The notes under the pieces: generated by a model
What the model was told of the DNA's origin: nothing
The model's input: the letters and a program-made list of their open reading frames with translations, nothing else
Databases searched by the model: none
Part shown: positions 1 to 64,000 of the stretch, in pieces
Layout: every line of letters begins with the position of its first letter
How positions within the stretch are numbered: the stretch's first letter is position 1
Translations under genes and position numbers: made by a program
From: a virus
Reading direction: 5' to 3' (one strand)
Length of the DNA stretch: 64,000 bases
IMG/VR virus record: IMGVR_UViG_3300042458_002038
Coordinates: 1-64,000 of that record

Positions 1-4
1 TGAT

Positions 5-78
5 TGGTGCGGGATGAGAGAATCGAACTCTCGACTTCAGTTTGGAAGACTATCATTTTACCATTAAACTAATCCCGC
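5..78 (-). tRNA. tRNA-Gly(TCC)
   Basis: Cloverleaf GCGGGAT...ATCCCGC-A-CCA, anticodon loop CTTCCAA, TTCGA T-loop. Confidence 0.92.
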
Positions 79-86
79 GGAAAGAG

Positions 87-181
87 CCTTGGCCATCAGA
101 AGGATTACTGTCGCGACCAGCCTAACTTCTGACTTGCTTCACACTCGTGAGCAATACCCAAATTGCGGGTAGATACCAAGG
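87..181 (-). ncRNA. putative structured RNA (four-way junction) between tRNAs
   Basis: Closing helix CCTTGG/CCAAGG encloses three hairpins (TACCC/GGGTA, TTGCT-CAC/GTG-AAGCAA, TCAGAAG/CTTCTGA); no ORF. Confidence 0.55.
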
Positions 182-186
182 GAAAT

Positions 187-261
187 TGGTAGAGGCACTG
201 GGTAACGATCCCAGTTCTTCGAGTTAAAAGCTCGATGCTTCACCATTAAAGCTTTACCTCC
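187..261 (-). tRNA. tRNA-Lys(TTT)
   Basis: TCGAG-CTTTTAA-CTCGA anticodon arm, CCA end, atypical T-loop ATCGTTA. Confidence 0.9.
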
Positions 262-451
262 ATTTTAAAAATTCCCGTGAATAACTGTATTGTGATGAAC
301 ACGGGTATGTTCGGTTTCCTTACTTCGCAGTTTCTTTTTTGCGCCCTGGGGTCTTCCTATCATCACAAACGGCGCTGCGAAACCATCTGCAGCTTTACAC
401 ATTTTGTTTTCTCGAGCCGCGGACTCTTACAACTGGGTCATTACCTTAAAT

Positions 452-528
452 TGGTTGCGGGTGAGGCGCTCGAATCCTCCAGAATAGTGCTTATGAGACA
501 CTCAACTAACCATCTTGTTCTACCCACG
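452..528 (-). tRNA. tRNA-Met(CAT), C1:A72 mismatch
   Basis: AGTGT-CTCATAA-GCACT arm, CCA end; one mismatch in T-stem. Confidence 0.8.
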
Positions 529-537
529 ATTGAAAAT

Positions 538-611
538 TGGTAGAGGATAGAAGAATCGAACTTCTATGTTCTGAGTCAAAGTCAGATGCATTACCATTAT
601 GCTAATCCTCA
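538..611 (-). tRNA. tRNA-Gln(TTG)
   Basis: TCTGA-CTTTGAC-TCAGA arm, TTCGA T-loop, CCA end. Confidence 0.9.
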
Positions 612-613
612 AT

Positions 614-688
614 TGGTCCTGATGGAGAATTACGATATCTCGACCTTCCGCTTATCAAGCGGATGCTCTTCCTCTGAGCTACATCAGG
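614..688 (-). tRNA. tRNA-Ile(GAT)
   Basis: CCTGATG/CATCAGG acceptor, TCCGC-TTGATAA-GCGGA arm, CCA end. Confidence 0.9.
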
Positions 689-693
689 TAAAT

Positions 694-779
694 TGGTGGG
701 TAGTCTGGGGAACGATCCCAGCGAGCCTTGCGGCGTCAGATTTACAGTCTGAACCGTCTCCTTAACGGTATACCTACCC
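694..779 (-). tRNA. tRNA-Tyr(GTA)
   Basis: TCAGA-CTGTAAA-TCTGA arm, long variable arm, CCA end. Confidence 0.9.
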
Positions 780-786
780 ATAAAAT

Positions 787-861
787 TGGTTGCGGGTGGG
801 AGATTCGAACTCCCGTGAGATGCTTATGAGACACCTATCTGAACCACTCGATTAACCCGCG
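787..861 (-). tRNA. tRNA-Met(CAT), C1:A72 mismatch
   Basis: GGTGT-CTCATAA-GCATC arm, TTCGAAT T-loop, CCA end. Confidence 0.88.
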
Positions 862-1139
862 ATTAAAAAATTTACACCAATACCTTTTATGATTGTCTGC
901 ATGCTCAATATACACCAACCTCAGTTTCATAAACGTGCTATTAAAATTTAAAGGCCGTACTCTTCGCACGTTTAACCCCAGCATTCGGCGGATGGGCACC
1001 TAAAAGTGTTTCAGTGAAGTTTTACTTGTGAACGGCTTCAACTCAAAGCGAGGAGCGGAATCACATTCTTCTTGTTTGGTACCAGGGACTGAATGCTCCT
1101 GGGTTTTTAAATCAAAATGTTGTCAAAGAAATGTTGTTG

Positions 1140-1296
1140 TCCAAACACGATTGTCACTCAGCATGACCTCAATGATTTTAACTAGGGCTTCTCATTCCGA
1201 GGCGGTAACCTCATTTAGAGCGTAGTGATTAACGGAACGGATTTTCACCATTCAGCAGGGTTATTAGCCCTTCGCCTAGCAACAATCGTATTTGGA
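1140..1296 (-). ncRNA. putative ~157-nt multibranched RNA
   Basis: 15-bp closing helix TCCAAATACGATTGT/ACAATCGTGTTTGGA (G-U pair only on minus strand) with inner CTAGG/CCTAG, AGGG/CCCT, GAATGG/CCGTTC and GAGG/CCTC helices; downstream of two promoters. Confidence 0.55.
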
Positions 1297-1378
1297 GAAC
1301 AAGCTACAATCAAGACTTTGCCTTGAAGGAATCGCATCAGCCGAGTTTTTGAATCTCAACCAGTTTGATCGTGTTGTA

Positions 1379-1407
1379 ATTGTAATCTATTTTGTCGGCC
1401 TTGTAAA
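1379..1407 (-). promoter_or_regulatory. sigma70-type promoter for RNA cluster
   Basis: TTTACA-N17-TACAAT. Confidence 0.65.
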
Positions 1408-1473
1408 GGACAAAATGCGTTTAATTTCACTTTGCGATTTACGTTTGACTAATTGGATTCGCCTTACAGAATT

Positions 1474-1556
1474 ATTATACCACAAAAAATCGGCTTTGTA
1501 AAGGAAAAAATGCATGTTTTTGCATTTATTTTCAGCCGTTGAAAATCAACAGGTTA
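1474..1556 (-). promoter_or_regulatory. early promoter module with upstream ATGCAT box and IHF-like site
   Basis: TTTACA-N17-TATAAT (1474-1502); AATCAACAGGTTA at 1544-1556 fits WATCAANNNNTTR. Confidence 0.75.
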
Positions 1557-1782
1557 CGGATTTTGCGGAAAAATGGCCCAGAATGGCATCAACTCCAGCA
1601 TATCTGGCGCCATCAGAGCTTAGGAGAAGCGGAACAGTCTTTATGCCGTTGTCGCTAAAAAACTGCTGATCATCTTCCATATTGATCACTCCCACGGTGA
1701 TGCTATTCTCTGAGAGATACTTCTTAATCATTGCGCATGGTCCGCAAAATTCGCTGCTTGCTAGTGTGTATGTTTGTTTCAT
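1546..1782 (-). CDS. glutaredoxin/NrdH-like redoxin
   Basis: CGPC active site, TVP motif, 78 aa. Confidence 0.85.
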   Translation of the reverse strand: MKQTYTLASSEFCGPCAMIKKYLSENSITVGVINMEDDQQFFSDNGIKTVPLLLSSDGARYAGVDAILGHFSAKSVTC

Positions 1783-1803
1783 ATAGTTTATATATTAGAA
1801 AAG

Positions 1804-1892
1804 CGGATGCCGGAGGTATTGCGCCCCAAGGTCAGGATCACTGCCTCGATCCGATTAGCAATCGGTCCTAGTTCTTAACTAGATCAACATCC
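1804..1892 (-). tRNA. non-canonical (8/4, tRNA-Sec-like fold) tRNA with GCT (Ser) anticodon
   Basis: 8-bp acceptor GGATGTTG/CGGCATCC, G discriminator, 6-bp D-stem CTAGTT/AACTAG, CCGA-TTGCTAA-TCGG, long V-arm, 4-bp T-stem GGGG/CCTC; no encoded CCA. Confidence 0.6.
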
Positions 1893-2656
1893 ATATAATG
1901 AGATTTGTATAATTTTGATTTAAATGGAACGCCTTTAATGGGAAGATACTCTAAAATATATTCTACGAATAATCTGCGAATCTTATATTCGGGTATCAGA
2001 ATATTTCTAGCAAAATCACATAATGATGAATAACTGCCATTATTAAATTGAATCCAATATGATTTTGCTAATAACTGATTTGTTTCTTTTCTGCTTTTTA
2101 AGGTTTCTCTCCTTAGCTCACGAGCAATTTGTTTTTTATTTTGACGCGGCCTTAAATTTTTTGCTCGTGATGGGCGAGGTTTTCGTTTAAAAACTATCCA
2201 TTTGTTGCGGCCTTTAATCCATCCTTCGGGAATCGGCAATGTTTTATCAATGCATCTACTTTCCTTGAGATCAATATTTGAAATCCAATGCTTTCCAAAT
2301 TGCGAATTTCGTTCGCCTTTTTGAGTAATCTTGTTATTCCGTGAAATATATTTAGCACATTCTTTGCGAGCCCATTCATACATCCGACCAGATTTAATAC
2401 ATGGGCGATCTGAATTTTTAGAAGGTTTCATTTGCATTGCCCAAATAGCATGAGCATTCTCAGCGCATCTATTAAATCTCGCAAGAAGTAAATGGGCTAT
2501 GTAATGTTCACGACCGGTTAATGCAACCTTATTTGTCTTATCATCAGATCCTCCTAGTGATGAAGGAATTATATGATGATTTTCTTTATATCCGGAAAGT
2601 ATAGGATTTGTTTTCCTATACTGAATAAGTTGATTGTAAATTCGTTCATAGTCCAT
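1868..2656 (-). CDS. HNH homing endonuclease (Mob-like)
   Basis: ENHHIIPSSLGGSDD..N...LT.REHYIAHLLL HNH motif; AT-rich; late promoter TATAAATA at 2665-2672. Confidence 0.88.
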   Translation of the reverse strand: MDYERIYNQLIQYRKTNPILSGYKENHHIIPSSLGGSDDKTNKVALTGREHYIAHLLLARFNRCAENAHAIWAMQMKPSKNSDRPCIKSGRMYEWARKECAKYISRNNKITQKGERNSQFGKHWISNIDLKESRCIDKTLPIPEGWIKGRNKWIVFKRKPRPSRAKNLRPRQNKKQIARELRRETLKSRKETNQLLAKSYWIQFNNGSYSSLCDFARNILIPEYKIRRLFVEYILEYLPIKGVPFKSKLYKSHYMDVDLVKN

Positions 2657-2678
2657 TATAAAACTATTTATACAAATT

Positions 2679-2758
2679 ACGAACCTGTGAACCGGAGCAC
2701 CCTATTAAAGGTGACTTCTGTTTAGCAAACAGATACATTGCCACTCTGTCACATCTCC
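2679..2758 (-). pseudogene. 3'-truncated tRNA-Ser(GCT)
   Basis: GGAGATG 5' acceptor strand, TCTGT-TTGCTAA-ACAGA arm, long V-arm, GGTTCG, then no 3' T-stem or acceptor strand before the endonuclease cassette. Confidence 0.7.
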
Positions 2759-2764
2759 GTAAAT

Positions 2765-2840
2765 TGGTCTCCTACCAAGGAATCGAACCTTGCTCATCTT
2801 AGCCCCAAACTAAGCGCCTACCCAGCCTTGCCCGTAGAAG
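2765..2840 (-). tRNA. tRNA-Pro(TGG)
   Basis: CTTCTAC/GTAGGAG acceptor, CTTAG-TTTGGGG-CTAAG arm, CCA end; weak D-arm. Confidence 0.8.
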
Positions 2841-2933
2841 ATATTAAAATTTAGAGGAAGCCCGTAACCTCTGTATGGCTTTTTATGAACAGCTTTAACA
2901 AGCATACAACCACGGCAATCCGAAGACAGGAAC

Positions 2934-3713
2934 TTAATCCACACCGTGAGCATCGCTACTGTTCCTGAGTGCAGTTGCAAAATTAATCATTTTTGAAATA
3001 CTATACCATGATAATTGAGTTTTATCTAAAATGAAAACTTTAATTGAATTTTGTATTTCAACCAACTCAATTTTTGTTATATCTGAAAACCCCATAGCTG
3101 GATTTACATTATTAATTAAAAAATCATTTTTTGGATCAAGATATACATCATATTCAGGTAGATAAAAATCAGGAGTATATTTTCTGTTTTTTCCATTAGG
3201 ATCAGTATATTCAAATGATTTTGGTTTTTCCCATATGATATTATTTTCATCTAATGAAATTGCTACCTTTAATTCGTAGCCTGAGCCTAATTTAACATCT
3301 TTATATTCAATACGGTTATTGATAAATTTACCTCCAATTCCACGACGTTTTGCGTGATCGGATTGAGATTTTCTCATTTCATCAGTCCAAATGCATTTAC
3401 CGCATTTTTCACTTAATTTATTACGTGTTTCTTCGGAAATTATTGGCTTAGGTAAACCTAAACGTTTAGCTTTAGTATGTTGATTTTGTGGCCCTAAACC
3501 AACTATGGGTTGTCTTACATAACCTTGTAAGCAAGCATTATAATGAGTATTATAATTTGAAACATTAAATTCCTTTCCGCAGTTTTCACACTCCTTTTTT
3601 GGCATATGTTTTTGAATTATTATTCCATCAATACAACGTGTAATATGTTTGTTAAAATTGCTTAATGAAATGTGTTTCTTACATTGTGGGCATTCTTTTG
3701 TAATACGTTGCAT
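2934..3713 (-). CDS. putative homing endonuclease, zinc fingers plus PD-(D/E)XK (TnsA-N-like) domain
   Basis: Two CxxC..H motifs, NUMOD3-like segment, YTPDFYLPEYDVYLDPK motif; late promoter at 3719-3726. Confidence 0.8.
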   Translation of the reverse strand: MQRITKECPQCKKHISLSNFNKHITRCIDGIIIQKHMPKKECENCGKEFNVSNYNTHYNACLQGYVRQPIVGLGPQNQHTKAKRLGLPKPIISEETRNKLSEKCGKCIWTDEMRKSQSDHAKRRGIGGKFINNRIEYKDVKLGSGYELKVAISLDENNIIWEKPKSFEYTDPNGKNRKYTPDFYLPEYDVYLDPKNDFLINNVNPAMGFSDITKIELVEIQNSIKVFILDKTQLSWYSISKMINFATALRNSSDAHGVD

Positions 3714-3728
3714 AATTGTATTTATACA

Positions 3729-3760
3729 AAAGCACCCGCTTTATCACTAAGCTACATCTT
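3729..3760 (-). pseudogene. tRNA 5'-half remnant
   Basis: GATGTA-GCTT-AGTGATA-AAGC-G-GGTGC resembles a D-arm and anticodon stem start, broken at the endonuclease promoter. Confidence 0.4.
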
Positions 3761-3774
3761 TTTTTATAAAGTTT

Positions 3775-3867
3775 TGGTACTAGTGGTGGGGGTCGAACCC
3801 ACATACCGGTCTAGCCGGATTTTACGCCCTTATAAAGAACGGCCTTTACCATTCAGGTCACACTAGC
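3775..3867 (-). tRNA. tRNA with TAT anticodon (Ile) and long variable arm
   Basis: GCTAGTG/CACTAGT-A-CCA, CGTTC-TTTATAA-GGGCG, V-arm CCGG-CTAGA-CCGG, GGTTCGAC T-loop. Confidence 0.82.
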
Positions 3868-3871
3868 ATTA

Positions 3872-3903
3872 TCCAATCCGCTCTTCCGATGAGCTACAGG
3901 AGG
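3872..3903 (-). pseudogene. tRNA 5'-half remnant
   Basis: CCTCCTG-TA-GCTC-ATCGGAA-GAGC-G, no matching 3' half. Confidence 0.45.
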
Positions 3904-4097
3904 TTTTGAAAATTTGTGAGTTGCGCATTGGTGTGCGCTAAGGGACTCACGGCTCCATATTTAAACTTACTGTCATTGCATCTCTTTTCAGATCCAAGCC
4001 GTTCAACCACGGTCGTTACCTTGTTTGTAGCACAAGGCGCGCATTGAGATTTTGAAAAATTGTTGGGCAACGTGTTGTTGCCGTTTGTTATGCGATT

Positions 4098-4126
4098 ATT
4101 ATAATCTAAAAATTGAGATTTGTAAA
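4098..4126 (-). promoter_or_regulatory. sigma70-type promoter of tRNA operon
   Basis: TTTACA-N17-TATAAT. Confidence 0.75.
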
Positions 4127-4369
4127 GGAGTTTTTGTCTAAAATGTAAAAATAAAAAACCTTTGTTCCGTTTCCAGAACAAAGGTAAGTGTTTTAAATTT
4201 ACAGTGTCTGGATTCTATGCAGGCGGATATCCCTTTGATATAATACTGCAGCGGAACGGCGCAGGTCCTGCGAGCTGCTCGTTTGCTGTATTATTATGTT
4301 TGTCCTGTACCATACGCTTTATTTATATAAGTTGTTGTGCGTTTAAAGAAAAATATTACACCTTTACAA

Positions 4370-4711
4370 TTAAATTTGATCTCTTACATCACTTTCTCCG
4401 CCTGCGGTCCAATCCCACATAGTGCCAAGATGACGAACAGATGCGCCTTCCTCGGTGTGTTTCCACTTGTCTAACCATTTTTGCAACTTAGGGCTGTCAC
4501 CTTTGAATGTTACATACGCGGCTTTATCAAAGCGGTTATACCGACTGCTAACAAATTTAAAGCCGTTGGCTGTACCAAGCTTTTTTGCTTTGGCAATAAT
4601 ACCTTTCTCTTCATGCGCATAGCCAAGAAAAGGAACAGTCAATGTAACCGGTTTTCCTTCTGTTAGCATAGTACGATATGCATCGGCTGCAGTTGAGATA
4701 TTATTGTTCAT
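4370..4711 (-). CDS. putative internal head protein (paralog family)
   Basis: N-terminal TAADAYRTMLTE leader; domain shared with the 4716 and 5460 ORFs. Confidence 0.6.
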   Translation of the reverse strand: MNNNISTAADAYRTMLTEGKPVTLTVPFLGYAHEEKGIIAKAKKLGTANGFKFVSSRYNRFDKAAYVTFKGDSPKLQKWLDKWKHTEEGASVRHLGTMWDWTAGGESDVRDQI

Positions 4712-4715
4712 ATTT

Positions 4716-5453
4716 TTATACTTTTGCAGCAACAGTTAGTGCCTTTGCAATCTCTTTAAATTCGCTCTCGGATGCAGAGATATAAGCATTTCCACTATAG
4801 CTTTTCCATACCGACCAAGGGACTGTACCATCGGATGTATTAAGATTACCAGGATTCAGCTGCATGAATACTTTTTTACCACTAGAAATAAAAGTAAGGC
4901 AACCATCTCCAACATAAATTACGTCATTAACTGGTTGTCCGTTTACATTAGCCGCCTTTGAATGGTCAACTTTTAGACCGCCGTCAATCATTGGCTTGCC
5001 AACTCGTTTTGCGTTTGCAGCTAAAAATTTAGCGTAGTTTTGCTTCTTATCTTTTGAATGCGAAAACTCATCTTCTTCAGCTTCATTTAAAGCCGATTCA
5101 GTTGCATCTACGCTTTCGCTATAATCATTAACAATTTCTTCTTCGCTGTCGTCAGTGCGCATCCACTTGTTGACCCATTTAGCTAACTTGCTGCTGTCAC
5201 CTTTGATTGTGACATATACTGCTTCATCATAGCGGTCATATTCTCCACCATGAACGGTGAAGCCATTCTTAGAGCCAATCTCTTTAGCTTGAGCAAGAAC
5301 TTTTTTTTCATTTGTGCCAGGAAATGGAATACTTAGAGTAACCATCTTTCCTTCGTTTAGCGAAACGTCTTCAAGTGATGAGTATGTTTGTTCGGCTAAC
5401 ATTGCACGGTATGCGTCAGCTGCTGTTGGTGGGATTGAAATGTAGGTGTTCAT
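4716..5453 (-). CDS. putative internal head protein (paralog family)
   Basis: ISIPPTAADAYRAMLAEQ leader, LNE sites. Confidence 0.6.
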   Translation of the reverse strand: MNTYISIPPTAADAYRAMLAEQTYSSLEDVSLNEGKMVTLSIPFPGTNEKKVLAQAKEIGSKNGFTVHGGEYDRYDEAVYVTIKGDSSKLAKWVNKWMRTDDSEEEIVNDYSESVDATESALNEAEEDEFSHSKDKKQNYAKFLAANAKRVGKPMIDGGLKVDHSKAANVNGQPVNDVIYVGDGCLTFISSGKKVFMQLNPGNLNTSDGTVPWSVWKSYSGNAYISASESEFKEIAKALTVAAKV

Positions 5454-5459
5454 AAATTA

Positions 5460-6026
5460 TTAGTTACTCTTTACGCTCATACCCTTCATAATTTCTTTGA
5501 TTTGTTCAAAGTTTGCAAGGCGCGCAAGAACATGTACAATGTAATCAACTTTATTGTCAGGAATTTTTTTAATGACTGCCTTCAATTGCTTAAGCTTAAC
5601 TTTAGGAGGAGTTGATGCAAACCCATAATCAGGTGCTTCGATTTCTTCAGCTATAGAGGAATCATATGATTCGCTATAGTCATTTAAAATTTCTTCGTCA
5701 CTGTCGTCAGTACGCATCCACATATTAACAAATTTAGCTAACTTGCTAAGATCGCCTTTAAGTTCAATATCAACAGTTTTGTCATAACGGTTGTATTCAC
5801 CACCAAGAACAGTAAAGCCATGAGTCTTACCGAGAGTTTTAGCCTGAGCCATAATTTTATCTTCGTTTGACCCAGGAAATGGAACAGTCAATGTGACTAT
5901 CTTTGCTTCATCAAGTTGAGATACATTTTCAGCTGCAGCTTCTTCACGTGAAGCGTATGTTTGTTCGGCTAACATTGCACGATACGCATCAGCTGCTGTT
6001 GGTGGGATTGAGATGTGGTTATTCAT
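5460..6026 (-). CDS. putative internal head protein (paralog family)
   Basis: Same leader; late promoter at 6038-6045. Confidence 0.6.
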   Translation of the reverse strand: MNNHISIPPTAADAYRAMLAEQTYASREEAAAENVSQLDEAKIVTLTVPFPGSNEDKIMAQAKTLGKTHGFTVLGGEYNRYDKTVDIELKGDLSKLAKFVNMWMRTDDSDEEILNDYSESYDSSIAEEIEAPDYGFASTPPKVKLKQLKAVIKKIPDNKVDYIVHVLARLANFEQIKEIMKGMSVKSN

Positions 6027-6040
6027 AGATTGTAGTTTAT

Positions 6041-6451
6041 TTATAAGTAAATTTTATTGGGCTCGCTTGAAATAAGAGCTGGTGCAGTTAGTTTACTGTT
6101 ATTAGAATTTACAACAAAATAATTTCCTTTATTGTCAACATCCACTTCAGCCAGTCCAGCATCAGCAAGATCCTCACCAGTTGCAACATTTACGCTATAC
6201 CATTTTTGTACACCAAGTGTAGCTAGTTTGCCAGAGTTGCCAATAAGCTTGTATGGGCTAACCTTATATAGTTGGTCGTCATCTGGAAAGTATACATAAC
6301 CTGCTGCAATGATTTGTGCTTTAATTGCAGCTTCGTTGAGTTGAAGAGTACTTTCAACAGTAACTTCTTCAAGAGAAGCGTATGTTTGTTCATCTAACAT
6401 CGCACGATATGCGTCGGCTGCTGTTGGTGGGATTGAAATATTTGGATTCAT
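6041..6451 (-). CDS. putative internal head protein (paralog family)
   Basis: Same leader, different body; late promoter at 6456-6463. Confidence 0.6.
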   Translation of the reverse strand: MNPNISIPPTAADAYRAMLDEQTYASLEEVTVESTLQLNEAAIKAQIIAAGYVYFPDDDQLYKVSPYKLIGNSGKLATLGVQKWYSVNVATGEDLADAGLAEVDVDNKGNYFVVNSNNSKLTAPALISSEPNKIYL

Positions 6452-6464
6452 ACCTTATTTATAA

Positions 6465-6767
6465 TTATTTTTTCTTATACACATATGAAACTGGAACCTC
6501 ATCTTCTGAGTTGAACGCCTTTGCTTCCTTTTTAATTTTGTTGAGTTTATCAATAATAGCCGCAAATGATTTTACATCAAAATCATCGCCATTCATTTGA
6601 CTGTCCGCAAAGCTTTTGAGATCACGAGCAACAACATACAATTCATTGCCTACAACATTCCCTGGAAGTCGATAAAAAGATGCGGCTTCAACCAGAGCGT
6701 GGTTGGCTTCAATTGCTTGGTCATATGAAGCTTGAGCCATTTGACGATATGCTGTAGTGATATTCAT
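6465..6767 (-). CDS. hypothetical late protein, related leader
   Basis: MNITTAYRQM..LVEA; late promoter at 6775-6782. Confidence 0.55.
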   Translation of the reverse strand: MNITTAYRQMAQASYDQAIEANHALVEAASFYRLPGNVVGNELYVVARDLKSFADSQMNGDDFDVKSFAAIIDKLNKIKKEAKAFNSEDEVPVSYVYKKK

Positions 6768-6777
6768 TATACCTTAT

Positions 6778-7362
6778 TTATACAAGGAAGGTTTTCCACT
6801 CTTCTCGAATCTCTACTTTTTCGCTAAGTGCAGCAAACTCCACATCATTAAGAATCTTTGGTTTTACACTGCTGCCTTTGATGTTTTGATATGGAAACTT
6901 GTTGCTCTTTTTGCTGTTGCATTTTTTGCAACTCAATACAATGTTGCTATCATCATTGCTTCCACCTCTGCTGCGTGGCAATACATGATCTCGTGTTGCA
7001 GCCGTAAAAGGAATCTTTTTGAGACAGTATTGACATTCTCCATCATACACATAATATAGCTGTCTCAAGTTGATGACACGATTGCGTCTCTTGCCAAAAG
7101 TACCAAAGTATCCTGGGATCACCACAATTGTAGGCACGGCCCAACAGCTGTCAACGCTGCGCAGCGCTGGATGATCTGGCACAAGATATTCATCATTTGC
7201 AATCCAGCTATCCCAATCATGAATATTGCCATACAAGTCATATGCTTTAACGCCGCCCACAATCATATTGCGAACTGCACTGCGCGCACTAAAGAATCCG
7301 CAGGCCTGAAAGCCTGCAGTCAAGACGAGTGTGGTTTTTGTTTTGGGTGCTACAGGCGTCAC
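6778..7362 (-). CDS. HNH endonuclease (McrA-like)
   Basis: CQYC...TRDHVLPRSRGGS...NIVLSCKKCNSKK. Confidence 0.88.
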   Translation of the reverse strand: MTPVAPKTKTTLVLTAGFQACGFFSARSAVRNMIVGGVKAYDLYGNIHDWDSWIANDEYLVPDHPALRSVDSCWAVPTIVVIPGYFGTFGKRRNRVINLRQLYYVYDGECQYCLKKIPFTAATRDHVLPRSRGGSNDDSNIVLSCKKCNSKKSNKFPYQNIKGSSVKPKILNDVEFAALSEKVEIREEWKTFLV

Positions 7363-7544
7363 ACCACAGCCTCCTTTACATTTTGTTTTTCGGCACGCTC
7401 AATCGCAGAGTCAATAATGGCCTGAAACTCTTTAAGTTTCGCAGCGTCATTATCCAATAAGCTAGAGATGTCTCGATTGTATTTTAGCGAAAGCAATGAT
7501 CCACGAAGAGTGCCAGCGAGATTTGCATAAGAAGTAGGTGTCAT
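7359..7544 (-). CDS. hypothetical protein
   Basis: ORF downstream of promoter at 7567-7595, coupled to the next gene. Confidence 0.6.
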   Translation of the reverse strand: MTPTSYANLAGTLRGSLLSLKYNRDISSLLDNDAAKLKEFQAIIDSAIERAEKQNVKEAVV

Positions 7545-7566
7545 GTTGTGGTTTCCTTAGAGTATT

Positions 7567-7595
7567 ATTATACACAGAAAACCACAACATGTAAA
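7567..7595 (-). promoter_or_regulatory. sigma70-type early promoter
   Basis: TTTACA-N17-TATAAT followed by TAAGGAAACC. Confidence 0.75.
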
Positions 7596-7601
7596 GGACT
7601 T

Positions 7602-8219
7602 TTATTCGATTTTTTTGGTCTGTCCAGCCTTTTTAGCTTTTTTCTCCATCAGCTTGCCGCGCTTTTCAAGGCGCTCAAGAACTTGATTTGCATCCAGCCA
7701 AATATCTTTGTCATTTGTCATGTCAACAATTTCCTCAGGCGTAAGGAAGTCGGTATACATATCTTGAAACAATCCAGTACTCCATTTGCGCTCATGCACC
7801 ATACCATGATACATTTCACCACCTTTGCCAACTGTTCCAGCACTATAGTTATGAAACAAGAACATGCTGTGATTGGTAATCATATATTCATCGGCCACCA
7901 AAAAGATAAGTGTTGCTGCGCTCATGCATGCACCTTCAACACTTACAATGATATGTGCTTCAGTTTCCTGTAATGCCTGAAGGAATTGAATGGTTGTAAA
8001 TAAGTTTCCTCCTGGGCAATTGATGTGAATCTTGATTGCATCAGTTTCACGACAGTTGCGAATCTCATGGAACCAACTGATATATTCACTGGGTGGTCCA
8101 ATTTCATCGCTCAGGTAATACTCACGTACACATCCATAATCGCTTGAGAAACTGTCTGGTGGTCCACTTGTTAGCAGATCAAGCAGGCCTTTGTTGTTTT
8201 TAGTTTTTGTATTATCCAT
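7602..8219 (-). CDS. ClpP-like (S14) serine protease
   Basis: HINCPGG, GACMSAAT (catalytic Ser), FLFH, DIWLDA motifs. Confidence 0.85.
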   Translation of the reverse strand: MDNTKTKNNKGLLDLLTSGPPDSFSSDYGCVREYYLSDEIGPPSEYISWFHEIRNCRETDAIKIHINCPGGNLFTTIQFLQALQETEAHIIVSVEGACMSAATLIFLVADEYMITNHSMFLFHNYSAGTVGKGGEMYHGMVHERKWSTGLFQDMYTDFLTPEEIVDMTNDKDIWLDANQVLERLEKRGKLMEKKAKKAGQTKKIE

Positions 8220-8311
8220 GTCCGAATAGTTTTTTGGTATTGTATTCTTTAATTACTTTCTTATCAAACATAATTGCATATACTGAATCTTGAATTTTTA
8301 TAAATACAATT

Positions 8312-9082
8312 ATGAGCCCTCTAATAATCTATATATATGTAAAACAACATTCCGTTACAGGTTTAAAGTATTTTGGCAAATGCACAACACGCGATCCGTT
8401 AACATATTTAGGATCTGGTAAGTATTGGTTAAGGCATATTAAAAAACACGGAACTCAATTTGTAGTCACGTTAAATGTATGGGAATTTGAAATAGCTGAT
8501 GAAGCTACAAAATTTGCATTAGAATATTCTAATGCAAACGATATAGTTAAATCTGAAGAATGGGCAAATTTAATAGAGGAAAACGCATTAGACGGATCAC
8601 CACTTGGAGTAAAGCGCTCAGGAGAAACTAAACAAAAAATAACTAATGCTTTGTTAGCTAGAAGTGATGAAGTTAAAGAACGTATAAAACTCTCAAATAC
8701 TGGTAAAAAAAGAAGTGATATAGTTAAAGAACAAATAAGAATTAGAAGTACTGGAAGATTGCATACCCAAGAAGCTAAAGATAAAGTATCTCGTAAATTA
8801 AAAGAAGCATGGGCTAATAATCCACGCGAAATTTCAGAAGAAACTAAAATGAAAATTTCTATAGCTGGTACTGGAAGATTGCATACGCAAGAAGCTAAAG
8901 ATAAAATTGGAATTGCTCACAAAGATAAAAATGTAAGTGATGAAACAAAACTTAAACAAAGCGAAAAAGCTAAAACTCGTTTATTAACGTGTGATTGTTG
9001 TGGAATTACATTAAATGCTGTTACCATAAGAAGATGGCATAATTCAAAATGTAAATATCATAATTTAAGTATGGCCAAATAA
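8312..9082 (+). CDS. GIY-YIG (Seg-like) homing endonuclease with NUMOD3 repeats
   Basis: YIY..GLKYFGK..YLGSG; repeated TGRLHTQEAKDK; C-terminal CxxC..RWH..C; late promoter at 8299-8306. Confidence 0.88.
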   Translation: MSPLIIYIYVKQHSVTGLKYFGKCTTRDPLTYLGSGKYWLRHIKKHGTQFVVTLNVWEFEIADEATKFALEYSNANDIVKSEEWANLIEENALDGSPLGVKRSGETKQKITNALLARSDEVKERIKLSNTGKKRSDIVKEQIRIRSTGRLHTQEAKDKVSRKLKEAWANNPREISEETKMKISIAGTGRLHTQEAKDKIGIAHKDKNVSDETKLKQSEKAKTRLLTCDCCGITLNAVTIRRWHNSKCKYHNLSMAK

Positions 9083-9763
9083 TTTAGTTCGATTATAATA
9101 CTTTATTGATTCGATTACCTTTGGTAACCAGCCATAAGTTTTTTCTTTAAAAACAATAGGAACCGGATTATCATCTATAGCCATAATAATCACGCTTTGC
9201 GTAACTGGTATATCGGTTCTTTCATAAAAGGCGGCGGCATAAAAGGCAGCTTGTATGAAGTAGTTGCTAATCTCTTCTCGAGTTTTAACGCGCTTACTGG
9301 TTTTAAAATCAATGACACTAAGTTTTCCTTCATATTCTGCAACGAGATCAACTCTTCCAGCAATTCCAAGATGATCACTATATAGCGGTCGTTCCTGCAT
9401 TACAACGCGTCCTATGTTGTTGTCAAGGATTGGTTGAATACTACGGAATAATGCTACAACATGAGGCATCTCATCCTTTTTGTATATATCAGGTTCGTTA
9501 TTAAGATACTTTTCAGCAATGGTGTGTAGCGCTGTTCCTCGAGCACAGGCGTGACGAGTGACGCGATTAGCTTCTTCTTCACCAACACGGCGGCGCCATT
9601 CATAGATAGCTTCTTTGCCGCGAACGCTCAATACAGTTGTAATACTAGGATACTTCTTTCCTTGAGGCGTAACATATAGTCGAGTGCCTGGGACGCTAGC
9701 ATCGCCCAGCTCGTTATAACCTAGATCTACAGGATCATGAACAAAAGTTTTGCGTTCATTCAT
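9065..9763 (-). CDS. PD-(D/E)XK exonuclease (T4-like exonuclease A)
   Basis: YPSITTVL, RGT.LH, AGRVDLV, IDFKTS, YFIQ..AY motifs. Confidence 0.85.
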   Translation of the reverse strand: MNERKTFVHDPVDLGYNELGDASVPGTRLYVTPQGKKYPSITTVLSVRGKEAIYEWRRRVGEEEANRVTRHACARGTALHTIAEKYLNNEPDIYKKDEMPHVVALFRSIQPILDNNIGRVVMQERPLYSDHLGIAGRVDLVAEYEGKLSVIDFKTSKRVKTREEISNYFIQAAFYAAAFYERTDIPVTQSVIIMAIDDNPVPIVFKEKTYGWLPKVIESIKYYNRTKLFGHT

Positions 9764-9924
9764 AATGTACCCCAATCAATAAAGATACCCCTTTCAACGC
9801 TTTTGTCTTTGCGACTATCGGAGTGTTTACTCTTTTTGAGTTTTTTATTTCCAGCATTATAGTCGTCATCATAATATGATTGTTTGCGACCATTAGACCC
9901 TTTGCTTTTGCGACTCTTTCCCAT
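9760..9924 (-). CDS. small basic hypothetical protein (54 aa)
   Basis: MGKSRKSK... fills the gap; stop overlaps the exonuclease ATG. Confidence 0.55.
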   Translation of the reverse strand: MGKSRKSKGSNGRKQSYYDDDYNAGNKKLKKSKHSDSRKDKSVERGIFIDWGTL

Positions 9925-9929
9925 ACTCT

Positions 9930-10202
9930 TTATCGGGTTTCCATATTTTTCTTTGCGTATCGGCCATTTGCCTTTTGAATCTTTTTCAGCACATCATTCC
10001 ATCCACTACCAGCGCGTTGTAATACTGTTTGAGCGCCCTCATATGAAATGCGCGGCGCGCTGCTAATGATGCGTTTGATTACTCCTTCACCTTCAGCTGC
10101 ACATGCTACACAATGCTGTGTTAGTGGAACATCTCGGTCAGCCATACTCAGACTTGCGTCCCATTCATGCTCACATGATGTACATTTAAATGTATAGGTC
10201 AT
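9930..10202 (-). CDS. FmdB-like zinc-ribbon protein
   Basis: MTYTFKCTSCEH...CVAC..KRIISSAP. Confidence 0.75.
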   Translation of the reverse strand: MTYTFKCTSCEHEWDASLSMADRDVPLTQHCVACAAEGEGVIKRIISSAPRISYEGAQTVLQRAGSGWNDVLKKIQKANGRYAKKNMETR

Positions 10203-10645
10203 GCTGTTGGTGGAAGCAGATTTGGAAATGCTTGCTTAACTAAACTAACAGTAAGCAATGGATACAATTCACTAAGCTTTTGATCTTTAACCGCAATTAT
10301 AATTTCTGCATCTTTGACATGACTATTCTCAAGCAATTTGATAAACAGCATTTCTTTTTTTAAGCGCGGCAAATTAGGATTGCTAATTAGCAGCCTCCGC
10401 AGTATATCAATCTGCTTCTTAAGAGGAGTTGGTTGCAATCCAGCAGGGCTTTCATCAGCCTTAAATGGAGGAGCTCCTTCAGGAAGATCAAACTTAACTC
10501 CTGGGATAAATGCCAATTGCAACAGCAACTCAATTACATAGCTGTTATTGTTTTTTAGAGTATCAATTCTCTCGTTGAGCTTTGTGGTTTTTTCAAGCAG
10601 CTCAAATACCTCATGCGGTAACTTTTCATGCATTCTTCTAATCAT
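10199..10645 (-). CDS. conserved T4-like hypothetical protein
   Basis: LPEGAPPF, KKEMLFIKLLE..H..DAE, V..AFP pattern typical of the gene next to rnh. Confidence 0.7.
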   Translation of the reverse strand: MIRRMHEKLPHEVFELLEKTTKLNERIDTLKNNNSYVIELLLQLAFIPGVKFDLPEGAPPFKADESPAGLQPTPLKKQIDILRRLLISNPNLPRLKKEMLFIKLLENSHVKDAEIIIAVKDQKLSELYPLLTVSLVKQAFPNLLPPTA

Positions 10646-10649
10646 ATGT

Positions 10650-11516
10650 TTATTTGGTGAAAAATTCTGATGCACTGCTAATAAGCATATTGCAACGTTT
10701 AGATATCAGATAGTTAAGAACCTTACTATTGTTTTTAACTGGAGCTGAGTTGTATTCTGTAAGGATAGCATCACGCACTTCCGCAGGCACTCGCTCAAGA
10801 TCAATCACGGTACGGTTACGAATATAATTGCGGTAAGTTTCCTCAGGCATAACATTTTGCAGCTTGCCAGCTTTATCAGCTGAGATCCATTCATCAATTT
10901 TAGTTGCACGCAATGCGGTTTGACGAATGCTATCAGTAAATGTATTGTCGGGACTAAGAACATTTGGTACGCCATCACCGCTATCACCTTTGAGAACATG
11001 CTCCATCAGATAACGTGCAGGATTTTTATCGCTAATAAGCTTCTTGGTCATTGGACTCCATTGTGCGACATTATCATATCGCTGCAATTGAATAAAGTCT
11101 TTGTCGGCACTAATAATCATGACTGGCTCATAGTTGCCAAATTCTTGAGTGGTTTCTACGAGTGCAGCAATAACATCGTCAGCTTCTGCCTTATCAGTTT
11201 GTACTACAGTGTATGGCAAATGCTCGACAATTTCAGCTTTGACATTATTGAGAATGCGGAAGATTTCCTTCCAGTCCATGCTGCTTTCTTCGCGATTCTT
11301 ACGGCGTGCTGCTTTATATTGTGGATAGTAATCTTTGCGCCAGCTGCCGCCGTCGCAGGCAATAACCATCTTACCATACTTATCACGGTACTTGAGGTTA
11401 TACATGCGCAGGCTATTTAGAATAATATGTCGAAGAAAGTCTTCTTCAATTTTATTGCTCTTTGCTTGGCTAAAGACACTTGAAATGGCGATTCCGCTAT
11501 AGTCGATTATAATCAT
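10650..11516 (-). CDS. rnh: RNase H / 5'-3' exonuclease
   Basis: IIDYS, SWRKDYYPQYKAAR, EADDVIA, SADKDFIQL, GDSGDGVPN. Confidence 0.93.
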   Translation of the reverse strand: MIIIDYSGIAISSVFSQAKSNKIEEDFLRHIILNSLRMYNLKYRDKYGKMVIACDGGSWRKDYYPQYKAARRKNREESSMDWKEIFRILNNVKAEIVEHLPYTVVQTDKAEADDVIAALVETTQEFGNYEPVMIISADKDFIQLQRYDNVAQWSPMTKKLISDKNPARYLMEHVLKGDSGDGVPNVLSPDNTFTDSIRQTALRATKIDEWISADKAGKLQNVMPEETYRNYIRNRTVIDLERVPAEVRDAILTEYNSAPVKNNSKVLNYLISKRCNMLISSASEFFTK

Positions 11517-11564
11517 TTTGATTTGGTTGTATGTAATTATAATCTAAAAACGAAAGAATGTAAA

Positions 11565-11996
11565 CTACTTTTTCCACAGATTTTTTATATGTTTCGAATG
11601 AATGCGGCAGCCGATAAAAGCATTATAGTAATCGTCACTTAGGAGCACTTCTCGGTCAAAATGGTACTTTGCTTCAATGTATGACAGCTCGCCTTTTGCT
11701 TTACCAAACGCAAGTATCTCTCTTGAGAAGGTGTCCTCCCGTTCTTCAACCAGCTGCTTAACGAGTTCGCTACTTCCATAATATGTTTGCCAATCGCTGT
11801 GTACTATTTTTTTGCGCTTGCGCTTTGTTCCTTTAAGTGGAGGTAATTTTTTGGTTGTGGTTAATAGCTTTTTACCAATGTATTTTTTACCATTGGTATT
11901 GTCGGTTACTTCATATATGAATCCAATGTAACCTTCAGCTATCTTTTCAACCGCGTGTGTAACACTAAATACTTCTCCATCGTAATACCATTCCAT
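11565..11996 (-). CDS. GIY-YIG nuclease
   Basis: GFIY..N..KKYIGKK, YYGSS, FSREIL, YYN. Confidence 0.8.
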   Translation of the reverse strand: MEWYYDGEVFSVTHAVEKIAEGYIGFIYEVTDNTNGKKYIGKKLLTTTKKLPPLKGTKRKRKKIVHSDWQTYYGSSELVKQLVEEREDTFSREILAFGKAKGELSYIEAKYHFDREVLLSDDYYNAFIGCRIHSKHIKNLWKK

Positions 11997-12006
11997 GTAT
12001 TATATA

Positions 12007-12219
12007 TCAAAGCAATTCATCATCGCTGGCGTCAACCTCTCCATTATAATCACGATGAATACCACAGAAAGGGCAATACTCAGGATACAGCTCTTCTGAT
12101 TCGTCAAATTCTTCTAACTCATCTTCATCTTGAATATCATTATAGTATTCGCTGTTATCATCGTCCCAAATGATTTCATACACATGTTTGCAACTAGGGC
12201 ATTTGTTTGTTTCAATCAT
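12007..12219 (-). CDS. small acidic zinc-binding protein
   Basis: CPSC...CPFCG. Confidence 0.65.
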   Translation of the reverse strand: MIETNKCPSCKHVYEIIWDDDNSEYYNDIQDEDELEEFDESEELYPEYCPFCGIHRDYNGEVDASDDELL

Positions 12220-12394
12220 TATCTTTTAGTTCTTCTTTGCGTTGATGGTAAGCTAATATTGGAATGATTGGCCATGTGCATAAAAACACAACGGATGTAA
12301 TCAATAATATGATTACCAATAGTGGAACACTAAACAGCGTTCCAACTGCATACCAGAATGGTGAAAGATTATCGGATGGTGATTTTTCGGTCAT
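12212..12394 (-). CDS. small membrane protein
   Basis: Hydrophobic segment; overlaps neighbours. Confidence 0.6.
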   Translation of the reverse strand: MTEKSPSDNLSPFWYAVGTLFSVPLLVIILLITSVVFLCTWPIIPILAYHQRKEELKDND

Positions 12395-14055
12395 TATGCT
12401 TCACAGGTTGAACATGTCATGATACTGCGCGCCAACTCTTGAGCAGGATTTGCGCTACGTTGATAATACAATCCTTTGACTCCACTTTCCCATGCAAAAA
12501 TCATTAGTTCGTTTACTTCTTTTGGTTTGGCATTAGGCGCAATCATTAGATTGAGACTTTGCCCTTGATCTATATATCGTTGTCTTTGAGCGGCCTGTAT
12601 AACAATTTCCTTTTGAGCAATTTCACCAAAGGTTTTATATACTGCTTTTTCTTCATCCGTTAGTGTTGTTAGATGTTGAATACTTCCGCCATGAATAAGA
12701 ATATCACGCCAAGTTTCGCTGTTGTCCAAACCTTTACTCTTAAGCAACTTTGTTAGGTATGGATTCTTATATGTAAATTTACCCTTTGCAAGATCCTTAA
12801 CAAAATAGTTACTGTTAAGAGGTTCAATGCTTGGGCTTACTTGGCCTAGAATAAATGATGAACTTGTGGTTGGTGCAATTGCAATGGTTGTTGCGTTGCG
12901 TCGGCCATAGCCAGTTAGCAATTCAGGTTCGCCATACAAGGCCGCAAGTTGCTCTGTAGCAGAGTCACACTTTTCGCGCAGCGTCTTAAAGATACCAATA
13001 TTTTCCATCTTGGCTTCCATACTTTCAAATGGCAAGGCTTTACTTTGCAGGTAACTGTGCCAGCCAAGAACACCTACACCCAATGCGCGCTGATTGATTG
13101 CAAAACGACGCGGAGCATCCATATGCGCCATTCCTTCGGTCTTGTCAATAAATTCAGTCATAACACTATCAAGGAAATATACCAATGTTTCAATTGCGTC
13201 AGTATCTTTTAGGTCATCCCAACGCTCAAGGTTGATGGAAGATAGGTTACACACAAAGCTTTCATCTTTACTTGTGCTTAGGTAAATTTCATTGCAAAGG
13301 TTGCTAGCAAAAATTGTTTTACCTTTGTCCTTGTATACTTGAGGCGCGCCATTGTTTGCGGTATCACTAAAGAACAGGTATGGATAACCACTTTCAAAAC
13401 GCTTCTTGATGACTAATCCCCATGTCTTGCGTGCATCTTTATCACCATCAATCATGCGCTTCATCCATGCGTCACTAACCGTAACGCCAATACTCATGTC
13501 CTGAATGGTGTGGCCTTCTCCTTTGATTTTTAAGAATTCTTCAATGTCAGGATGGTCAATTGGCAGGTATGCCGCAAAGCTGCCACGACGAACATTACCT
13601 TGAGATACCACACTCATCAGTTTGTCATAAAGCTCCATGAAGTGAACCGCGCCGGTGCTTGTTCCACCAGTACTAATAGGAGTGCCGCGGCCGCGCAATG
13701 CTCCAAAGTATGCACTAGTACCTCCTCCATTTTTTGTCATCATTGTGATTTCAGAGATTTTATAACCAGCAATCTCTTCAAGGGTATCATCAATGTATGT
13801 ACCAAAACAACTGATAGGCAATCCACGCTCACGACCACTATTACTCCAAATTGGGCTGCTTAGTGAATAGAATCCTTTGTGTAGATAGCTTTCAAACTTG
13901 TCAGCAAATCCAGAGATTCCTAATCGTGTTTCAGCCGCAACAGCAATATCACGCATGCGGCTTTCCGCAGTTTCTCCAGCTTCCTCAAGTACATAGCCTC
14001 TGCTTAGGAACTTGCGGCTATCTTTATTCAACCAATAAATGTCTTCTTTACTCAT
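12394..14055 (-). CDS. nrdA: ribonucleotide reductase class I alpha subunit (no ATP cone)
   Basis: PISCF, SNLCNEI, VCNLSS, APTTSSS, GLYY, C-terminal CxxC. Confidence 0.95.
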   Translation of the reverse strand: MSKEDIYWLNKDSRKFLSRGYVLEEAGETAESRMRDIAVAAETRLGISGFADKFESYLHKGFYSLSSPIWSNSGRERGLPISCFGTYIDDTLEEIAGYKISEITMMTKNGGGTSAYFGALRGRGTPISTGGTSTGAVHFMELYDKLMSVVSQGNVRRGSFAAYLPIDHPDIEEFLKIKGEGHTIQDMSIGVTVSDAWMKRMIDGDKDARKTWGLVIKKRFESGYPYLFFSDTANNGAPQVYKDKGKTIFASNLCNEIYLSTSKDESFVCNLSSINLERWDDLKDTDAIETLVYFLDSVMTEFIDKTEGMAHMDAPRRFAINQRALGVGVLGWHSYLQSKALPFESMEAKMENIGIFKTLREKCDSATEQLAALYGEPELLTGYGRRNATTIAIAPTTSSSFILGQVSPSIEPLNSNYFVKDLAKGKFTYKNPYLTKLLKSKGLDNSETWRDILIHGGSIQHLTTLTDEEKAVYKTFGEIAQKEIVIQAAQRQRYIDQGQSLNLMIAPNAKPKEVNELMIFAWESGVKGLYYQRSANPAQELARSIMTCSTCEA

Positions 14056-14070
14056 AATCTAAAGTATATA

Positions 14071-15063
14071 TTAGAACAAGTCATCCTCGCCAAAGCTTTG
14101 ATTTTTCTTGCTATATTCAACTGGGCGGCTTGCAAAAAAGTCAGTCATGTTGTTGCCATGAAGCTGTTCGTCAAACCACATTGTCTCAGCAATCAATGCT
14201 TCATCAATATCAAATGGTTTGCGGAATCCAATTTGGGTCATGCTTTCATTGATACGATTCTTGATAAACTCTTTAAGAATTGGTGCGCTCAAGCCTGTTT
14301 CATTGATGCCGTTAATCATCCAATCCACAATCTTGCTTTCTGCTTTATATGCTTCATGTGCAGCAGCAATAATACGCTCTTCCAACTCATCATCAAACAT
14401 ATCAGGCAATTCCTTCCTCATAGTATTGATAATTTGAACACCAACCAACGCATGAATGTTTTCTTCATTGCGCGTATACTTAACTTGTTGATCAGCATGC
14501 GGCAATACATTTTCAAAAGTCTTAAACCAATTGATAATATAAAATTGGCTAAACAAGCTAACGTTCTCAACAAACAGTGTAAAGAGCGTTAATGCATACA
14601 AGTATTGTTTGTTGCTGTCCTTATAAAAGCGGTGTGTATACTTCTTTAGATATTTAACACGCCCTTGAATCCATTCCAATTTAAGATTCTCTTCAAATAC
14701 ATCTTCCATATCCAATACACTAATCAAACGCTCATATGCGTTGTTGTGAATCACTTCAGTATTAGCCATAACAAAACCTAAGTCCTGCAGCGATGGATGC
14801 GGCAAGTTATCGCCAAGCTTTGCCCAAAAGGTTTTTACAGCAACCTCAATTTGACCAATTGCGCTTAATGTACGTATAACAATTTCGCGACGGCGATCAT
14901 CAAGAACTGTTTTAAAGTCATGTACATCCGGCTGAAAACTAAATTCTTTGTCAGTCCAAAATCCATCATGCATTGCTTGAATGAATTGTTCGGTCCATGG
15001 GTATCTGTTTGGTTTGCGCGAGACTTGCTCGTCAAAGATTGTGGTTGCAGTAGTGTTATTCAT
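14071..15063 (-). CDS. nrdB: ribonucleotide reductase class I beta subunit (Id-like)
   Basis: QIEVAVK, EVIHNNAY, VENVSLF, EENIH, DFF..RPVEY. Confidence 0.95.
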   Translation of the reverse strand: MNNTTATTIFDEQVSRKPNRYPWTEQFIQAMHDGFWTDKEFSFQPDVHDFKTVLDDRRREIVIRTLSAIGQIEVAVKTFWAKLGDNLPHPSLQDLGFVMANTEVIHNNAYERLISVLDMEDVFEENLKLEWIQGRVKYLKKYTHRFYKDSNKQYLYALTLFTLFVENVSLFSQFYIINWFKTFENVLPHADQQVKYTRNEENIHALVGVQIINTMRKELPDMFDDELEERIIAAAHEAYKAESKIVDWMINGINETGLSAPILKEFIKNRINESMTQIGFRKPFDIDEALIAETMWFDEQLHGNNMTDFFASRPVEYSKKNQSFGEDDLF

Positions 15064-15123
15064 TTGTTTAAAGAAAGTTTAGTAAAAAAATAGGCTACAG
15101 TGAAGTAGCCCGCTTCTATAGAA

Positions 15124-15152
15124 ATTATATATCAAATTTCTACATATGTAAA
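15124..15152 (-). promoter_or_regulatory. sigma70-type promoter of nrdB/nrdA
   Basis: TTTACA-N17-TATAAT. Confidence 0.7.
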
Positions 15153-15167
15153 TCTTTATTTTGCAGT

Positions 15168-15689
15168 TTATGCGCCTTTAGTCTCGACGTACTTCTTGAG
15201 CTTAACATAATACTCAGGATCCTCAGCTAAATGATGTTTAGCTATTATGGTAGCAATTTCTGTATGCGGTGTATGTTCTGACTCTACACTTATACCCGCT
15301 TTTAATTGAGTTGGGTCATAGTCAATTTGAGTGTCAACCGGTTTAAAGAATCCCTCATAGTTTGCTATTTTTGTGTCGGCTTCATTAAGCGCACGACGAC
15401 GTATGCTGCGCATTGCACCAGTATCTCCATTGCGCAGTATGATGGTATGATCACGATTTTTCATTGCATAATCGTAAATTGCTTTTTCAGCGTCATCTTG
15501 CAGATTTAAGTATTTGCTCCAGCGCTCAAACCGATTGCGACCAGTTTCAAACTTGCGAAATGTATCGCTATTAACATCAAACTGCATAAACTTTTTGCGA
15601 CGAATCATGCTGTCGCTGTTGTCATGAGGGCGATTACCAGTTGCTGGCAATGCTACATTTGCGGTGGTGGTATCTTCTTTAGCGTTCAT
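15168..15689 (-). CDS. hypothetical protein with C-terminal G..VE.EHT..HL.EDP.YY..L domain
   Basis: Recognisable viral domain after an LNE site. Confidence 0.65.
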   Translation of the reverse strand: MNAKEDTTTANVALPATGNRPHDNSDSMIRRKKFMQFDVNSDTFRKFETGRNRFERWSKYLNLQDDAEKAIYDYAMKNRDHTIILRNGDTGAMRSIRRRALNEADTKIANYEGFFKPVDTQIDYDPTQLKAGISVESEHTPHTEIATIIAKHHLAEDPEYYVKLKKYVETKGA

Positions 15690-16270
15690 CTTTTAAGGTC
15701 GTGCGGTGTTACAAATAGGGTCTGTTTGGTTTTTACATGGCATACTTCATAAACGGGCACACCTAAAATTGATCCAACCGCAACCGCGTTTTCTTTTACA
15801 ACCACTTGGGTATTTATAATTTGAAGTTCTTCACCTGTGCTTGGGAATGCAATGTTTCTTGCAAGTGAATATACACCGCCTTGCAGCGTAGAGTCCTCAT
15901 TGATATACCATGTGCTTTCAATGAGGCTATTCATGTCAATGTCAACGCCAGTAACTTCATGCAATATACTGTGCATTCTTTTGTCGCTGATACCTGTATG
16001 TTCTTTAATAAGCCACAGCGCAGCAAGATAGCTAGCTACGGTTGTTTTACCAAATGGAATCTTATTGAGCAGTCGCTTTATGCGAAATACCAATCTGTGA
16101 AAGATGTTGTATTTACTGCGTTCGCTCATGTCGATTGGCTTACGCAATACCTTTCCTTCGGCATCAACTATACCCAGTTTGTAAGCACCTGTTTTTTCCC
16201 AAGGAGTAGTAAGCAGTCGCAGGAAACGAAATGCAAAGTATGTGTCTGTAGCAGTTGAAAAGAATCCCAT
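15686..16270 (-). CDS. conserved T4-like hypothetical (probable virion) protein
   Basis: FRFLRLLTTPW..AYKLGIVD..G, FHRLVF.IKRLL. Confidence 0.7.
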   Translation of the reverse strand: MGFFSTATDTYFAFRFLRLLTTPWEKTGAYKLGIVDAEGKVLRKPIDMSERSKYNIFHRLVFRIKRLLNKIPFGKTTVASYLAALWLIKEHTGISDKRMHSILHEVTGVDIDMNSLIESTWYINEDSTLQGGVYSLARNIAFPSTGEELQIINTQVVVKENAVAVGSILGVPVYEVCHVKTKQTLFVTPHDLKR

Positions 16271-16277
16271 AATGTAT

Positions 16278-16646
16278 TTATAATTTTTGAAGTACTCGTG
16301 CAACCCGCAAGTCAATAGGTATGTTAAGATATTCTCCTTCAGGAATATAGTTAAGATAGAGCAAAAAAGTTTTTAATGCGGGCCAATGTGTTTCTTTGAT
16401 TTTAAAAAAGCACATGCGCGTTGCTGCAGAGATGTTAAACACGTTGTGCATAATGATCAAATGATTTAAAATCAGTCGTTCCTGAAGTATACTTTTTTCT
16501 TGGTATTTCTTTAAAAGCTTTTTGATATATTTAAGACGATTAAGGTCCTCATGAAATTCTTTTACATCAAGGCAGCGTGGATTGTTATAATTGGTAGCTG
16601 CATACAGTAGAAAATTCTTTTCTGTCAAGTCATGCGTACGTTTCAT
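16278..16646 (-). CDS. conserved T4-like hypothetical protein
   Basis: LTE.NFLLYA...Y.NP.C...EF.EDL.R.KYIK, RLILNHLI. Confidence 0.75.
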   Translation of the reverse strand: MKRTHDLTEKNFLLYAATNYNNPRCLDVKEFHEDLNRLKYIKKLLKKYQEKSILQERLILNHLIIMHNVFNISAATRMCFFKIKETHWPALKTFLLYLNYIPEGEYLNIPIDLRVARVLQKL

Positions 16647-17355
16647 ATTCAAATGTATAACCAAATTTATTTATGACTTCTTTAGCATGATCATATACCA
16701 AATCACGCAATGATTTTGAATAGTATTCACAATAGTCATCCTTTGTAGTAGTATTTATTGGCAACATATTGTTAAGTTGGTACTTTACCTGTGGTGTCAT
16801 ATCTCCTACAGCTGTTATAAATGCTGACAAGTCATCTTTTAATGTTTCGGTTTTACCAATTACTGTTGCATGTTGTAAATAAAGGTTACAAACGTGTGTA
16901 TAATAATCATATTGATTATTTAACCATTCACGAGCAATAGGCTTATATGTATTCTTTAATCTTTTTTGCAATTCCCAATCATCCGAATCAACAAAATAAT
17001 TTTGCATCATTACAATGCGGTTGTTTTTAATAAGGTCATGCTTAAATTGATGTGATGGCGACAATAGAGTTTTTAAGAATGTTTCAAATGATACAGTCTT
17101 AACACCAAATGTCATCATAATGCTTTGCGGCCAAATTGGCATTTCCATTTCTGAACCGTATATACAAAACTTATAAAGAGAAACATACCATGCCCAAGGA
17201 TTTCTTACTGCTGCAAAGCAATGAGTATATTCTTTTGGCATCCAATCCAAATTGCAATCATGGCCTTCTGTTATAATGCTGCTTAATACAGAATCCATCC
17301 ATGTTCCGCCGGTTTTAGGCACATGCAAGTATACTGCATTTTTAGTTATATACAT
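16630..17355 (-). CDS. sulfotransferase-family protein
   Basis: 5'-PSB YLHVPKTGGT, 3'-PB VRNPWAWYVSLY, C-terminal YY...V...FGY. Confidence 0.75.
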   Translation of the reverse strand: MYITKNAVYLHVPKTGGTWMDSVLSSIITEGHDCNLDWMPKEYTHCFAAVRNPWAWYVSLYKFCIYGSEMEMPIWPQSIMMTFGVKTVSFETFLKTLLSPSHQFKHDLIKNNRIVMMQNYFVDSDDWELQKRLKNTYKPIAREWLNNQYDYYTHVCNLYLQHATVIGKTETLKDDLSAFITAVGDMTPQVKYQLNNMLPINTTTKDDYCEYYSKSLRDLVYDHAKEVINKFGYTFEYETYA

Positions 17356-17690
17356 TATTTTTTAAGCAAGTCGCTAACACTCTTGCCTGCTTCCCAGAAT
17401 CTGCAGCTCCAATAGTTAGCTTTCCACTTTGGGCCGGGATCTGTATCACATCCATGGCGTGCACGATAACTTTTTAGACGTGCTGGGTCGTCTCGTTTGA
17501 TTTCCATATTAGGATCGCCAAAACCAAGTTTGATTACATTACCTTTTTCATTTTTGACATATACATAAAACTTATGTTTATCGTCATCGCTGCGAAATGG
17601 CTTGTTGAGTGTTACTTCTCGCCCATCATATTCGGCCGCTTCAAACAGCGTAAATGTTGGAGTCTCCAGGATTTGTTGTAATGTCTTCAT
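17355..17690 (-). CDS. conserved hypothetical late protein
   Basis: FGDPNM..DDPARLKSYRARHGC..YWSC; MKTLQQILE leader. Confidence 0.7.
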   Translation of the reverse strand: MKTLQQILETPTFTLFEAAEYDGREVTLNKPFRSDDDKHKFYVYVKNEKGNVIKLGFGDPNMEIKRDDPARLKSYRARHGCDTDPGPKWKANYWSCRFWEAGKSVSDLLKK

Positions 17691-19018
17691 ATGATTTGAT
17701 ACCATGCAAGGCTGCCTGTATATTTTGTGTTTGTGCCAGTCGATGTAATTGCAACAGTATACGTATCAGACACTCCAGCTATAGTTCTACCAATTTGTAA
17801 TGTAACATCGGCAGCCAGTGTGGTGTTAACACTTCCACTATTACTTGTGAAATATCCAGTCTTTACCAACACACCGCCGGTGATCGTTGATACACTAGTT
17901 GTAAATTCGGCTGTGTCACAATCCGCATGTGTTGTCCATGTAGGAGCGGTGCCAAATGTAGCGTTACGAAGTAAAGCCCATTGATATGATTTGTTACTTT
18001 CTCCTAGCAATTCAATATCAGTAGGAATAATTATACCATCAGTTTTGCCTGTGGCCAATCGTATTGAAACTACATTATAGAATAATCCATCTGTGGCTGC
18101 AGTACGAAGATTGGCCGATGATATATTAGCGGTTGCTAATTGATTATATGTAATGCTAGTTGGGTTAAAACCACCTTCACTAATTACAGTATTACATACC
18201 TGTTTAATGAATGGGCTTGTAGAACCAGTGTTGGTCAATTCATATCTTATAGGCAACACCGCGGTTGTCATATAGGAAGTGGTGTTGATATTATCATTAT
18301 GGAATGTATGTGCAACAACCATTCGGCCGTCAACAATAAATCCGCAACGAACATCACCAACACCCAGCCATTCGATATCCATCCAGAATATATTTGATTT
18401 ACTAATATCTAAAATTCTGCCACTAATTCCGGTTCCGTCAAACTTATCGCCATTCCAATTTGCCTGCTCAACAGAAATTTCTGTTGAATTGCCAACTGTT
18501 GTATTTGTGCTGTCTGATCGCAATACAAATCGTAAGCCATTACCATTACGAGGCGTCACTACATCGGCGGTGCCGTTTGTTTGTTCAAGATAAATGCCAT
18601 TATCACTGCTAAAATAACCGATTCGTTGCGTAACTGTTTTTGATCCGGTTGTGGTACGGGCACTGAAAGCAAAACTATTCATTAAGAGCAATGATTTTCC
18701 TGGCTGATAAGGAAATACAACATTGCTTTGTCTCGTCACAGTTCCAGCACCGGCTGGCGCCTTTAAGTCAACAGCGCTTTCACTTTGTATATAAGCTACT
18801 GCACCAGTTCCGGTAAGAACATTATTCCATTTTTTATTTTCTGAATATCGATGCTGACTATCAAATAATGTATAAGGTTCAGCCACACGAAGGCGCCCAA
18901 ACCCGTCAGATGCTGTTGAGGTTGCAGTTGCAGCACTTGAAGAATTGCTGGTAAACCCATAGTCAAGATAATCCTCAATCTTACGAGACAACGTGCGAGG
19001 AGCGGTATAGTGTGGCAT
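17687..19018 (-). CDS. virion structural protein (beta-rich)
   Basis: DGFGRLRVAEPYTLFDS, YQPGKS, WLGVG.VR motifs; late promoter at 19026-19033. Confidence 0.65.
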   Translation of the reverse strand: MPHYTAPRTLSRKIEDYLDYGFTSNSSSAATATSTASDGFGRLRVAEPYTLFDSQHRYSENKKWNNVLTGTGAVAYIQSESAVDLKAPAGAGTVTRQSNVVFPYQPGKSLLLMNSFAFSARTTTGSKTVTQRIGYFSSDNGIYLEQTNGTADVVTPRNGNGLRFVLRSDSTNTTVGNSTEISVEQANWNGDKFDGTGISGRILDISKSNIFWMDIEWLGVGDVRCGFIVDGRMVVAHTFHNDNINTTSYMTTAVLPIRYELTNTGSTSPFIKQVCNTVISEGGFNPTSITYNQLATANISSANLRTAATDGLFYNVVSIRLATGKTDGIIIPTDIELLGESNKSYQWALLRNATFGTAPTWTTHADCDTAEFTTSVSTITGGVLVKTGYFTSNSGSVNTTLAADVTLQIGRTIAGVSDTYTVAITSTGTNTKYTGSLAWYQII

Positions 19019-19034
19019 AACAATCTATTTATAA

Positions 19035-19805
19035 TTAAGCACAGCTTTTAACCATCTTTGCTTCTTCATCGCGGCGTGTAAGTAATCCATCCAAACCTTT
19101 GCCAACCCAAAGACGTTTCATATCAACGATTTGATCTGCAATGTAGTTGTAAATGTCGGCACGATTGGCAGCAATCGCATTCTTGATGTTTAACATTTCA
19201 GCACGTGAACTGCCAGTTGTGCTGCCACCACGATTAAATACCAAACTTACAAGTGCGCCAAAGGCGTCCTCGTGTAGTCGTTCAGAGCCTGGGAATGCAC
19301 GAACAGTTTCCTTGATAAAGCGCGGTAGTGTATTGCTTTTGAATACAACTTCAGCATCTTCCCAAGGTATACTAATATCTTTAACACTACTGATTGCAGC
19401 CTTTGCAGCGCCACTCTTTTTGCCAAGGTGTGACACAAGGCGACCATAATCCGAATCGCTCAATACACCTTTCCAGTCGTCTGCAAATTGAGCAGTAGTA
19501 TTGTAACCCATATCATAACCAATACCAATGGTAACACCACTTTCACCACCTGGGTAACATGGGTGCTTCAATGCTTTATTGTAATAGCTTGCCCCTCCAC
19601 CCACTTCATACTTAAGAATAAGTTTATAGGCAGCGTCACCAATACCAACAACGGTTGAGGTTGATACTGGTGCAACAGTAGCTGCAGCTACACCAATCTT
19701 AGCTGCAATAGCAGTCCATGTGTGTGCGCCGTCAACACCATCAGCATCCAAACCCAATGCAGCTTGAACACTCTTAACAATTTGTTTTCTTCCGTCGAAT
19801 TGCAT
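19035..19805 (-). CDS. endolysin: peptidoglycan-binding domain plus lysozyme-like domain
   Basis: VQAALGLDADGVDG..TW; YE..PGGESGVTIGIGYDMG; ALVSLVFNRG; GLLTRRDEEA. Confidence 0.85.
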   Translation of the reverse strand: MQFDGRKQIVKSVQAALGLDADGVDGAHTWTAIAAKIGVAAATVAPVSTSTVVGIGDAAYKLILKYEVGGGASYYNKALKHPCYPGGESGVTIGIGYDMGYNTTAQFADDWKGVLSDSDYGRLVSHLGKKSGAAKAAISSVKDISIPWEDAEVVFKSNTLPRFIKETVRAFPGSERLHEDAFGALVSLVFNRGGSTTGSSRAEMLNIKNAIAANRADIYNYIADQIVDMKRLWVGKGLDGLLTRRDEEAKMVKSCA

Positions 19806-19832
19806 TTATTTTGTAATTTATGAATTTTATCC

Positions 19833-19861
19833 TTTACAAGTTTAATGTCATATGGTATAAT
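19833..19861 (+). promoter_or_regulatory. counter-oriented sigma70-type promoter
   Basis: TTTACA-N17-TATAAT with TG at the extended -10 position, on + strand in a non-coding gap. Confidence 0.7.
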
Positions 19862-19999
19862 ACTTTATACGAAATGGTGCAATATTGTATACCATATGAT
19901 ACGTTAAGGTTGCTTAATTAAACAATCTTGTTACATCAGTTGTTACCGTAGGTTCCCGAAGGGAGTACCGTTGCAATAGAGAAAGAACCATTAGACTGT

Positions 20000-20767
20000 T
20001 TATGCCGCAGGTGTTTTAGCGTCACGAGCAGTCTTCTTTAGTTTGTTTAATATTGCGCTATCGCCTGTAATCATACTAACCAATAGAACAAGAGTATCAC
20101 CAATGATTTTCTTTTGTTCTTGAGTTGGAGGATGACCGCCTTCAATAGCTTTCATACCAAGAGCTGCTTTATTTGCATCGCCTGGAGTTAACAATCCAAG
20201 GATAGCCAACTGTTTGAATTTATAATAGTCAACTTCTTCGTCAAGTTGAGTTCCTTCGGTTTCAAACTCTTCGTTTTGCGCAGCATAATAAGCACCTAGT
20301 GCCATCTTGATGCGTTCCTTTTTACTCTTGCCTTCAAAACGTGGATCGGCACTCTTTACAAAATCGCTAATCCATACACCTGCATCATCGTCTGCGCTCA
20401 ACTTCTCTTCAAGTGTTTCCTCAGTAACATTCTTCTTTTGTTGAACGGCAATTTTTTGAATACTTTTGATTGCATCGCCCATATGACCATATTCATATAC
20501 TTGATTGCCGCTAACTACAATATAAACATCGTCTTCAAGAATAGCAAACCATACGTCTGCCCACTTGCCAGCACGCATTGGAATACCAAACAAGTTAAGA
20601 ATATCTTCTTTTGGAACACCTTTAAAGCCACGCAGGTCATTGCCTGTAGCCGCTTCAAAACCGAGCCCACGCAATGTGGTATTAAGAATCTTCCATGCGG
20701 TACCTTCTGTCAAGTTGGCGTCTTCAACAATGGAAGCTGAATTTAAGATTTGTGATAGTGTTTTCAT
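20000..20767 (-). CDS. putative internal head protein
   Basis: MKTLSQIL leader; multiple L/V-x-E sites; WISDFVKSADPRF.GKSKKERIKMALGAYY motif. Confidence 0.65.
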   Translation of the reverse strand: MKTLSQILNSASIVEDANLTEGTAWKILNTTLRGLGFEAATGNDLRGFKGVPKEDILNLFGIPMRAGKWADVWFAILEDDVYIVVSGNQVYEYGHMGDAIKSIQKIAVQQKKNVTEETLEEKLSADDDAGVWISDFVKSADPRFEGKSKKERIKMALGAYYAAQNEEFETEGTQLDEEVDYYKFKQLAILGLLTPGDANKAALGMKAIEGGHPPTQEQKKIIGDTLVLLVSMITGDSAILNKLKKTARDAKTPAA

Positions 20768-21447
20768 AAGAGTGTGAATTGTTTTGGGATTGAGATGTAG
20801 TTGGTTGTTTTATTGTAAAAAGCAATAGGATGTTGAGTAGCACCTGGGAGATCTTCAACTTGTAGCCGCAATAGGTTAGAGGTTTGGCCAGCAACCCAGC
20901 GGCCATGGTAGGTATCACCTACTCTGCACCCGCCATGGCTTTCAACGCAGCGAATCTTAAAGCATTCACCTTCAACAATACCGCCTTCTTCATAGGAGTC
21001 TGGTGTATTTGCTTCAATGAATGCGTGATACTTTTCTTTAATATCAAGAATGCTAAGGCTTTCAAAGTCGCCTGTGCTTTCAACAAAGGATGTGATCAAG
21101 TCATCATACGGACTATTTGTTGCAAGTTCAACAATACGCTTTTGGCGGGCGGTTTGTAAAGAGGATGTTTCAATGCTTTCAGGCATGACACTGCCAAACT
21201 CATTTGTTTCAATTCTACCAGAGAGCGGATTTTTAAATTTCACAGTATACATTGGGCCTACATCTCCAGCGTGAACACTTTTTTCTTTGTGATCAATCTT
21301 AAGGATTTTACCTTTGGCTGTAACCTCAGGACTTGTAGTTTTACCAGTTGACCAATTGTATGATCCACTGCTAACCGTAACTTTTACGGCGTCACCTACT
21401 TTAAGATTTGCAGAAGATTTAACTTCAGATAATTGATTTTCTTTCAT
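20764..21447 (-). CDS. hypothetical protein
   Basis: Coupled ORF in late operon. Confidence 0.6.
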   Translation of the reverse strand: MKENQLSEVKSSANLKVGDAVKVTVSSGSYNWSTGKTTSPEVTAKGKILKIDHKEKSVHAGDVGPMYTVKFKNPLSGRIETNEFGSVMPESIETSSLQTARQKRIVELATNSPYDDLITSFVESTGDFESLSILDIKEKYHAFIEANTPDSYEEGGIVEGECFKIRCVESHGGCRVGDTYHGRWVAGQTSNLLRLQVEDLPGATQHPIAFYNKTTNYISIPKQFTLL

Positions 21448-22280
21448 ATTGTTTGTTCTAAGGTTAGGCGGAGATCCGCAACAAAAATTTTACTTTCATC
21501 TAGTGTATGTAGGTTCTTACACACCACATAGTTTGGTTTCTTTTCCAATACCATCAGTTCAGCTTCTCCGGTTTTGACGCTGTATATTACATCGCCTTTG
21601 TTGAAAATCTCGCCAGCAATATAGCGCTCGCGATTTTCTGAAATGGGTACAAATTGTACATGCTTGCGAAAGTTGTGGCTTTCTTTAAGTCCCAATCCAA
21701 CTCGCACTGCATTAAACAATTCTTTAACTTCACCAAATGTTTTGGGCACGCCTTTTGCAAAAGCTTCAAGGTCATTGTCTGCAGCGGCTGCTCGCATTTT
21801 GCTAGCGCTCATGCCGCTTACGCCTTCGCTATCAGGATCGCGTTCTCCAGCACTCTTTACTTCAATGCCATCACGGAATGTATAGTAACCATGGCCAGCT
21901 TTAACAGCATCATATTTGTTTAGCAGCTTGGTGAATTCATCAATACGGTCACTGCCAACAACGAGTGTCAGTTTGGTATATCCAGCTTCATATGCTTTGA
22001 CCGCAACATCAAATACATTCTTTACACCTTTATCGGATATAATGCTGCGTCCATATTGTGGAAACATTTTGCGAAGAAACTTGATCTTTTCTTCATAGGC
22101 CAATGGATTTTTAAGGTCATGGCTTTGAGATGAATAGATTAGAAAGTTTTTACCTTTTGCAATTTTTGAGACCGCATCAAATAATTTTTCATGGCCAATA
22201 GTTGGTGGATTGTATCGCCCAAAGGTAACTACTACGCCATTAGTGCGTTCTTCAGTAAATGACTTAAAGGACTTGATCAT
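21444..22280 (-). CDS. HIGH-family nucleotidyltransferase (cytidyltransferase-like)
   Basis: FGRYNPPTIGHEKL, VVGSDR, MSASKMR; MIKSFKSFTEE leader. Confidence 0.85.
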   Translation of the reverse strand: MIKSFKSFTEERTNGVVVTFGRYNPPTIGHEKLFDAVSKIAKGKNFLIYSSQSHDLKNPLAYEEKIKFLRKMFPQYGRSIISDKGVKNVFDVAVKAYEAGYTKLTLVVGSDRIDEFTKLLNKYDAVKAGHGYYTFRDGIEVKSAGERDPDSEGVSGMSASKMRAAAADNDLEAFAKGVPKTFGEVKELFNAVRVGLGLKESHNFRKHVQFVPISENRERYIAGEIFNKGDVIYSVKTGEAELMVLEKKPNYVVCKNLHTLDESKIFVADLRLTLEQTI

Positions 22281-22288
22281 ATTATGAT

Positions 22289-22516
22289 TTATAGGCTATC
22301 ATCAACCGCTGTCAATGCGTCAAATTGTGCTTCAAGAGATTCATCACAAACACAAGGTTCACAATCGCATTCTGCACACTTGTCCTCAACAGCTTCGCCA
22401 AGTAGTCCACGGCGCCGCTTTTTATATTGGTAGGCAATCAATCCGATGGCGTCATCCCAAGACCCTTCGGTCTGGTCAACTACCATCAAGTCACGAAATG
22501 AAAACGGTTTACTCAT
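22289..22516 (-). CDS. hypothetical late protein
   Basis: Late promoter at 22524-22531; Cys-rich C-terminal part. Confidence 0.55.
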   Translation of the reverse strand: MSKPFSFRDLMVVDQTEGSWDDAIGLIAYQYKKRRRGLLGEAVEDKCAECDCEPCVCDESLEAQFDALTAVDDSL

Positions 22517-22531
22517 AGTATTATATTTATA

Positions 22532-23203
22532 TTAGCGTCCTACTGCACCTTTCTGTGCATATTTAAGTTCCATCGCATTGCCAATATATTCTGCTTTGAC
22601 TTTACTCAGGCCCTTTTTAAGTTTGCTTTTAACATCTGCTTCGCTGCCACCAATTGCCATCAGGAAACTGTCAACGGTGCCTTCACCAGCATGGAAGCTA
22701 TAGTCATATGACGTATTGCCAATCACTTCACTCGGCAATGCTTTCCAGGTTGCTTCATCAACTATAAAACGATACTTTTCGGTAGGACGTACCACACCTA
22801 CATGAGTGTATGTTTCTTTAACTTCATCAATCAATGCATATTTTTCTGGGCTGCTTTGATATGCCGGCAATTCCACCATCTGTTTTGAAAGAGCAAGTAG
22901 TGTTTTGCTCTTGGGAGTAAAGAGATCAAGCATATAACTAAATACCGTAAAACGCAGGTCGTTTGCTTTATAGAATTTCTCCCATTGTTTGTCAATAAAC
23001 ATACCATCTGTACCTCCACCAGCGCCTTCAGTAGGGTCAATGTATTCAGCAAAGTTACCATACTTGTGGTCGATCTTTTGCGTTTCATACCGCAGCTCAG
23101 TTGCATTGATGCTAGATGCTGTTACCATATCACCAAACTTATGGGCTGTGCCTTCAAGTATAGCTCGTGCTATATTTACCAATGGGTCGTCTTGTATATT
23201 CAT
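22532..23203 (-). CDS. hypothetical protein
   Basis: Coupled ORF, ILE|G site near N-terminus. Confidence 0.6.
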   Translation of the reverse strand: MNIQDDPLVNIARAILEGTAHKFGDMVTASSINATELRYETQKIDHKYGNFAEYIDPTEGAGGGTDGMFIDKQWEKFYKANDLRFTVFSYMLDLFTPKSKTLLALSKQMVELPAYQSSPEKYALIDEVKETYTHVGVVRPTEKYRFIVDEATWKALPSEVIGNTSYDYSFHAGEGTVDSFLMAIGGSEADVKSKLKKGLSKVKAEYIGNAMELKYAQKGAVGR

Positions 23204-24438
23204 TTTTGCCAGCCTTTGATTATGTTTGGATCGAAATTGTTTTTACTAAATGTCATGCGGTCGACCAGTTTGACTGCGCCGCCTTTAAGATGGTCAATAG
23301 CAACAAAGCCTTCTTGACTGGTTACGCGGAATCCATCACTTGTTTTGACAAAGGTATTTATCTTTTTAAGGCTGTCAAGCTTTTGTATAATAATCAACTT
23401 GGCCTTGACAATAGCATTTTGTAACTGATACATCAAGTCAAGATTTGCTTTATTGGAAGCATTGAAAAATGCTAGGTAAGCATCTTTGCGCGCGCTTGCC
23501 GCAGCCTGACCTTTTTCACTTTTCTTGCTTGCTACATCAGCATCAAACTTTTTGGTTGCCCATGCAATAAGTCCATTTACATGAGCCTTTGTATCGGTTA
23601 CGGTTTCTCCTTTGCGAACGTATGTGTTGTTGTATGTTTCAAGAGTAGTTGCAAATTCAGCATCCTGTTCGATAGCTTTTAGAGTGGTGCTGCTAATCTT
23701 TTGAAAGATCTTACCTGCTTCAGATAGTGCAGCCGTAACTTGTGCCGTATCAGCTGCTGTCAGTGTAGCCTTACCGCTCAGGTCATGGATGGTTGCATCT
23801 TGATACCATACACTAGGCAACTTTTTAAGAGATCGTGTGTCAACGCCATAACTAGCAGTCATACTCTCAAAACTACTGCCATTGTATGATGTGTGAAATA
23901 CAATGCCAAGATTTGCCTTCTTTAGCGTATCAGCCAATTCGCTTTCAGCTGGGACAGCATATGCAATGGTATTGGGTTGAAACACAACATACTTTTCTCC
24001 TTCAATACTAACCTTTTTTAGGTCACCTTTGGTAAACATCAGGTCGCCTTGTATAACATTCTTAATACCGAGTTTCTTTAGTTCGACGTAAGCAACACTC
24101 AGTTTGTCAGCAAGTTCGCCACTTGTGTCTGCTTTTACATCAGCTATACTTTTATATACCTTTGGGTTCTTATTGAAGATACCTTTCTTAGCTACGAAGA
24201 ATTGTCCGTCACTTGGATCAACGCCACAGAACACGGCCGGAGCACCATCCCATTTGACAGTAACATCAACTGCTCCATTGCTGTTGCCAGCCAACATATC
24301 ACGCAGGCTGCGCAGTGCATTGATTGCATCCCGCGTTCCTTCAACACCTCCGTATAATACAGCATCCTCAAGATGCATAAGATGAACATTTTTACCAGGT
24401 GTGGTGGATTCAGACAGATATTCTTTAAATGATTTCAT
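23200..24438 (-). CDS. conserved T4-like protein (DUF6267-like) with ligase-superfamily motifs
   Basis: TVKWDGAP (KxDG), IQGDLMF, EGFV, AVKLVDR; MKSFKEYLSE leader. Confidence 0.7.
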   Translation of the reverse strand: MKSFKEYLSESTTPGKNVHLMHLEDAVLYGGVEGTRDAINALRSLRDMLAGNSNGAVDVTVKWDGAPAVFCGVDPSDGQFFVAKKGIFNKNPKVYKSIADVKADTSGELADKLSVAYVELKKLGIKNVIQGDLMFTKGDLKKVSIEGEKYVVFQPNTIAYAVPAESELADTLKKANLGIVFHTSYNGSSFESMTASYGVDTRSLKKLPSVWYQDATIHDLSGKATLTAADTAQVTAALSEAGKIFQKISSTTLKAIEQDAEFATTLETYNNTYVRKGETVTDTKAHVNGLIAWATKKFDADVASKKSEKGQAAASARKDAYLAFFNASNKANLDLMYQLQNAIVKAKLIIIQKLDSLKKINTFVKTSDGFRVTSQEGFVAIDHLKGGAVKLVDRMTFSKNNFDPNIIKGWQK

Positions 24439-25085
24439 TGTTTATTTTTAAATTTTCTTCCTTTATAAAAGCCATCCGGTTGAGTTCCTTCGGTAACATA
24501 TATGCTTAATGTTCCGTCAGTATACCATTTTAAATTCTTTTCTTTTACAATAGATCTACCAGCCATTGGATTTTTATCTCCGCTAAAGTCACGTTTTTCA
24601 GCAATACCTTTTTTAATTGCTTCTCGTCTAGCAATGGATTCTTCAGCTGTTAAATTTGCCCATGATTCAGTTACGCTTTTTGATACTTTATCACGCCATT
24701 TTGGATCGTCATATACGTCACGAGATAGCTTTGAATTGCAAAAATGGCCATTCCAATTTCTATTAGTTTTTCGTTCTGATTCCGATAGGGTTGACCAGTA
24801 TGATTTTAATAATTCAGAATTACCACCCATTCCACCTTTATTTAAATTATAAAAGTCTTTAGATTCAACGGCATTATATTTAATAATCCAATAATCTTCA
24901 GCCTTGCATAATTCTTCAAATGTAAAACATTCTTGCAGTATTTGTCTTTTAAAATTTTCTTTACCGTATTTTTTAATGCTCTGTTTTAGTAATGTACCGC
25001 TACCTAAATAATTAGGTGCCTCGCGTGTGCACATTCCAATATATTTCTTATTGTTAATTACGTTGGTAGTGAGGTATATAAACAT
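24435..25085 (-). CDS. GIY-YIG (Seg-like) homing endonuclease
   Basis: FIYLTTNVINNKKYIG, YLGSG, KYGKENF, FYNL..GG; late promoter at 25091-25098. Confidence 0.88.
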   Translation of the reverse strand: MFIYLTTNVINNKKYIGMCTREAPNYLGSGTLLKQSIKKYGKENFKRQILQECFTFEELCKAEDYWIIKYNAVESKDFYNLNKGGMGGNSELLKSYWSTLSESERKTNRNWNGHFCNSKLSRDVYDDPKWRDKVSKSVTESWANLTAEESIARREAIKKGIAEKRDFSGDKNPMAGRSIVKEKNLKWYTDGTLSIYVTEGTQPDGFYKGRKFKNKQ

Positions 25086-25154
25086 AATGTTATTTATAAT
25101 ATACCCACATTGAAGACGCTAGCTTCGGCTATGTGTTGTTTAAATGATAACATA

Positions 25155-26462
25155 TTATTCTAATTTGATAAAAGGTGCGCTCAAGTCTGAACTGCTGCTT
25201 GCATATTGAATGCATGAAGTAATAAAATCATCTTCGCGATGACTGCTCTTGACTATATCTATAAGCTGACATCCTAGGAATTTGCTAAAGGCCCAGCTAA
25301 CACCTTTGGCTTTACATTCTTCAACGAATGCGTTGTATTGCAACTTTGAAGAGTCCATCGAATAGCGTGTATAATTCTCGTAAAACTCTTTATACGTTTT
25401 CTCATCGCTTTCAGCCAATGCTTTACGTAAAGTTTTGATGTCAATCAGTTGCGGCAATCGAAGGTGACGCAATACAGTTTGAATTGGACCATAGCTAAGT
25501 TTACCTTGATTAGCATTCTTCCCTTTGATTTCGCCTTGGAAAGTTTCAGGAAAGGTACGGAATTGTATTTTGCCATTCTGTGAGAAATACATATAGATAT
25601 CCTTACCGCTAAAGAATCCTTTATTGCCAGTTGTAAACTTGTCAAATTCAATGGTATGCTTTTCATCACCAGCATTGTAAGTTGACATCTTGACACCTCC
25701 TTTGAGCAGCTTTAGAGATACACCAACTATATCACCAGCGCGCATTGCCTCAAGAAGCAATCCATTCAATTCTATAATATTTGTAGCAGCCGCAAGTTTA
25801 ACCGCAGCACCAGCTGGCGATACCATATAGATGTCAGCTGGACTCCATTTGTTGACATTCAAAAATATCTTTTCGGCACTGTTGAGTTTCTTGAATGTTT
25901 TTTCAAGTGACTCTACCCAGTCGCTGCCACGATGGAAAGTATAATTCTTTTTGCTGTATTTTTTATGCAATGCTTCAGCACCAAGAATACAGCTATCACG
26001 CCATGCTGGTGATAAACCATTCAATATGTTTTCAAATGGTTCATCTACTTTGCAGCTGTTATATGCGCGTTCCAAATCAATAGCGGTATAGTTTTTGCTG
26101 CCAGCCCATCGGGCAGCTGCATATACGGCTTGTGCACTTTCTGTAGTACGTGTAACATCTGCACCAGCACCTTTGCCGCCTCCTCCACCAAATTCTTTGG
26201 TTTTAGCAAAGTCTTTAAGAGCGTATGTTGCATCATCTTTAGCAGAATGGAAAACAATCTTGCCTGGGTTATTTTTAGCTTTAACGTCAGCTGCAGTCTT
26301 TGCGTCATAACGCAATACCACTTCGCCACCCGCCGCTAATGTTAATGGTTGACTGTTCTTGTATTTGTCAAGAAACATGTCAACACGCCAATCATATTTG
26401 TATAGTTCGGCTGGTGCTAGGTTTGCACCTTCGGTCAAATAGTGTTGTTTAAATGATATCAT
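25155..26462 (-). CDS. putative PD-(D/E)XK-like nuclease
   Basis: ES, WSPADIY, GVSLK motifs; MISFKQHYLTE leader; N-domain shared with 26459 ORF. Confidence 0.55.
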   Translation of the reverse strand: MISFKQHYLTEGANLAPAELYKYDWRVDMFLDKYKNSQPLTLAAGGEVVLRYDAKTAADVKAKNNPGKIVFHSAKDDATYALKDFAKTKEFGGGGGKGAGADVTRTTESAQAVYAAARWAGSKNYTAIDLERAYNSCKVDEPFENILNGLSPAWRDSCILGAEALHKKYSKKNYTFHRGSDWVESLEKTFKKLNSAEKIFLNVNKWSPADIYMVSPAGAAVKLAAATNIIELNGLLLEAMRAGDIVGVSLKLLKGGVKMSTYNAGDEKHTIEFDKFTTGNKGFFSGKDIYMYFSQNGKIQFRTFPETFQGEIKGKNANQGKLSYGPIQTVLRHLRLPQLIDIKTLRKALAESDEKTYKEFYENYTRYSMDSSKLQYNAFVEECKAKGVSWAFSKFLGCQLIDIVKSSHREDDFITSCIQYASSSSDLSAPFIKLE

Positions 26463-27373
26463 TTATATTCAATTCCTTTGCGTCCACCTACTGGACTGAT
26501 TACAATGCGTGTGCCTTTTACGCCAGCATCACTACGATCACCTTTGTATATAGCCATAAGAACCGGATCATATCCATCGCCATCTACGCTATCACCATTA
26601 TAATGAACGTGATTGGCAGACAATTCATAATGCTTACCCTTCTTGACGAGTTTAACTGGTCCTTGCAACAGCATGCTAACATTTTGTTGACCAAGTGTGC
26701 CACCGTACTTATTGCCATATACACTAAGCATTTTCAACTTGTCATCTTTAATTTTACGATATAGTGTAGTAGCAGGTGGCAAACCATCAGGATAATCTCT
26801 TTTAAGATCGGCTATAAATTTTTGAGTTTCTTTGTGAGCAAAAATTGTTGGTTCTTTTGCTGAACTTATACCACCCCATTGTTGAAAGTCTTTTGCTTTA
26901 TTGCCATCTTTATGTGATAGCCAAACAATCTCTTTGCCGTCAATATCCAATAAGTGAAAGTCGCTCTTAGGAGTTCCTGCAGTACTAGCTGCACCATACA
27001 CATCATAAGTTTTATTGCCAACTTTTATTTTGATTGTAGCAGCGGCAATGTCGCTTTTTGCAGCATCAATTTGTTCTATCAAAGAAGCCAATTCGCGGTC
27101 CTCTTTAACAGTTCCGCCGCCGCTACCACGCCCACCAAATTCTGAATTTTTTGCAATATCCTTTAGCGAATATGTATTGCCTTTGCCATCAAGTAATCGT
27201 ATAGCGCTTGTGGGCAGTCTTTTGGTAATGATGTTGATAACGTCTTTAGCTGGTATGAATACCACTTTTTTGCCATTCTCCAATTCAAACGCTTCACTGT
27301 TCTTAAGTTTTTTAAGAAAAACTTCGGCACGCCAATCGTACTTATATAATTCTTTTCCGGCTAAGTTTGACAT
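26459..27373 (-). CDS. putative PD-(D/E)XK-like nuclease
   Basis: E..TPKSDF..WLSHKD..FQQWGG; late promoter at 27389-27396. Confidence 0.55.
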   Translation of the reverse strand: MSNLAGKELYKYDWRAEVFLKKLKNSEAFELENGKKVVFIPAKDVINIITKRLPTSAIRLLDGKGNTYSLKDIAKNSEFGGRGSGGGTVKEDRELASLIEQIDAAKSDIAAATIKIKVGNKTYDVYGAASTAGTPKSDFHLLDIDGKEIVWLSHKDGNKAKDFQQWGGISSAKEPTIFAHKETQKFIADLKRDYPDGLPPATTLYRKIKDDKLKMLSVYGNKYGGTLGQQNVSMLLQGPVKLVKKGKHYELSANHVHYNGDSVDGDGYDPVLMAIYKGDRSDAGVKGTRIVISPVGGRKGIEYK

Positions 27374-27391
27374 AATGTGAATTATAGTTAT

Positions 27392-27847
27392 TTATACCAA
27401 AGGGTATTTGGATATAAATGCGGCTGATAAAGCTGGCTCTAAAGTGTTTGCTTCTATTTCCCACGGGCATTCTTCATAGTCGGTATTGTCAGCATAATTT
27501 TTACCTTTCCATCGCGCACAATATCCTGAATATAACATCCTCAATTCTCCACGAGAAAACTGTTTGATATGAATCATTTCATGTGCAAGAGTGCGTATTA
27601 GAGTATCAGTATCATTATCATTATAGTCTAGACGAATTGTATAATAATCATTGTGCTGTGACGCATCCAAATCATAGCATTCACCGTATGTATTTTCATT
27701 AGCCAACATACCCTTGACCAATTTTATACGTATTTCGATGTTACGCTTACGCGGAATCAACGCCTTCAAAAAGAAAACGGCTGCAGCACCAATGCGACGT
27801 TTTAATCGCTTATCTGCGCCGCAGCCGTATATACTAAATTTAATCAC
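27392..27847 (-). CDS. HEXXH zinc metallopeptidase-like protein
   Basis: TLAHEMIHIKQ...PWEIEA. Confidence 0.75.
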   Translation of the reverse strand: MIKFSIYGCGADKRLKRRIGAAAVFFLKALIPRKRNIEIRIKLVKGMLANENTYGECYDLDASQHNDYYTIRLDYNDNDTDTLIRTLAHEMIHIKQFSRGELRMLYSGYCARWKGKNYADNTDYEECPWEIEANTLEPALSAAFISKYPLV

Positions 27848-27853
27848 TGAGGG

Positions 27854-29386
27854 TCAAGCATATGATTCAATCATTCGTGACAGTTCGGCATCACTAATTT
27901 CAACGCCACTTGCAATAGCACCAGCACTCATGTTTAGGCCGCGTGATAATTTACGAAGGTTAGCACTTTGTTTGCTCTTGCCTTTGCGCAACAGGTCAAC
28001 AACATGCTTACGTGCTTTATCATCCAGCTGAAGACCATCCTCAAGAGTAATCTTACCAACAATTTTATCCATGAAATCATAAATTTCAGCTTCAGTTGGA
28101 TCAATATTGATAATGAACGCACGAGTACGCAGCGCGCCATCAGGATCAAGTTTGTTTAATGGAAGGTTACTAATAAAAATAACTTTACCTGTAAATTCAA
28201 AATAACGCGGAATCAAGCCTGCATCAAGAATTTCTTCATCGGTCATGTCATCAGGATCAGCAACATTTTTACCCATTTTGTTCCACACCAACTTACGAAT
28301 CTTCTTGGTATCGGTAGCGGCCTTCAACAAGTTGCGTGCTTCTTGATCACCCAATGCATCGTCGGAATCATCAAAGAAGATGATCTTATCCTTATAGCGG
28401 AACAGCAATGAGTATAAACCAGCAGCGCTCGCACTACCAGTATTTTTAAAGTAACCAGCGCCATCGCGCAATCCAAGGTTACTAAGGATTTGTTCGGTTG
28501 TATGTGTTTTACCAACGCCACCTTTACCACTGACAAACAATGCATTGGCAGCACCGCTAACAGTCATTTTAACTAGATTCTCTAGGTCGACCAATTGAGC
28601 TTCAAAGGTGAGGCGCTCTTGATCGCTTTCAAGAGCGTTGATCTCTTGAGATATAACATACTTTTCTTTAGCAGAGCCACGCGTTACCTTTGCTTCAACA
28701 CTGCCAGTTGCATCAAGCAGCGCACCTTGTTCTTTGCGAATCTTTTCGATGTCCTTTGCTTTACCAGCCCATGTGAACTTTGTGCCAGTCTTGACAAACA
28801 GCGATGGGTATGAGGTTTCAAGCTGATCAAAAATCTTCTGACCAGCACTCTTGTGTTTGGTATATACCTTGCCTTTTGCGAAGGAAGGTTCGGTAACCAT
28901 ATCCAAGATATCATTAAGAATATCTACTGGGCTAGCGGCTTCAGCTAAAAAATCATAATTAAAATCTTCGTTGAGTGGCACATCATCAGGCATGGTACGA
29001 ATCTTGCCCAGCTCAATGCTGTTGTTTTTAAGTGCATCTGCAATGAGTGGCAATACTTTAACAACGCTTACAGTCTGATCAAATTCAATATGGAAAGGTG
29101 CTGGTGTTTTACCATTCCAAAAATCAATGCTTGCAAGATTTGAATAGCCAGCTTGACTAGTGCTTTTCCAGTTGAAACGCAATGACATATTCTTTTTGCT
29201 AGAATAGAAACGCAAACCAAAGCCTGCTCCATCAGCGTTCTTAAATGCTTCAAGGCCAGGATAACGAAACAGGATTACACCAGTTTTCTTCTTTAGATAT
29301 TTAGCAATTAGGAATGCTGATTTATCGACTGACGAGGTTGACATGGCCTCAGCCAAATAACTTTTAAAACTTACTACGTTTGACAT
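27854..29386 (-). CDS. P-loop (AAA+-like) ATPase with N-terminal extension
   Basis: GKGGVGKT, IIFFDDSD, IFISN, ALRTR; VSFKSYLAE leader; late promoter at 29393-29400. Confidence 0.8.
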   Translation of the reverse strand: MSNVVSFKSYLAEAMSTSSVDKSAFLIAKYLKKKTGVILFRYPGLEAFKNADGAGFGLRFYSSKKNMSLRFNWKSTSQAGYSNLASIDFWNGKTPAPFHIEFDQTVSVVKVLPLIADALKNNSIELGKIRTMPDDVPLNEDFNYDFLAEAASPVDILNDILDMVTEPSFAKGKVYTKHKSAGQKIFDQLETSYPSLFVKTGTKFTWAGKAKDIEKIRKEQGALLDATGSVEAKVTRGSAKEKYVISQEINALESDQERLTFEAQLVDLENLVKMTVSGAANALFVSGKGGVGKTHTTEQILSNLGLRDGAGYFKNTGSASAAGLYSLLFRYKDKIIFFDDSDDALGDQEARNLLKAATDTKKIRKLVWNKMGKNVADPDDMTDEEILDAGLIPRYFEFTGKVIFISNLPLNKLDPDGALRTRAFIINIDPTEAEIYDFMDKIVGKITLEDGLQLDDKARKHVVDLLRKGKSKQSANLRKLSRGLNMSAGAIASGVEISDAELSRMIESYA

Positions 29387-29406
29387 ATATGTTATTTATA
29401 ATAAAG

Positions 29407-30807
29407 TTAGATTTTAAAATCGTCAAACTTATTACTTCGTGCTGCTCCGCTTCGCCCTGCAGCAAAAGGAGTTTGTGGAGCAGATTGCGAAGAGTCATCA
29501 CTCATAATATTTGCGGTTGGATCGCTAACATCATACAGTCTCATCTTTGCAAGATCGATGCCAATTGTGAATCGTTTATTAGTTGATGAATCATTGTAAC
29601 GATTCTTAAGTTGTTTGACCATAATTTGATTCATCTTGTCAAGTTGTTCTGTACGAATAAATGCAATCATCAAGTCAGCGGTTGCAGGTAGTCCAAAACT
29701 TTCGCTGGTATCCGTAATTTCAATATCCGACGATTGATATCCCGATCGTGTAACTTGAGTTGCACTCCAAATGGGTACATTAAATTCAACAGCCAATCCG
29801 CGAATCTCTTCGGCAATACTTTTAATAAGACTATATGTATTGATGCTTCCGCTCAATCCTTTCATACGGCTGCTCGCGCAAATGTTTAGATAGTCAATAT
29901 AAATGATGTCTGGCTCAAACTTCTTTTTTAATTTTAGTTCAAGCAACAATGCGCGGAAGTGACCGACATGTGCACTCGCAGTTGGATATTCCTTAACAAC
30001 AAGTTTGCCTTTGGTTTTATCACTGATACCTTTAACCTTATTATTGAATGATGCTTTAGTCAAGTCCTTCAACTGATCAATACGCACATCGAATAGATTG
30101 GCATCAATACGCTCAGCAATCTTTTCTTCGGCCATTTCCATTGTGATATACAATACGTTGCGCCCTTCTGATAGTGCTGCACTAGCCATATGGCACATAC
30201 CTAAACTTTTTCCGCAGGCTGTGCCAGCCAAGATGATGTTGAGCGTCTTGCGAGGAATACCTCCGCCTGTAATGGTGTTAAGCATTTCAAGGTCAAATGC
30301 AATTTTATCTTCGGTCTTGTGGTAAAAGTCATAGCGGCTTTCAGCATTCTCAAGATAGTCATGTCCAACATTTGTATCAAAGGTAACACTCAATGCATTG
30401 CTAAGAATGGTTGGAATTGCACCTTCGGTTTGATCTTTACTTTTGCCGTCAATAATACTGACAGCTTCCATAATTGCAAGATGCACAGCACGATCCTTAC
30501 ACCACTTTTCAGTGTTGTCCACCAGCCAATCATAGTCAACACTTGCAGGACTATCAATATCACGAATGCTACTCAACACTTCATGATGGTCATTGCGATT
30601 AATGTAATCGCTATTTTGAAACTCAATGTCTAGTACGCTGCTAGTTGGCAGCTTGTTGTACTTACTGATAAATGACAAGATCAGCTCATACAATACTTTG
30701 TGCTGCCCTTCAAAGTATTCGGGTTTTAAATGAGGAAGCGCTTTGCGCGTAAACATTTCATTTTGTATCAGGTTTTTAATGATTATTTCCTCAAGATTCT
30801 TTTGCAT
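29407..30807 (-). CDS. gp41: replicative DNA helicase
   Basis: AGTACGKSL, TMEMAEEKIAERIDANL, KEYPTASAH, IDYLNIC, SATQ.TRSG, DTSESFGLPATAD, QLKNRY. Confidence 0.95.
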   Translation of the reverse strand: MQKNLEEIIIKNLIQNEMFTRKALPHLKPEYFEGQHKVLYELILSFISKYNKLPTSSVLDIEFQNSDYINRNDHHEVLSSIRDIDSPASVDYDWLVDNTEKWCKDRAVHLAIMEAVSIIDGKSKDQTEGAIPTILSNALSVTFDTNVGHDYLENAESRYDFYHKTEDKIAFDLEMLNTITGGGIPRKTLNIILAGTACGKSLGMCHMASAALSEGRNVLYITMEMAEEKIAERIDANLFDVRIDQLKDLTKASFNNKVKGISDKTKGKLVVKEYPTASAHVGHFRALLLELKLKKKFEPDIIYIDYLNICASSRMKGLSGSINTYSLIKSIAEEIRGLAVEFNVPIWSATQVTRSGYQSSDIEITDTSESFGLPATADLMIAFIRTEQLDKMNQIMVKQLKNRYNDSSTNKRFTIGIDLAKMRLYDVSDPTANIMSDDSSQSAPQTPFAAGRSGAARSNKFDDFKI

Positions 30808-31099
30808 CGTTGTTTCCAATTTTAAATTCGCTTTGTGATAATAGATGATTTAGTAAGTCTCCAATATGATTCTTAAAGTCAGTGTCTTTGTCTAGAGATT
30901 CCTTAAGCAGCCCTTCTGGAGTGCTTTCAATCTTATAGACAAATGAAACCTTCAAGACATCATTTTCTTTGTCCTCAGTAAGGCGGGTGCGTCCATATGT
31001 ATAGATCACACCCGCCCAACGTCCAGACAATAATTTTATCGAGTATTGATCGCTATGTAAATCATTTTCGACAAAAATATAGTCTTTTTTCTCAGTCAT
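30791..31099 (-). CDS. gp40-like protein
   Basis: Size and position between uvsX and gp41 as in T4. Confidence 0.55.
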   Translation of the reverse strand: MTEKKDYIFVENDLHSDQYSIKLLSGRWAGVIYTYGRTRLTEDKENDVLKVSFVYKIESTPEGLLKESLDKDTDFKNHIGDLLNHLLSQSEFKIGNNDAKES

Positions 31100-31670
31100 C
31101 TGTTTGTTCTTCAGGCGATTCTTCAAAGGTGATTGCACTCTCAGGAACACGATCAAGATTAACTTCAACGTCATTCATCATGTCGCGCAGGCCGATGGTA
31201 TACTTGTTTTTGAGATATTCCGCAAAGTCAGTATTCTTAAATACAGTCTCCCAGAATTCTTTAGTCATGGTTTGAGCAGCACGCAGGTTGCCAGTCAACT
31301 CAACATCCTTTGCAATGTCCCATGCTTGGTACCAACCATTCTTTGGCTTGCGAACATAGCCACCAAGAATAGCAATATCCAATAGGCCGCTCCATTTTTG
31401 AACGCCACCTTCCCAGCTTACGCTGATTGGAATTTTGCTTTTTTCTTTAACAAAGCGACTCTTTTCTACATTGATTACAAAGTGATAACCTTGAATTTCA
31501 GTACCATCTTTATCTTGTTGGCGACCAATAATCCAAACATTGTCCGCACTATACATGATGCCTGTGTTATGCGTCACAACACCATTCTTAAGAATATAGT
31601 GTTCAGCATCTTTAACGCTAAGGTCATATACTTTTTGCCGCCCTATTGATTTAATTTCTTTAATTTTCAT
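31092..31670 (-). CDS. uvsX: split intein C-fragment (35 aa) fused to UvsX C-extein
   Basis: MKIKEIKSIG..VYDLSV..Y..NGVVTHN|TGIMYSADN..IGRQQDK..VEKSRFVKEKSKIP. Confidence 0.92.
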   Translation of the reverse strand: MKIKEIKSIGRQKVYDLSVKDAEHYILKNGVVTHNTGIMYSADNVWIIGRQQDKDGTEIQGYHFVINVEKSRFVKEKSKIPISVSWEGGVQKWSGLLDIAILGGYVRKPKNGWYQAWDIAKDVELTGNLRAAQTMTKEFWETVFKNTDFAEYLKNKYTIGLRDMMNDVEVNLDRVPESAITFEESPEEQTDD

Positions 31671-31679
31671 TATGTTATA

Positions 31680-32558
31680 TTATAATATATTTTCTTCTGT
31701 TTGTAAAGGTCTTTTTTTACATTTATCGCCATGCCATCTTTTAAAATTTGATGTGTCTATATCTCTATTGCAATGCTTGCATGTTTGCATTTGAAGACCT
31801 TGAGTAATTACTTTATAACGATATGGGTTAATCCATTCATCGGAATCTAGCTGTATTGCTTCATGTTTACTGACACGGATATTTTCACCAGTGATAACAT
31901 TTTTTAATGTTACAAGATCAGATCTACCTATTTTAGCTTTCCATTCTGGAGTGCGGTTTATTTTAGCTACATTTTCTCTAAACCATTCAATATCTTCAGG
32001 CTTTCTTTTATTGCCTTTATTTTTATCTCCAATAATTTTTCTAGTTTCTTCAGTATGGGTTTTTCCATAAAAACCGTTATCTTTACCAGAACGAATGATT
32101 TTTTGTTTGGTTTCTTCTGATAATTTATTGCCAAACGTCACACCAACATATTCACCATTTAATACTGATGAGTCATCTCTGGAAAGTCTAACAATCTTTC
32201 CAGTTTCTTTGTTTTTATATGTAGCATAATTTGGATTATGAAATGTATTTTCCATTGCTATAGATTTATTAAAATATTCCGGTGATGACACTGCAGATAC
32301 TTTTATTTGTTCTTCCGCTTCACGCTGAAGAACTTTTTCATAATCTTCAGACGAATATAAAATTTCTATTTCACATATATCAGATTGCACCATCTCTTTA
32401 TAGTTTTCCCATGTTGAAGATCCATAATAAGGTTTATTACGGCCGTCATATATTATGCCATTCTTAAAAGAGCAATTTGACTTTGATCCAATATAAAGGT
32501 ATGGTAAAATACCAGCAACTTTGCGTTTACTAAATGTTATTTTATATACTAAGTTCAT
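31680..32558 (-). CDS. GIY-YIG/NUMOD3 homing endonuclease between uvsX halves
   Basis: LVY..YLYIGSK..YYGSS..YFN; FYGKTHTEETR; C-terminal CKHC..RWH..C. Confidence 0.85.
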   Translation of the reverse strand: MNLVYKITFSKRKVAGILPYLYIGSKSNCSFKNGIIYDGRNKPYYGSSTWENYKEMVQSDICEIEILYSSEDYEKVLQREAEEQIKVSAVSSPEYFNKSIAMENTFHNPNYATYKNKETGKIVRLSRDDSSVLNGEYVGVTFGNKLSEETKQKIIRSGKDNGFYGKTHTEETRKIIGDKNKGNKRKPEDIEWFRENVAKINRTPEWKAKIGRSDLVTLKNVITGENIRVSKHEAIQLDSDEWINPYRYKVITQGLQMQTCKHCNRDIDTSNFKRWHGDKCKKRPLQTEENIL

Positions 32559-32595
32559 CGGTTGTATGGGTTTATTTATACAACCGATGAACTTA
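32550..32595 (-). promoter_or_regulatory. late promoter inside a hairpin that sequesters the endonuclease start codon
   Basis: 18-bp perfect stem TAAGTTCATCGGTTGTAT/ATACAACCGATGAACTTA with TATAAATA at 32573-32580. Confidence 0.8.
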
Positions 32596-32599
32596 AGAA

Positions 32600-33514
32600 T
32601 CAGATCAATACTTTACAATCTTGTCCAACCGTTAGGTCTTTTGCTTCTACCCAAAGGTCATCAATCATGAATTTGTGTTTATCACTGCAAACAATGGTGT
32701 GGCCATCCTCAAATGTAACTTCATAACATTCCGGTTCGCCTTCATCGAGCGTGTCTGGATTCCAAACAGCAGTAACTTCTTTAGGGCCATCTAATGTTTG
32801 AACATTATCACCAGCAATAAAGTCTTCAACCGGTTTAGTTGTTCCATCAGGCAGAGTAATAAGAGTTCCCGCAGCAACACAACCTCCACTAACAATAGCT
32901 TTTGGGAACAATCCAATTTCTTGATAGGTATGGTTGATTGCAAGCAAGCAAATGTTTTTCATTGTAAGGTATGGCGTAACCATACGGAACAATCCTTTAA
33001 GCGCTTTAGCACGAGTCATGTCGGCCACGCTCTTTTCATTCATTGCATCTTCCAATTCTTTTTTGGACGCAAGGTTACCAACACTATCAATAACAATAAT
33101 TACTTTATCCTTGCGCTCCATCTGCTCAAGTTGATTCACAATATCAAACTTGAGTTCTTCAATATTTTTAATGGGAATATGCAATACTCGGTTGGTATCA
33201 ATACCAAAGCTTTCAAAGTATTGCTGAGGACTACCAAATTCACTATCATAAAACATAAGACAAGCATCTTTATGTTTCTTAAGATATGCACCGGCCATAA
33301 GCAATGCAAAGCTAGTCTTAAAGTGCTTTGATGGACCAGCAAGAACGGTAAGGCCGCTGGTCAATCCACCGTCAATACTGCCACTTAATGCGACATTGAC
33401 CATTGGTACACTTGTGGAGGTGATGTCTTTTTCAGCATAAAAATCGCTGTCAGCCAAGACGTCGGCTTCTTTAATTCGGCAATTCTTTTTTAGTTTTTCT
33501 AGTACAGATGACAT
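32600..33514 (-). CDS. uvsX: UvsX (RecA-like) N-extein fused to split intein N-fragment (93 aa)
   Basis: AGPSKHFKTSF, FYDSEFG, IDSVGNLASKKE, NHTY..VSGG|CVAAGTLI..CSDKHKF..WVEAKDL. Confidence 0.93.
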   Translation of the reverse strand: MSSVLEKLKKNCRIKEADVLADSDFYAEKDITSTSVPMVNVALSGSIDGGLTSGLTVLAGPSKHFKTSFALLMAGAYLKKHKDACLMFYDSEFGSPQQYFESFGIDTNRVLHIPIKNIEELKFDIVNQLEQMERKDKVIIVIDSVGNLASKKELEDAMNEKSVADMTRAKALKGLFRMVTPYLTMKNICLLAINHTYQEIGLFPKAIVSGGCVAAGTLITLPDGTTKPVEDFIAGDNVQTLDGPKEVTAVWNPDTLDEGEPECYEVTFEDGHTIVCSDKHKFMIDDLWVEAKDLTVGQDCKVLI

Positions 33515-33536
33515 ATATTATTTCGTTGAGATATTA

Positions 33537-34808
33537 TTATAACAGGTTTTTCTTGGAATGTAAACTAAAAAATTCATCAAGTTCATGAGAATTATTTAGC
33601 AGCACACGTGTAGGATATTCAACCGTCTTATTCTTATTGCTTTGTTTGGTATAGTTACTTTCACTCCAAGTAACATCGCCATCAAGATACTTTACTACAT
33701 TAAGCATCATATCACGAGCTGTACTTACAGGTACATTTTGGCAGATGTGATTAATCTTGGTTTTAAGCGGGTGCAATGATGCAAGATTAAAGTCTTCAGG
33801 CATCTTCATAACACGGAGACAGTCACGTACAGTTGGAAAGCTTTGAGTAAATGGATTAATCATCCAGAATGGCAATGCTCCAATCAGACTAGGAATAATA
33901 CCTTTGACCATAGTAATGCCATGCGCCCAGTAACCCATACCTTTTGCACGTTTAGCGGCCATATCCCGAGCACGTCCTGCAGTTTTAGTATAACCATTCG
34001 CATCCATCCATTCCGATACAACTGTAAGATTATCACCTAAGCCGCCGTCGGCCCAGACAATAAGATTCTGTGTATCATCCAGGGTGTCATATAGTTCTTT
34101 AATATCTTTAGTACCAGTCTTGTGCATGGCGTATGCAGCCCAACCATTGGTATTGGGATCGTCTTCATTGCAAGAGATATTCATTGGATCACCATCAGCA
34201 TATGCCATATTAAAGATGTTTTCAATGGGTTCTCCAGGAACATTAAACCAACTAAATAACGGAGCAGATGTACTCTTAGTAAAGAAGTAGAATGTGCGGC
34301 CGCGCTTTTGAGACAGGCCGTGAAGGCGGCTTTCAGTATAATACAAGTTTAAGCTATACCCATACTTTTCGCCGATAGCAAACAAACGGTCTGCGACTTT
34401 TTTACCCATGTTGCTGTATAAACGTGGAGCATTCTCGCCCCAAAATACTTTAGGACCTACTTTATCAAGTACATATTCAGCAGTGGTATACAACCATTCA
34501 TTAACTGCACTATCTGCACTGCTTGCAGTGCTAAGGCTGCTCAAACCAGCACAAGGGCAGGTGGAATTTACAACATCAACCGATTCTGGTACATAATCAG
34601 GCTGTTTGTCAAGGTGAATATAGTCACCAGTCCATCCTTTTGTGTTGCGGATGTATTGAATGTAGTGATCATCATTGCTTGCAAAGGGACTATATGATAA
34701 TACGTATTCTGGAAGTTGTCCATCTAGTGCTTCCATGACTCCAAGTGATTCACCGCCAATAAGCGGTACGATTGATGCGTATGTGTATTTCTTTTGTGCG
34801 TTCTCCAT
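33537..34808 (-). CDS. DNA cytosine-C5 methyltransferase-like protein
   Basis: TCPCAGLS (motif IV), WGENAP (VI), SQKRGRTF (VIII), TVRDCLRVM..PEDF, CQNVP (X); motif I degenerate (PLIGG). Confidence 0.75.
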   Translation of the reverse strand: MENAQKKYTYASIVPLIGGESLGVMEALDGQLPEYVLSYSPFASNDDHYIQYIRNTKGWTGDYIHLDKQPDYVPESVDVVNSTCPCAGLSSLSTASSADSAVNEWLYTTAEYVLDKVGPKVFWGENAPRLYSNMGKKVADRLFAIGEKYGYSLNLYYTESRLHGLSQKRGRTFYFFTKSTSAPLFSWFNVPGEPIENIFNMAYADGDPMNISCNEDDPNTNGWAAYAMHKTGTKDIKELYDTLDDTQNLIVWADGGLGDNLTVVSEWMDANGYTKTAGRARDMAAKRAKGMGYWAHGITMVKGIIPSLIGALPFWMINPFTQSFPTVRDCLRVMKMPEDFNLASLHPLKTKINHICQNVPVSTARDMMLNVVKYLDGDVTWSESNYTKQSNKNKTVEYPTRVLLNNSHELDEFFSLHSKKNLL

Positions 34809-34816
34809 AAATTGAT

Positions 34817-36100
34817 TTATAGGACTTTGCCGGGACCCGTAATCTTATTCAATGCAGCTAGCGTAACATCATTCAAATGCTCACCAGAATAGTATGATGG
34901 CTTTAACATAGTATCAAGAGTATCGCGCAACTTAGTATATGCGTCTGGATTACTTTCAAGATATGCAATCTTATCAAACAGGTCTTTACTGTCCTTTACA
35001 CGCAAGAACTGTGGAGCATTTAAATGGTTTTGTTCATCATAAGTTGGATGCAGGAATGGTATGATTCCATAATGAGCCATCTCCCAGAACTTCATGGTGA
35101 CCCATCCTTTTTTGATAGGAATGCAATAAGTATATTTTACGCGGGGCAGCATGCTTTGCAATTCATGGAACGGTAAGCTGCCTTTAAAACGAGAGTCTGT
35201 TCCAATAGTACGCTCATCCCATTTGCCATAGATTGCTACATCTTGTACATGGTTAAGAATGGTTTCTTTCAACAGGTTGTATCGTGATGGTCGCCCCTCA
35301 TTGAGAACAATCATAAAGTTGATGTCTTTTATACCAGCCGGCTCTGGTATGTCTTCACCAAAGAATGTATCCAACGACGAAGTTTCCGTTTCGGCGCTTT
35401 GCTTTTCTTTATCTTGTCCAATAAGAAAGATGGTTTCCATTGCACTATAGGTACTGGGAATGGTGTGCACTACCGTTTCATTGTCTGTATAGTTTTTACG
35501 AACTGTTACACGCGTATCTTCATCATATTGTGACAAGACAATGGTTGGCATATGAATCCAATCGCGTGCATTAGGAGGCCAGAAGCGTGGATCATTTACA
35601 ATGAGAATGTATGGGATGTGGCGATTATCATTCATCCAATCCGTCATGGGTGCAACATATTTGCATAACATTTCAAGAGGACTTGCAACCTCACTAGGGT
35701 TACGCATTTTGGTAACCTTAAATGGAATGTTGGTAGTACCGGTTGGACCAGTAAATACAACACCAGCATCAAACTTTACATGATTGAGTGCAACATATTC
35801 TTTAAGGTATTCTATATTGTGTAATTTACTGTCCATTGGATTGTTCTTTTTCCAATCCACAAACTGCTTACCCCAAATGTCAACCACATTACCATTCGCA
35901 TTGATGCGTTGCTTTTCGCTGCTGCTTAGACGTGAAAAGTCATTGCAACCCAACAGGTAAAATGTAATGCTAGGATTACGCGCAAATAGGTTTTCATAAT
36001 ACTTGGGCGCTTCGCAGTCACCGCCAATATTCCCCCATGAATCGCGATTAAACAATATGCTCTTGCCAATCTTTCCTACATATACATTCATATTATCCAA
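34817..36100 (-). CDS. GT-B glycosyltransferase (phage DNA glycosyltransferase-like)
   Basis: NDPR, IYGKW, W.TMKFWEM..YGIIPFLHPTYDEQ; position next to uvsX and gp42 like T4 beta-gt. Confidence 0.7.
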   Translation of the reverse strand: MDNMNVYVGKIGKSILFNRDSWGNIGGDCEAPKYYENLFARNPSITFYLLGCNDFSRLSSSEKQRINANGNVVDIWGKQFVDWKKNNPMDSKLHNIEYLKEYVALNHVKFDAGVVFTGPTGTTNIPFKVTKMRNPSEVASPLEMLCKYVAPMTDWMNDNRHIPYILIVNDPRFWPPNARDWIHMPTIVLSQYDEDTRVTVRKNYTDNETVVHTIPSTYSAMETIFLIGQDKEKQSAETETSSLDTFFGEDIPEPAGIKDINFMIVLNEGRPSRYNLLKETILNHVQDVAIYGKWDERTIGTDSRFKGSLPFHELQSMLPRVKYTYCIPIKKGWVTMKFWEMAHYGIIPFLHPTYDEQNHLNAPQFLRVKDSKDLFDKIAYLESNPDAYTKLRDTLDTMLKPSYYSGEHLNDVTLAALNKITGPGKVL

Positions 36101-37112
36101 TCTTAACGCTGTCTGTATTCAAGTCAACCATGTAGGTTAGAGGATCAATGCCGCCGCGCTCAATTTCTTTTTCAAGGTAGGCAATTGTATCATCAAGTGC
36201 AGTTGAGATACTTTTCTTTGGGCACCAGCCAAGCGAGAGCGCCTTGCGAATATCCGCAAATATTTCAAATGCTTCACCGTTGATTTCCGGCATAAAGGTA
36301 TATTCTACTGCATCTGGCACTTCATATCCACGCGCTTTAAGTACACCTGCAACAGCATCACCAATTTCAAATAGGCTACAACTTTGTCCACGCCCAAGAT
36401 TGTATGTTTGGCCAATAGTGCGATCATCGGTTAAGCATTGAACGTGAAAAGCATTCACGTCATCAACATGAATAAAGTCCCTACGACGTTGGCCATCGCC
36501 GAAGATGATTGGGTTGTTACCTCCCATCATGCGAATAGCAAAGCCGGCAAACAGTGGAGGCACAGTGCGCTTGTAGTCTTGAATAGGCCCTGCAATATTA
36601 AAGTAACGCAATGCAGTATAGCGCAATCCTTTGGTGCGTGCATAACTTTCAGCAAGCAATGCAACAGCTGCTTTAGTGCTTGCATACACTGTAGTAGGAT
36701 CGCTTTGGCCTTCAAAATAACCATCTTGTAGCAGCTCACAATTTTCATATACTGCACTCGTCTCAGAGAAAACAACGCGTGGGCAACCGGCTGCAAGCAG
36801 TGCATCAAATACATTTACACTACCAACAATGTTGTTGTCAACCGCACTTGATGTGTCACGATGGCAATCATAAATGCTAACCAAGCCTGCAAAGTGAAAA
36901 GTAATGTCAGGTTTGATATTGCCAATGTGTAAATGCATTGCTTCACGGTCACGAATATCGCATTTGAAAAAACGGACACGATCATGCACTTCAGGGATAT
37001 ATGAGCCGTGCGCAAGATTGTCAATTACAATCACATCATGCCCTAGTTCTAACAAATCAGGAATAAGATTTGTTCCGACGAAGCCGCAGCCTCCAGTAAT
37101 AAGTATCTTCAT
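36093..37112 (-). CDS. NAD-dependent NDP-sugar epimerase/dehydratase
   Basis: ITGGCGFVG, YASTK, LRYFN.AGP, FGDG.Q.RDFIHV.D. Confidence 0.92.
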   Translation of the reverse strand: MKILITGGCGFVGTNLIPDLLELGHDVIVIDNLAHGSYIPEVHDRVRFFKCDIRDREAMHLHIGNIKPDITFHFAGLVSIYDCHRDTSSAVDNNIVGSVNVFDALLAAGCPRVVFSETSAVYENCELLQDGYFEGQSDPTTVYASTKAAVALLAESYARTKGLRYTALRYFNIAGPIQDYKRTVPPLFAGFAIRMMGGNNPIIFGDGQRRRDFIHVDDVNAFHVQCLTDDRTIGQTYNLGRGQSCSLFEIGDAVAGVLKARGYEVPDAVEYTFMPEINGEAFEIFADIRKALSLGWCPKKSISTALDDTIAYLEKEIERGGIDPLTYMVDLNTDSVKIG

Positions 37113-37128
37113 AGAGTTATATATGTGG

Positions 37129-37584
37129 TTAATTTTTCTTTGCAATGACGCGCGATCTCAATTCACTTGTAGAGAAACTGTGTCTTCTTTTGTTGTAATG
37201 GATTGGGCAAAGGTCTTTTCCGGTGTGATTGGTACCTTGGTATTCCTCGCCAACAATGCGCACATCAGGATTGATTGTAAGAATCATATCTTCCAGATCC
37301 TTTTCGGTTTCAAAGGGAATAATTTCGTCCACATATTTGCATGCTGATACTTGTAGGTATCGCTCAAATACACTTTGAACTGGTGCGTTCTTTGTATCAG
37401 CACGATCCTTTGTGGGATCAACCAATAATCCTACAATTAGATAGTCACACAATTGTTTTGCTTCCATAAGCATAACGGTATGACCTGCATGAAAGAGATC
37501 AAATGTTGATGCCGTAAAGCCTATACGAATTTCTTCAATGGGTTTGCCAATAAGTTTAGCCAGTGATTGTTTGTCGAGCAGCAT
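37129..37584 (-). CDS. cytidylyltransferase-like nucleotidyltransferase (TagD/HldE-C family)
   Basis: STFDLFHAGH, CDYLIVGL, ER..V..CKYVDE, R.HSFSTSELR. Confidence 0.88.
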   Translation of the reverse strand: MLLDKQSLAKLIGKPIEEIRIGFTASTFDLFHAGHTVMLMEAKQLCDYLIVGLLVDPTKDRADTKNAPVQSVFERYLQVSACKYVDEIIPFETEKDLEDMILTINPDVRIVGEEYQGTNHTGKDLCPIHYNKRRHSFSTSELRSRVIAKKN

Positions 37585-38614
37585 TGATTTTATTTTTTAA
37601 GTGTTGTAGTAAAGATGGTTTGTCTTTTGCATATGGATACATTCTGCAAAGGTGACCAATCTCATGTGCTTTGAGAACCTCAAACTCAATGTTTGAATAA
37701 TATTCAATATGATCCAATTGACCATCTAGTGGATCATTTAGCGCAATTGATGTATATAGTTTAGCAATGTCTATAACCCATGAGCTGTAAAGAGTAGGGT
37801 CATTGATTGGGTCAATGAAATATGCCGAAGTGGAATCGTTAGGGCCACTCATAATATTGCTAACGCTACAATCACCATGAGAGAATGTGGCTGGTGTTTG
37901 ACGCATAGCTTCGCTCAGCATAAGGTATATGAAGCTATAGTCTTCTAAAGATAATACATCTTTGACGCGATCTCGGCAACGTGCAATATATGAATCGGCG
38001 CTAACAGGTTCAGATTGCAGAGGCGGATGAGAAGCGAAGGTATGAACGGTTTCCAGCACGTCGGTTATGTCACCACTGTATGTATGCAAATATTGCATAC
38101 GAATAGTATCACCAATAACACTATGCACCCCTGGGACATTATAACCATACCATCGCGCGGCCTCAAACCATCGCACAACACTCTGTGTATTTTTTGATGT
38201 CTTGTAGACGCTGTCAGTTACTTTATCATAATACACAGAGTCACCACTCCAACCACCAACCAAACGAGTGCGCTCAAAACTTTTAACAAATTGTTCTGGT
38301 GTAATACCTTTGTCATCAATATAGTATGCTGCCAGCTTCTTTTGGAAGCTAAGCGAGCTATACTTTACATCATGCTGCGCAAGCCAGCTCTCAATTTGTG
38401 CTCTGTACTTGAGATCGGCCGCTTCACAATCACCATTACATGAGAGTTGACCTCGTGCGGTAACAATATGAATGCTCCAGCCATCATCACATAAAGCATT
38501 GAGTTTGTTGACAAGCGCAACATTTGGCATTGCATTTACCCAATCACGATTGTGAGTAATAGCAATGGTATCATCAAAGTCAACAACAAGAGTGGTTGTA
38601 TAGTCTGAAATCAT
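37556..38614 (-). CDS. HAD phosphatase fused to APH/choline-kinase-like domain
   Basis: VDFDDTI, VTARG, YIDDK; then GGWSG, HGDCSVSNI, FIDP, DIAKL. Confidence 0.8.
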   Translation of the reverse strand: MISDYTTTLVVDFDDTIAITHNRDWVNAMPNVALVNKLNALCDDGWSIHIVTARGQLSCNGDCEAADLKYRAQIESWLAQHDVKYSSLSFQKKLAAYYIDDKGITPEQFVKSFERTRLVGGWSGDSVYYDKVTDSVYKTSKNTQSVVRWFEAARWYGYNVPGVHSVIGDTIRMQYLHTYSGDITDVLETVHTFASHPPLQSEPVSADSYIARCRDRVKDVLSLEDYSFIYLMLSEAMRQTPATFSHGDCSVSNIMSGPNDSTSAYFIDPINDPTLYSSWVIDIAKLYTSIALNDPLDGQLDHIEYYSNIEFEVLKAHEIGHLCRMYPYAKDKPSLLQHLKNKINAARQTITG

Positions 38615-38629
38615 ATGATGTATATATGC

Positions 38630-38971
38630 TTAGATGCGGCGGTTAAGAAAATCGCGATCAGCTTCTTGACCATCAACTTTGCCGCGCATATATGCTACAA
38701 GGAATGAACTGTAGTTGATTAGATCCTTACCACTATCTTCAATACTCTCAAAGTTGGGTTGATACTCAGGATCATTTTCCATAGCTTCAATCACACTATA
38801 CATTCGCAATACCTTAGCTTGAATAATATCAAGAATGCTAGCTACACCGCGTGGGTAATAGTTTGCTTGACGAATGCGACTGTTTGGGTTTTGATAGTCA
38901 CGACTCTTGCGTTCTTGCAATTCGGCGCATTCTTTCAATACCAGAATACTTTCTTTAACTGGTGGAGTCAC
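38630..38971 (-). CDS. nucleotide-modification-associated helical protein (DUF1599/Nmad1-like)
   Basis: Q.RKSRDY, K..R, ESIEDS..DLINYS; probable GTG start at 38971 (frame open to 39058). Confidence 0.65.
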   Translation of the reverse strand: MTPPVKESILVLKECAELQERKSRDYQNPNSRIRQANYYPRGVASILDIIQAKVLRMYSVIEAMENDPEYQPNFESIEDSGKDLINYSSFLVAYMRGKVDGQEADRDFLNRRI

Positions 38972-38987
38972 AGCAGTTGTGTTTGGA

Positions 38988-39113
38988 TTAACCTTGGCCA
39001 CGTGACAGTTTCTTGTAGTTTTTACTTTGTTTAAGATGAGAAGTTTTGCTTTTGGCATGAATTCCCTTGCGACGAATTTTCTTTGGCTTAACCTTAGGGT
39101 TATTGTTTTTCAT
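38988..39113 (-). CDS. 41-aa basic peptide
   Basis: MKNNNPKVKPKKIRRKGIHAKSK...RGQG, directly after promoter at 39120-39148. Confidence 0.5.
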   Translation of the reverse strand: MKNNNPKVKPKKIRRKGIHAKSKTSHLKQSKNYKKLSRGQG

Positions 39114-39131
39114 AAATTTATTATATACTGT

Positions 39132-39302
39132 TTATATGGATTTGTAAAGGACTTTTTTGCATTTATTAAAATGATATCTTGTCATGTTTGGACGCCGCCC
39201 GATTTTAGCACAATAGGGACAATGAACAATATTCCAAGTTTTCTTTTTGCCTAAATGAATATCTGATAATTTTTTTCGCAATTTATTTGCAGCTTTATTC
39301 AT
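39132..39302 (-). pseudogene. homing endonuclease C-terminal remnant
   Basis: RKKLS..H.GK and CPYC..RYHFNKCK match the C-termini of the 8312 and 31680 endonucleases; no catalytic domain. Confidence 0.6.
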
Positions 39303-40041
39303 ACAATTTTTTATAATCTTCTTTAGATATAACAAATTCTTTTCCCTCCGTTTTGATATAATGATCTAGTAAGTAAAATTGTCGACTATACACATGCAGC
39401 GATCCTACTTGCCATGTGATGCTGCCAGCACTAATTACATTGCCAGTGCGGCATGCAAGATCTTCAACCAAGCAGCCTTGAATATACTTTTGCCATGCAT
39501 AGTCATTTCTATATCCGGCCCAAACATCATTACTGCGCATCTGAACAATCATATGCAGCTGCGAGTCTCGAAGTAGAAACTGAACAACATTGGTGCAAAT
39601 GAAGTCGCTCATTCCACCAGCACACCAGTCAGTATGCATAGAAGGTCGAGTGTAAATCATTACAGCACGGCGGCTTTCAGGGTTAACGCATAATTCATTG
39701 CGTACATTTCCATACTGTGAGCCATTCTCTTTGCTTAACACAAGGTAACCATAATTGCTGTTGATGAAGCCTGCAGGAGTAGCTACAGCTGTCCAGATGG
39801 CCGGTGTCTTGCCTGGGATATCATTTACATTAAGGCTCTGTGAAAGATACCAATCCAATTCGTGTTGAATATACTCAGCATTCTCAGATCCAAAGATTAG
39901 TGCTTCATCAGCAATAAAACTTGCGCCAATCAGCTCTACTGTTTTTACGCCGCTCTTATCGGTTGTGAATTTTTCGGTTAGGTATTGTTCGGCGAGCAAT
40001 TCGCGAACGTCATTTACATTCGTTTGAATAATGTTGTGCAT
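39295..40041 (-). CDS. gp42: dCMP hydroxymethylase (thymidylate synthase superfamily)
   Basis: INSNYG, SRRAVMIYTRPSM, DFICTN, MRSND...GYRNDYAW (Asp typical of dCMP-specific enzymes), GSLHVY. Confidence 0.88.
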   Translation of the reverse strand: MHNIIQTNVNDVRELLAEQYLTEKFTTDKSGVKTVELIGASFIADEALIFGSENAEYIQHELDWYLSQSLNVNDIPGKTPAIWTAVATPAGFINSNYGYLVLSKENGSQYGNVRNELCVNPESRRAVMIYTRPSMHTDWCAGGMSDFICTNVVQFLLRDSQLHMIVQMRSNDVWAGYRNDYAWQKYIQGCLVEDLACRTGNVISAGSITWQVGSLHVYSRQFYLLDHYIKTEGKEFVISKEDYKKLYE

Positions 40042-40046
40042 ACTGT

Positions 40047-40391
40047 TTAAAATAAAAGTTTACGGCAGTTAAGAATGATTTGCATATTGTGAACATCATC
40101 ATACTCAAGTACAGTCTGATCACGCGGCTCTTCATCCTGAAGAAGTTCTTGCTCAATAGTTTGATCTATTGCAAGTGGGCGATCACGTGTAATATATGTA
40201 TATGCATCGCTCAAAAAGTCTTTAAGCACGGCACCATTCCTAATGGTGTTCCAATCGGTATTCGCATACTCTGTGCTTTCAACAAAGCTTACGGTTTTGC
40301 TAAAAAGCAATTCGCGCAATGGATCATCAGATCCAGTTTGACGTGCGCTAAACATTTGGCCTAGTCGGCTCCAGACGGTTTCGTTTTTCAT
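40047..40391 (-). CDS. hypothetical protein
   Basis: ORF after promoter at 40398-40426. Confidence 0.6.
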   Translation of the reverse strand: MKNETVWSRLGQMFSARQTGSDDPLRELLFSKTVSFVESTEYANTDWNTIRNGAVLKDFLSDAYTYITRDRPLAIDQTIEQELLQDEEPRDQTVLEYDDVHNMQIILNCRKLLF

Positions 40392-40429
40392 AATGTTATT
40401 ATAACAAGTTAGATGTGGTTTGTAAAGGA

Positions 40430-40825
40430 TTATTTTTGCAATAGTGCGGCAATGATCAGCTCAGCATTCTCTTGCGCTGATGGATATTCAAGAGTGTTAA
40501 ATTCCTTTCCATTACGAGAGATGAACCAGTCCCAATCAGCTTTTGCTTGTTCTGATAACAGCAAACCTCGAGGTCTTGCTTCACTAGCTTTAAGAATAAT
40601 GTCAACAAGCTGTTCTTCTTTATCCCGTGCCGCGGCCATAATCTCTGCCTTTGCAGGATAGACGGCTTGACGAATAGAAGTACTTCCTGGAGCTACTTTT
40701 ACAAGCCACCAACCTTCTCGCAATCCTTCATACGCCCAAGGGTCATTATCCTGCACATACTGCTTACCAGTCTTTTTGTAGCGAATTTGATTCATCTTTT
40801 CGTAGGCTCTTGTTTCTGCATTCAT
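40430..40825 (-). CDS. hypothetical protein
   Basis: Tightly packed early ORF. Confidence 0.6.
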   Translation of the reverse strand: MNAETRAYEKMNQIRYKKTGKQYVQDNDPWAYEGLREGWWLVKVAPGSTSIRQAVYPAKAEIMAAARDKEEQLVDIILKASEARPRGLLLSEQAKADWDWFISRNGKEFNTLEYPSAQENAELIIAALLQK

Positions 40826-40831
40826 ATTGTT

Positions 40832-41029
40832 TTAGGATTCATATTCTTCGCCTTCGCTAGGTGTGCGATACAAGCGGTCAATTCTTTCGAGATTTTTAAT
40901 GATGGTATCTTGATTCATGGACATGTTTCGTGCAATATACATTTCAGCACAGATCAGATTTAGAATAAACATTCTTTCTTCCGAAGAGTATTGATGAATC
41001 ATTTTTAGTTTGTCTGGGAAAGCTGTCAT
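40832..41029 (-). CDS. hypothetical protein
   Basis: Tightly packed early ORF. Confidence 0.55.
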   Translation of the reverse strand: MTAFPDKLKMIHQYSSEERMFILNLICAEMYIARNMSMNQDTIIKNLERIDRLYRTPSEGEEYES

Positions 41030-41061
41030 ATTATTTTATCCGTGCTCCTTACTTTTTGATT

Positions 41062-41403
41062 TTAGTTTACTGTTTGTCCGTTGATATAAAACACACAATC
41101 TCTAATGTATGGACTTTCATCAGGATTGGTAATAGTAAAGCGATATTTACGACCACAATCAAGTAGTTTTTTAGTATCCGAATATCGAGGCGCGCTTTTT
41201 CCACATACCAATCCATCATACTTTTCCATAAGCTCTGCATCTCCGTCAATATCTGGCAAGAATAAACCATCACCGCATGAAAGATCTAAGCCAAATGACA
41301 GCTCAAATTGTTCAGCACACTCACACATTTCAATCGCATCGTCAAGATTGCTATTTGTTTCTCCTCCGAAGATAATGATTTCGTCGTATATAATGTTTTT
41401 CAT
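41062..41403 (-). CDS. hypothetical acidic protein
   Basis: Tightly packed early ORF. Confidence 0.55.
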   Translation of the reverse strand: MKNIIYDEIIIFGGETNSNLDDAIEMCECAEQFELSFGLDLSCGDGLFLPDIDGDAELMEKYDGLVCGKSAPRYSDTKKLLDCGRKYRFTITNPDESPYIRDCVFYINGQTVN

Positions 41404-41406
41404 ATG

Positions 41407-41610
41407 TTATTTTAAGCTGTAAACTTCAAATCCAAAATCCTCAATGTCGCGGTCAGTAAACATATCATAGTCGCTATTCCAGACAAAACCTTTGTCAGCA
41501 ATCCATGTATGGCAGGTGTATACCCGTGTACCTACATCATTGAGGACTCCTGTCACTTTAAAAATTTGATCAGCCGCAATGAATATGTCTCCAACTTTGA
41601 TGTTTTTCAT
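41407..41610 (-). CDS. hypothetical protein (paralog of 41925 ORF)
   Basis: VGDIF...Q.FKVT.V. Confidence 0.55.
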   Translation of the reverse strand: MKNIKVGDIFIAADQIFKVTGVLNDVGTRVYTCHTWIADKGFVWNSDYDMFTDRDIEDFGFEVYSLK

Positions 41611-41915
41611 AGTGCGTCTTTTTCAAATAAGGCTTTCAATCTTTCATATTCGGCGCGATCATAATTAAGTTTGCGCATCTCGCGTTCCTTATCATTCCGA
41701 GTTCTGTTTTCATATTCAAGATCAGTTTCAAAGCGTTTACCTTGAAGCTTAAGATTATAACCGCCTTCATAGCAAGGATCTTCATAGATTTTTAAATCTG
41801 TCCATACATCCGAATATTTTTCCTTTAATGATTGAAGGTATTCAATCGCCTGTTCAATAGTTGTTTCGTCCAACTCTAGGTCAGTAGTGTCTCTTGTATG
41901 AATTAATTTTTGCAT
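41607..41915 (-). CDS. hypothetical protein
   Basis: R.ETD.EY..R...E.AEYERLK..FE pattern. Confidence 0.6.
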   Translation of the reverse strand: MQKLIHTRDTTDLELDETTIEQAIEYLQSLKEKYSDVWTDLKIYEDPCYEGGYNLKLQGKRFETDLEYENRTRNDKEREMRKLNYDRAEYERLKALFEKDAL

Positions 41916-41924
41916 ATTGTAGTT

Positions 41925-42149
41925 TTACAGTTCGGTTGCTTTAAAAAATGTTTTGATTTCGCTAAGAAGAAAACCATCATCGCCTATATCAGTCCAACCC
42001 TGCCCACTCACAAACAAGTCAACTTCAAAGTATGGATCATCTGGAAACATCTTGGATTGTTGAACATTGGTTACGCGGTAAAGTTGGTTGGAGCTCATGA
42101 AAACGTCTCCGACTGATACAATGTTGTTGGTCATGTTGTTGGTTACCAT
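41925..42149 (-). CDS. hypothetical protein (paralog of 41407 ORF)
   Basis: VGDVF...Q.YRVT.V. Confidence 0.55.
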   Translation of the reverse strand: MVTNNMTNNIVSVGDVFMSSNQLYRVTNVQQSKMFPDDPYFEVDLFVSGQGWTDIGDDGFLLSEIKTFFKATEL

Positions 42150-42361
42150 TCCTTATGATTACCATCTGCTTCATTGTCAGCATAACCAGCAGCATATTCA
42201 GCAATTTCTTCTGCGGTCAAATCAACAATCTGCTCACCTCTGCCAGTACCTTCTGGATACCAATGCGGCATCTTTGCACGTCTGTAATAGGAGTCAGCAC
42301 CACCTCGATCATATAATGCTCCATGGCGTTTTCTGTCAAATTGAATCTGGCTATTGTTCAT
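42143..42361 (-). CDS. conserved phage hypothetical protein
   Basis: HG.LYDRG.ADSYY.R...PH..EI.EY.AGY..KEW. Confidence 0.7.
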   Translation of the reverse strand: MNNSQIQFDRKRHGALYDRGGADSYYRRAKMPHWYPEGTGRGEQIVDLTAEEIAEYAAGYADNEADGNHKEW

Positions 42362-42362
42362 A

Positions 42363-42590
42363 TTAGTATTTTCCGTATTTTTCCATCAGAGGATGGATAT
42401 TAACTTTCTTAGTTTTAACTTTACGATTATCAAACCCACGAATGCGCTCGCCTTGCATGTCATAGAAGGTGTGCATACGGCCAATTGTCATTTCAGCTGT
42501 CGTGCGATTAAGGCTAGCGGCCTTGGCAATGACACTGTCATATTGATCTCCAAGCTTATACTTATAATAGGTTCTCCAAAGGAATTTCAT
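42363..42590 (-). CDS. hypothetical protein
   Basis: ATG at 42590 avoids overlap with the upstream gene. Confidence 0.5.
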   Translation of the reverse strand: MKFLWRTYYKYKLGDQYDSVIAKAASLNRTTAEMTIGRMHTFYDMQGERIRGFDNRKVKTKKVNIHPLMEKYGKY

Positions 42591-42603
42591 AATGCGATAT
42601 GTA

Positions 42604-42981
42604 TCAGTTGTAGCTTTCAGCGATTTCCTCAGGAGTTGCAATATAGCAAACGCCGTCAAAGTCGCCGTCAGCATAATCGTTGACAATCACTTCATCAGGC
42701 GCAGCCTTGGCAACTTTCGCTGCTTTCTTTGCGGCGGGTTTTGTAACAGCCTTTGTTGCTTTTTTTGCTGCAGCCTTGACAATCTTCACGTCAGCATCAA
42801 GTGCCGCGGCATAAAGGCCGCGAGAGATTGCCTTTTCTTTGCCAAGGAATGTTTCGAGAACTTCCTTACAAGTGAGGCCATATTGTTGGCCGGTGCTGTA
42901 AAGCGTCTTTGCTGAAAAACCAGCGGCGGCATCGGGTTGTGCGTTGAGCGCATCAATCATTTCATTTACTCTTGTCATCAT
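42604..42981 (-). CDS. early protein with histone-H1-like K/A/P tract and acidic tail
   Basis: KAAAKKATKAVTKPAAKKAAKVAK; promoter TTGACA-N17-TACAAT at 43014-43042. Confidence 0.65.
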   Translation of the reverse strand: MMTRVNEMIDALNAQPDAAAGFSAKTLYSTGQQYGLTCKEVLETFLGKEKAISRGLYAAALDADVKIVKAAAKKATKAVTKPAAKKAAKVAKAAPDEVIVNDYADGDFDGVCYIATPEEIAESYN

Positions 42982-43054
42982 AATATTAGTTTGTTTGGTT
43001 TCCTTACGGTATTATTGTATCAACTTCTGCGATTTTTGTCAAGGACAAAATTCA

Positions 43055-43144
43055 TTATTTTTGCTCGGAAACAAAAAATGTTGATACAAAAAACATAGCT
43101 AAAATCAGCGCAATTACGGCAAGTGCTAGGGTTGTGGTTTGCAT
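43055..43144 (-). CDS. 29-aa single-pass membrane peptide
   Basis: MQTTTLALAVIALILAMFFVSTFFVSEQK, first ORF after the promoter and TAAGGAAACC. Confidence 0.55.
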   Translation of the reverse strand: MQTTTLALAVIALILAMFFVSTFFVSEQK

Positions 43145-43171
43145 AATATTTTATGGTTTCCTTACAGAATT

Positions 43172-43254
43172 ATTATACCACAATTTTTCAGACTTGTAAA
43201 GGAAAAAATGAAGAAAAATGCATATTTTTTTGGCCATTGAAAATCAACGAGTTA
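43172..43254 (-). promoter_or_regulatory. early promoter module with IHF-like site
   Basis: TTTACA-N17-TATAAT (43172-43200); AATCAACGAGTTA at 43242-43254. Confidence 0.78.
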
Positions 43255-43331
43255 CGCAAATGACTATTTTTGAGCGGAAATTTAGAGGATTTGCGGCTTC
43301 TTTACAGCGGATTGCCCAGCAGATTAAGCAT

Positions 43332-43372
43332 AAAGGCATGAAATCTTATTTTCAGAGATTTCATGCCTTTTT
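43332..43372. terminator. intrinsic terminator-like hairpin
   Basis: AAAGGCATGAAATCT/AGATTTCATGCCTTT inverted repeat. Confidence 0.65.
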
Positions 43373-43401
43373 CGGACTGTGGTTTAAGCCACAGACATTT
43401 T

Positions 43402-43836
43402 TCAGTTTAAGATGTAAACGTCAGTCCACGCCGGTGTGGTTTTTGACATATGACTTATGGCTCGGTTTGATGCAACAAATACATCAAACACATATGCTTT
43501 TCCGCGCGCTGCCTTTTTGCTTGTTACAGCAGATCCACGATCTTGAACGATAAATTTACCGTCATCAATCACGTTCTTCAGTGCAGGAATATACACGCGC
43601 GTTCCAAACTTAAAGTCTGGATGCGCAGCTACAGTAGTTCCTTGACGTGCTGCCTTAACATCTGGCATTGCTACGCGGCTGCCCCAGTGATCTTGTCCAG
43701 GGCAGTAATATGTAATGCGGGCTCTTACTTTATGTATAGCTGCTATTGTATTTAAATGTGCCGTTTCGGCATTGGATACAAACGAGCAGCTAAACAGAGA
43801 CAGCACCAATGCTAGGGATATTGCTATTCTTTTCAT
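43402..43836 (-). CDS. secreted 3D-domain (MltA-like) protein
   Basis: Signal peptide; ITYY, TVAAHP.F.FGTRVYIP, VQDRGSAV, FDVFV. Confidence 0.75.
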   Translation of the reverse strand: MKRIAISLALVLSLFSCSFVSNAETAHLNTIAAIHKVRARITYYCPGQDHWGSRVAMPDVKAARQGTTVAAHPDFKFGTRVYIPALKNVIDDGKFIVQDRGSAVTSKKAARGKAYVFDVFVASNRAISHMSKTTPAWTDVYILN

Positions 43837-44024
43837 TGTGTTGTTGGGTTGTGGTATTTTATTTTTGTTTTAGTTTCGGAGAGAGTATCATACCACATTT
43901 CATACTCTTTCCGCTTTGTGTATCGACCCAGCTTTACCTGTAGTCTCACACGATTGCAGAGACTGCTAACACAGCGGTCTCCATTTGCTTTGTAGATTTC
44001 CTACAAAATTATTTATCAAAGGAT

Positions 44025-44594
44025 TTATGTCCAAAGCACGCCCACATGTCGCACGATGGTCATCATTGCATCTTGATCACGCTGTTCAATCAATGCTTCA
44101 AGGCGATTTGTTTCAGCATATGCTTCAGCAAAGCTCATTCCATATAGCGTTTCGCATGAGCGCATACATGATGATTTGTTTCCAGCAGCATCAAACGTTG
44201 GCTCTTCAAATATGCCATGAACACCAGGAAGCGTCTTTGGGTAACTGTCATCATGCGCAGCTTGCAATGCGTCGCGCTCATGTTTGATGTAATTATAGGC
44301 ATCACGCAATTCTCCATATGTTTTCAGCACATCATCAATGTATTCTTGTGACACATGACCAGCCGCAAGTTCTTTGCTCCAATCGGCATCAAGTTGATAC
44401 AATCCTTTTTCTTTCTCTACAAAGTCAACGAGAGTTGCAAACAATACGCGCGGTACCAATTCGACTTTATCACAGTATGTACGCGGAATGACTCGTGTAA
44501 GCCAACGTTGCTGTGGAATAAAGAAGCTGCGAATGCTCCAGTAAAAACTGGAACGTGCATAGCTGTTGGTAAATAATAGTATCAGTCTTTTCAT
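44025..44594 (-). CDS. hypothetical protein
   Basis: YCDKVEL..LF..LVDFVEKE pattern. Confidence 0.65.
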   Translation of the reverse strand: MKRLILLFTNSYARSSFYWSIRSFFIPQQRWLTRVIPRTYCDKVELVPRVLFATLVDFVEKEKGLYQLDADWSKELAAGHVSQEYIDDVLKTYGELRDAYNYIKHERDALQAAHDDSYPKTLPGVHGIFEEPTFDAAGNKSSCMRSCETLYGMSFAEAYAETNRLEALIEQRDQDAMMTIVRHVGVLWT

Positions 44595-45250
44595 ATGTAT
44601 TTTAATTTAAAATTTCCATCATCATATATTTCAATATATGAACACTTTTCGTCACAGAAGCTTCCACTGTTGGCATAGGTGCAATTGGCATAGACTCGTA
44701 CCTCAGGATAGTGTGTATGCCCAGCCAACAATACATCATGTGCAGCACCATGCTTTTGAACAAACCGTTCACGAACAATATCCTTGGCTCTAATCCATGA
44801 TTTGCTAAGCTGTTTGATCCTGCGTGTAAAGCGATGGCGACGATCAAACTTTTGAATCCAGTAGTATGCTCCAGTAAAAAACCATGTAATGAATGGCCGT
44901 TCACTGGTCCATCTGTCATAGCTATGACCATGTTCCATGCGAAACTTTATGCTGTTTATCTCTGCAGCATAATGATCAACCAAATCCATACCAGCTATGG
45001 CACTCAAGAATTCGGCGTCTTCATCGTGGTTGCCATATACCAATACCACATGCCGACTTTTTGATAGCTTGCGAATTTTGCTAAGAATCTTCCAATCCTT
45101 TTTATCATAGCGATGAAATGAATAGTTGTCAAACAAGTCTCCATTGATGACTAGTGTGTTAAATTTAAAGTTCAGTACCTGAAGCACTTTTTCTTTTTGA
45201 CTTACACTGGTGCCCAAGTGAACATCACTAATGACTAGTGTATTAATCAT
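44591..45250 (-). CDS. metallophosphoesterase (LpxH/YbbF-like)
   Basis: SDVHLG, GDLFD, GNHD, HGH, GHTH, NSGS. Confidence 0.88.
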   Translation of the reverse strand: MINTLVISDVHLGTSVSQKEKVLQVLNFKFNTLVINGDLFDNYSFHRYDKKDWKILSKIRKLSKSRHVVLVYGNHDEDAEFLSAIAGMDLVDHYAAEINSIKFRMEHGHSYDRWTSERPFITWFFTGAYYWIQKFDRRHRFTRRIKQLSKSWIRAKDIVRERFVQKHGAAHDVLLAGHTHYPEVRVYANCTYANSGSFCDEKCSYIEIYDDGNFKLKYI

Positions 45251-45539
45251 TGGTTACTGTTTCATCGGCTAGTTCGTCACGATTCATTGCAGTTGTAATA
45301 TAGCTGATTAGAATGGTTGTCATTTCTGCTTGAATGTGATCATCGCTCCAGCGCGTTTCTTTGCGAAAGTCAAGAATCATTTCTGCTATGCGCAATGACG
45401 AAAGCAATAGATTGTCATCAACAAATACGTCATATACTTGTGTGCGGTATGCATTGCTAGACCGATGGTTGAAGCGCAATTCAACGTCAGATGTTTCTTT
45501 AAAGTGATGTGTGATAGCGACTAAGATAAGTGGAATCAT
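45243..45539 (-). CDS. hypothetical protein
   Basis: Coupled ORF. Confidence 0.55.
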   Translation of the reverse strand: MIPLILVAITHHFKETSDVELRFNHRSSNAYRTQVYDVFVDDNLLLSSLRIAEMILDFRKETRWSDDHIQAEMTTILISYITTAMNRDELADETVTND

Positions 45540-45544
45540 AAGTG

Positions 45545-45820
45545 TTATTTGCTTTCTTTAAATGTTACAGTGCCTTCCCATACACCAAAGTTGCTTTGCT
45601 CGCGCATTGTCCATGTCTCAGGCACTTCTCCTTCACGCATAGGTCGCGTAGTATACCATAATGAAGAATTGCCTTCTTTAGACGTCTTCCAAGTTGCAAT
45701 AACAAATTTGTTTCCAAGTGGAACGTCTACATTCATGTTTCCGCCAAAGGCCTTAGCTCGTTGGTTTTCTGTGCATGATAATAGTAATGCTGATGCAAGG
45801 ATTAGTGGCAGTAGTTTCAT
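45545..45820 (-). CDS. putative lipoprotein
   Basis: MKLLPLILASALLLSC lipobox; CTENQRAK.FGG..TWK..LWY.TRPM. Confidence 0.72.
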   Translation of the reverse strand: MKLLPLILASALLLSCTENQRAKAFGGNMNVDVPLGNKFVIATWKTSKEGNSSLWYTTRPMREGEVPETWTMREQSNFGVWEGTVTFKESK

Positions 45821-46108
45821 ATTGATAATTTATTGGTTTTCTAAAATGTATTTGGCGAGGATGTATTTTTCTTTTAGAGAAGGCTAACAGCTTTACCGCG
45901 AAAGGCTACAATTACAGCATTAAGCGCCGTGCCAATTGCACAAATAAGAAACATGGTGCCTAGCCAGATCCAAAATGAAGAGAAGACGAATTTAAGTATT
46001 TCAAGCATAATCGTATTGTTGTGTTAGCAGAGAATCCTATCGGTTTTTGGGAAGTGGCTTTTTTCTAGAAGAACCTTTTGATCGTGTGTGATGGTTTCCA
46101 TGATCTTC

Positions 46109-46309
46109 TTAGCGAGTGTGTTTGACTAGAGTCTGCAGCAGGTGATCGTAGTCTCCGCTCATGCAATCATCCAGCACGGCTTTAATTTCAGCGGCGGTGC
46201 GCCCTTGCTTGCGAGCTGCAGATTGAAATGCTCCCATAAGTACGAATGCATTTCCATCAAGGCCAACAAGCTGCAGTTTAATTGCTTCACAATGTAGTGT
46301 TTCGGTCAT
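46109..46309 (-). CDS. conserved phage hypothetical protein
   Basis: LVGLDGNAF.LMG....A...GDYDHLL. Confidence 0.7.
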   Translation of the reverse strand: MTETLHCEAIKLQLVGLDGNAFVLMGAFQSAARKQGRTAAEIKAVLDDCMSGDYDHLLQTLVKHTR

Positions 46310-46592
46310 ATTCAAATTTCATTTACAGTTACAATTGCGCCCATTTCACGATACACAAGCGCTGCTTCAGCGGCATTGCCATAGTCATCATATATGAGAA
46401 CGGTTCCGCGCTCTGCAGCATCTTCAAATTTAACGATTAGTTCAAACATAGGTATAGATGTTTAAAAGGTACTTCAGTGATTAACAACCGCAGCATGGTG
46501 CATCTTCGCAGCCGCACGGTGAGTCATTTGGAGAATCTTCAATGTCGTATTTCATATTGGTCATAATCAGTAGTGGTTTGCCTTACGAGATT

Positions 46593-46687
46593 ATTATACA
46601 CTAAAAAAAGCAGCTTGTAAATAAAAAAATGCATAAATTATGAAAAATATGCATTTTTTGTGTTTTTGTTGATTTTTAATGAGTTAC
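46593..46687 (-). promoter_or_regulatory. early promoter module
   Basis: TTTACA-N17-TATAAT (46593-46621), ATGCAT boxes, variant GTTGA..GAGTTAC element. Confidence 0.72.
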
Positions 46688-47130
46688 GGCATCATCTTTA
46701 CAGCAGTCACAATGTCAGATTCGTGAAAGATATGCAGCATTGGGCTTCCGTCAAGCCAAACAGCATCATCAACATACAATCCATACCCATATACCCTCTG
46801 TAGTGTACTCAAGTCACGAACGCTAAAGCCAAGCAGTTCATCAAGTACAATCTCAGGTTTTTCCCACTCAAAGCTTTGCATAGTAAACTTCTTTTGATTG
46901 TTGCGATATTCGTCCAATCCTTCAATCCAATATTCTTGCAGATATACATAAGTGCTGCTGCTGTTGAGACTGGTTTTTCTTACAGTATATTCTTGCCCTG
47001 GCACAAGAAGAGTCTTTTCGTCCTCAATCACATTGGTAAAATATCCCCATTGTGCTGGAGCCTTAAAAGTAATCTTTTGCCCAGGCAGTGGGAGTCCATG
47101 TAACACGCTATATTTGTCAAACATACTCAT
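46684..47130 (-). CDS. hypothetical protein
   Basis: Coupled ORF. Confidence 0.6.
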   Translation of the reverse strand: MSMFDKYSVLHGLPLPGQKITFKAPAQWGYFTNVIEDEKTLLVPGQEYTVRKTSLNSSSTYVYLQEYWIEGLDEYRNNQKKFTMQSFEWEKPEIVLDELLGFSVRDLSTLQRVYGYGLYVDDAVWLDGSPMLHIFHESDIVTAVKMMP

Positions 47131-47546
47131 AGGAGTGGTAGTAGTGAAGTTATACCGTGAAAGCGGTCATCATAGTGTGGACCAATTGCAACGCAGGTTT
47201 TTGTTGGCACACCGCCAAACTCAGTTGTGCCATTATCGGTTATCAGATGTGAGGTTAATCCTGCAGCCTTTGAAGCTGCATGAACAGCTTCAAGAGCGGC
47301 TTCACTCTCAACATAGCAAGTGATCTTTCGAAAAGAATGCTTCAACCAATGATCAATTTCATCAGCGTGTGTTTCACTCCAAATGGTATCGGTGCAAAAC
47401 CAATATTCATGTGTAGCTGCTAAGCGCTCTTTGCGCATACGCTCAGTTAGAAATGCCATGCTGGCATGACTGCCTTGTGCAACCATTTTTCCTTTGCGCA
47501 TATTAAGATCCTTGCGCATTACAATTACCTGTTTAGTGCTCTTCAT
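47127..47546 (-). CDS. pth2: peptidyl-tRNA hydrolase type 2
   Basis: KQVIVMRKDLNMRKGKMVAQGSHAS, W....RKI, ITDNGTTEF..PTKTCVAIGP, L.LL end. Confidence 0.92.
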   Translation of the reverse strand: MKSTKQVIVMRKDLNMRKGKMVAQGSHASMAFLTERMRKERLAATHEYWFCTDTIWSETHADEIDHWLKHSFRKITCYVESEAALEAVHAASKAAGLTSHLITDNGTTEFGGVPTKTCVAIGPHYDDRFHGITSLLPLL

Positions 47547-48066
47547 TGTGTAGTGTATTTAGAAAATGTTTTACATCCTTTTCAAATGTACAGTCAGGAT
47601 AGGTTAAGCCATAGTATGCTTGCACATGATGATAGCGGCTGTGGTCAATACCAATCAGTCTCATCTTTTCGATGTTATGGCTGGGATGCAGATTGTCAAT
47701 AAGTACATTGTGCGTGTGTGATAGCGTCGCATGTGGAAGCGTTGTTCTTGAGCCGTATGCTAACTGATACTCATGTTGTTGCAACGTTTCACGCGTAAGA
47801 ATATGACTATCATCAAAGTTCCATCCAGCCAGCTCTGATATTTTACTAGCATAATCTCGAGTACTAGCTGTAAGAATATAAACATTCTCATGCCCCAATA
47901 ACTCTCGACTATACTCAATAAGAGATACAGCCGCCGGGCGCACCTTTGTATAGTACTTGTGCCGGTCGCCATCAAGTGTAAACATAAAGTGATGGCCCTC
48001 AAAATCTGCATTAAATGACGTATGCATTAAGCATTCATCAATGTCCCAAAATATATTCTTAATCAT
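47533..48066 (-). CDS. HAD phosphatase (FCP1/NIF-like)
   Basis: FWDIDECLMHT, VRP, ILTAS..YA, LIDN. Confidence 0.78.
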   Translation of the reverse strand: MIKNIFWDIDECLMHTSFNADFEGHHFMFTLDGDRHKYYTKVRPAAVSLIEYSRELLGHENVYILTASTRDYASKISELAGWNFDDSHILTRETLQQHEYQLAYGSRTTLPHATLSHTHNVLIDNLHPSHNIEKMRLIGIDHSRYHHVQAYYGLTYPDCTFEKDVKHFLNTLHNEEH

Positions 48067-48281
48067 ACTGCTGTTGTAATATCCCAATGATGTATAAACT
48101 CTTTAAATCCACCGCGCCATTCCCACGATCCATCTCTTAATATGAAATCACCAGCGCCTTCAATATCAGCAGCTACAAGTTGAGCTTCACAATGGCGATC
48201 AGTTAATCCCCAACTTGTATACTTGCGACCCATAATGATTGGGTATTTCTCCAATAGTGTTTTTTGTATAATGTTGTCCAT
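48063..48281 (-). CDS. hypothetical protein
   Basis: Coupled ORF. Confidence 0.5.
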   Translation of the reverse strand: MDNIIQKTLLEKYPIIMGRKYTSWGLTDRHCEAQLVAADIEGAGDFILRDGSWEWRGGFKEFIHHWDITTAV

Positions 48282-48441
48282 TTTTACCAATGATGTATTG
48301 CGTTTGCTATAATAAAACCGCAGGTGATTAGATTTATAATCCAAAAGAATGATCTGATAGCTGCTGCAGCATCTGCTTCACCGCTGTCATTACTAATCTT
48401 ATTGCCCATGGTTTTACACCATACACGCCATGCTCTCTTCA

Positions 48442-48714
48442 TTAAAATTCGTCTAGGTAATCTTGTTGGTATTCGTTGACGCCGCATTCTTTGCATTGAT
48501 CCCACAGTAGTCCAAGACCAGGTCCTTCCCAATCTCCGCATTTTAAATAGGCACAATAGCCATTTTCTTGGGTTGGCTTGGTAGGGTCACGATCCCAAAA
48601 AGGACACAGTTGCATCTTGCCAGCAGCATCACGCGTATAGCAATATGATCCTTCGGGAATCATGCTCTTGCATTGTTCAGCTGTCAATTTTAATGTATAT
48701 GTTTCAATTCCCAT
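48442..48714 (-). CDS. Cys-rich hypothetical protein
   Basis: IP.G.YCY, CPFW, GYC.YL, LLWDQCKECG. Confidence 0.65.
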   Translation of the reverse strand: MGIETYTLKLTAEQCKSMIPEGSYCYTRDAAGKMQLCPFWDRDPTKPTQENGYCAYLKCGDWEGPGLGLLWDQCKECGVNEYQQDYLDEF

Positions 48715-48973
48715 CTTCAGATATAAGCTGATATTCTAAACGATACTTACACAATGTGAATTCAAGAAAATTCTCTAGTGCATAGCGGTCTCCATTACTG
48801 TCAACGCTATCAAGCAGATCAGCTTTACACATTCTATCATTAGTATAAAAATAAGAGGTGTGTGGAAGAACACTCGAATAAACAAAATGTACTCCTCCTA
48901 AAGCATCGACATGCGTGCACGCATAGCGGCCTGATGGTTTATGTTTGTATAGATATACCGTTTCCTCTTTCAT
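48704..48973 (-). CDS. hypothetical protein
   Basis: Coupled ORF. Confidence 0.5.
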   Translation of the reverse strand: MKEETVYLYKHKPSGRYACTHVDALGGVHFVYSSVLPHTSYFYTNDRMCKADLLDSVDSNGDRYALENFLEFTLCKYRLEYQLISEDGN

Positions 48974-49374
48974 TTTGTTAATGCTTTTGCAATTTCTTTA
49001 CGACCCCATTCGTTAGCACTGTGAATATAACACTTTGGTAACTGCACACCCGCAGCTTCACATTGTTGCACTAAGTATTGAGCACATGCGCGACCAGTCA
49101 GGTTCTTAAGATTGCCATATTCAATAACTCCAGTTTGCTGTGTGACGCTAAAGTAATGAATGATGTGTTCCTCATGCAAGTCATGGTCAAATGATACTGT
49201 CTTCGGAATCATATGTTTGACCATCAAACAAAATTCAGAATAGTCACGAACAATTACCCACTTGTCAGCTGCTATACCACTCTTGTCCGTCAGCTTGCAT
49301 TTGTCATCATAAAGATATGCTGCTTCAGGATTGCGCAGGTCATCAAGAAAAAGGTTATATGAGGTAAGAGCCAT
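48970..49374 (-). CDS. cyclic-phosphate-processing receiver domain protein
   Basis: LFLDDLRNP, W.IVRDY, SFDHDL, TG..CA, HSAN..G. Confidence 0.8.
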   Translation of the reverse strand: MALTSYNLFLDDLRNPEAAYLYDDKCKLTDKSGIAADKWVIVRDYSEFCLMVKHMIPKTVSFDHDLHEEHIIHYFSVTQQTGVIEYGNLKNLTGRACAQYLVQQCEAAGVQLPKCYIHSANEWGRKEIAKALTK

Positions 49375-49546
49375 TTGATTGTGTACCAAATATATTGTAT
49401 ACCTGCTCAAAGAATGCGCGTGTCATTTTTTCATTGTTTGGCGATTCAATTTCCTCAAGCAATGGATTGGTCAATACATCTTGATCAGCCAAACCATATT
49501 CGCGTTTCCATTCTTTAAGCGTCTTTTTTTCGTTTTCTAAATTCAT
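49355..49546 (-). CDS. hypothetical protein
   Basis: Coupled ORF. Confidence 0.5.
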   Translation of the reverse strand: MNLENEKKTLKEWKREYGLADQDVLTNPLLEEIESPNNEKMTRAFFEQVYNIFGTQSNGSYLI

Positions 49547-49749
49547 ATTGTGTTTTTATTTAATAGTTCGCAAAATTCCTTATATGATATTGGAGTATCA
49601 TCTGCAACAATCACTGTCACATTTTCATCATAGTGTAACCAGTCAGCTACGCTTTTCTTGCTGAAAGCTTTATCCCAATTGGACCGCCCTTCACTGCTGA
49701 GAATGCCGCTCTTAATTTCAGCACCTGTTATATCATTCTTACTTGCCAT
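49543..49749 (-). CDS. hypothetical protein
   Basis: MASKNDITG..I......NWD..F pattern. Confidence 0.6.
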   Translation of the reverse strand: MASKNDITGAEIKSGILSSEGRSNWDKAFSKKSVADWLHYDENVTVIVADDTPISYKEFCELLNKNTI

Positions 49750-49954
49750 AAAGGTTTTCCTTTACCATTTGAGAATAAGAATCTTCATGTTCATAGCTAT
49801 TAAAAATGTAATCAAAAAGCCATGAGTTGTCTTCATCAAGATCACACTCTTCACATAGAGTAGAGTATACGGTTTCTTGAAGTTTGTTTAAATCGCTTAT
49901 TGCGCTGCGCGCAGTTTCAATCTTCGCTATCTGTTCTTGTGTTAACTTTTTCAT
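49739..49954 (-). CDS. hypothetical protein
   Basis: Coupled ORF. Confidence 0.55.
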   Translation of the reverse strand: MKKLTQEQIAKIETARSAISDLNKLQETVYSTLCEECDLDEDNSWLFDYIFNSYEHEDSYSQMVKENLYGK

Positions 49955-50067
49955 ATCTTTCAGTTGATCTGTTCAATGCAAGTGCATAATTTAATTGTTT
50001 AATAGTCCGAGCATCACTATAAAAAGTTTTGCCTCGGAAAGTATACAATTCTTGTTTAGTTGTTTCT

Positions 50068-50772
50068 TCAGTACCATCGGTCATATTTTTTTCTATATTC
50101 GTTTATGAGATTTTGAGTTTTAGACAGTTTGATTGCAAGATCTTCAATGCCGAAAATTGGCTGATCTTCAATCAGTACTGCTTCGATGTTGTCAATAAGA
50201 CGCTGCTCAGCATTTGGATTTTTATGACGCATTTCATGACATCGCGCGCGATTTTCAGCCATGGCCGCTTCTCTCGCAGTACGGCGATCCTCAATTTCTT
50301 GTTGTGTATATTTGACTGGTAGTGTATGTTCGCTCTGCGAAATTTGAATCAGTTGCCCATTTTGAAACAATGATTTATATTCAACCCAACCATCCGCAAA
50401 CATATCTTGTTGATAGTCATCACCAGTTTTTTTATCAGCATGAGGATAACTGTCATAAAAATGAACCGCTCCGTTAAAGTGAAGACACGGTTCTGTCCAT
50501 TCGCGAACTACTTTACTGTAGCCGCGATTAAACAATGCCTCTATTGGAGTTGCATCCTCTTTTACATTTTCAGGCGTGTCGACCCATTCGTATTGCTTAC
50601 AGTCAGCCAACAAGTATCCGTCTGCAGTAATGCTGTATGAAGTCATGCTTTGATCTGGCGTATCTTTAGTTTGAAACGCAATGTCTCCGACACTTTTGCC
50701 CCAGCGATCAATCAATGCCTGTGGGCACGAAGGCAGTGGATATTCACAATGTATATAGTCAAAAAGTCCCAT
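50068..50772 (-). CDS. hypothetical protein
   Basis: MGLFDYI.C..PLP..FQTKD..W.EY...F..G phage family pattern. Confidence 0.7.
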   Translation of the reverse strand: MGLFDYIHCEYPLPSCPQALIDRWGKSVGDIAFQTKDTPDQSMTSYSITADGYLLADCKQYEWVDTPENVKEDATPIEALFNRGYSKVVREWTEPCLHFNGAVHFYDSYPHADKKTGDDYQQDMFADGWVEYKSLFQNGQLIQISQSEHTLPVKYTQQEIEDRRTAREAAMAENRARCHEMRHKNPNAEQRLIDNIEAVLIEDQPIFGIEDLAIKLSKTQNLINEYRKKYDRWY

Positions 50773-50808
50773 AGTATTATATATTAAGCGGTTTATTTTT
50801 CAAACAGT

Positions 50809-51993
50809 TTAGTCCTTATACGGATCATACACATCGGCACCTGCCATAGCAACGCCTAATGGCTTCAGCTGATGTAGGATTTGCACGGTATCACCTTGAG
50901 CAGCCAACACATCGGTCAAACGCTTGTAGGCATGTGGGCTTTCATCACATCCTCCACCACGCAGCTCAACATTTGCATCGGATAGCCATTGGTCCATCAT
51001 GTGTTGTGAAACTTTACCTTCACTAACACGAACTTTTTGACCGCCTTTCCATTTGCATTTGCCAGCAGCTTCAGTACGGCTCATGACACGACCAGCACCA
51101 TGAACGGTTGAATAGAGTGCAGCTGCCGACAAGTCGCTTTGCGCACCTTGCAAGATAACACTGTTTTCTCCCATGGTACCACCAACAAATCCACGTTGCC
51201 CTGGCCAAGCTGGAGTTGCACCTTTACGAACAACCCACAGGTCAACACCTTGATGCTGTTCGCGCCAAGCATAGTTGTGGTGATTGTGAACTTCATCAAT
51301 GATGTCGGCAGACAGGATTCGTGCAACTTCAGCGCACACCCAATCACGACCAGCATATGCATAGTCACCTGCCAATTGCATTGCAGCGATATATTCACGA
51401 CCAAGATCGGTATGCACATCAAGCAACACTGGATCCACAAGGATTCCATCAGTCCCACCGCCAGCTTTGATGTAATGCGAAGCAATTTTGTGGCCAAGAC
51501 CGCGGCTGCCAAAGTGAACGCCAATCCAGATACGCTCCGCTTCATCTGCAAAGATGTCAACATAATGGTTGCCGCTGCCTACAGTACCCAATTGACCGCG
51601 AGCCATATCTTTAAGAGGGCTCAGCATTTCAATGTCAGACCATTGATCAGCATCAAACAATTCATGGTCAACTTTGGTTTTGTTTACACGACCAATTCCA
51701 AACGAGACATTGGCTACAACTTCATCCATGATGCGTGAAATATCACCTTTCACGTCGGAAAGAGTAGCGTTGGTAAGCACTGCTTTGTTGCCACAGCCAA
51801 TGTCAAAACCTACACCGCTTGGCGAGATGTGATCACGATAAGCAATCACACCGCCCACAGGAACGGCATAACCTAGATGATGATCGGCCATCAAAGCGGC
51901 AGCATGCGCACCTTTGCGCAAGCAGTTGTCCATTTGATCCACTGCGTTTTGCAATGGGTCTCCAAATACTGAGATGTTGTTTAAAACTTTCAT
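50809..51993 (-). CDS. rtcB: RNA 2',3'-cyclic phosphate/5'-OH ligase
   Basis: DHHLGYAVPVGG, VGFDIGCG, QLGTVGSGNHY, HFGSRG, HNHHN, RKGATPA, HGAGR.MSR, DESPHAYK. Confidence 0.95.
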   Translation of the reverse strand: MKVLNNISVFGDPLQNAVDQMDNCLRKGAHAAALMADHHLGYAVPVGGVIAYRDHISPSGVGFDIGCGNKAVLTNATLSDVKGDISRIMDEVVANVSFGIGRVNKTKVDHELFDADQWSDIEMLSPLKDMARGQLGTVGSGNHYVDIFADEAERIWIGVHFGSRGLGHKIASHYIKAGGGTDGILVDPVLLDVHTDLGREYIAAMQLAGDYAYAGRDWVCAEVARILSADIIDEVHNHHNYAWREQHQGVDLWVVRKGATPAWPGQRGFVGGTMGENSVILQGAQSDLSAAALYSTVHGAGRVMSRTEAAGKCKWKGGQKVRVSEGKVSQHMMDQWLSDANVELRGGGCDESPHAYKRLTDVLAAQGDTVQILHQLKPLGVAMAGADVYDPYKD

Positions 51994-51997
51994 AATG

Positions 51998-52330
51998 TTA
52001 TTGAGCTGCGATCATGCGATCGTCTTCTACGGTAAATTCGTTCCATTCATCGCCTTCTTCTGAGTAACTTTCAAGGTCAAGGTTCTCTTGCCATTCTTCA
52101 TTTTGTTCAACTCCATTTTGGATAAACTCAAAAAGAAGCTCAACTGCGCCTGGGTTGTCAGCGAGAAAATTGACAATGTAATGTTGACCGATAAACTGCC
52201 CTTGGCGGTAGCCTAGATCTTCACAAAGGCTTTCAAGGTTGCGAACGCCTTCACATCCTTCGGTGCGGAGACGGCCATGAAAGCGATCTTCAAGGTAAGC
52301 ATCATACAATTCGTTGGTATCTTTGGTCAT
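51998..52330 (-). CDS. acidic hypothetical protein
   Basis: EG..GVRNLE.L...LGY..FL.DNPGAVE. Confidence 0.65.
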   Translation of the reverse strand: MTKDTNELYDAYLEDRFHGRLRTEGCEGVRNLESLCEDLGYRQGQFIGQHYIVNFLADNPGAVELLFEFIQNGVEQNEEWQENLDLESYSEEGDEWNEFTVEDDRMIAAQ

Positions 52331-52349
52331 AATATAGTGTGTGTTAAGA

Positions 52350-52535
52350 TTAGCGGTTGCCGGTTTCGGCTGTGTCCTTCAGAGTAGCAAAGAAACTGTA
52401 TGCAAAGGTGAGGCCGAGTGCAGCCCACAATGCATTCACATTGTACTCTTGAGGAATGATGTTAGCTTGATGAACAAGAAGATAAACGCCGATGTGGGCA
52501 AGTGCGGCGATGGCTGTAAGTAGTGCAATTTTCAT
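52350..52535 (-). CDS. small two-helix membrane protein
   Basis: Two hydrophobic segments. Confidence 0.55.
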   Translation of the reverse strand: MKIALLTAIAALAHIGVYLLVHQANIIPQEYNVNALWAALGLTFAYSFFATLKDTAETGNR

Positions 52536-52545
52536 AATGTATTTT

Positions 52546-52680
52546 TTATCGGCAGGCTTTCTTTGAGCCTTCTTTTTTTCGGTCTTTAAAGTAAACGGTG
52601 GCTGGAGCAGATTTATGGCGAGTCAATGCACGTAGTGCAATTGGGCTATAGTCAAAGGTGAGGCTTTTGTTCTTTTTCAT
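52546..52680 (-). CDS. small basic protein
   Basis: MKKNK...KDRKKEGSKKACR. Confidence 0.5.
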   Translation of the reverse strand: MKKNKSLTFDYSPIALRALTRHKSAPATVYFKDRKKEGSKKACR

Positions 52681-52681
52681 A

Positions 52682-52882
52682 TTAAAAACCAGCGGTGTTG
52701 ATGCTTGCTTTTTGAAGGCGGTCAAACTCTTCGGTAATGACGCTTTGATATTCGCTTTCAGTGTCGGTGCTTTCCTTGACCGAAACGCTTTTGACAAATT
52801 CGGCTTCAGCTGCGTGGCGCTTAGCGATTTGGGCGATCAGATTCTTACGGGCGGCGAGAGCAGGAGTGGAAGTATTTTTCAT
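52682..52882 (-). CDS. hypothetical early protein
   Basis: Preceded by TAAGGAAAC. Confidence 0.6.
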   Translation of the reverse strand: MKNTSTPALAARKNLIAQIAKRHAAEAEFVKSVSVKESTDTESEYQSVITEEFDRLQKASINTAGF

Positions 52883-52911
52883 AATGTTGTGGTGTTTCCT
52901 TACAAGATTGT

Positions 52912-53028
52912 TTAGTTTTTATTTGAACGCTGATTGAGGCAAAGGCAGGCTGCCATTACAACGGTTTGCACCATGATTGCTACGAAGAAGATAATCAGTA
53001 CAGATTCAAGCGTTTGGTCGAGATTCAT
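52912..53028 (-). CDS. 38-aa single-pass membrane peptide
   Basis: MNLDQTLESVLIIFFVAIMVQTVVMAACLCLNQRSNKN, first ORF after the promoter. Confidence 0.5.
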   Translation of the reverse strand: MNLDQTLESVLIIFFVAIMVQTVVMAACLCLNQRSNKN

Positions 53029-53066
53029 ATTTTGTGGTGGTTTGTGGCGGATTGCCTTACGAGATT

Positions 53067-53152
53067 ATTATACACTAAAAAATCCCACATGTAAAGGACT
53101 TTTTTCAGTAAAAATGCATATTTTTGCATTTTTGTTGAAAATCAACGAGTTA
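53067..53152 (-). promoter_or_regulatory. early promoter module with IHF-like site
   Basis: TTTACA-N17-TATAAT (53067-53095); AATCAACGAGTTA at 53140-53152. Confidence 0.78.
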
Positions 53153-53162
53153 CAGAGGCATA

Positions 53163-53206
53163 AAAAATCCTCGGGCCGCAAGATTTTGCAGATTCCGAGG
53201 ATTTTT
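53163..53206 (-). terminator. intrinsic terminator
   Basis: AAAAATCCTCGG/CCGAGGATTTTT hairpin after the late gene. Confidence 0.65.
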
Positions 53207-53222
53207 GGCAGTTTTAGGAGAA

Positions 53223-53459
53223 TCAGATGATTCCACGGGCCTTGAGCGTAACTTTGCTATAGTCCTTCAGTAAAGCCTTGATTTGAGCAGGCGAAAGTTT
53301 AGGCTTTACTGGGACTTCAGGAGAAGGAGAAGGAATTGCGGTTTTAGCAGTTTTGACGGCAGGAGTTTTAGCAGCCTTGACAGCTTTCTTTTTGTCAGTT
53401 GCAATTACTGTAGTTTCTTCTGCGACATTAGGATCGGTGATAATATTTTTATTAGCCAT
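53223..53459 (-). CDS. small K/A/P-rich late protein
   Basis: Late promoter at 53465-53472. Confidence 0.6.
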   Translation of the reverse strand: MANKNIITDPNVAEETTVIATDKKKAVKAAKTPAVKTAKTAIPSPSPEVPVKPKLSPAQIKALLKDYSKVTLKARGII

Positions 53460-53467
53460 ACATTTAT

Positions 53468-54409
53468 TTATAAGCTTCGTACTGCAAAATCAATTGCTCT
53501 CGCACTTTCATTTTCCATTGGGCGGTTCTTATACCAGCCGCCAGTATCATTGTCTATATCTTTACACAGGCGCGCAACTTCAGCTGATGTAATAGGATAA
53601 CCTCTTTTCATTGCGTTTGCGGCAATACTCATCATAATCTTATACATCATATGATACCAGCCGCCAGCTTGGATGGTACGATACTCTGCAACCATTCGCT
53701 TGTTGACAAATGGGCAATCGGCATATGAAGTCCACTTGTATGATGTGTTGGTTAACTTTTCTTTGCGGTATTGCTCAATCTTACGACGCATTTCTTCAGG
53801 CAGTTTATCAGACAATGATAGGCGCTGAAGGTTACCAGTCCATGGATGCTTTGCCATAATCTCATACGGATCAATCATTGGCGCTTCACGGTTGCTAAAG
53901 ATAAACTTTTTGGAGTTTGGATAAAGTGCTGGCACATAATACATTCGGCTTAAGTCTTTGGTTTGAGGATCGCCCAATCCATTATACTCTTTATTTAAAG
54001 CATACCAAAGGTGACGTATGCGATCCGCCGGCACTTCACATGTAAGAGGCAATACCACTCTAAACTTTGGATGCTCGTCGGTTGAGCTGGCAGAGCTGTA
54101 ACATACATATCTCACATCTCTAAATACACTTATTGCATCCATCCAATGGCCTTCATATGTGTCAACATCAAGTGCCGCCCAACCAGCCCACGCTGTTACA
54201 TTAGCATTTGCTCGAGTAGTGCCAGCCGTAAATATCGCTGGACTAATAAGTGCACTGCCATCTTTACGCTCATCCTTCTTCGGCTTGTACCCAGGTTGAT
54301 CGCTCAACTTGTATAGCAATCTTTCAAATGCGTCCCATGTATTAAATGACAATTGACGGTGTGTCTTGTTGTCATAGATACTTTTAAAGATGGTCAGACT
54401 ATACTTCAT
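53468..54409 (-). CDS. primase-polymerase (AEP-like) protein
   Basis: LISPA, WAALDVD, YSSASS...PKFRVVLP, D.Q.KDLSRMYYVP. Confidence 0.7.
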   Translation of the reverse strand: MKYSLTIFKSIYDNKTHRQLSFNTWDAFERLLYKLSDQPGYKPKKDERKDGSALISPAIFTAGTTRANANVTAWAGWAALDVDTYEGHWMDAISVFRDVRYVCYSSASSTDEHPKFRVVLPLTCEVPADRIRHLWYALNKEYNGLGDPQTKDLSRMYYVPALYPNSKKFIFSNREAPMIDPYEIMAKHPWTGNLQRLSLSDKLPEEMRRKIEQYRKEKLTNTSYKWTSYADCPFVNKRMVAEYRTIQAGGWYHMMYKIMMSIAANAMKRGYPITSAEVARLCKDIDNDTGGWYKNRPMENESARAIDFAVRSL

Positions 54410-54918
54410 GCGTGATCAGCAAATGCTTTTTGGATAAGTCCATGATTGCCTGTATGATCTGGAGCGCACCAGTTGTCCGGTTTAATCAAATCAGGTAATG
54501 AAAGTGGGTTTGGTCTGCTCTCTTTAATTCCAACGCGCTTAGTCATGTTTGCTTGCAGCACTTCAAACCAGGCTTTTTGAAAATCAACTTGAAGCAGGTC
54601 TAGTGTACCAGCCGCTACAACAATAATATCTATCAGGCTGTCAACAATTTCTTCACTGTTGCGCTCAATGATTGCAGCCTTGCCTTCATTAACTTCTTCT
54701 TGCAAAAAGTCATAACGGAATTTGATAAAGCTGGTTAGATTATCAGCTGATAAGTTTTCAACTGCATCATTGACTCCATAATACTGATGCATCATATGCA
54801 TATCGGTACTAACGTCTTCTTCAACACGTTTGCCACAGGCCCAGAGTTCAAGAATCTGTTCCCAACGGTGTGCTGCTTGTCTTTGCATATGTGCTTCTGG
54901 TGTATTTGTGGTATTCAT
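54406..54918 (-). CDS. MazG-like dNTP pyrophosphatase (dCTPase/dUTPase candidate)
   Basis: LQEEVNE, EEIVDSLIDIIVV..GT, V..ANM.K, LPDLIKP..W. Confidence 0.8.
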   Translation of the reverse strand: MNTTNTPEAHMQRQAAHRWEQILELWACGKRVEEDVSTDMHMMHQYYGVNDAVENLSADNLTSFIKFRYDFLQEEVNEGKAAIIERNSEEIVDSLIDIIVVAAGTLDLLQVDFQKAWFEVLQANMTKRVGIKESRPNPLSLPDLIKPDNWCAPDHTGNHGLIQKAFADHA

Positions 54919-54931
54919 ATATTGTAATTTA

Positions 54932-56014
54932 TTAACAGAAAAAGTCTTCTAGACTTGCACGCGGTTCTGCGCTCCAGCCAATTGCATCAAGAATAAGTTC
55001 AAGTGGTTCAATGAAAGTCTTGTTGAACTGATGATCATAATTGACATACTTGTTCATATCAAATTCAACTGGCAGTGTATCCACAAATCCAATAACATTT
55101 TCGGCTGTTGGGTTGGGCATCTTGAGAGGAATGTATTTGATACGGTCACCGCTTTGGATTGGTTGATATGTATCGGATAATCCTTTCTGCTTAAGCATAT
55201 GATTATACATTAGAGCAGCACGCACATGCATTGGTGTACCTTTCTTATAGATGGTTTGTTTATCACGCCACTTTACAATATCAGTAATACCTCGTGGAAA
55301 AGCAACCTGTTCAATTGGGATGGTTGCAAAATGCGCACGAAACATTGCAATTGCAGCCTGCGTCTTAGCTTCATCCTCATTGATAATAATCTTAAAGATT
55401 TCCTTGAATGCGCCGCGGCATACTTTAGGAGTACTGCTTTTGATTGCTTCGATACCCATCATTTTGATTTTTGGTTCGGTATACTGCACTCCTTCATTGT
55501 TGTGAATATTAAGAATGTATCGCTTCTTAGCAGTCCAGATTCCACGGTCAGCAATAGCCTCCCGCTTCATAACCATTGCAGGTTTATAAACATTGGTAAG
55601 ATCGGCAAGGCTATCAAATGCTTTCTTAAGCATCGGCTCAACGGCCTTGCTGCCAAATTCATCAAGGAATGCAACTGGATTGTTGGGCTTAAACTTTTCA
55701 ATCACATCTTTTACGTGAATATACAAACTGTCCGTGTCAGCTGCAATAACTCGATCCACAACGCCGTCATCCTTAAGGAATTTGCTAAGCCAAACATTAG
55801 CATGCTCTTCAGCCCAGCGAATAACCAACTGACCAGTAAGAGTAATACCTTCAGCAACTGCAATATCAAAGTAACGGAAATAGTTGTTGCCGATAGCACC
55901 GTAAAGTGAATTGAGCAAAATCTTTAGACACATCTGTTCTGTCTCAAGACGTGAAATTTCGGTTTCAAGAACCGCAAGCTGTGATTTAAGTTGTGTATCA
56001 GTTAAGTGCGTCAT
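54932..56014 (-). CDS. gp43: DNA polymerase B, C-terminal subunit (gp43B)
   Basis: KILLNSLYGAIGN, ITLTGQ, ADTDS, MKREAI, KKRY, MGIE..KSSTP. Confidence 0.95.
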   Translation of the reverse strand: MTHLTDTQLKSQLAVLETEISRLETEQMCLKILLNSLYGAIGNNYFRYFDIAVAEGITLTGQLVIRWAEEHANVWLSKFLKDDGVVDRVIAADTDSLYIHVKDVIEKFKPNNPVAFLDEFGSKAVEPMLKKAFDSLADLTNVYKPAMVMKREAIADRGIWTAKKRYILNIHNNEGVQYTEPKIKMMGIEAIKSSTPKVCRGAFKEIFKIIINEDEAKTQAAIAMFRAHFATIPIEQVAFPRGITDIVKWRDKQTIYKKGTPMHVRAALMYNHMLKQKGLSDTYQPIQSGDRIKYIPLKMPNPTAENVIGFVDTLPVEFDMNKYVNYDHQFNKTFIEPLELILDAIGWSAEPRASLEDFFC

Positions 56015-56747
56015 ATAATTTATTAAAACAATTCATTTTAGTTTGGTGAATTTCTTTATCGGAAAATCTTATTACAGTATAGCCTTCAGATACTGCAAAT
56101 GAATCAAATGCATTGTCTTTGGTCTTTTGTTGTTCATTTTCATGCCAGTATTCTCCATCTATTTCTACTAGAAGCCTACGGTTAATAATAACAAAATCAA
56201 ACCTATGTGTAAATGGTTTAATTTGGAATTGGCGACTATATTCAATTTCATTTTTATCGCACCATGCGGCAAAGAGTCGTTCTGGTTTAGTAAAACGGTA
56301 TTTTCCTTCAGTGACACGGTGTACTCCAATTTCCCCATTAAAGCATTTTTCTTGTTGAGTTTTTCTCTTTTCGGGTGTCCATAATCTATTGGTATAATCA
56401 CTCATTCTTTTTGGTGTTAAGCCATATCTCTTAACAAGACCGCATATGGTGGCTTTAACTGAACCAATCTCATTTGCTATTTCTTGATAAGTCATATTTT
56501 TTTCATACAACATTATCTTAAGAGTTTCTTCATCAAGTAATGGTTTATGTGAATCTGCCATTCTTTGCCTGACTACTTTACTTTTTGAGTGAGAAAGTAA
56601 ATCAGGAAATTCACTTTTTATTTTTTTATAAAATGCGTGATAATTCAATGAATGTTTTTCACATAAGAAACCTAATGAATTTCCTGATTGAATTTCCGAT
56701 ACTACCGTATCGTAATGCTGGTCTAACTGATATTGATATTTTGGCAT
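55998..56747 (-). CDS. Vsr/DUF559-like (EDxHD-type) homing endonuclease
   Basis: TKPE, FDF, LVEIDGEYWH, KD..GY.VIR; N-terminal HTH; late promoter at 56773-56780. Confidence 0.82.
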   Translation of the reverse strand: MPKYQYQLDQHYDTVVSEIQSGNSLGFLCEKHSLNYHAFYKKIKSEFPDLLSHSKSKVVRQRMADSHKPLLDEETLKIMLYEKNMTYQEIANEIGSVKATICGLVKRYGLTPKRMSDYTNRLWTPEKRKTQQEKCFNGEIGVHRVTEGKYRFTKPERLFAAWCDKNEIEYSRQFQIKPFTHRFDFVIINRRLLVEIDGEYWHENEQQKTKDNAFDSFAVSEGYTVIRFSDKEIHQTKMNCFNKLYDALN

Positions 56748-56783
56748 AATTAAGTATAAGCGTGTTCATTAGTATTTATACTT

Positions 56784-58310
56784 TTATGCTTTTGCGCCTC
56801 TTCTTTTTAGTTCCTCTAAGATGGTTTCCTTTTCCTTTTTCTTGCGAATCATTTCAGCTTTGATGCCTACACGACGATTGTATAGCTCCTCAATAATCTC
56901 TGGAAGGAATCCTTGCTTATCACGACGGAAGCATGCGCCGTTTGCAGCAACCGCAAGATTCGGCTCAGGGCTGATGTGAGTCTTGTTGGTCAATACAACG
57001 TCAGGATTCATGCTTGGCAGATGCATATGTCGCACGAGTGTTTCAGGACTCATGTTGTACTGAATAATGATGTTGGGGTAAAGACTGTTAAGGTCAAAAC
57101 TCATAACCCAATCATACATGCCGGGAACCACTTCCTTGACAAATCCACCTGGGTAGCTAACCTTTTGACTTGGGCGACTTGGCGGCACTGCAATCTTTTT
57201 TAATGCAAGGCGACGGAAGATGATGCTATCCCAAATGGCAACCGTACCTAGTGTATCGCTATAGTTGACACCACCAAAATATGCTAGCGTAAACACAAGG
57301 TTAATCAATCCCAGCTTGGCTTCAAAGCGTTCAATAAGTTCAACGTCAACAATGTTGTAGTCCACAAACTTTTGGAAGTCCCGCTCATACAGTTTGGCAA
57401 GCGTGCCTTCTTCGCCATAGTCCAACTTGTTTTGGCCAAGAACAACTTCAGCAATATGATCCAACTTGTAGCTTTCTTGTTTGCCATAAGTATTGAGTGT
57501 AAACTTTTGGAACAGATCCATATAGTCAAGTTGCTGAATGCCAGCGATGTTATAGAGAGTATTCTCACGGCCTTTCACAGTAACCGTCTTTTGCTCAATC
57601 TTTCCCCATGGGCTCAGCTTGCTAGCTTCATCACTACCCAATACTCTACTGATACGATTCACAAGGTAAGGAACATCAAAGAGTGTGGTATTCCAACCGG
57701 TAACCACATCAGGCATATTAAGAGTATCACTCCACCAAGCGATAAAGTCCAGCAGCATTTCGGCTTCGGTTTCAAATTGACGATACTCCTTTTTAAGATG
57801 TGGAATGCTGCTGGCGCTACTATCATAATCCTTTAGTCCCCACACAATGTATTGCTCAGCTCTGCTGCTCTTTAGTGCAATGGTCAATACGCTATGACGT
57901 GCCTCACTAGGCTCAGGGAAACTTGTGGTTGTCACGCCTGGGATTACCCCATAAGCAGTCTCAATATCAATGTATGCAATGTCAATAAGGCGGCGATCAT
58001 ACTTAATTTCATTGGGAAACTCTGCTTGAATGAAAGCAGGAATATGACGGTCATTTCCATAGATTTTAAAGTTGGGAACACCTTCATAGCTTTTTGCAAA
58101 CTCACGGCACTCACTCATACTATCAAATCTCATCGGCTCAAGTGGGAGACCTTCAAGGCTGCGCCACTTTGCAGCTTTATCCTTACTTTCCAGATACATT
58201 ACTGGACGGAATTTGTAACTGTTGTAAACCTTTTTACCTTCGTCATCATAGCCGCGATAGCGCAGGCTGTTCATATGGCGGTCAATGCAAGTATAGAATC
58301 CGTTAATCAT
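56784..58310 (-). CDS. gp43: DNA polymerase B, N-terminal subunit (gp43A)
   Basis: IDIET, TGWN..FDVPYL, SYKLDHIA, DYNIVDV, SFDLNSLYP.II.QYN.SPET. Confidence 0.95.
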   Translation of the reverse strand: MINGFYTCIDRHMNSLRYRGYDDEGKKVYNSYKFRPVMYLESKDKAAKWRSLEGLPLEPMRFDSMSECREFAKSYEGVPNFKIYGNDRHIPAFIQAEFPNEIKYDRRLIDIAYIDIETAYGVIPGVTTTSFPEPSEARHSVLTIALKSSRAEQYIVWGLKDYDSSASSIPHLKKEYRQFETEAEMLLDFIAWWSDTLNMPDVVTGWNTTLFDVPYLVNRISRVLGSDEASKLSPWGKIEQKTVTVKGRENTLYNIAGIQQLDYMDLFQKFTLNTYGKQESYKLDHIAEVVLGQNKLDYGEEGTLAKLYERDFQKFVDYNIVDVELIERFEAKLGLINLVFTLAYFGGVNYSDTLGTVAIWDSIIFRRLALKKIAVPPSRPSQKVSYPGGFVKEVVPGMYDWVMSFDLNSLYPNIIIQYNMSPETLVRHMHLPSMNPDVVLTNKTHISPEPNLAVAANGACFRRDKQGFLPEIIEELYNRRVGIKAEMIRKKKEKETILEELKRRGAKA

Positions 58311-58318
58311 TATATGTT

Positions 58319-58365
58319 ATTATAAACTAAATCGGCCCAGATGTAAACTACAAACTGGGCCGATT
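58319..58365 (-). promoter_or_regulatory. gp43 promoter overlapping a terminator-like hairpin
   Basis: TTTACA-N17-TATAAT at 58319-58347; AATCGGCCCAG/CTGGGCCGATT stem. Confidence 0.7.
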
Positions 58366-58383
58366 GGGATTTATTTTATTGCT

Positions 58384-58785
58384 TTACTTGATAGCAATAG
58401 TACGTGGCTTTTTCTCGTCAGGAATGACTCGCTCAAGAGCGATGATTAGGATACCATTTACAAGTGACGCTTCACCAACTTTAACATATTCTGCTAAAGT
58501 AAAGCGGCGCGTAAACTTGCGTGTACTGATACCTTTGTGTGCATATTCCCGCTCATCTTCAACTGCATGCTCGCCGGTAATGACTAGCGAATTTTCAGCA
58601 GTCTCAATGGTAAGATCCTCAGCAGAGAATCCAGCAACCGCAAGTTCAACCAAGAACGAATCATCGTCAAGCTTGACCACATTATGCGGTGGGTATACAT
58701 TTGTATTTTCCTTAAACGCGACATCGAAGTCTGCAAAGACTCGATCAAACCCAATTCCCCAAGGGGACAGTGTATTTATTTTCAT
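58384..58785 (-). CDS. small heat-shock protein (Hsp20)
   Basis: YPPHNV, ELAVAGF, Y.HKGIS.RKF.R.F.LAE, NGIL.I.LER.IP. Confidence 0.93.
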   Translation of the reverse strand: MKINTLSPWGIGFDRVFADFDVAFKENTNVYPPHNVVKLDDDSFLVELAVAGFSAEDLTIETAENSLVITGEHAVEDEREYAHKGISTRKFTRRFTLAEYVKVGEASLVNGILIIALERVIPDEKKPRTIAIK

Positions 58786-58879
58786 ATTTTTTTTAACTCC
58801 TTATTAAGCAAGTTTTTTGGTTTATGTTGTAGATGAACCCGAAACGGCATTCATCTTTGTAGCCAACCTCGCCACAAAT

Positions 58880-59794
58880 CTATTTATTCTTATTAGATGA
58901 AAATTCTTTAAAAGAAAGCAATTTTCTTGAACTAATAATCTCAAAGAAAGTCTTTGCGGTTTGACCATTTAGTTTATCATAACTAAAATGTACGCTGCTA
59001 TAAATTGGGCGATAGTGTAGTGTGCGCTCTTTACAAGTGATAAGCAACTGACCAGTGGTAACCATATCGCCTTTGCCTGGGTCTCCCATACGAACTGGGT
59101 TCATAAATGGGTCATCATTAGGCTTTTGACTCATTGCCTCAAGAAAGTCAACGGGATTGTTAATCTCAACATCACGCAGGTAGTTGTTGATTATTTTCCA
59201 TCTCTCTTCACTGCTTTGTCGTGATTGGATGATTTTTGGGTCCGTCGCATTTGCACTATATCCCAGCTGTGTAAGATCAATGCCGTGGTTAGTACGCACA
59301 CAATGATTATCATCTTTGGTAATTTCCTTTAGGTTGTAAATGTATTTGCGTGGCTTCTTATCAGTACTATCTGACTTTTTAACCGTAAAACCACCTTCAA
59401 GAAGATAGCATTTGTCGCTATTGAAAATAAAGGTTGCACCTGCAAGTTCCTTTTCAATAAGCATCTTTGCTGCGCTCTTAGGATCTTTACACAACAAGGA
59501 ATTGCGAATAGCAAGACCGTCAGGCGATACCATTGCTTTCTTTTTGCCTTTCTTAGCTAATACTTTACCACCTTCTTTTTCGTCACTCTTGACACTAAAA
59601 CTAGCACTGATAATCGCTACGCCATATTCATTGATGCCTTCAGTCCAGCGTGTAGTCTGATCATCAATGTATAAGCGTTGAATGTTTTCTCTGTTGGAGT
59701 TAACAATTTCTATTTCGGTTTTATAGTTGCGGTCACGATTCTTAGCGCCAACCCAACCATAGTTCTTAATGTATTTAACGGCAATGCAGCACAT
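58880..59794 (-). CDS. Ntn-hydrolase (N-terminal Cys) family protein
   Basis: MC start, KNRD, EGINEYG, VRTNHG; late promoter at 59812-59819. Confidence 0.72.
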   Translation of the reverse strand: MCCIAVKYIKNYGWVGAKNRDRNYKTEIEIVNSNRENIQRLYIDDQTTRWTEGINEYGVAIISASFSVKSDEKEGGKVLAKKGKKKAMVSPDGLAIRNSLLCKDPKSAAKMLIEKELAGATFIFNSDKCYLLEGGFTVKKSDSTDKKPRKYIYNLKEITKDDNHCVRTNHGIDLTQLGYSANATDPKIIQSRQSSEERWKIINNYLRDVEINNPVDFLEAMSQKPNDDPFMNPVRMGDPGKGDMVTTGQLLITCKERTLHYRPIYSSVHFSYDKLNGQTAKTFFEIISSRKLLSFKEFSSNKNK

Positions 59795-59861
59795 ATTTTT
59801 ATGTTATACCATATTTATATTACGGCCAATTTCTATAGCAGTAAGGATAAAATTAGTCTGA

Positions 59862-60290
59862 TCATTTCTTTTTGATGTTGCCAATACTATATTTTGAGCG
59901 AAGATCCCATTGACTTTTCACAGCATGAGATATAATCTTAATCTGCTTAAGCGAAGTAATTTCTTTGATACTTTCGGCGTTATCCACTCGCACCAATCCC
60001 CAGTCGCTTAACAGTGTAATGATGGTATTGCGGCGACAATAGTCATCGTGTGTAAAGTTTGACGGTTTACCATCAAGCATAAAGAGTTCTTTAAAGTGAA
60101 CAATAAAGTAACGCCCTTGCTTGTGTAAAATATGACAGCTTTGGTATAGTACATTTAAATCTCTTTTGGAACTTACGCCAATACGACTTAAGGTTTCCTT
60201 TACCTTTAAGAAATCATCAGGCTCATTCAAATGAACTTCAACCATATCGGTAGGAGCCCATTCAATAACATTTTGTGAATTGTCATACAT
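59862..60290 (-). CDS. regA: translational repressor RegA
   Basis: PDDFLKVKETL.RIG, LYQSCHILHKQGRYFIVHFKELF, RRNTI..LL.DWGL. Confidence 0.96.
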   Translation of the reverse strand: MYDNSQNVIEWAPTDMVEVHLNEPDDFLKVKETLSRIGVSSKRDLNVLYQSCHILHKQGRYFIVHFKELFMLDGKPSNFTHDDYCRRNTIITLLSDWGLVRVDNAESIKEITSLKQIKIISHAVKSQWDLRSKYSIGNIKKK

Positions 60291-60311
60291 AGCAATAGTT
60301 TATTTATACCA

Positions 60312-60782
60312 TTACTTGCGTCCGCCGCGATCACGACTAGCACGAATAGCTGATAGTGCAGATTCGGACAAAAGCGGTAAAGCTTCACGCGCTTTCTCTG
60401 CACTATAACAATAATGATCCATCAGCATCTGCACATCCGCACCATCATCCATCTTTTTACTCCATTTGCTAAAACGTTTCTTAGCGCGAACTGTATTCTT
60501 TAGAAAGTCATATTGCATCTTGACTGGCAATGATGAGTGTCGATTCATTTCATTAGCGAGCAGAACAGTATCATTAAAGTATGAGAGTCCACGATTTACC
60601 ATGAAAGGTAAGTATGCACGATCCGCGCTAGACGGGTCTGCCGCACCTTCACTATTATCAGCTCTACACGTGTCCAGTAAACTTTTGCCATTTGAGCCTT
60701 CGTTAATACTATTGAGAAAATCAAAAAATGATAATTTCTTAGGAGCTGCGGGTGCGGCAGTTTCTTTTTTCTTGGCTGCCAT
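60312..60782 (-). CDS. gp62: clamp loader small subunit
   Basis: FDFLNSIN, Y.PFMVNRGLSY..DT..ANEMN, QYDF..KRFSKW. Confidence 0.92.
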   Translation of the reverse strand: MAAKKKETAAPAAPKKLSFFDFLNSINEGSNGKSLLDTCRADNSEGAADPSSADRAYLPFMVNRGLSYFNDTVLLANEMNRHSSLPVKMQYDFLKNTVRAKKRFSKWSKKMDDGADVQMLMDHYCYSAEKAREALPLLSESALSAIRASRDRGGRK

Positions 60783-60783
60783 A

Positions 60784-61728
60784 TTACTTGATCCATTCGA
60801 CGTTGCTCATCAGTTCAGTCATGCAGGCAACCATGTTAAGTTCTCTGTCGCTTACAAATGCAGCCTTGTAACTATAGTCTGCAAGAATAAGTACAGCACT
60901 TGGAATGCTGTTGGGTGATGCAGTATCATACAAGCTGTCATAAATCTTGCGGAACACAACGCTGCTATCAAGACTGCTATTATTCACAACCCAGCTGCGC
61001 ATGCTTTTAAAATCCTTAGTGCGCAGGTGTGTTGTAAGTTCAGCGATGTTTTGATCGCTCATTCCTACAAGGATAGCCGTGGGAATCTCGCCGCCTGTAC
61101 TATACCGCTGACACTCATTTAGCACTCGACGCCAGTCGGGAGCATAACGAATAATCAATTCAGCAATGGTTTTATCTTGAAAAGCAACACCTTCGGCTTT
61201 GAGAATAGCACTAAGCCGCTTCATGAAGTCACCAGCCAGACTGGCAAGTTGCTTCTTTGTGGTATTAAATTCAACCACACTGCATCGACTATGAAGCGGC
61301 TCAATGATTCTGTTTTTAAAATTACACGTAAGAATAAATCGGCAATTGTTACTAAACTCCTCGATGAATCCACGAAGTGCAGGCATTGTACTTGTTGGAT
61401 TAAGATAGTCAGCCTCATCGAGAATCACTACTTTATATCCACCAGTCAATGATACTGTACTTGCAAACTGTTTGATTTTATTGCGCAGCACATCAATGCC
61501 ACTTTCCTCACTGCCGTTGATCATGATGTAGTCAAGATCGAGCATGTTGCACAATGCTTTGGCAACAGTAGTCTTACCCAAGCCAGCAGTGCCAGCAAGA
61601 AGCAGGTTGGGCAGCTGTCCTCCCTTCACAATATCATTAAAGGTTTTCTTTAATTCAGCTGGAAGGATACATTCATCAATGTTTTGTGGGCGATATTTTT
61701 CGACCCATAAGAATTCAGAGTTGTTCAT
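60784..61728 (-). CDS. gp44: clamp loader large subunit
   Basis: LWVEKYRP, GTAGLGKTT, ILDEADYL, LRGFIEEF, SRC. Confidence 0.95.
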   Translation of the reverse strand: MNNSEFLWVEKYRPQNIDECILPAELKKTFNDIVKGGQLPNLLLAGTAGLGKTTVAKALCNMLDLDYIMINGSEESGIDVLRNKIKQFASTVSLTGGYKVVILDEADYLNPTSTMPALRGFIEEFSNNCRFILTCNFKNRIIEPLHSRCSVVEFNTTKKQLASLAGDFMKRLSAILKAEGVAFQDKTIAELIIRYAPDWRRVLNECQRYSTGGEIPTAILVGMSDQNIAELTTHLRTKDFKSMRSWVVNNSSLDSSVVFRKIYDSLYDTASPNSIPSAVLILADYSYKAAFVSDRELNMVACMTELMSNVEWIK

Positions 61729-61771
61729 AATATAGTTTAGTTCTTGTGTGTATTTTGGTTGCAACAGTATT

Positions 61772-62026
61772 TTATACTACTGTGATTGCTTTGTAAAGGT
61801 TTTTAATATCGCTAGTCTCATTTTCAAAATCAGCAACATTCTTCTTATGGTATAGTCGCGCAACTTTACGAATTAGCGGTTTACCAATATCAAATGCTTC
61901 GGCAGCTGCACCGATGATTTCTTTAATCTGATCACGACTATCATCCATCTTGGACAATTCGATACCAATCTCTTTAATGACATTAAGCATGTCAAGCTTT
62001 TGTTGTTCGTCTTCAATGTCAATCAT
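61772..62026 (-). CDS. T4 DsbA-like dsDNA-binding protein
   Basis: IKE......D.IKEI......RK.ARLYHK.N......LY pattern. Confidence 0.7.
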   Translation of the reverse strand: MIDIEDEQQKLDMLNVIKEIGIELSKMDDSRDQIKEIIGAAAEAFDIGKPLIRKVARLYHKKNVADFENETSDIKNLYKAITVV

Positions 62027-62041
62027 ATTTTGGTGTGTGTG

Positions 62042-62350
62042 TTATGGTTTTTGCTGTAAATAATAGTACGGTGTGTTGTCAATAGCTGGTGTGACAGCGG
62101 CTGGCGCTTGTGGAGTATCAGTAAAATACCCATACACACAAAAGCTAACCACTGCCCAAAAAGCAAGTGAATATAGAACAGTCATGACGGGACTGCTGGC
62201 GCGGCGTTTGGTTTGTGCAACCATTGTCCACTGACCTCCTTTAGACGATGGATTCATATATTGCATCCAAAGAATAATTCGGCCGGGCAGTGTGAACAAC
62301 TCAAAAAGGCAGCCGCCCTTTGCAGTCCCGTCAAGTCTGTCTTTATTCAT
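62042..62350 (-). CDS. membrane hypothetical protein
   Basis: One hydrophobic helix. Confidence 0.55.
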   Translation of the reverse strand: MNKDRLDGTAKGGCLFELFTLPGRIILWMQYMNPSSKGGQWTMVAQTKRRASSPVMTVLYSLAFWAVVSFCVYGYFTDTPQAPAAVTPAIDNTPYYYLQQKP

Positions 62351-62351
62351 A

Positions 62352-62645
62352 TTAGTCTTTGTTAGCGGCTGCAGCACCAAAATCAAAGTTCAATTGATTT
62401 TCTGGAATCTCTGCAACAGCACCAGTATTGGTAGTTTCTGCGGCATTGGTTTCTTCAGGAGCAGACTCAGGCTCAGGAAGCAATGCTCTAAGCTTTTCAA
62501 ATAGACCGCCAACGACGGTAAATTCGCTTGCTTCAAATGCACCACGGCGTGATACTGCACCAATGATATTGACAATAAGAGCAATATCTTCAAGTGTAAT
62601 TTGCTGTGGGGCGACTTCGGTTTGTGTTTCGGTTTGTGTACTCAT
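62352..62645 (-). CDS. conserved hypothetical protein
   Basis: L.DI....II...S.RGAF.A.E..VG. Confidence 0.7.
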   Translation of the reverse strand: MSTQTETQTEVAPQQITLEDIALIVNIIGAVSRRGAFEASEFTVVGGLFEKLRALLPEPESAPEETNAAETTNTGAVAEIPENQLNFDFGAAAANKD

Positions 62646-62668
62646 AGGTTGTGTTTGTTATGGGAGGT

Positions 62669-63343
62669 TTATGCGTTGTAGCTGCTTGTCTTTTCAAGAG
62701 CAATGTAGTAATTGATTGGCGCCGTGTTGTTGGTCCAATGACTGATCAGCTTGCTGCTAATCTTAACTTCATAATCGCCTGGGATTACTTTAAGATTAGC
62801 AATAAGGAATTGAAGATCAAAGTTGTTTTTATTGTCGTTAGAGTCATCAAGAACAACCGTAAAGCTATTGGCCGTACTGTTCTTTGGATCAACTACGCTA
62901 AGTGTAATAACTCCGGCTTCTCCACCAATGCTTACAATGGTATGACCAAGGACGCCTGCAGCTTTACGAATTTGACTAAGCAGGTCGCTATCAATATTTA
63001 CAATCACATCTGCTGAAGGCATAGTGATTTTACTTTTGGGCGTGGTCAAAATGCTTTGATCTGCAAAGCGATAACTTGCTTTGGTGCGGCCGCTCTTGAA
63101 CACAACACTGTCTGCTGTGAAGTCAAGGTCAGGATCAGTCATCAATGAAAACATACTAATGAATTCATTAAGATCATAGATACCAAATGTGGTTTCAAAC
63201 AGTTCAGTAATTTCAGCGCTTGCCATAATGTTTTTGGCTTCTGAAATGGTTGAGAGTGCTTCTCCGCTTTTGACAATCAGGTTACTGTTGATTGATGCGA
63301 AGTTTTTTAGAATCTCGAGGGTTTGTGTAGATAGTTTTGTCAT
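62669..63343 (-). CDS. gp45: sliding clamp
   Basis: LS..TL.ILKNFASIN, FGIYDLNEF, NLK.IPGDY.V.IS, YYIALE. Confidence 0.95.
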   Translation of the reverse strand: MTKLSTQTLEILKNFASINSNLIVKSGEALSTISEAKNIMASAEITELFETTFGIYDLNEFISMFSLMTDPDLDFTADSVVFKSGRTKASYRFADQSILTTPKSKITMPSADVIVNIDSDLLSQIRKAAGVLGHTIVSIGGEAGVITLSVVDPKNSTANSFTVVLDDSNDNKNNFDLQFLIANLKVIPGDYEVKISSKLISHWTNNTAPINYYIALEKTSSYNA

Positions 63344-63384
63344 ATAGTTAATTATATACGGTTGTGCTTAAAATGTAAATCTTT

Positions 63385-63708
63385 TTATTGTTTTTCTTTG
63401 CTGATGAAGTCCAATTCATAGTAGAATAGCATGCAGCAAACCGCGTGTGCGGCATGATGCAATCCGCTTTCACGATCATATGTTTCATCTTTCTTTAGTG
63501 CCCACATGTGTCGCTGTGCAGCTGCAAAGTAACGATTCTTTGCATCATGCAGAAGCTTCCAGTTGTCTACCGAATACTTAGCTGCACCAAAAGTAAGAAC
63601 CTTGACAGCTTCTTCCAATGCATGCGGTGGAATCAAACCATAATCAGGCTTATCGCCATCATATTTGACACCAACTGGGCCGGGATTTGTGAAAGAGTGT
63701 GATATCAT
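63385..63708 (-). CDS. dATP/dGTP diphosphohydrolase-like (DUF5664) protein
   Basis: GVKYD.DKP...LIP, VLTFGA.KY..DNW, A.RH, D.ESGL.H.AHA.C. Confidence 0.82.
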   Translation of the reverse strand: MISHSFTNPGPVGVKYDGDKPDYGLIPPHALEEAVKVLTFGAAKYSVDNWKLLHDAKNRYFAAAQRHMWALKKDETYDRESGLHHAAHAVCCMLFYYELDFISKEKQ

Positions 63709-63719
63709 AAAAGAAGTAA

Positions 63720-63754
63720 ATGCAGGGGTATAGCGAAACACCATACCCCTGCAT
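63720..63754 (-). terminator. terminator-like hairpin
   Basis: ATGCAGGGGTAT/ATACCCCTGCAT. Confidence 0.6.
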
Positions 63755-63762
63755 ATTAGCAA

Positions 63763-64000
63763 TTAGCCGTTCTTACGTGCGGTACCCAAGCGATAGCGCT
63801 TAACGAGTTCGCCAGTGCGAGTCTTACGTGGGTTGAGGTAAACTGGATAACCCAATTCGCGCAATTGATTGACAACGCGAGCAGGGTCAGCAATACCGGC
63901 AGCACGTGCGTCTGCAACGGTAAACTCATGACCTGCTTCAAGGACAGCATAGATAGCTTCCTTTTGGGTCATACGGGTTGCAATGCGGGCGAATTGTTGG
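63763..64000 (-). CDS. small winged-HTH protein, possibly 5'-partial
   Basis: Q...I...L..G..FT..A...GI..P...V..LR..GY; frame open to window edge. Confidence 0.65.
   Translation of the reverse strand, partial: QQFARIATRMTQKEAIYAVLEAGHEFTVADARAAGIADPARVVNQLRELGYPVYLNPRKTRTGELVKRYRLGTARKNG

Follow-up and report, generated by a model that had tools for sequence, protein, structure and literature searches.

The question raised by this locus is what a tRNA gene of unusual shape is doing at the very end of an endonuclease gene. The original prediction, made from the letters of the DNA, took positions 1804 to 1892 for a tRNA-Sec-shaped tRNA of the 8/4 type with a serine anticodon, overlapping the end of an HNH gene, and proposed that it might be a nuclease-resistant or decoy tRNA-Ser of a kind that standard scanners may miss. 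Is this element, here called B, a real tRNA gene, to which class does it belong, and does it work? And why is it found behind a nuclease?

The window analysed, meaning the whole stretch of DNA, is the first 64 kb of the 73.7-kb IMG/VR virus record IMGVR_UViG_3300042458_002038, which is estimated to be 41% complete. Its gp41-type helicase is 57-61% identical to the helicases of cyanomyoviruses and TATAAATA boxes lie upstream of several of its genes, on which grounds the phage is classed, from its sequence, as a T4-like environmental myovirus. The genes at the left end of the window are all encoded on the minus strand, and positions within B are numbered as 1893 minus the window coordinate.

Anatomy of B

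The features of B and of its surroundings are as follows.

1804-1892, minus strand: B, an (8/4) tRNA-Ser(GCU)-type gene, from sequence reading, fold, covariation and the covariance model R2
1885-1892 with 1805-1812, minus strand: acceptor strands of B, 8 bp (positions 1-8 with 81-88), two G-U pairs included
1868-1882, minus strand: D arm of B, a perfect 6-bp stem with the 3-nt loop AAG
1857-1859, minus strand: anticodon GCU of B, from sequence reading
1828-1850, minus strand: variable region of B, 22-23 nt between anticodon stem and T stem, about 5 bp possible
1813-1827, minus strand: T arm of B, a 4-bp stem GGGG/CCUC with the loop CGCAATA at 1817-1823
1804, minus strand: discriminator G (G73) of B, from sequence reading
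1868-2656, minus strand: Mob-type HNH homing endonuclease ORF, 262 aa, from a phrog_655 match, similarity to T4 MobD and the core motif
2657-2687, minus strand: cassette leader, with a second GTTCG box and a T4-type late-promoter box TATAAATA at 2665-2672
2688-2758, minus strand: A, a canonical 7/5 tRNA-Ser(GCU) broken off in the T-loop, from Rfam and an alignment with locus L042
2765-2840, minus strand: tRNA-Pro(UGG), part of the replaced block, called by ARAGORN
1797-3874, minus strand: block non-homologous to the close relatives L002-L004, from blastn
1546-1782, minus strand: glutaredoxin-like ORF, the conserved right-hand neighbour of the tRNA-Ser slot, from Pfam PF00462 (E 1e-4)

Everything that had been listed for B is present on the minus strand: the 8-bp acceptor, the 6-bp D-stem, the V-arm, the CGCAATA loop, G73 and the GCT anticodon. 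Two nucleotides link the acceptor to the D arm. The anticodon loop is canonical (7 nt, with U33, GCU and A37) and is carried on four Watson-Crick pairs, which an A-A mismatch and a G-U pair could lengthen to six. All of the stems are intact, at 8, 6, 4, 5 and 4 bp; position 8 is a paired G, whereas canonical tRNA has U8, and no CCA is encoded. Measured against canonical tRNA, B is without G18-G19 (its D-loop being AAG) and without U54-U55-C56 (its T-loop being CGCAATA), and its branch is not 7/5. It does have the 12-bp branch of an (8/4) tRNA, made up of the 8-bp acceptor and the 4-bp T stem, together with the GCU anticodon, long V arm and G73 of a serine tRNA, the last two of which serve SerRS as identity elements. 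The overlap with the HNH gene is likewise as described, in that the last 8 codons and the stop lie within the first 25 nt of B, with the TAG at 1868-1870 forming the end of the 3' strand of the D stem.

Standard scanners do indeed pass the gene over. It is left uncalled by ARAGORN, even at 80% of threshold and in the mitochondrial modes, and the Rfam models for tRNA (RF00005) and tRNA-Sec (RF01852) give no match to it at E<=10, even with the search confined to 401 nt. Folded as a single sequence, B retains the 8-bp acceptor and the D arm with a z of -2.5 against shuffles, a score that by itself would be weak evidence for a real element. From the scanner results and the single-sequence fold alone, B would have to be called doubtful.

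Relatives of B and the (8/4) tRNA-Ser class

The case for B comes from its relatives. A covariance model made from B alone (R1) was used to find these in other loci, the key full-length matches being L050:1942-2025 (43 bits) and L017:1986-2072 (32 bits), and a second model (R2) was built from four relatives in other phage contigs, with B excluded. R2 scores B at 63.9 bits (E ~1e-17), within the range of 41-69 bits given by family members outside the training set, and B is its sole strong match, whether the window or the full 73.7-kb record is searched. Because the relatives were chosen by way of a model made from B, the independence of this test is incomplete; the score is far beyond what that selection could explain.

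Covariation in related phages, the absence of which had been set as the finding that would count against the tRNA, was looked for and found. In the five-sequence alignment 94.9% of stem cells pair; the corresponding figures are 72% for shuffles and 34-53% for slid controls. Compensatory changes on both sides are seen in 16 of the 27 pairs. Five of the six D-stem pairs are among those with compensatory change, while the eighth acceptor pair covaries among the members as G-C, A-U and U-A and the base before the T stem stays unpaired. RNAalifold, given the alignment, returns the 8/4 cloverleaf unprompted. The prediction of an 8/4 tRNA of tRNA-Sec shape with a serine anticodon is supported.

The 8/4 plan is found at L017:1986-2072 (UGA), L050:1942-2025 (GCU), L046:2711-2798, L048, L036:3819-3903 and L045:1905-1989. 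For instance, the copies in L050 and L017 combine an acceptor of 8 bp with a D stem of 6 bp, whose 4-nt loop contains GG, and with a long V arm; their T stem is GGGG/CCUC as in B, and both carry G73 and CCA. The L050 copy is not called by ARAGORN. Three of the matches, recovered with R2 (L036:3819-3903, L045:1905-1989 and L046:2711-2798), are serine tRNAs that lie away from endonucleases, which makes the 8/4 shape a lineage trait of the serine tRNAs in these phages and not something produced by the nuclease.

Against this common plan B has departures of its own, and they fall on the positions of the class that are functionally most conserved; its anticodon stem, with no more than 4 Watson-Crick pairs and an A-A mismatch, also counts among them. 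The D-loops of the 8/4 relatives are of 3-4 nt and contain GG, as against AAG in B; loops of 3 nt also occur in L036, L045 and L098, but contain GG there. The T-loops of the relatives are UUCRAxx or AUCGAxA, as against CGCAATA, which is unique to B. CCA is encoded in all seven other tRNA genes of the window and in all of the 8/4 relatives inspected, but not in B. GenBank phages were searched at the DNA level with the B region, for near and for distant matches, and none was found; a search of IMG/VR with an exact 25-mer of its anticodon arm was likewise blank. In these GenBank phage and IMG/VR searches no orthologue with the T-loop of B was found, on account of which its oddities cannot be shown to be selected.

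B resembles bacterial tRNA-Sec (selC, RF01852) in several respects, both combining an acceptor of 8 bp, a D stem of 6 bp closed by a tiny loop, a long V arm and G73, and both being able to form an anticodon stem of 6 bp. B has GCU in place of the UCA anticodon and a 4-bp in place of a 5-bp T stem, and these, with the lack of an RF01852 match at E<=10, rule out that it is itself a tRNA-Sec. The covariance search against selC that had been proposed as a check was thus blank for B, and it was its 8/4 relatives in L050 and L046 that reached 39-42 bits on the tRNA-Sec model, under the 47-bit threshold.

A class to hold B already exists. Mukai et al. 2017 (PMC5389517) defined allo-tRNAs by a branch of the 8/4 or 9/3 type, a D arm like that of tRNA-Sec, a long V arm and G73 or U73, and reported (8/4) tRNA-Ser from the tRNA gene clusters of uncultured phages. 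B shares with these the 8/4 12-bp branch, the long D stem with its tiny loop, the long V arm, G73, a serine anticodon and the phage tRNA-cluster setting. It differs in having a 3-nt D-loop without GG, where the class has a tetraloop, a T-loop without U54/U55 and no encoded CCA; the class was found by means of the tRNA-Sec model, which the relatives of B match below threshold and B does not. By its sequence, then, B is a real element, as distinct from a chance fold, and a member of the already known (8/4) tRNA-Ser class.

The endonuclease, the stub and the second copy

The ORF that ends inside B matches the 'homing endonuclease' family phrog_655 (E 3.6e-34) and aligns with T4 MobD over 90% of its length at 28% identity (E 1e-13); a Pfam search with it found no match. 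The HH...N...H core is conserved, with H27, H28, N42, H51 and H55 invariant in the alignment with its homologues (alignment A1). Relatives recovered in a protein-based metagenome scan are at most 64% identical, and the identical protein is recorded on 5 contigs. Past about residue 245 the tail has no counterpart in the homologues of A1, and the ORF runs on to its first in-frame stop, which happens to be located in the D stem of B; since the tail lacks a counterpart, the overlap is best understood as read-through into the tRNA, not as a constraint of the protein upon the RNA. With T4 MobA-E (MobD, MobE; PMC2790892, PMC2988022, PMC3468402) the ORF shares the N-terminal core ExHHI.P...GG...N...H. 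The T4 mob genes, however, adjoin nrd and other protein-coding genes, whereas the subfamily in the window belongs to tRNA clusters and ends inside tRNA genes. Ahead of the ORF the leader follows the pattern RGTTCR...TTTGTATAAATA, 5-8 nt, ATG, which recurs upstream of the HNH ORF in most related loci.

What lies before the leader is most of a second serine tRNA with the same anticodon. A retains the 5' acceptor strand, a canonical D arm, the anticodon arm, the V arm and the 5' strand of the T stem, and is without the 3' strands of T stem and acceptor. The Rfam tRNA model matches it over 2706-2758 (30.1 bits), and it follows the intact tRNA-Ser(gct) of L042 nearly base for base as far as T-loop position 57, after which it diverges into the leader. 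No partner 3' acceptor strand was found anywhere in the 3.1 kb searched, and A is therefore a stub. Its anticodon-loop 7-mer is identical to that of B and to that of the canonical tRNA-Ser of relatives, and it is the only GCU tRNA of the record besides B. A split tRNA or an HNH-bearing intron, with A and the 3' part of B as exons, was considered and rejected, the 5' strand of A being unpaired with the 3' strand of B and having no complement in the 3.1 kb.

The stub belongs to a larger replacement. Compared with L002 by blastn, the window is 98% identical up to 3875, inside the 5' part of a tRNA-Ile, and 89% identical from 1796 onward. The counterpart of the intervening stretch in L002-L004 takes up 335 bp and is free of endonuclease genes; its tRNAs are tRNA-Ile(UAU), tRNA-Pro(UGG) and a canonical tRNA-Ser(GCU) of 90 nt. 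From the flanking identity, 1797-3874 is read as a replaced block that keeps the same order of anticodons and adds two endonuclease genes. Its tRNA-Pro(UGG) adjoins A upstream, A beginning six nt after it, is unrelated in sequence to the tRNA-Pro(UGG) of the equivalent slot in L002 and has no match to the Rfam tRNA model at E<=10. The discriminator of B is 7 nt from the point where homology with L002 resumes. Next to it, the glutaredoxin-like protein is 88% identical in L002-L004, where the canonical tRNA-Ser(gct) ends 24 nt ahead of its start codon. Gene order thus places B exactly in the syntenic tRNA-Ser(GCU) slot.

Other elements of this part of the window deserve a record of their own. 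The second endonuclease ORF (2934-3713, minus strand, 259 aa) is of a different family (phrog_15137, E 1.8e-15) with an N-terminal zinc-finger-like match, and the sequence upstream of it (3714-3774, minus strand) carries TATAAATA and the apparent 5' half of another tRNA broken near its anticodon loop. A tRNA of 93 nt, with anticodon UAU, lies at 3775-3867 (minus strand); its branch is of the ordinary 7/5 type, its variable arm is long and its discriminator is A73. It follows a 29-nt 5' stub (3875-3903, minus strand) of the short tRNA-Ile(UAU) that is intact in L002-L004. It has a close homologue with compensatory V-arm changes at L007:1487-1582 and a distant one at L025:329-418, and, being an AUA-reading tRNA of class II shape, it raises the question of which amino acid it carries. 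The short tRNA-Ile(UAU) of L002 (3624-3698) has the non-canonical T-loop GUCAGCA and is nonetheless called by ARAGORN. Further along, 4370-6026 (minus strand) holds three tandem paralogous ORFs of 120, 245 and 188 aa that share the N-terminal motif ...PPTAADAYR.ML.E... and a repeated central segment, their sole family match being a weak one to DUF2922.

How general is the arrangement? A first survey covered 22 HNH loci of IMG/VR and JGI metagenomes; at 13 of them the HNH ORF ends within the tRNA gene that follows, with overlaps of 4-67 nt, and most of the others end no more than 70 nt away. An HNH-tRNA overlap of 10 nt is also annotated in two GenBank phages, Rhizobium phage LG08 and Vibrio phage SRILMA. 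The overlap to which attention had first been drawn is consequently a habit of this endonuclease family and nothing special to B. When the flanks are read, the same order recurs, namely a tRNA stub at the T-loop box GGTTCRA, then RGTTCR...TTTGTATAAATA, then the ORF and then a complete tRNA with the anticodon of the stub. This is seen for Gly, Val, Leu, Ser, Gln, Lys, Thr, Met and Trp tRNAs, and in most loci the stub ends at the T-loop box. L017 and L050 share this layout, each with a tRNA-Ser stub (UGA and GCU, respectively) upstream of the HNH ORF and an 8/4 tRNA-Ser of the same anticodon downstream.

A wider automated survey took in 89 distinct ORFs, 37 of which have an ARAGORN tRNA starting between -75 and +40 nt from the stop. 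At 22 of these 37 loci the same anticodon is present in a hairpin loop within 150 nt upstream of the HNH start codon, where 2000 trials with permuted anticodons gave 3.3 loci on average and 11 at most. The figure of 22 depends on ARAGORN and a simple hairpin rule and is an undercount, the matches visible by eye in L016 and L033 having been scored as misses.

The same set of loci speaks to the idea of a nuclease-resistant tRNA. Among ARAGORN-called tRNAs, those next to the endonuclease keep TTCRA in 30 of 37 cases and those elsewhere in 236 of 278 (p = 0.63), a comparison that is biased against the idea because ARAGORN misses the oddest copies. Recoding of the T-loop as a general rule of immunity is unsupported by these counts. 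It may confer immunity on B, on the L017 and L048 copies and on a number of Met, Trp and Asp copies with an A54 T-loop in common. The earlier claim keeps a narrow measure of support, in that the gene of B, as DNA, may be immune to the endonuclease encoded beside it.

Three further observations were made on the cassettes. Nearly all junctions (L005-L046; window 2657-2692) contain tandem boxes, GTTCRA of the stub and RGTTCR of the leader, before TTTGTATAAATA, a pattern that suggests microhomology capture or the relic of an earlier target. The substitute tRNAs are often of another class than the stub upstream (L013:3146-3231, L029:3154-3239, L007:3191-3277, L016:3197-3273), with Val(UAC) and Thr(UGU) copies of 86-87 nt that have long variable arms and a 77-nt, short-V tRNA(UAA) downstream of a class II tRNA-Leu(UAA) stub. 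Finally, L014:3333-3419 and L027 (about 1790-1860) have tRNA-like genes directly 3' of their HNH ORFs that ARAGORN misses; these are a Tyr(GUA) tRNA, whose acceptor has 8 bp, and a GGU element that matches the tRNA-Thr(GGU) stub upstream of it.

Among the closest described systems is SegB of T4 (PMC2330249; PMC13096335), which is like the window HNH protein a free-standing homing endonuclease among phage tRNA genes, promotes the inheritance of its tRNA region by intronless homing and exemplifies a widespread association with tRNA genes. It differs in belonging to the GIY-YIG family and in having a tRNA intergenic region as its listed target, and in the text consulted neither a pair of truncated and substitute isoacceptors nor an ORF stop inside a tRNA is described for it. 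The main text of PMC5389517 likewise makes no link between the (8/4) tRNAs and a homing endonuclease or a truncated canonical isoacceptor. No description of the layout of stub, HNH gene and substitute tRNA was found in the full-text literature searched, and to the extent of that search the context of B looks new; its 8/4 shape is not.

Origin and function of B

The reading that we favour, by a modest degree, is that B is a real (8/4) tRNA-Ser(GCU) gene and the full-length substitute copy belonging to a Mob-type HNH homing cassette, in which the order on the minus strand is the 7/5 tRNA-Ser(GCU) stub A, the late promoter, the HNH ORF and B. We infer a course of events in which the endonuclease attacks a sensitive tRNA gene in a co-infecting phage, cutting in the conserved T-loop box or close to it. 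Indirect support for site-specific cutting of an endonuclease-free allele, with gene conversion to follow, comes from the lack of the ORF in L002-L004 and from the ending of stubs at the T-loop box in most loci. The right-hand broken end would then invade the donor downstream of the donor tRNA, and repair synthesis would copy the substitute tRNA, the HNH ORF and the promoter into the break. Joining of the left-hand end would make use of GTTCR microhomology, and this would account for the tandem GTTCRA/RGTTCR boxes present at almost all junctions. In this process the 5' two-thirds of the old tRNA would remain as a dead stub while the incoming tRNA with the same anticodon took over its task, and the stub would supply homology right up to the cut for later rounds of homing. 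Copies strongly unlike the stub would be hard to cut again and hard to delete through recombination between repeats, and this fits the altered state of the downstream copies, such as 8/4 against 7/5 for Ser, long-V Val and Thr, and short-V Leu. As the whole Ile-Pro-Ser block differs from that of the relatives, the cassette in the window may have brought B or may have been inserted beside a resident B.

As to expression, B would be co-transcribed with the HNH mRNA and freed by RNase P and 3' trimming, whereupon the host would add CCA and the host SerRS would charge it with serine through the long V arm and G73, allowing it to read AGY codons. Because RNase P cleavage would remove the stop codon of the ORF, any one transcript could yield the tRNA or a translatable nuclease mRNA, never both. 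Codon usage suggests a need for such a decoder. AGY codons make up 467 of the 773 serine codons (60%) in 33 long ORFs, which counts for function, as does the fact that the only other GCU tRNA is a stub. Taking everything together, we put the chances that B is functional at about even.

The strongest competing explanation is that B is a decaying pseudogene, a once working (8/4) tRNA-Ser that arrived with or beside the endonuclease, while the phage uses the tRNA-Ser(GCU) of its host. This is possible, if on the unlikely side. It would account for three independent departures seen in B alone, the loss of U54/U55, the D-loop without GG and the missing CCA, and for the failure of either Rfam model to match B at E<=10 while L050 and L046 reach 39-42 bits on the tRNA-Sec model. 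The recombination junction 7 nt past the discriminator may moreover have taken the CCA away. Yet neutral decay should hit paired positions, which are roughly 60% of the total, with about the same frequency as the loops, and the stems of B are intact; the anticodon loop has kept U33 and A37; and the 63.9 bits on a model that excludes B fall inside the 41-69 bits of the other non-training members. tRNA genes in which CCA is not encoded also undergo normal processing in many hosts, as do some tRNAs of T4.

Improbable, in our judgement, is a role for B as a non-decoding, tRNA-like 3' element of the HNH transcript, in which cleavage by RNase P removes the stop and so throttles a toxic nuclease, or else sets the 3' end of the mRNA. 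The stop of the ORF does lie inside the tRNA in the window and in many relatives, and it is the acceptor and D arms, the parts relevant to RNase P, that are perfect in B, its elbow loops being degenerate. At almost every other locus, however, the overlapped tRNA looks fully functional, so that the overlap needs no special regulatory explanation, and the match of anticodon with the upstream stub points to decoding as the selected trait.

The decoy role first suggested for B, as a resistant substitute against a host anticodon nuclease or another tRNA-cleaving defence, is very improbable and finds nothing in the data to support it. Phage tRNAs can counter such defences, and in T6 homing endonucleases are tied to this (PMC13096335). 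The anticodon loop of B, however, is the same 7-mer as in A and in the canonical tRNA-Ser of relatives, on account of which it has no obvious means of escaping an anticodon nuclease; no defence system is known here. Last, a chance cloverleaf in the coding 3' end and the intergenic spacer, for which a z of only -2.5 and the lack of any scanner call might speak, is ruled out to near certainty by the R2 score (E 1e-17 from an independent model) and the covariation of the stems, and agrees no better with the position of B at the syntenic tRNA-Ser slot or with an overlapping ORF tail that homologous proteins lack.

As a tRNA, B adds to the published phage (8/4) tRNA-Ser class a member in which the usual elbow nucleotides are missing, and shows once more that standard scanners under-count the tRNAs of phages. 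The part most worth attention is the recurrent architecture of a nuclease with its substitute tRNA. If the layout does represent homing with a built-in substitute, then it explains both how a selfish nuclease can target an essential and conserved T-loop box at no cost to its carrier and why stubs and odd-shaped tRNAs are so common in phage clusters, and it offers natural, probably orthogonal 8/4 tRNA scaffolds together with T-loop-specific nucleases for testing. More tentatively, and with the balance still somewhat against it, the Mob-type HNH endonucleases of T4-like environmental phages may be tRNA-gene replacers, each cassette consisting of a late promoter, the nuclease ORF and a complete tRNA joined to the 3' end of that ORF. 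They would break the resident gene at its T-loop box, leave the 5' two-thirds behind as a stub and install an isoacceptor different enough in structure to escape re-cutting and recombination with the stub. Were this true, selfish nucleases would be a main driver of the non-canonical tRNA shapes in phage clusters, among them 8/4 Ser, long-V-arm Val, Thr and Ile(UAU) and short-V-arm Leu(UAA), and B would be one of their products, with a recoded T-loop.

Follow-up and report, generated by a model that had tools for sequence, protein, structure and literature searches.

A split-intein cassette with a free-standing endonuclease gene in the uvsX of an uncultured freshwater T4-like phage

Layout of the divided uvsX

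The window, by which we mean the whole stretch of 64,000 nt that was analysed, comes from an uncultured T4-like phage of freshwater, in which a mobile cassette cuts uvsX into two genes. Three ORFs follow each other on the minus strand: an N ORF (32600-33514; 304 aa, with a TGA stop at 32602-32600) coding for 211 residues of UvsX and a 93-aa N-terminal intein half (IntN), an endonuclease ORF (31680-32558; 292 aa), and a C ORF (31092-31670; 192 aa) coding for a 35-aa C-terminal intein half (IntC) and 157 residues of UvsX. The spacers measure 41 nt between IntN and the endonuclease and 9 nt between the endonuclease and IntC, and the N and C ORFs are free of frameshifts and internal stops.

The N-extein (32882-33514) extends from the Walker A motif to AIVSGG, and matches Pfam RecA (E 6.9e-11) and residues 4-186 of the T4 UvsX chain in PDB 3IO5 (E 9e-67). 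The C-extein (31092-31565, stop included) starts with the +1 Thr of TGIMYSADN, and matches Pfam T4_UVSX_C (E 9.5e-11) and 3IO5 from residue 187 onwards (E 1e-34). Between them, IntN (32603-32881) opens with a Cys1 codon (32881-32879) directly after SGG, carries the block B sequence C-S-D-K-H and is acidic (20 D/E and 6 K/R, net charge -14), and IntC (31566-31670) carries blocks F and G, in the form VYDLSV...NGVVTHN|T, with a net charge of +3. An ORF check of the sequence found the coordinates, motifs and extein lengths (211 and 157 aa) of the original prediction to be correct throughout, including its description of an acidic 93-aa IntN with S-D-K-H and a basic 35-aa IntC ending in VTHN before a Thr.

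On the T4 UvsX structure, the N ORF aligns up to the GG at residue 186 and the C ORF from the Thr at residue 187, with no residue lost or duplicated. A near-identical lake phage (L022) carries an uninterrupted uvsX, and its exteins are 100% (N-extein) and 97% (C-extein) identical in amino acids to those of this phage. In blastn comparisons with L022 and with a second empty allele, L024, homology ends at 32883 and restarts at 31565; because the near-identical L022 has the intact gene, 31566-32881 is an exact insertion of 1316 bp, comprising the complete cassette. The empty site of the L022 type has the sequence ...GTTAGCGGTGGA|ACTGGCATCATG..., and its junction reads AIVSGG-TGIMYSADN, the same that splicing had been predicted to restore (VSGG-TGIMYSADN). 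The insertion site aligns with TTGG|(K/N)ALKFYAS of RecA, in a segment that we take to be the end of the RecA-type DNA-binding loop L2.

The window derives from a metagenome-assembled viral contig, and the arrangement could in principle be an assembly artefact or a chimera. We consider this negligibly probable, given that 91-100% of the words sampled from this stretch recur in several independent lake metagenome runs, that a 10.9-kb estuary contig from a different study carries the cassette in full, with about 94% identity, and that the same architecture is repeated in 14 IMG/VR relatives and in isolate genomes.

Intein halves and the joining of UvsX

By its residues and its point of insertion, the element is supported as a class-1 intein of the Cys1/Thr+1 type, presumably split at the canonical position. 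Pfam Vint, Hint, Hint_2 and Intein_splicing gave matches of 17-25 bits, all under their curated cutoffs of 27-36; among them, IntC covered positions 122-155 of the 155 in the Intein_splicing model (E 1.9e-5, also under the cutoff). IntN matched the gp41-1 intein 6QAZ (phmmer E 0.005), with C-S-D-K-H aligned to C-S-E-E-H of gp41-1, and IntC aligned end to end with the IntC of Npu DnaE (4LX3_B; E 9e-4, 14/34 or 41% identical), so that a cross-reaction with Npu DnaE is possible.

Cys1 follows GG in 36 of 36 distinct IntN homologues, and block B has S/T-x-x-H in nearly all distinct homologues, S-x-x-H being the rule. The terminal His-Asn is present in 31 of 32 distinct IntC homologues, and the +1 residue in this set is Thr in 30 and Ser in two. 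At dS values of 0.6-1.5, dN/dS amounts to 0.06-0.09 for IntN and 0.02-0.06 for IntC; for the exteins it is 0.03-0.16 against L011 and 0.01-0.05 against L012. Since the splicing residues are present here and conserved in the homologues, and intein dN/dS lies at 0.02-0.09, trans-splicing of the two UvsX halves is strongly suggested by the sequences. The exact insertion, the conserved catalytic residues and the purifying selection thus bear out the proposal of a uvsX fractured by a canonically split intein around a free-standing endonuclease gene.

The two UvsX pieces would be translated separately from early and middle transcripts spanning all three ORFs, and the acidic IntN and basic IntC would come together as a folded Hint domain. 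Cys1, the block B His, the terminal His-Asn and Thr+1 would then perform the trans-splicing, joining ...AIVSGG to TGIMYSADN... in a UvsX of 368 aa, with the predicted junction peptide AIVSGGTGIMYSADNVWIIGR.

Alternatively, the gene could work in pieces, with UvsX a two-chain complex and the intein halves a non-covalent clamp or decaying remnants, as with NrdA/mobE of Aeh1. T4-like phages do have working split host genes that lack an intein: in Aeh1 nrdA-mobE and phage 25 gp43-seg, as here, a free-standing homing endonuclease gene splits an essential T4-like gene and is accompanied by a hairpin and a late promoter, but these genes have no intein halves and their products assemble non-covalently (PMC2988022). 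Nevertheless, the residues that serve only the splicing chemistry (Cys1, terminal Asn, penultimate His and +1 Thr/Ser) persist in practically every one of the 36 IntN and 32 IntC homologues despite identities of 44-90%, and the intein dN/dS below 0.1 also speaks against a non-spliced, two-piece UvsX, making this alternative unlikely. It is even less likely that uvsX is disrupted and dispensable, its pieces heading to decay. The viral record is about 41% complete and could have a second recombinase elsewhere, but neither extein half is damaged, purifying selection on both is strong, and the split form is kept across phages whose N-exteins are 32-68% identical to that of this phage.

Joining at the RNA level, through a group I intron with an endonuclease gene or through translational bypass, has a precedent of sorts in the group I introns with endonuclease genes found in recA of Bacillus and of phage 0305phi8-36 (Dassa et al. 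2009, PMC2677866). At this locus, Rfam reported no intron at E≤1 in 30500-34000, the spacers of only 41 and 9 nt leave no room for an intron core, and the in-frame flanking segments hold all the intein blocks. Over 31454-32282, across the boundary of endonuclease, IntC and C-extein, a contig from an RNA library runs colinear with the locus, this being a single metatranscriptome contig in which DNA carry-over is possible. Reads of four runs contained no joints and no empty allele, the RNA run having no coverage at 32365-32808. An RNA-level junction of the halves, which the original prediction had itself set against its reading, thus appeared neither in the Rfam scan nor among these reads, and we regard RNA-level joining as extremely improbable, trans-splicing of the protein halves being the preferred reading.

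The endonuclease gene and its expression

The product of the middle gene comprises a putative GIY-YIG-like nuclease domain (aa 1-101; 32256-32558), a NUMOD3 motif (aa 143-174; 32037-32132; Pfam E 1.1e-9, in two stretches) and a C-terminal DNA-binding module with a Cys/His cluster (aa 158-281; 31716-32087), all encoded on the minus strand. Its AF2 model has a pLDDT of 87, and residues 1-101 of the model align with the catalytic domain of I-TevI (1LN0; Z 7.6, rmsd 3.0 Å, 84/94 residues aligned), the next unrelated structure reaching a Z of 3.4. Foldseek also placed 1LN0 on top, but with an E-value of 1.0, and all its E-values were at least 1; because of this, and despite the agreement on the top entry, an I-TevI-like GIY-YIG fold is a reading with moderate support from the model.

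Among 39 homologues of the endonuclease, Y5, Y22, G24, E80 and N97 are invariant, with an E-to-N spacing of 17; K26 is likewise invariant, and an invariant Arg was not found in this set. Pfam GIY-YIG (PF01541) and SegE_GIY-YIG left the endonuclease unmatched even at E≤10, a single member of alignment A3 matching them, and phmmer comparisons with PDB sequences returned nothing meaningful. The earlier assignment to the GIY-YIG family, made from sequence alone, draws its support from the predicted I-TevI fold match and the conserved Y/Y-I-G/E/N residues, not from the Pfam GIY-YIG model. PHROG 7504/314, annotated as 'homing endonuclease', matches the 292-aa gene, and three of its homologues (P0001-P0003) are 77-88% identical. 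Of the 51 IMG/VR loci encoding a relative of this endonuclease, 48 place it between the uvsX IntN and IntC.

A perfect RNA hairpin of 19 bp (32549-32596, minus strand; arms 32596-32578 and 32567-32549) covers the endonuclease start codon. It has a minimum free energy of -26.8 kcal/mol (z -6.3), and none of 200 shuffled sequences folded as well. The T4-type late promoter box TATAAATA (32573-32580, minus strand) lies at the junction between the 5' arm and the loop, 14 nt ahead of the endonuclease ATG. This box occurs 19 times in the window, against 5.6 copies expected, 18 of the 19 being on the minus strand, and most copies checked lie 6-19 nt ahead of a start codon. A hairpin that covers the endonuclease start and contains TATAAATA has been described for fractured genes (Dassa et al. 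2009, PMC2677866), and control by hairpin and late promoter is reported for I-TevI, segB and mobE (Edgell et al. 2010, PMC2988022). In read-through RNA, the hairpin would lock the endonuclease start codon; late transcripts would begin just past TATAAATA, within the hairpin, and lack the 5' arm, so that the endonuclease would be made late. Such a switch would not be universal, because TATAAATA follows IntN in only 17 of 37 distinct cassettes. An Rfam E-value scan on the hairpin returned only miRNA and snoRNA matches, all spurious.

Once made, the endonuclease would cleave uvsX in co-infecting phages that lack the intein, whereupon repair would copy the cassette into the cut alleles (homing). 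We infer, with good confidence, that uvsX houses a composite selfish element, made of a class-1 intein, split where inteins canonically carry their endonuclease, and a GIY-YIG-type homing endonuclease encoded between its halves. As homing needs UvsX, the element sits in a gene on which its own spread would depend.

Known systems, distribution and variation at the site

Dassa, London, Stoddard, Schueler-Furman and Pietrokovski (2009, PMC2677866) described split inteins in gp41 (gp41-1 to gp41-9), NrdJ, NrdA, IMPDH, DnaE, ligase and terminase from GOS metagenomes. The original prediction had taken fractured phage genes of this layout as established, and the order found here is identical to theirs: host N-terminus with IntN, short spacer, free-standing endonuclease, and IntC with host C-terminus, on one strand. 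The dimensions are likewise comparable, with 27-51 nt after IntN (41 nt in this phage), IntN of 88-105 aa, IntC of 33-54 aa, and an endonuclease of the GIY-YIG or Vsr-like type (PMC2677866). The host gene differs, being uvsX, which figures in that paper only as a neighbour of gp41 (PMC2677866). Other differences are the +1 Thr, the low identity to gp41-1, and the 3' end of the endonuclease gene, which is separated by 9 nt from the downstream ORF instead of overlapping it. DnaE of Npu and Ssp shares with this intein the canonical split position, an IntC of similar length (36 aa, 35 here), the block F/G motifs VYD...NG...N, and an acidic IntN paired with a basic IntC. Unlike here, its halves are encoded at loci far apart, without an intervening endonuclease gene, its +1 residue is Cys, and the penultimate residue is Ser in Npu, where this intein has His. 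VidaL (PDB 6VGV/6VGW) is an atypically split intein, cut after beta-strand 2, with an IntN of 16 aa (PMC13014065); the P-loop intein of a relative of this phage (L017) has no PDB sequence match to VidaL.

By megablast, the locus matched none of the GenBank phages searched, a collection from which the record itself or its close kin may be missing. A search of the same phages with IntN only recovered 25 uvsX records, from about 19 cultured phages, with a homologous cassette, together with seven unrelated actinophage inteins. The carriers are Proteus phages Pm5461 and PM2, Yersinia phage TG1, Escherichia phages HY03, ELT1, BYEP01, SYGD1 and RPN226, Salmonella phages SEA1, CF-SP2 and pSe_SNUABM_01, Shigella phage SP21535, Klebsiella phage Lion_ER11, Enterobacter phages UFV01 and EnC07, Pseudomonas phage PspYZU05, Vibrio phages VmeM-32 and EniLVp02, and Shewanella phage Thanatos-1. 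The 224 records that cover at least 80% of the N ORF in tblastn do not all represent intein carriers; PHB13 and phiM12 have an intact uvsX, with over-extended alignments.

The cassettes of cultured phages share the GG|T site with that of this phage, and are 52-57% (IntN) and 57-71% (IntC) identical to it; their endonuclease mostly belongs to the same family and is then 43-45% identical. They differ in their exteins, which are 40-61% identical, and in IntN, which is 3-5 residues shorter in this phage. The endonuclease of this phage joins a nuclease domain of the Pm5461 type to a C-terminal module of the TG1/EniLVp02 type. In GenBank, the pieces are annotated as 'RecA-like recombination protein' or 'hypothetical', with HintC noted for VmeM-32 only, and PHROGs puts each uvsX half in a separate family.

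In our literature search, a uvsX intein of this type was not named in any paper. The cassette is real, but it belongs to a known type of fractured gene, and its presence in about 19 cultured phages has largely escaped comment. The claim that the pair is new is not supported, given the homologous cassettes in 25 deposited records, the HintC noted on one C half and the PHROGs families for both halves. This cassette makes uvsX a further host of canonical split-intein fracturing, the break falling where the RecA-type DNA-pairing loop ends; the literature searched places this architecture only in ocean metagenomes. Since Escherichia, Salmonella, Proteus and Yersinia phages that are easily grown also carry the cassette, splicing, homing and the putative hairpin/late-promoter switch are genetically testable there. 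For protein engineering, the halves may offer one more candidate pair of the Cys1/Thr+1 type, whose value as a tool (speed, orthogonality) is speculation.

Close relatives in the freshwater population are polymorphic at the GG|T site of uvsX, where we found empty alleles and two intein lineages, 46-53% identical to each other, and at least three unrelated nuclease genes: the GIY-YIG-like one, a 229-aa one with an I-TevI-like DNA-binding domain, and an HNH one. This polymorphism, comprising the empty site, the second intein lineage and the swapped endonucleases, is new here, and makes the population a natural series for the homing cycle and for endonuclease turnover. In the closest intein-bearing relatives, L011 and L043, the segment 31718-32571 (minus strand) is exchanged for the unrelated 229-aa endonuclease gene, at the same place; blastn boundaries lie at 32572 and 31717, and BLASTP between the 292-aa and 229-aa proteins gave an E-value of 1.5. 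For the copy in this phage, dS drops from 1.1 in IntN to 0.24 in the N-extein, with a value of 0 in IntC, and this copy looks like a recent swap-in of endonuclease and IntN, with IntC and the exteins probably unmoved. There is about an even chance that the split intein halves serve as a stable landing pad with homology arms, endonuclease genes being exchanged within the resident intein. The L013 type represents the second uvsX intein lineage, and its HNH enzyme shares a DNA-binding module (38% identity) with the endonuclease of this phage, which fits a shuffling of nuclease domains on a common target-recognition domain.

Boundaries and insertion site of the uvsX cassette

The split uvsX and its cassette comprise three consecutive ORFs, all on the minus strand. 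The N ORF (32600-33514, 304 aa) carries UvsX-N followed by IntN and matches Pfam RecA (E 6.9e-11), the endonuclease ORF occupies 31680-32558 (292 aa), and the C ORF (31092-31670, 192 aa) carries IntC followed by UvsX-C, matching T4_UVSX_C (E 9.5e-11) and also, below threshold, the C-terminal 34 positions of the Pfam model Intein_splicing. IntN (32603-32881, minus strand; net charge -14) starts with Cys and contains C-S-D-K-H; these last 93 residues of the N ORF matched several Hint and intein models of Pfam, all below threshold. IntC (31566-31670, minus strand; net charge +3) ends in VVTHN and is followed by Thr. Every coordinate and motif of the original prediction (ORFs, intein residues and charges) was found in the sequence, and the split-intein layout of uvsX is confirmed. 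The alignment of T4 UvsX (PDB 3IO5) with the N ORF ends at chain residue 186 (...GGG) and that with the C ORF starts at residue 187 (TGPMYSAD...), so nothing has been lost or duplicated at the junction.

The window comes from an IMG/VR viral record of 73.7 kb that is about 41% complete and has a single RecA-family match; it recurs in lake-water metagenomes. We compared 80 IMG/VR loci with proteins related to that of the N ORF. One of them, L022, has an uninterrupted uvsX whose protein is identical to that of the window over the N-extein part (100%) and nearly so over the C-extein part (97%). Because DNA homology to this locus ends at 32883 and restarts at 31565, and L022 reads straight across the site (A-I-V-S-G-G-T-G-I-M-Y-S-A-D-N), the inserted cassette is exactly 31566-32881, 1316 bp. 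At the junction, the two sequences differ by four synonymous changes within 12 nt, flanked on each side by about 25-30 identical nt. Alignment of the intact L022 protein with mycobacterial RecA pairs SGG|TGIMYSA with TGG|KALKFYAS, and we take the GG|T insertion point to be the C-terminal edge of the DNA-binding loop L2. Inteins are known to favour conserved functional motifs in ATPases that serve replication and recombination (PMC4760082), and this location fits that pattern.

The UvsX-C ORF starts 9 nt past the endonuclease stop, with an A/T-rich leader like that of most genes in the window, so that no special coupling to the endonuclease gene need be invoked. At the other end, a listed 127-aa ORF (30791-31174, minus strand), whose sole match is PHROG 3998 (function unknown; E 6e-7), shares 83 nt with the end of uvsX. 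Initiation at an ATG further inside, in the uvsX stop region (ATGACTGA, M-T-E-K-K-D-Y), would give a shorter ORF overlapping uvsX by only a few nt, at the gene 40 position of T4-like phages, between uvsX and gene 41.

Conservation of the intein halves

Intein halves at the GG|T site, taken from 66 loci, comprised 36 distinct IntN and 32 distinct IntC, 44-90% identical to those of the window. Cys directly follows Gly-Gly in all 36 IntN, nearly all of which have S-x-x-H as block B; block B of the window IntN aligned with that of gp41-1, which also has Ser at this position. A His-Asn end was present in 31 of the 32 IntC, and the +1 residue was Thr in 30 and Ser in two. The window IntC aligned end to end with that of Npu DnaE (14/34 identical, E 9e-4). 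Against close relatives, dN/dS was 0.06-0.09 for IntN and 0.02-0.06 for IntC (dS 0.6-1.5), a constraint equal to that of the exteins. Since residues serving only the chemistry are conserved, these sequences argue for trans-splicing and not for mere association of the halves.

Alternatively, the halves could be joined at the RNA level, by an intron. However, Rfam found no intron at the locus and the spacers are too short to hold an intron core. The RNA-level junction that the original prediction had named as contrary evidence was not seen either: none of the four runs inspected contained a joint, and in one metatranscriptome an 860-nt contig is colinear over 31454-32282, linking the C-extein and IntC to the endonuclease gene. 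These observations agree with the other evidence for protein splicing, but weakly, as they are based on contigs and DNA carry-over is possible.

The endonuclease and its start codon

Pfam identified only NUMOD3 in the endonuclease (E 1.1e-9), with no match to its GIY-YIG models, and PHROGs placed it in 'homing endonuclease' families. In an AlphaFold model built with 39 homologues (pLDDT 87), residues 1-101 resembled the catalytic domain of I-TevI (1LN0; Z 7.6, rmsd 3.0 Å, 84/94 residues), the next unrelated match having a Z of 3.4; 1LN0 was also top-ranked by Foldseek, though with an E of 1.0. Among the 39 homologues, Y5, Y22-I-G24, E80 and N97 are invariant, and no Arg is. We consider the enzyme, with moderate confidence, to be GIY-YIG-like. 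Its family is tied to the uvsX intein site: the gene lies between uvsX IntN and IntC in 48 of the 51 IMG/VR loci with a relative. In a large protein database, almost every relative of IntN was a RecA-domain protein about 300 aa long. In Vibrio phage VmeM-32 (L005:3369-3770) the endonuclease ORF is shortened to 133 aa, comprising the nuclease domain only, and in Yersinia phage TG1 (L002:3928-4935) about 400 nt past IntN are unannotated and a match exists for no more of the window enzyme than its residues 112-282, the nuclease domain being missing. Both genes look decayed, which may place them late in the homing cycle.

A perfect 19-bp hairpin (32596-32549, minus strand; -26.8 kcal/mol, z -6.3) directly follows the IntN stop, with the endonuclease ATG (32558-32556, minus strand) inside its 3' arm and a TATAAATA late-promoter box (32580-32573, minus strand) where the 5' arm meets the loop. 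With 19 copies, of which 18 are on the coding strand, against 5.6 expected, TATAAATA is overrepresented in the window, and most copies checked lie 6-19 nt upstream of a start codon. A Shine-Dalgarno core (GGAG/GAGG/AGGA, -20 to -5) precedes only 2 of the 63 window ORFs of at least 120 aa. In this T4-like phage, Shine-Dalgarno sites are almost unused and late leaders are very short, which hints at a host with Shine-Dalgarno-independent initiation. A late transcript initiated just downstream of TATAAATA would be missing the 5' arm, leaving the endonuclease start codon free, a mechanism described for I-TevI, segB and Aeh1 mobE (PMC2988022). Dassa et al. 2009 reported TATAAATA-bearing hairpins at 10 fractured-gene loci (PMC2677866), and in 17 of 37 distinct uvsX cassettes we found the box no more than 90 nt from the stop codon of IntN.

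The GG|T site across phage populations

The cassette shares the architecture of the fractured genes in Dassa et al. 2009 (PMC2677866), a paper in which uvsX figures solely as a neighbour of gp41, and our literature search found no published description of such a uvsX cassette. When GenBank phages were queried with IntN alone, a homologous uvsX IntN turned up in 25 records, representing about 19 phages, with the pieces annotated as recombination proteins flanking a 'homing endonuclease'; a single annotator noted HintC. A figure of 224 cassette-bearing records was discarded as the product of over-extended alignments. PHROGs holds a separate family for each uvsX half. The interpretation in the original prediction is supported, except for its description of the pair as new, given the 25 records, and as usable and orthogonal. 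What is new here is the population picture of the site.

Among the 80 IMG/VR relatives, the GG|T site contains an intein in 14 and is empty in 66. Loci L011 and L043 have exteins 98-99% identical to those of the window and an identical IntC (100%), with an unrelated 229-aa endonuclease (BLASTP against the window enzyme, E 1.5) that has an I-TevI-type DNA-binding domain. Homology breaks at 32572 and 31717, mismatches climb steadily along the 3' N-extein and IntN toward the endonuclease, and dS is 0.24 for the N-extein, 1.1 for IntN, 0 for IntC and 0.07 for the C-extein. Such a gradient and dS pattern are characteristic of recombination, in this case a tract by which the endonuclease and IntN would have arrived from a diverged donor. 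Loci L013-16, L021 and L036, with N-exteins 94-96% identical to that of the window, contain at the same site a second, divergent split-intein lineage (L013:4001-6332; IntN 53%, IntC 46%) and an HNH-type endonuclease; over its C-terminal 124 residues, this enzyme shares 38% identity (E 7e-25) with the DNA-binding module of the window enzyme. Additionally, the window IntC is 63-71% identical to those of enterobacterial phages with extein identities of just 40-55%. Intein and extein histories thus disagree, as expected of a horizontally moving element.

In L017 (IMGVR_UViG_3300042465_006921, 2092-6089) and L018, uvsX is in three pieces, with an N-extein 97% identical to that of the window. In L017, the first piece comprises UvsX 1-66, ending ...GPSKHFK, and just 12 further residues (CLSGDTPISVYY) before a stop. 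The next ORF (425 aa) has a C-terminal EYNGTVWH motif that looks Vsr/DUF559-like, and the third opens with the C-part of an intein (127 aa, up to GIIHHN|T), after which come UvsX 67-211 and the window-type IntN. No PDB sequence matched this additional intein. The Walker A loop would then hold an atypically split intein whose IntN, at 12 aa, falls below the 15-37 aa reported for natural atypically split inteins (PMC13014065).

Follow-up and report, generated by a model that had tools for sequence, protein, structure and literature searches.

We investigated which cytosine modification is encoded by a gene cluster lying beside uvsX in the DNA of an uncultured T4-like phage of marine origin, and from where the sugar that it seems to activate could come. 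The window, i.e. the whole 64,000-nucleotide stretch of the virus record IMGVR_UViG_3300042458_002038 that was analysed, carries seven contiguous co-oriented genes at positions 33537-40041, all on the minus strand (Table 1); coordinates and co-orientation agree with the original prediction, in which a phage-made nucleotide-sugar was proposed to be attached to hydroxymethylcytosine (hmC). The junctions between the genes are gaps or overlaps of 1-16 nt. The promoter-like site ahead of the operon matches 11 of the 12 consensus positions, the assignment being a consensus match alone; a second TTTACA-N17-TATAAT site precedes the gene of the 114-aa protein, and no late promoters were found inside the seven-gene cluster. 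This 114-aa protein gave no match in Pfam, PHROGs or NCBIfam; close relatives keep it ahead of gene 42, with 29-60% identity. The order of uvsX, transferase and gene 42 is the same as in T4 and the operon adjoins uvsX, which bears out the predicted T4 gp42/beta-gt position. In a neighbourhood survey, proposed as a check on the original prediction, the same gene set was found in dozens of IMG/VR contigs and, given this recurrence, the arrangement is not due to chance.

Table 1. Features of the locus, in window coordinates.
Feature	Coordinates	Strand
114-aa protein upstream of gene 42, uncertain operon member	40047..40391	-
dCMP hydroxymethylase (T4 gp42 type), thymidylate-synthase homolog	39295..40041	-
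Early-type promoter-like site, TTTACA-N17-TATAAT, ahead of the Nmad1-to-methyltransferase operon	39120..39148	-
Nmad1 (DUF1599) small helical protein	38630..39058	-
HAD phosphatase (N-terminal) and APH/protein-kinase-like sugar kinase (C-terminal), bifunctional fusion	37556..38614	-
HIGH-motif, cytidylyltransferase-like nucleotidyltransferase	37129..37584	-
GalE-like SDR nucleotide-sugar epimerase	36093..37112 (ORF to 37145)	-
GT-B DNA glycosyltransferase (predicted)	34817..36091 (ORF to 36100)	-
C5-cytosine DNA methyltransferase-like protein, non-canonical motif I (PLIGG)	33537..34808	-
LDEFF motif near the methyltransferase-like C-terminus, probable sliding-clamp (gp45) binding tail	33567..33581	-

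The putative hydroxymethylase shares 56% identity with T4 gp42, compared to 21% with RB69 gp48, and matches the T4 dCMP hydroxymethylase (PDB 1b49) with an E-value of 3e-82. It contains the catalytic Cys and an Asp at ThyA-143, ThyA-177 and ThyA-169, the last within MRSNDV, whereas the same region of RB69 gp48 reads MRSQNC. According to the study from which this residue signature is taken, all tested 5hodCMP synthases present an Asn at ThyA-169 (PMC13326640). Judged by its sequence, the window protein is a true T4 gp42-type dCMP hydroxymethylase and, considering the Asp at ThyA-169 together with the identity to gp42, hmC is expected rather than the 5-hydroxycytosine of RB69. The neighbouring Nmad1 protein has a conserved core of about 105 aa; 16 of 19 orthologs match PF07659, the best with an E-value of 2.4e-7, and the window's own copy gives 0.09. 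Its presence in 30 of the 32 loci selected by the methyltransferase-like protein indicates that, in this group of phages, it constantly accompanies gene 42.

The HAD part of the fusion protein matches TIGR01689 in NCBIfam (3e-16) and PDB entries 1xpj and 9iqw (E 1e-14 to 1e-15), and is 36% identical to RB69 gp51, while the kinase part gives weak Pfam matches to EcKL, APH and RIO1 (protein-kinase-like). The DxDxT motif and, in the kinase part, HGDxxxxN...D are invariant, and Agathobaculum phage AB434P2 gp4 is 30% identical across both domains. The domain pair, a HAD domain homologous to the phosphatase AfhF and the contig 53 module described below suggest that the fusion would phosphorylate the anomeric carbon of a host sugar phosphate and strip the distal phosphate, converting a sugar omega-phosphate to a sugar 1-phosphate. 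The small nucleotidyltransferase would then turn this product into an NDP-sugar. It matches PF01467 at 6e-15, its top NCBIfam match is rfaE_dom_II, the HldE adenylyltransferase domain (68 bits, cut-off 181.5), and its PDB matches are ECT and TagD; FDLFHAGH, with the HAGH motif, and RRHSFSTSELR are conserved, and the AB434P2 homolog is 51% identical.

The epimerase (PF01370, 9e-49) probably starts at the ATG at 37112 (MKILITGGCGFVG, YASTK) and contains a GGCGFVG motif. Its NCBIfam scores are 136 bits for GalE (equivalog cut-off 262) and 97 bits for HldD (cut-off 274.6), and its top PDB match is the UDP-glucose 4-epimerase 4zrm (1e-40). As the scores lie nearer to GalE than to HldD, epimerisation at C4 of a pyranose is favoured. 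The gene was found in 10 of the 80 loci selected by the glycosyltransferase (GT), a distribution which points to an accessory step confined to some cassettes. Searches of the 73.7-kb fragment of this phage (about 41% of the genome) found neither a sugar-phosphate isomerase nor a dCTPase or dNMP kinase, an absence that counts against our explanation. The earlier observation that no isomerase is visible extends to the whole fragment, the description of the pathway as self-contained is overstated, and the sugar precursor must be host-derived.

The GT, whose true start is likely the ATG at 36091, gave a Pfam match below threshold, no match in a sequence search of the PDB and no match in a tblastn search with T4 b-gt. 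Its predicted structure (pLDDT 92) has a GT-B fold, and Foldseek returned T4 BGT as top match (E-value 9e-10). Structural comparison (VIA) gave a Z-score of 22.3 with T4 beta-GT, over 319 of 351 BGT residues, 18-20 with GT4 enzymes and 17 with T4 AGT and the HY126 GT. Its modelled fold and its place in the genome both make the protein an equivalent of T4 beta-glucosyltransferase. In one relative (L121) this slot is occupied by a T4-type DNA alpha-glucosyltransferase (PF11440, 218 bits), and in distant orthologs the GT itself ends in a clamp-binding motif that matches the tail of the window phage's own polymerase. The beta-GT fold, the genome position and analogy argue for a transferase acting on DNA.

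We therefore consider it probable that the locus specifies a pathway in which the gp42-type enzyme hydroxymethylates dCMP and hmC enters the phage DNA at replication, the NDP-sugar activated by the phage enzymes is epimerised by the GalE-like SDR, a step missing in many relatives, and the beta-GT-like enzyme glycosylates the hmC of duplex DNA at its hydroxymethyl group. The expected gain is a phage DNA shielded from restriction and CRISPR nucleases. The core of the original prediction, i.e. hmC, a phage-made nucleotide-sugar and a transferase acting on DNA, is well supported by the Asp-169 signature, the beta-GT fold, the alpha-GT in the same slot, the clamp tails and the published module. The glucosyl-hmC system of T4 is likewise expressed early, has a gp42 ortholog (56%) and a transferase of the beta-GT fold (Z 22.3), and lies between gene 42 and uvsX; however, T4 takes its UDP-glucose from the host and has no genes for sugar activation, its b-gt has no sequence-level similarity to the window GT, and its locus lacks a C5-methyltransferase-like gene and Nmad1.

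A module of the same architecture that places sugar on 5hmC is already known from a 2023 preprint. Pyle, Lund, O'Toole and Saleh described contig 53, a subclass III biosynthetic gene cluster in which a HAD/APH fusion, a CTP transferase and a beta-GT-like GT-B enzyme are all required, and which yields heptosyl- and diheptosyl-5hmC in E. coli; its transferase GT53 has 429 aa and 3mbo and 1bgt as top PDB matches (bioRxiv 10.1101/2023.12.21.572611). Likened to it by architecture and family labels, not by sequence, the window shares a HAD-like/APH-like bifunctional enzyme, a small CTP_transf-type nucleotidyltransferase, a GT-B enzyme of about 425 aa with T4 beta-GT and BshA as best structural matches, and the labels TIGR01689 and TIGR02199. 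The window differs in its hmC source and extra genes. The 5hmC of contig 53 arises after replication, by a C5-methyltransferase and a TET dioxygenase, whereas that of the window would arise before replication, by the gp42-type enzyme; the GalE-like epimerase and Nmad1 are added, and the methyltransferase-like protein stands without TET and carries a clamp-binding tail. A TET search of the window phage gave no match, the control in that search being likewise silent.

Tentatively, at slightly below even chances, we take the sugar to be a heptose or a heptose epimer. The original prediction had drawn on ADP-heptose synthesis (HldE/GmhB/HldD), and the enzyme classes do fit, in the order kinase, HAD phosphatase, HIGH nucleotidyltransferase and SDR epimerase; none of the proteins passes the curated HldE/HldD thresholds. 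The window's kinase resembles protein kinases and APH rather than PfkB, its HAD part falls in the TIGR01689 subfamily rather than with GmhB, and no GmhA isomerase was found in the 73.7-kb fragment. The transferase (68 vs 181.5 bits) and epimerase (97 vs 274.6) fall far under their cut-offs, which counts against our explanation, as does the homology of the HAD domain to AfhF, a phosphatase of the arabinose pathway. The suggestion of a possibly uncharacterised base is weakened, since the same module type gave heptosyl-5hmC in 2023, although an epimer not yet described could arise, through the epimerase step only.

Arabinosyl-5-hydroxycytosine systems are described for RB69, DLP3 and HY126, with AfhE/AfhF (PMC13326640). 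Like the window, they make their own NDP-sugar via an anomeric kinase, a HAD phosphatase (homologous in both, 36% to RB69 gp51) and a nucleotidyltransferase; their DNA transferase is of the GT-B type as well, and their locus too adjoins uvsX. They differ by a flavin-dependent 5hodCMP synthase with Asn-169, where the window has an Asp-169 hydroxymethylase, and by a nucleotidyltransferase of the NTP_transferase fold fused to the kinase, whereas that of the window is a separate HIGH-type enzyme and its kinase is fused to HAD. An hmC counterpart of the RB69/HY126 system, with an NDP-pentose (arabinose, ribose or xylose) made from host pentose 5-phosphate and giving pentosyl-hmC, is in our view rather unlikely. 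It would account for the homology of the HAD domain to AfhF-type phosphatases (9iqw at E 3e-14, RB69 gp51), and its kinase-then-phosphatase logic is that of the published Ara5P to Ara1,5P2 to Ara1P route. In contrast to RB69, DLP3 and HY126, no arabinose-5-phosphate isomerase was found in the 73.7-kb fragment; a phage isomerase would be unnecessary, since Gram-negative hosts supply arabinose 5-phosphate. Moreover, GTs 91.5% identical to each other are paired with either the present cassette or a HAD and NTP_transferase-kinase cassette of AfhE-like architecture, so the sugar is not readable from the cassette type; however, this marine NTP_transferase-kinase resembles RB69 gp52:53 only faintly. 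Against a pentose, the same-architecture module yielded heptose in E. coli, where pentose phosphates also exist, a furanose offers a GalE-like 4-epimerase no free C4 hydroxyl, and the HY126 arabinosyltransferase (Z 17.0) is structurally more remote from the GT than T4 beta-GT is (Z 22.3).

Less probable still is an ordinary hexose donor, in which glucose 6-phosphate would pass through glucose 1-phosphate and NDP-glucose to NDP-galactose and give glucosyl- or galactosyl-hmC. Such a route would help in hosts poor in UDP-glucose, and is in line with an epimerase nearest to UDP-glucose 4-epimerases, a GT nearest to T4 beta-GT, a UDP-glucose user, and the T4-type alpha-glucosyltransferase occupying the same slot in relatives. 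However, the GalE score is far under the equivalog cut-off, and we know of no HIGH-type enzyme that makes NDP-glucose. Furthermore, the contig 53 GT alone gave no product in E. coli, where UDP-glucose is abundant, and the full product was heptose.

A role of the sugar genes unrelated to DNA, as auxiliary metabolic genes altering host lipopolysaccharide or capsule, is very improbable. PHROGs and NCBIfam do label parts of the cassette as heptose, capsule or LPS enzymes, and in a pelagimyophage survey rfaE-like genes, UDP-glucose dehydrogenase and glycosyltransferases of marine myophages were read as LPS genes (PMC7029224). Nevertheless, they form part of a single early operon within the replication module, between gene 42 and uvsX; the closest GT fold is a DNA glucosyltransferase, relatives have a DNA alpha-glucosyltransferase in its slot, and a polymerase-type clamp-binding motif ends distant GT orthologs. 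The trio of HAD-kinase, HIGH transferase and GT is also found beside a dCMP-type thymidylate-synthase homolog in a phage of Gram-positive Clostridia that is unrelated to this one, and the same-architecture module was tested by direct experiment by Pyle et al. A 5-hydroxycytosine base, with the sugar ether-linked straight to C5 as in RB69, DLP3 and Thanatos, would fit the RB69-like gene order and the long annotation of RB69-type thymidylate-synthase homologs as dCMP hydroxymethylases, but is made highly unlikely by Asp-169, where tested 5hodCMP synthases all have Asn, and by the far higher identity to gp42 than to RB69 gp48.

The methyltransferase-like protein scores 43 bits against PF00145 (cut-off 22), and its model (pLDDT 90) has MET1, DNMT1 and M.HhaI as top folds. 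PC, ENAP, QxRxR and QNVP are invariant among 33 orthologs. Present in 76 of the 80 GT-selected loci, it constantly accompanies gene 42 within this lineage. A C5-methyltransferase finds no substrate in hmC, a point counted against our explanation. Its likeliest task, at about even odds, would be to methylate cytosines left unreplaced. In nearly all orthologs the C-terminus carries (S/T/Q)L(D/E)xF(F/M/I), and the protein is probably carried along newly made DNA by the sliding clamp; for comparison, the polymerase tails are ASLEDFFC in the window's own DNA polymerase and ASLDFLFG in T4 gp43.

The seven genes at 33537-40041 on the minus strand are exactly those named in the original prediction, and at their junctions they overlap or leave gaps of 1-16 nt. 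A near-consensus TTTACA-N17-TATAAT sequence lies upstream of three genes, namely a 114-aa gene located 5' of gene 42 (the gp42-type dCMP hydroxymethylase gene), the Nmad1 gene and uvsX, and none of the 19 TATAAATA late-promoter motifs of the window falls inside the cluster. The starts of the epimerase and the glycosyltransferase were re-set to the ATG codons at 37112, on the basis of orthologs and of the Rossmann motif, and at 36091, respectively. As T4 runs uvsX, segA, b-gt, 42, in an order matching that of the window, the claim that the cluster occupies the T4 b-gt position is borne out. The source record (73.7 kb, judged about 41% complete) belongs to a T4-like phage whose gp41 shares about 57-61% identity with its cyanomyophage counterparts. 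When the 6.5-kb region was compared by megablast with 50,697 phage records, no match was obtained, and by this comparison the phage is one without a cultured close relative. For the Nmad1 protein, a PDB profile search gave chance matches only, and a comparison with the Atlas returned only viral hypothetical clusters, one of them bearing DUF1599.

Genes of the cluster in transcription order, from the thymidylate-synthase homolog to the C5-methyltransferase-like protein
Gene product	Position	Strand	Matches
Thymidylate-synthase homolog	39295-40041	-	T4 dCMP hydroxymethylase, E 3e-82
Small Nmad1 protein	38630-39058	-	PF07659 in 16/19 orthologs; own copy E 0.09
HAD plus kinase fusion	37556-38614	-	TIGR01689; PDB 1xpj, 9iqw
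HIGH nucleotidyltransferase	37129-37584	-	PF01467, 6e-15
SDR epimerase	36093-37112	-	PF01370, 9e-49
Glycosyltransferase	34817-36091	-	GT-B fold (model)
C5-methyltransferase-like protein	33537-34808	-	PF00145, 43 bits vs cut-off 22

The adjoining uvsX is in two parts (31092-33514, minus strand), on either side of a free-standing homing-endonuclease gene (31680-32558) recognized by NUMOD3 and GIY-YIG-type PHROGs, and its N-terminal piece (32600-33514) terminates in a Hint/intein-like sequence (Pfam Vint, Hint and Intein_splicing, all weak). The DNA polymerase gene also seems to be split, gp43 (54932-58298, minus strand) aligning to T4 gp43 over 58298-56820 and again, after a gap, over 56026-54938. 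In one related locus (L007, IMG/VR 3300042887_002198), the glycosyltransferase and the methyltransferase-like (MT-like) protein are both 100% identical to those of the window by tblastn, whereas over 33537-40391 the HAD-kinase is 88%, the nucleotidyltransferase 89%, gene 42 92% and the upstream 114-aa gene 60% identical; this unevenness indicates a recent mosaic exchange within the operon.

We examined the enzymes predicted to activate the sugar. The HAD domain of the fusion protein displays a DxDxT motif, matches 1xpj and 9iqw (the latter with E 2.9e-14) and is 36% identical (E 2e-12) to RB69 gp51, an AfhF-type phosphatase homolog. In the C-terminal kinase domain the HGDxxxxN...D signature is invariant, and the Pfam matches (EcKL, APH, RIO1) are weak but consistent. 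The nucleotidyltransferase, with the motifs HAGH and RRHSFSTSELR, has its best matches in the HldE adenylyltransferase domain, TagD and ethanolamine-phosphate cytidylyltransferase, all under the curated cut-offs. Compared with the ADP-heptose enzymes HldE (domain II) and HldD, the window counterparts fall below the NCBIfam equivalog cut-offs, with scores of 68.4 against 181.5 for TIGR02199 and 97.1 against 274.6 for TIGR02197, and the epimerase, which carries GxxGxxG and YxxxK, scores higher with the GalE model (TIGR01179, 136.1) than with that of HldD. Regarding a sugar-phosphate isomerase, no PF01380 (SIS) match was obtained in the record, i.e. in about 41% of the genome, and RB69 gp55 (arabinose-5-phosphate isomerase) found no match among 159 related loci.

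The HAD-kinase and the nucleotidyltransferase, together with the glycosyltransferase, correspond to the three enzymes of contig 53, the 5hmC-heptosylating module of Pyle et al. (2023), which consists of a HAD-like/APH-like bifunctional enzyme, a CTP transferase and a GT-B protein with T4 beta-GT architecture, all three being needed for the formation of mono- and di-heptosyl-5hmC (449 and 641 u) in E. coli (bioRxiv 10.1101/2023.12.21.572611). The transferase GT53 has 429 residues and 3mbo and 1bgt as top PDB matches, the annotation tables of that study carry TIGR01689 and TIGR02199, and its metagenome mining placed GT-Bs near thymidylate synthases, epimerases, APH phosphotransferases, methyltransferases and clamps (bioRxiv 10.1101/2023.12.21.572611). 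The same two models match window proteins and the window glycosyltransferase has the same top PDB matches, the two systems being compared by architecture and family labels only. However, the 5hmC of contig 53 comes from a C5-methyltransferase and a TET/5mYOX dioxygenase, whereas the window has a gp42-type enzyme instead; contig 53 was not found among the related loci, TET having been sought in five divergent ones. Because the contig 53 experiment was performed on a module of the same architecture, the core of the finding is already known, and what is new here is the pre-replicative hmC source, the added epimerase and the orphan clamp-tailed MT-like partner. Here the one self-supplied heptosylation module that has been tested by experiment is met in a pre-replicative, T4-type context. 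The original prediction, a self-contained pathway joining hmC to a phage-made NDP-sugar to give a possibly uncharacterised base, was largely right, but "self-contained" and a clearly "uncharacterised" base were not upheld, the latter since heptosyl-5hmC made by a module of this architecture is already published.

The arabinose systems of the RB69/HY126 type share with the window HAD-kinase the AfhF-type HAD phosphatase domain. In their enzyme AfhE, however, an NTP_transferase is fused to an anomeric kinase, whereas in the window the kinase shares a polypeptide with the HAD domain and the HIGH transferase is a protein of its own, and RB69 gp52 and gp53 found no match in the window at E 1e-3.

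To place the cluster among its relatives, 80 IMG/VR loci selected by homology to the glycosyltransferase and 79 selected by homology to the MT-like protein were scored for the cluster proteins. A recurrent frame is seen, in which gene 42 and Nmad1 are followed by a variable slot and then by the MT-like gene and uvsX. At least 6 kb of upstream sequence was available for 32 of the MT-selected loci; all of these have the gp42-type gene and uvsX, 30 have Nmad1, and only 16 have this transferase family. The slot holds a HAD-kinase fusion and a HIGH transferase in cassette A, the type of the window, with the epimerase in 10/80 loci; a free-standing HAD and an NTP_transferase-kinase fusion in cassette B, e.g. 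in Pseudoalteromonas phage XG4; a T4-type alpha-glucosyltransferase and a dCMP deaminase in cassette C; and other sugar genes in cassette D, e.g. a UDP-glucose-dehydrogenase-like protein with an SDR. In uncultured marine T4-like phages, which are abundant, the gene 42-uvsX interval is a swap-slot in which sugar cassettes are exchanged; at least four kinds were seen, plain T4 alpha-glucosyltransferase among them. Within the same frame, locus L121 (5145-6371) carries the alpha-glucosyltransferase (PF11440, 218 bits) and the dCMP deaminase, and the slot of locus L126 (4036-8999) carries a HIGH transferase, a dCMP deaminase, a UDG-like protein, an SDR and a UDP-glucose-dehydrogenase-like protein.

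In a quick transferase tree, sequences associated with cassette A are interleaved with those associated with cassette B. Two near-isogenic phages, L029 (IMG/VR 3300025590_000469, cassette A) and L056 (IMG/VR 3300025806_000055, cassette B), have transferases 91.5% identical, with the cassettes downstream of the transferase and the recombination junction within its last 25 codons. Considering the interleaved tree and this pair, cassettes A and B are read as interchangeable for nearly one and the same transferase, and the donor that they supply is probably the same or equivalent. Cassette A shares the architecture of the heptose module of contig 53, whereas cassette B shares that of the arabinose enzyme AfhE, its similarity to RB69 gp52:53 being faint. 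Since one cassette is of the heptose type and the other of the AfhE type, yet both are interchangeable, our estimate of the sugar is divided: a heptose is the leading candidate, held with somewhat less than even confidence; an NDP-pentose module is rather unlikely; and an NDP-hexose module is less likely again.

Among cultured phages, the transferase (36% identity) and the MT-like protein (31%) were found together only in vB_Psh_XG4 (L001, PP712099, 100-6580), whose record is unannotated and whose cluster comprises a thymidylate-synthase homolog with Asp-169, a HAD, an NTP_transferase-kinase, a GT, a 368-aa second GT-like protein and the MT-like protein. It would serve as a practical wet-lab model.

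As for the modified base, the thymidylate-synthase homolog of the window aligns with PDB 1b49 over residues 11-245 (E 3.3e-82) and is 56% identical to T4 gp42 and 21% to RB69 gp48. An Asp at the N177 position of E. coli ThyA is the signature of an enzyme for dCMP rather than dUMP, and this residue is present together with the catalytic Cys (FICTN and GYRNDYAW, versus FMCTN and GFRNDYAW in T4). The L143 position is acidic (Asp, in MSDFIC; TLEYPC in RB69 gp48), and the D169 position is Asp in the window (MRSNDV), as in T4, whereas it is Asn in RB69 gp48 (MRSQNC). The RB69-like "dCMP hydroxymethylase" was shown in 2026 to be a flavin-dependent 5-hydroxy-dCMP synthase, and Asn in place of ThyA Asp169 is the hallmark of such synthases (PMC13326640). 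A 5-hydroxycytosine (5hoC) base, as in the arabinosyl-5hoC of RB69/HY126, fails this residue test and is rejected because of Asp-169. Asp-169, the catalytic Cys, Asp at positions 143 and 177 and the identity to gp42 identify the window enzyme, by its residues, as a genuine dCMP hydroxymethylase, the predicted base being hmC and not 5hoC. The absence of a match to T4 gp56 (dCTPase) and gp1 (dNMP kinase) in the 73.7-kb record says little, since most of the genome is missing from it.

For the glycosyltransferase, Pfam gave a sub-threshold GT-B match, T4 b-gt found no match in the window by tblastn, and a PDB profile search with a 12-sequence profile gave noise only, so that the fold had to be predicted. 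In Foldseek, the model built from 52 homologs (pLDDT 92) has T4 beta-glucosyltransferase (BGT, GT63) as its best match (E 9e-10). BGT also ranks first of 998 chains in VIA-align, with Z 22.3 and an rmsd of 3.4-3.7 Å over 315-319 of 351 residues, while lower Z values were obtained for GT4 enzymes (18-20), T4 alpha-glucosyltransferase (17) and the HY126 arabinosyltransferase (17.0). The predicted GT-B fold superposes along the whole length of BGT, but sequence similarity is undetectable, the identity in the structural alignments being 10-12%. Distant orthologs of the transferase terminate in L(E/D)xFF; the DNA polymerase of the window ends in ASLEDFFC and T4 gp43 in ASLDFLFG, the C-terminal motif by which T4-type polymerases bind the sliding clamp.

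A related trio is found in the Agathobaculum phage AB434P2 (Clostridia; L003, OP172633, 1314-4500), where a HAD-kinase (30% identity), a HIGH transferase (51%) and a GT adjoin a thymidylate-synthase homolog with Asp at ThyA-143, ThyA-169 and ThyA-177. That homolog is annotated "deoxyuridylate hydroxymethyltransferase" despite the dCMP-signature Asp-177. Considering this residue and the adjoining trio, hmC, and not hmU, is probably the base that this gut phage glycosylates. The alpha-glucosyltransferase in the slot of L121, the clamp-type tails of the orthologs and the position of the AB434P2 trio beside a thymidylate-synthase homolog tie the modelled glycosyltransferase to DNA, and not to the cell surface. 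Reading such genes as LPS or capsule genes, as was done for marine myophages (PMC7029224), is contradicted by the operon position, the GT fold, the slot shared with an alpha-glucosyltransferase, the clamp tails and the published contig 53 experiment. These results correct the cell-surface reading of the "rfaE/LPS" genes of marine myophages. Whether a phage escapes or triggers a given restriction, type IV or CRISPR defence is decided by its glycosylated cytosines.

The last gene of the operon raises a puzzle, as a clamp-tailed MT-like enzyme is constantly paired with a pathway after which C5 is no longer free. It accompanies the gp42-type gene in every adequately covered locus, whichever sugar cassette intervenes. 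Its model (pLDDT 90) matches solely DNA C5-methyltransferases (MET1, DNMT1, M.HhaI, M.HaeIII and a C5-carboxymethyltransferase). In 33 orthologs the catalytic motifs IV, VI, VIII and X are invariant (PC86, E125-N-A-P, Q167xR169xR171 and QNVP), and in motif I an equally invariant PLIGG replaces the canonical SAM-binding FxGxG; a motif II-like ND and a motif III-like GDY are kept, so that the protein may or may not bind SAM. Nearly all orthologs end in (S/T/Q)L(D/E)xF(F/M/I), which is LDEFF in the window (33567-33581). Internal stops apparent in eleven orthologs were an artefact of tblastn extending beyond the true stop. The invariant motifs and the clamp-type C-terminus point to an enzyme under selection, which probably works at the clamp on newly replicated DNA. 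Tet_JBP gave no match in the 73.7-kb record, a weak absence as control genomes were equally silent, and no TET-sized unassigned ORF occurs among the cluster genes or the flanking ORFs examined.

In hmC the C5 position is not free. The most conservative role for the MT-like protein would be to methylate the cytosines left unreplaced by hmC. That it is instead a replisome-coupled, non-ordinary enzyme, using C6-attack chemistry on hmC or glycosyl-hmC or a non-SAM cofactor, we consider improbable; if true, it would lead to an additional, undescribed cytosine derivative. Outside the T4-like phages, an MT-like homolog (25% identity) occurs in Cyanophage S-TIM5 (L087, NC_019516, 4787-5623 and 8007-9224). 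A thymidylate-synthase homolog lies about 2.4 kb away and has Asp at the ThyA-177 position and Cys at that of ThyA-143, which suggests that S-TIM5 also carries a modified cytosine.
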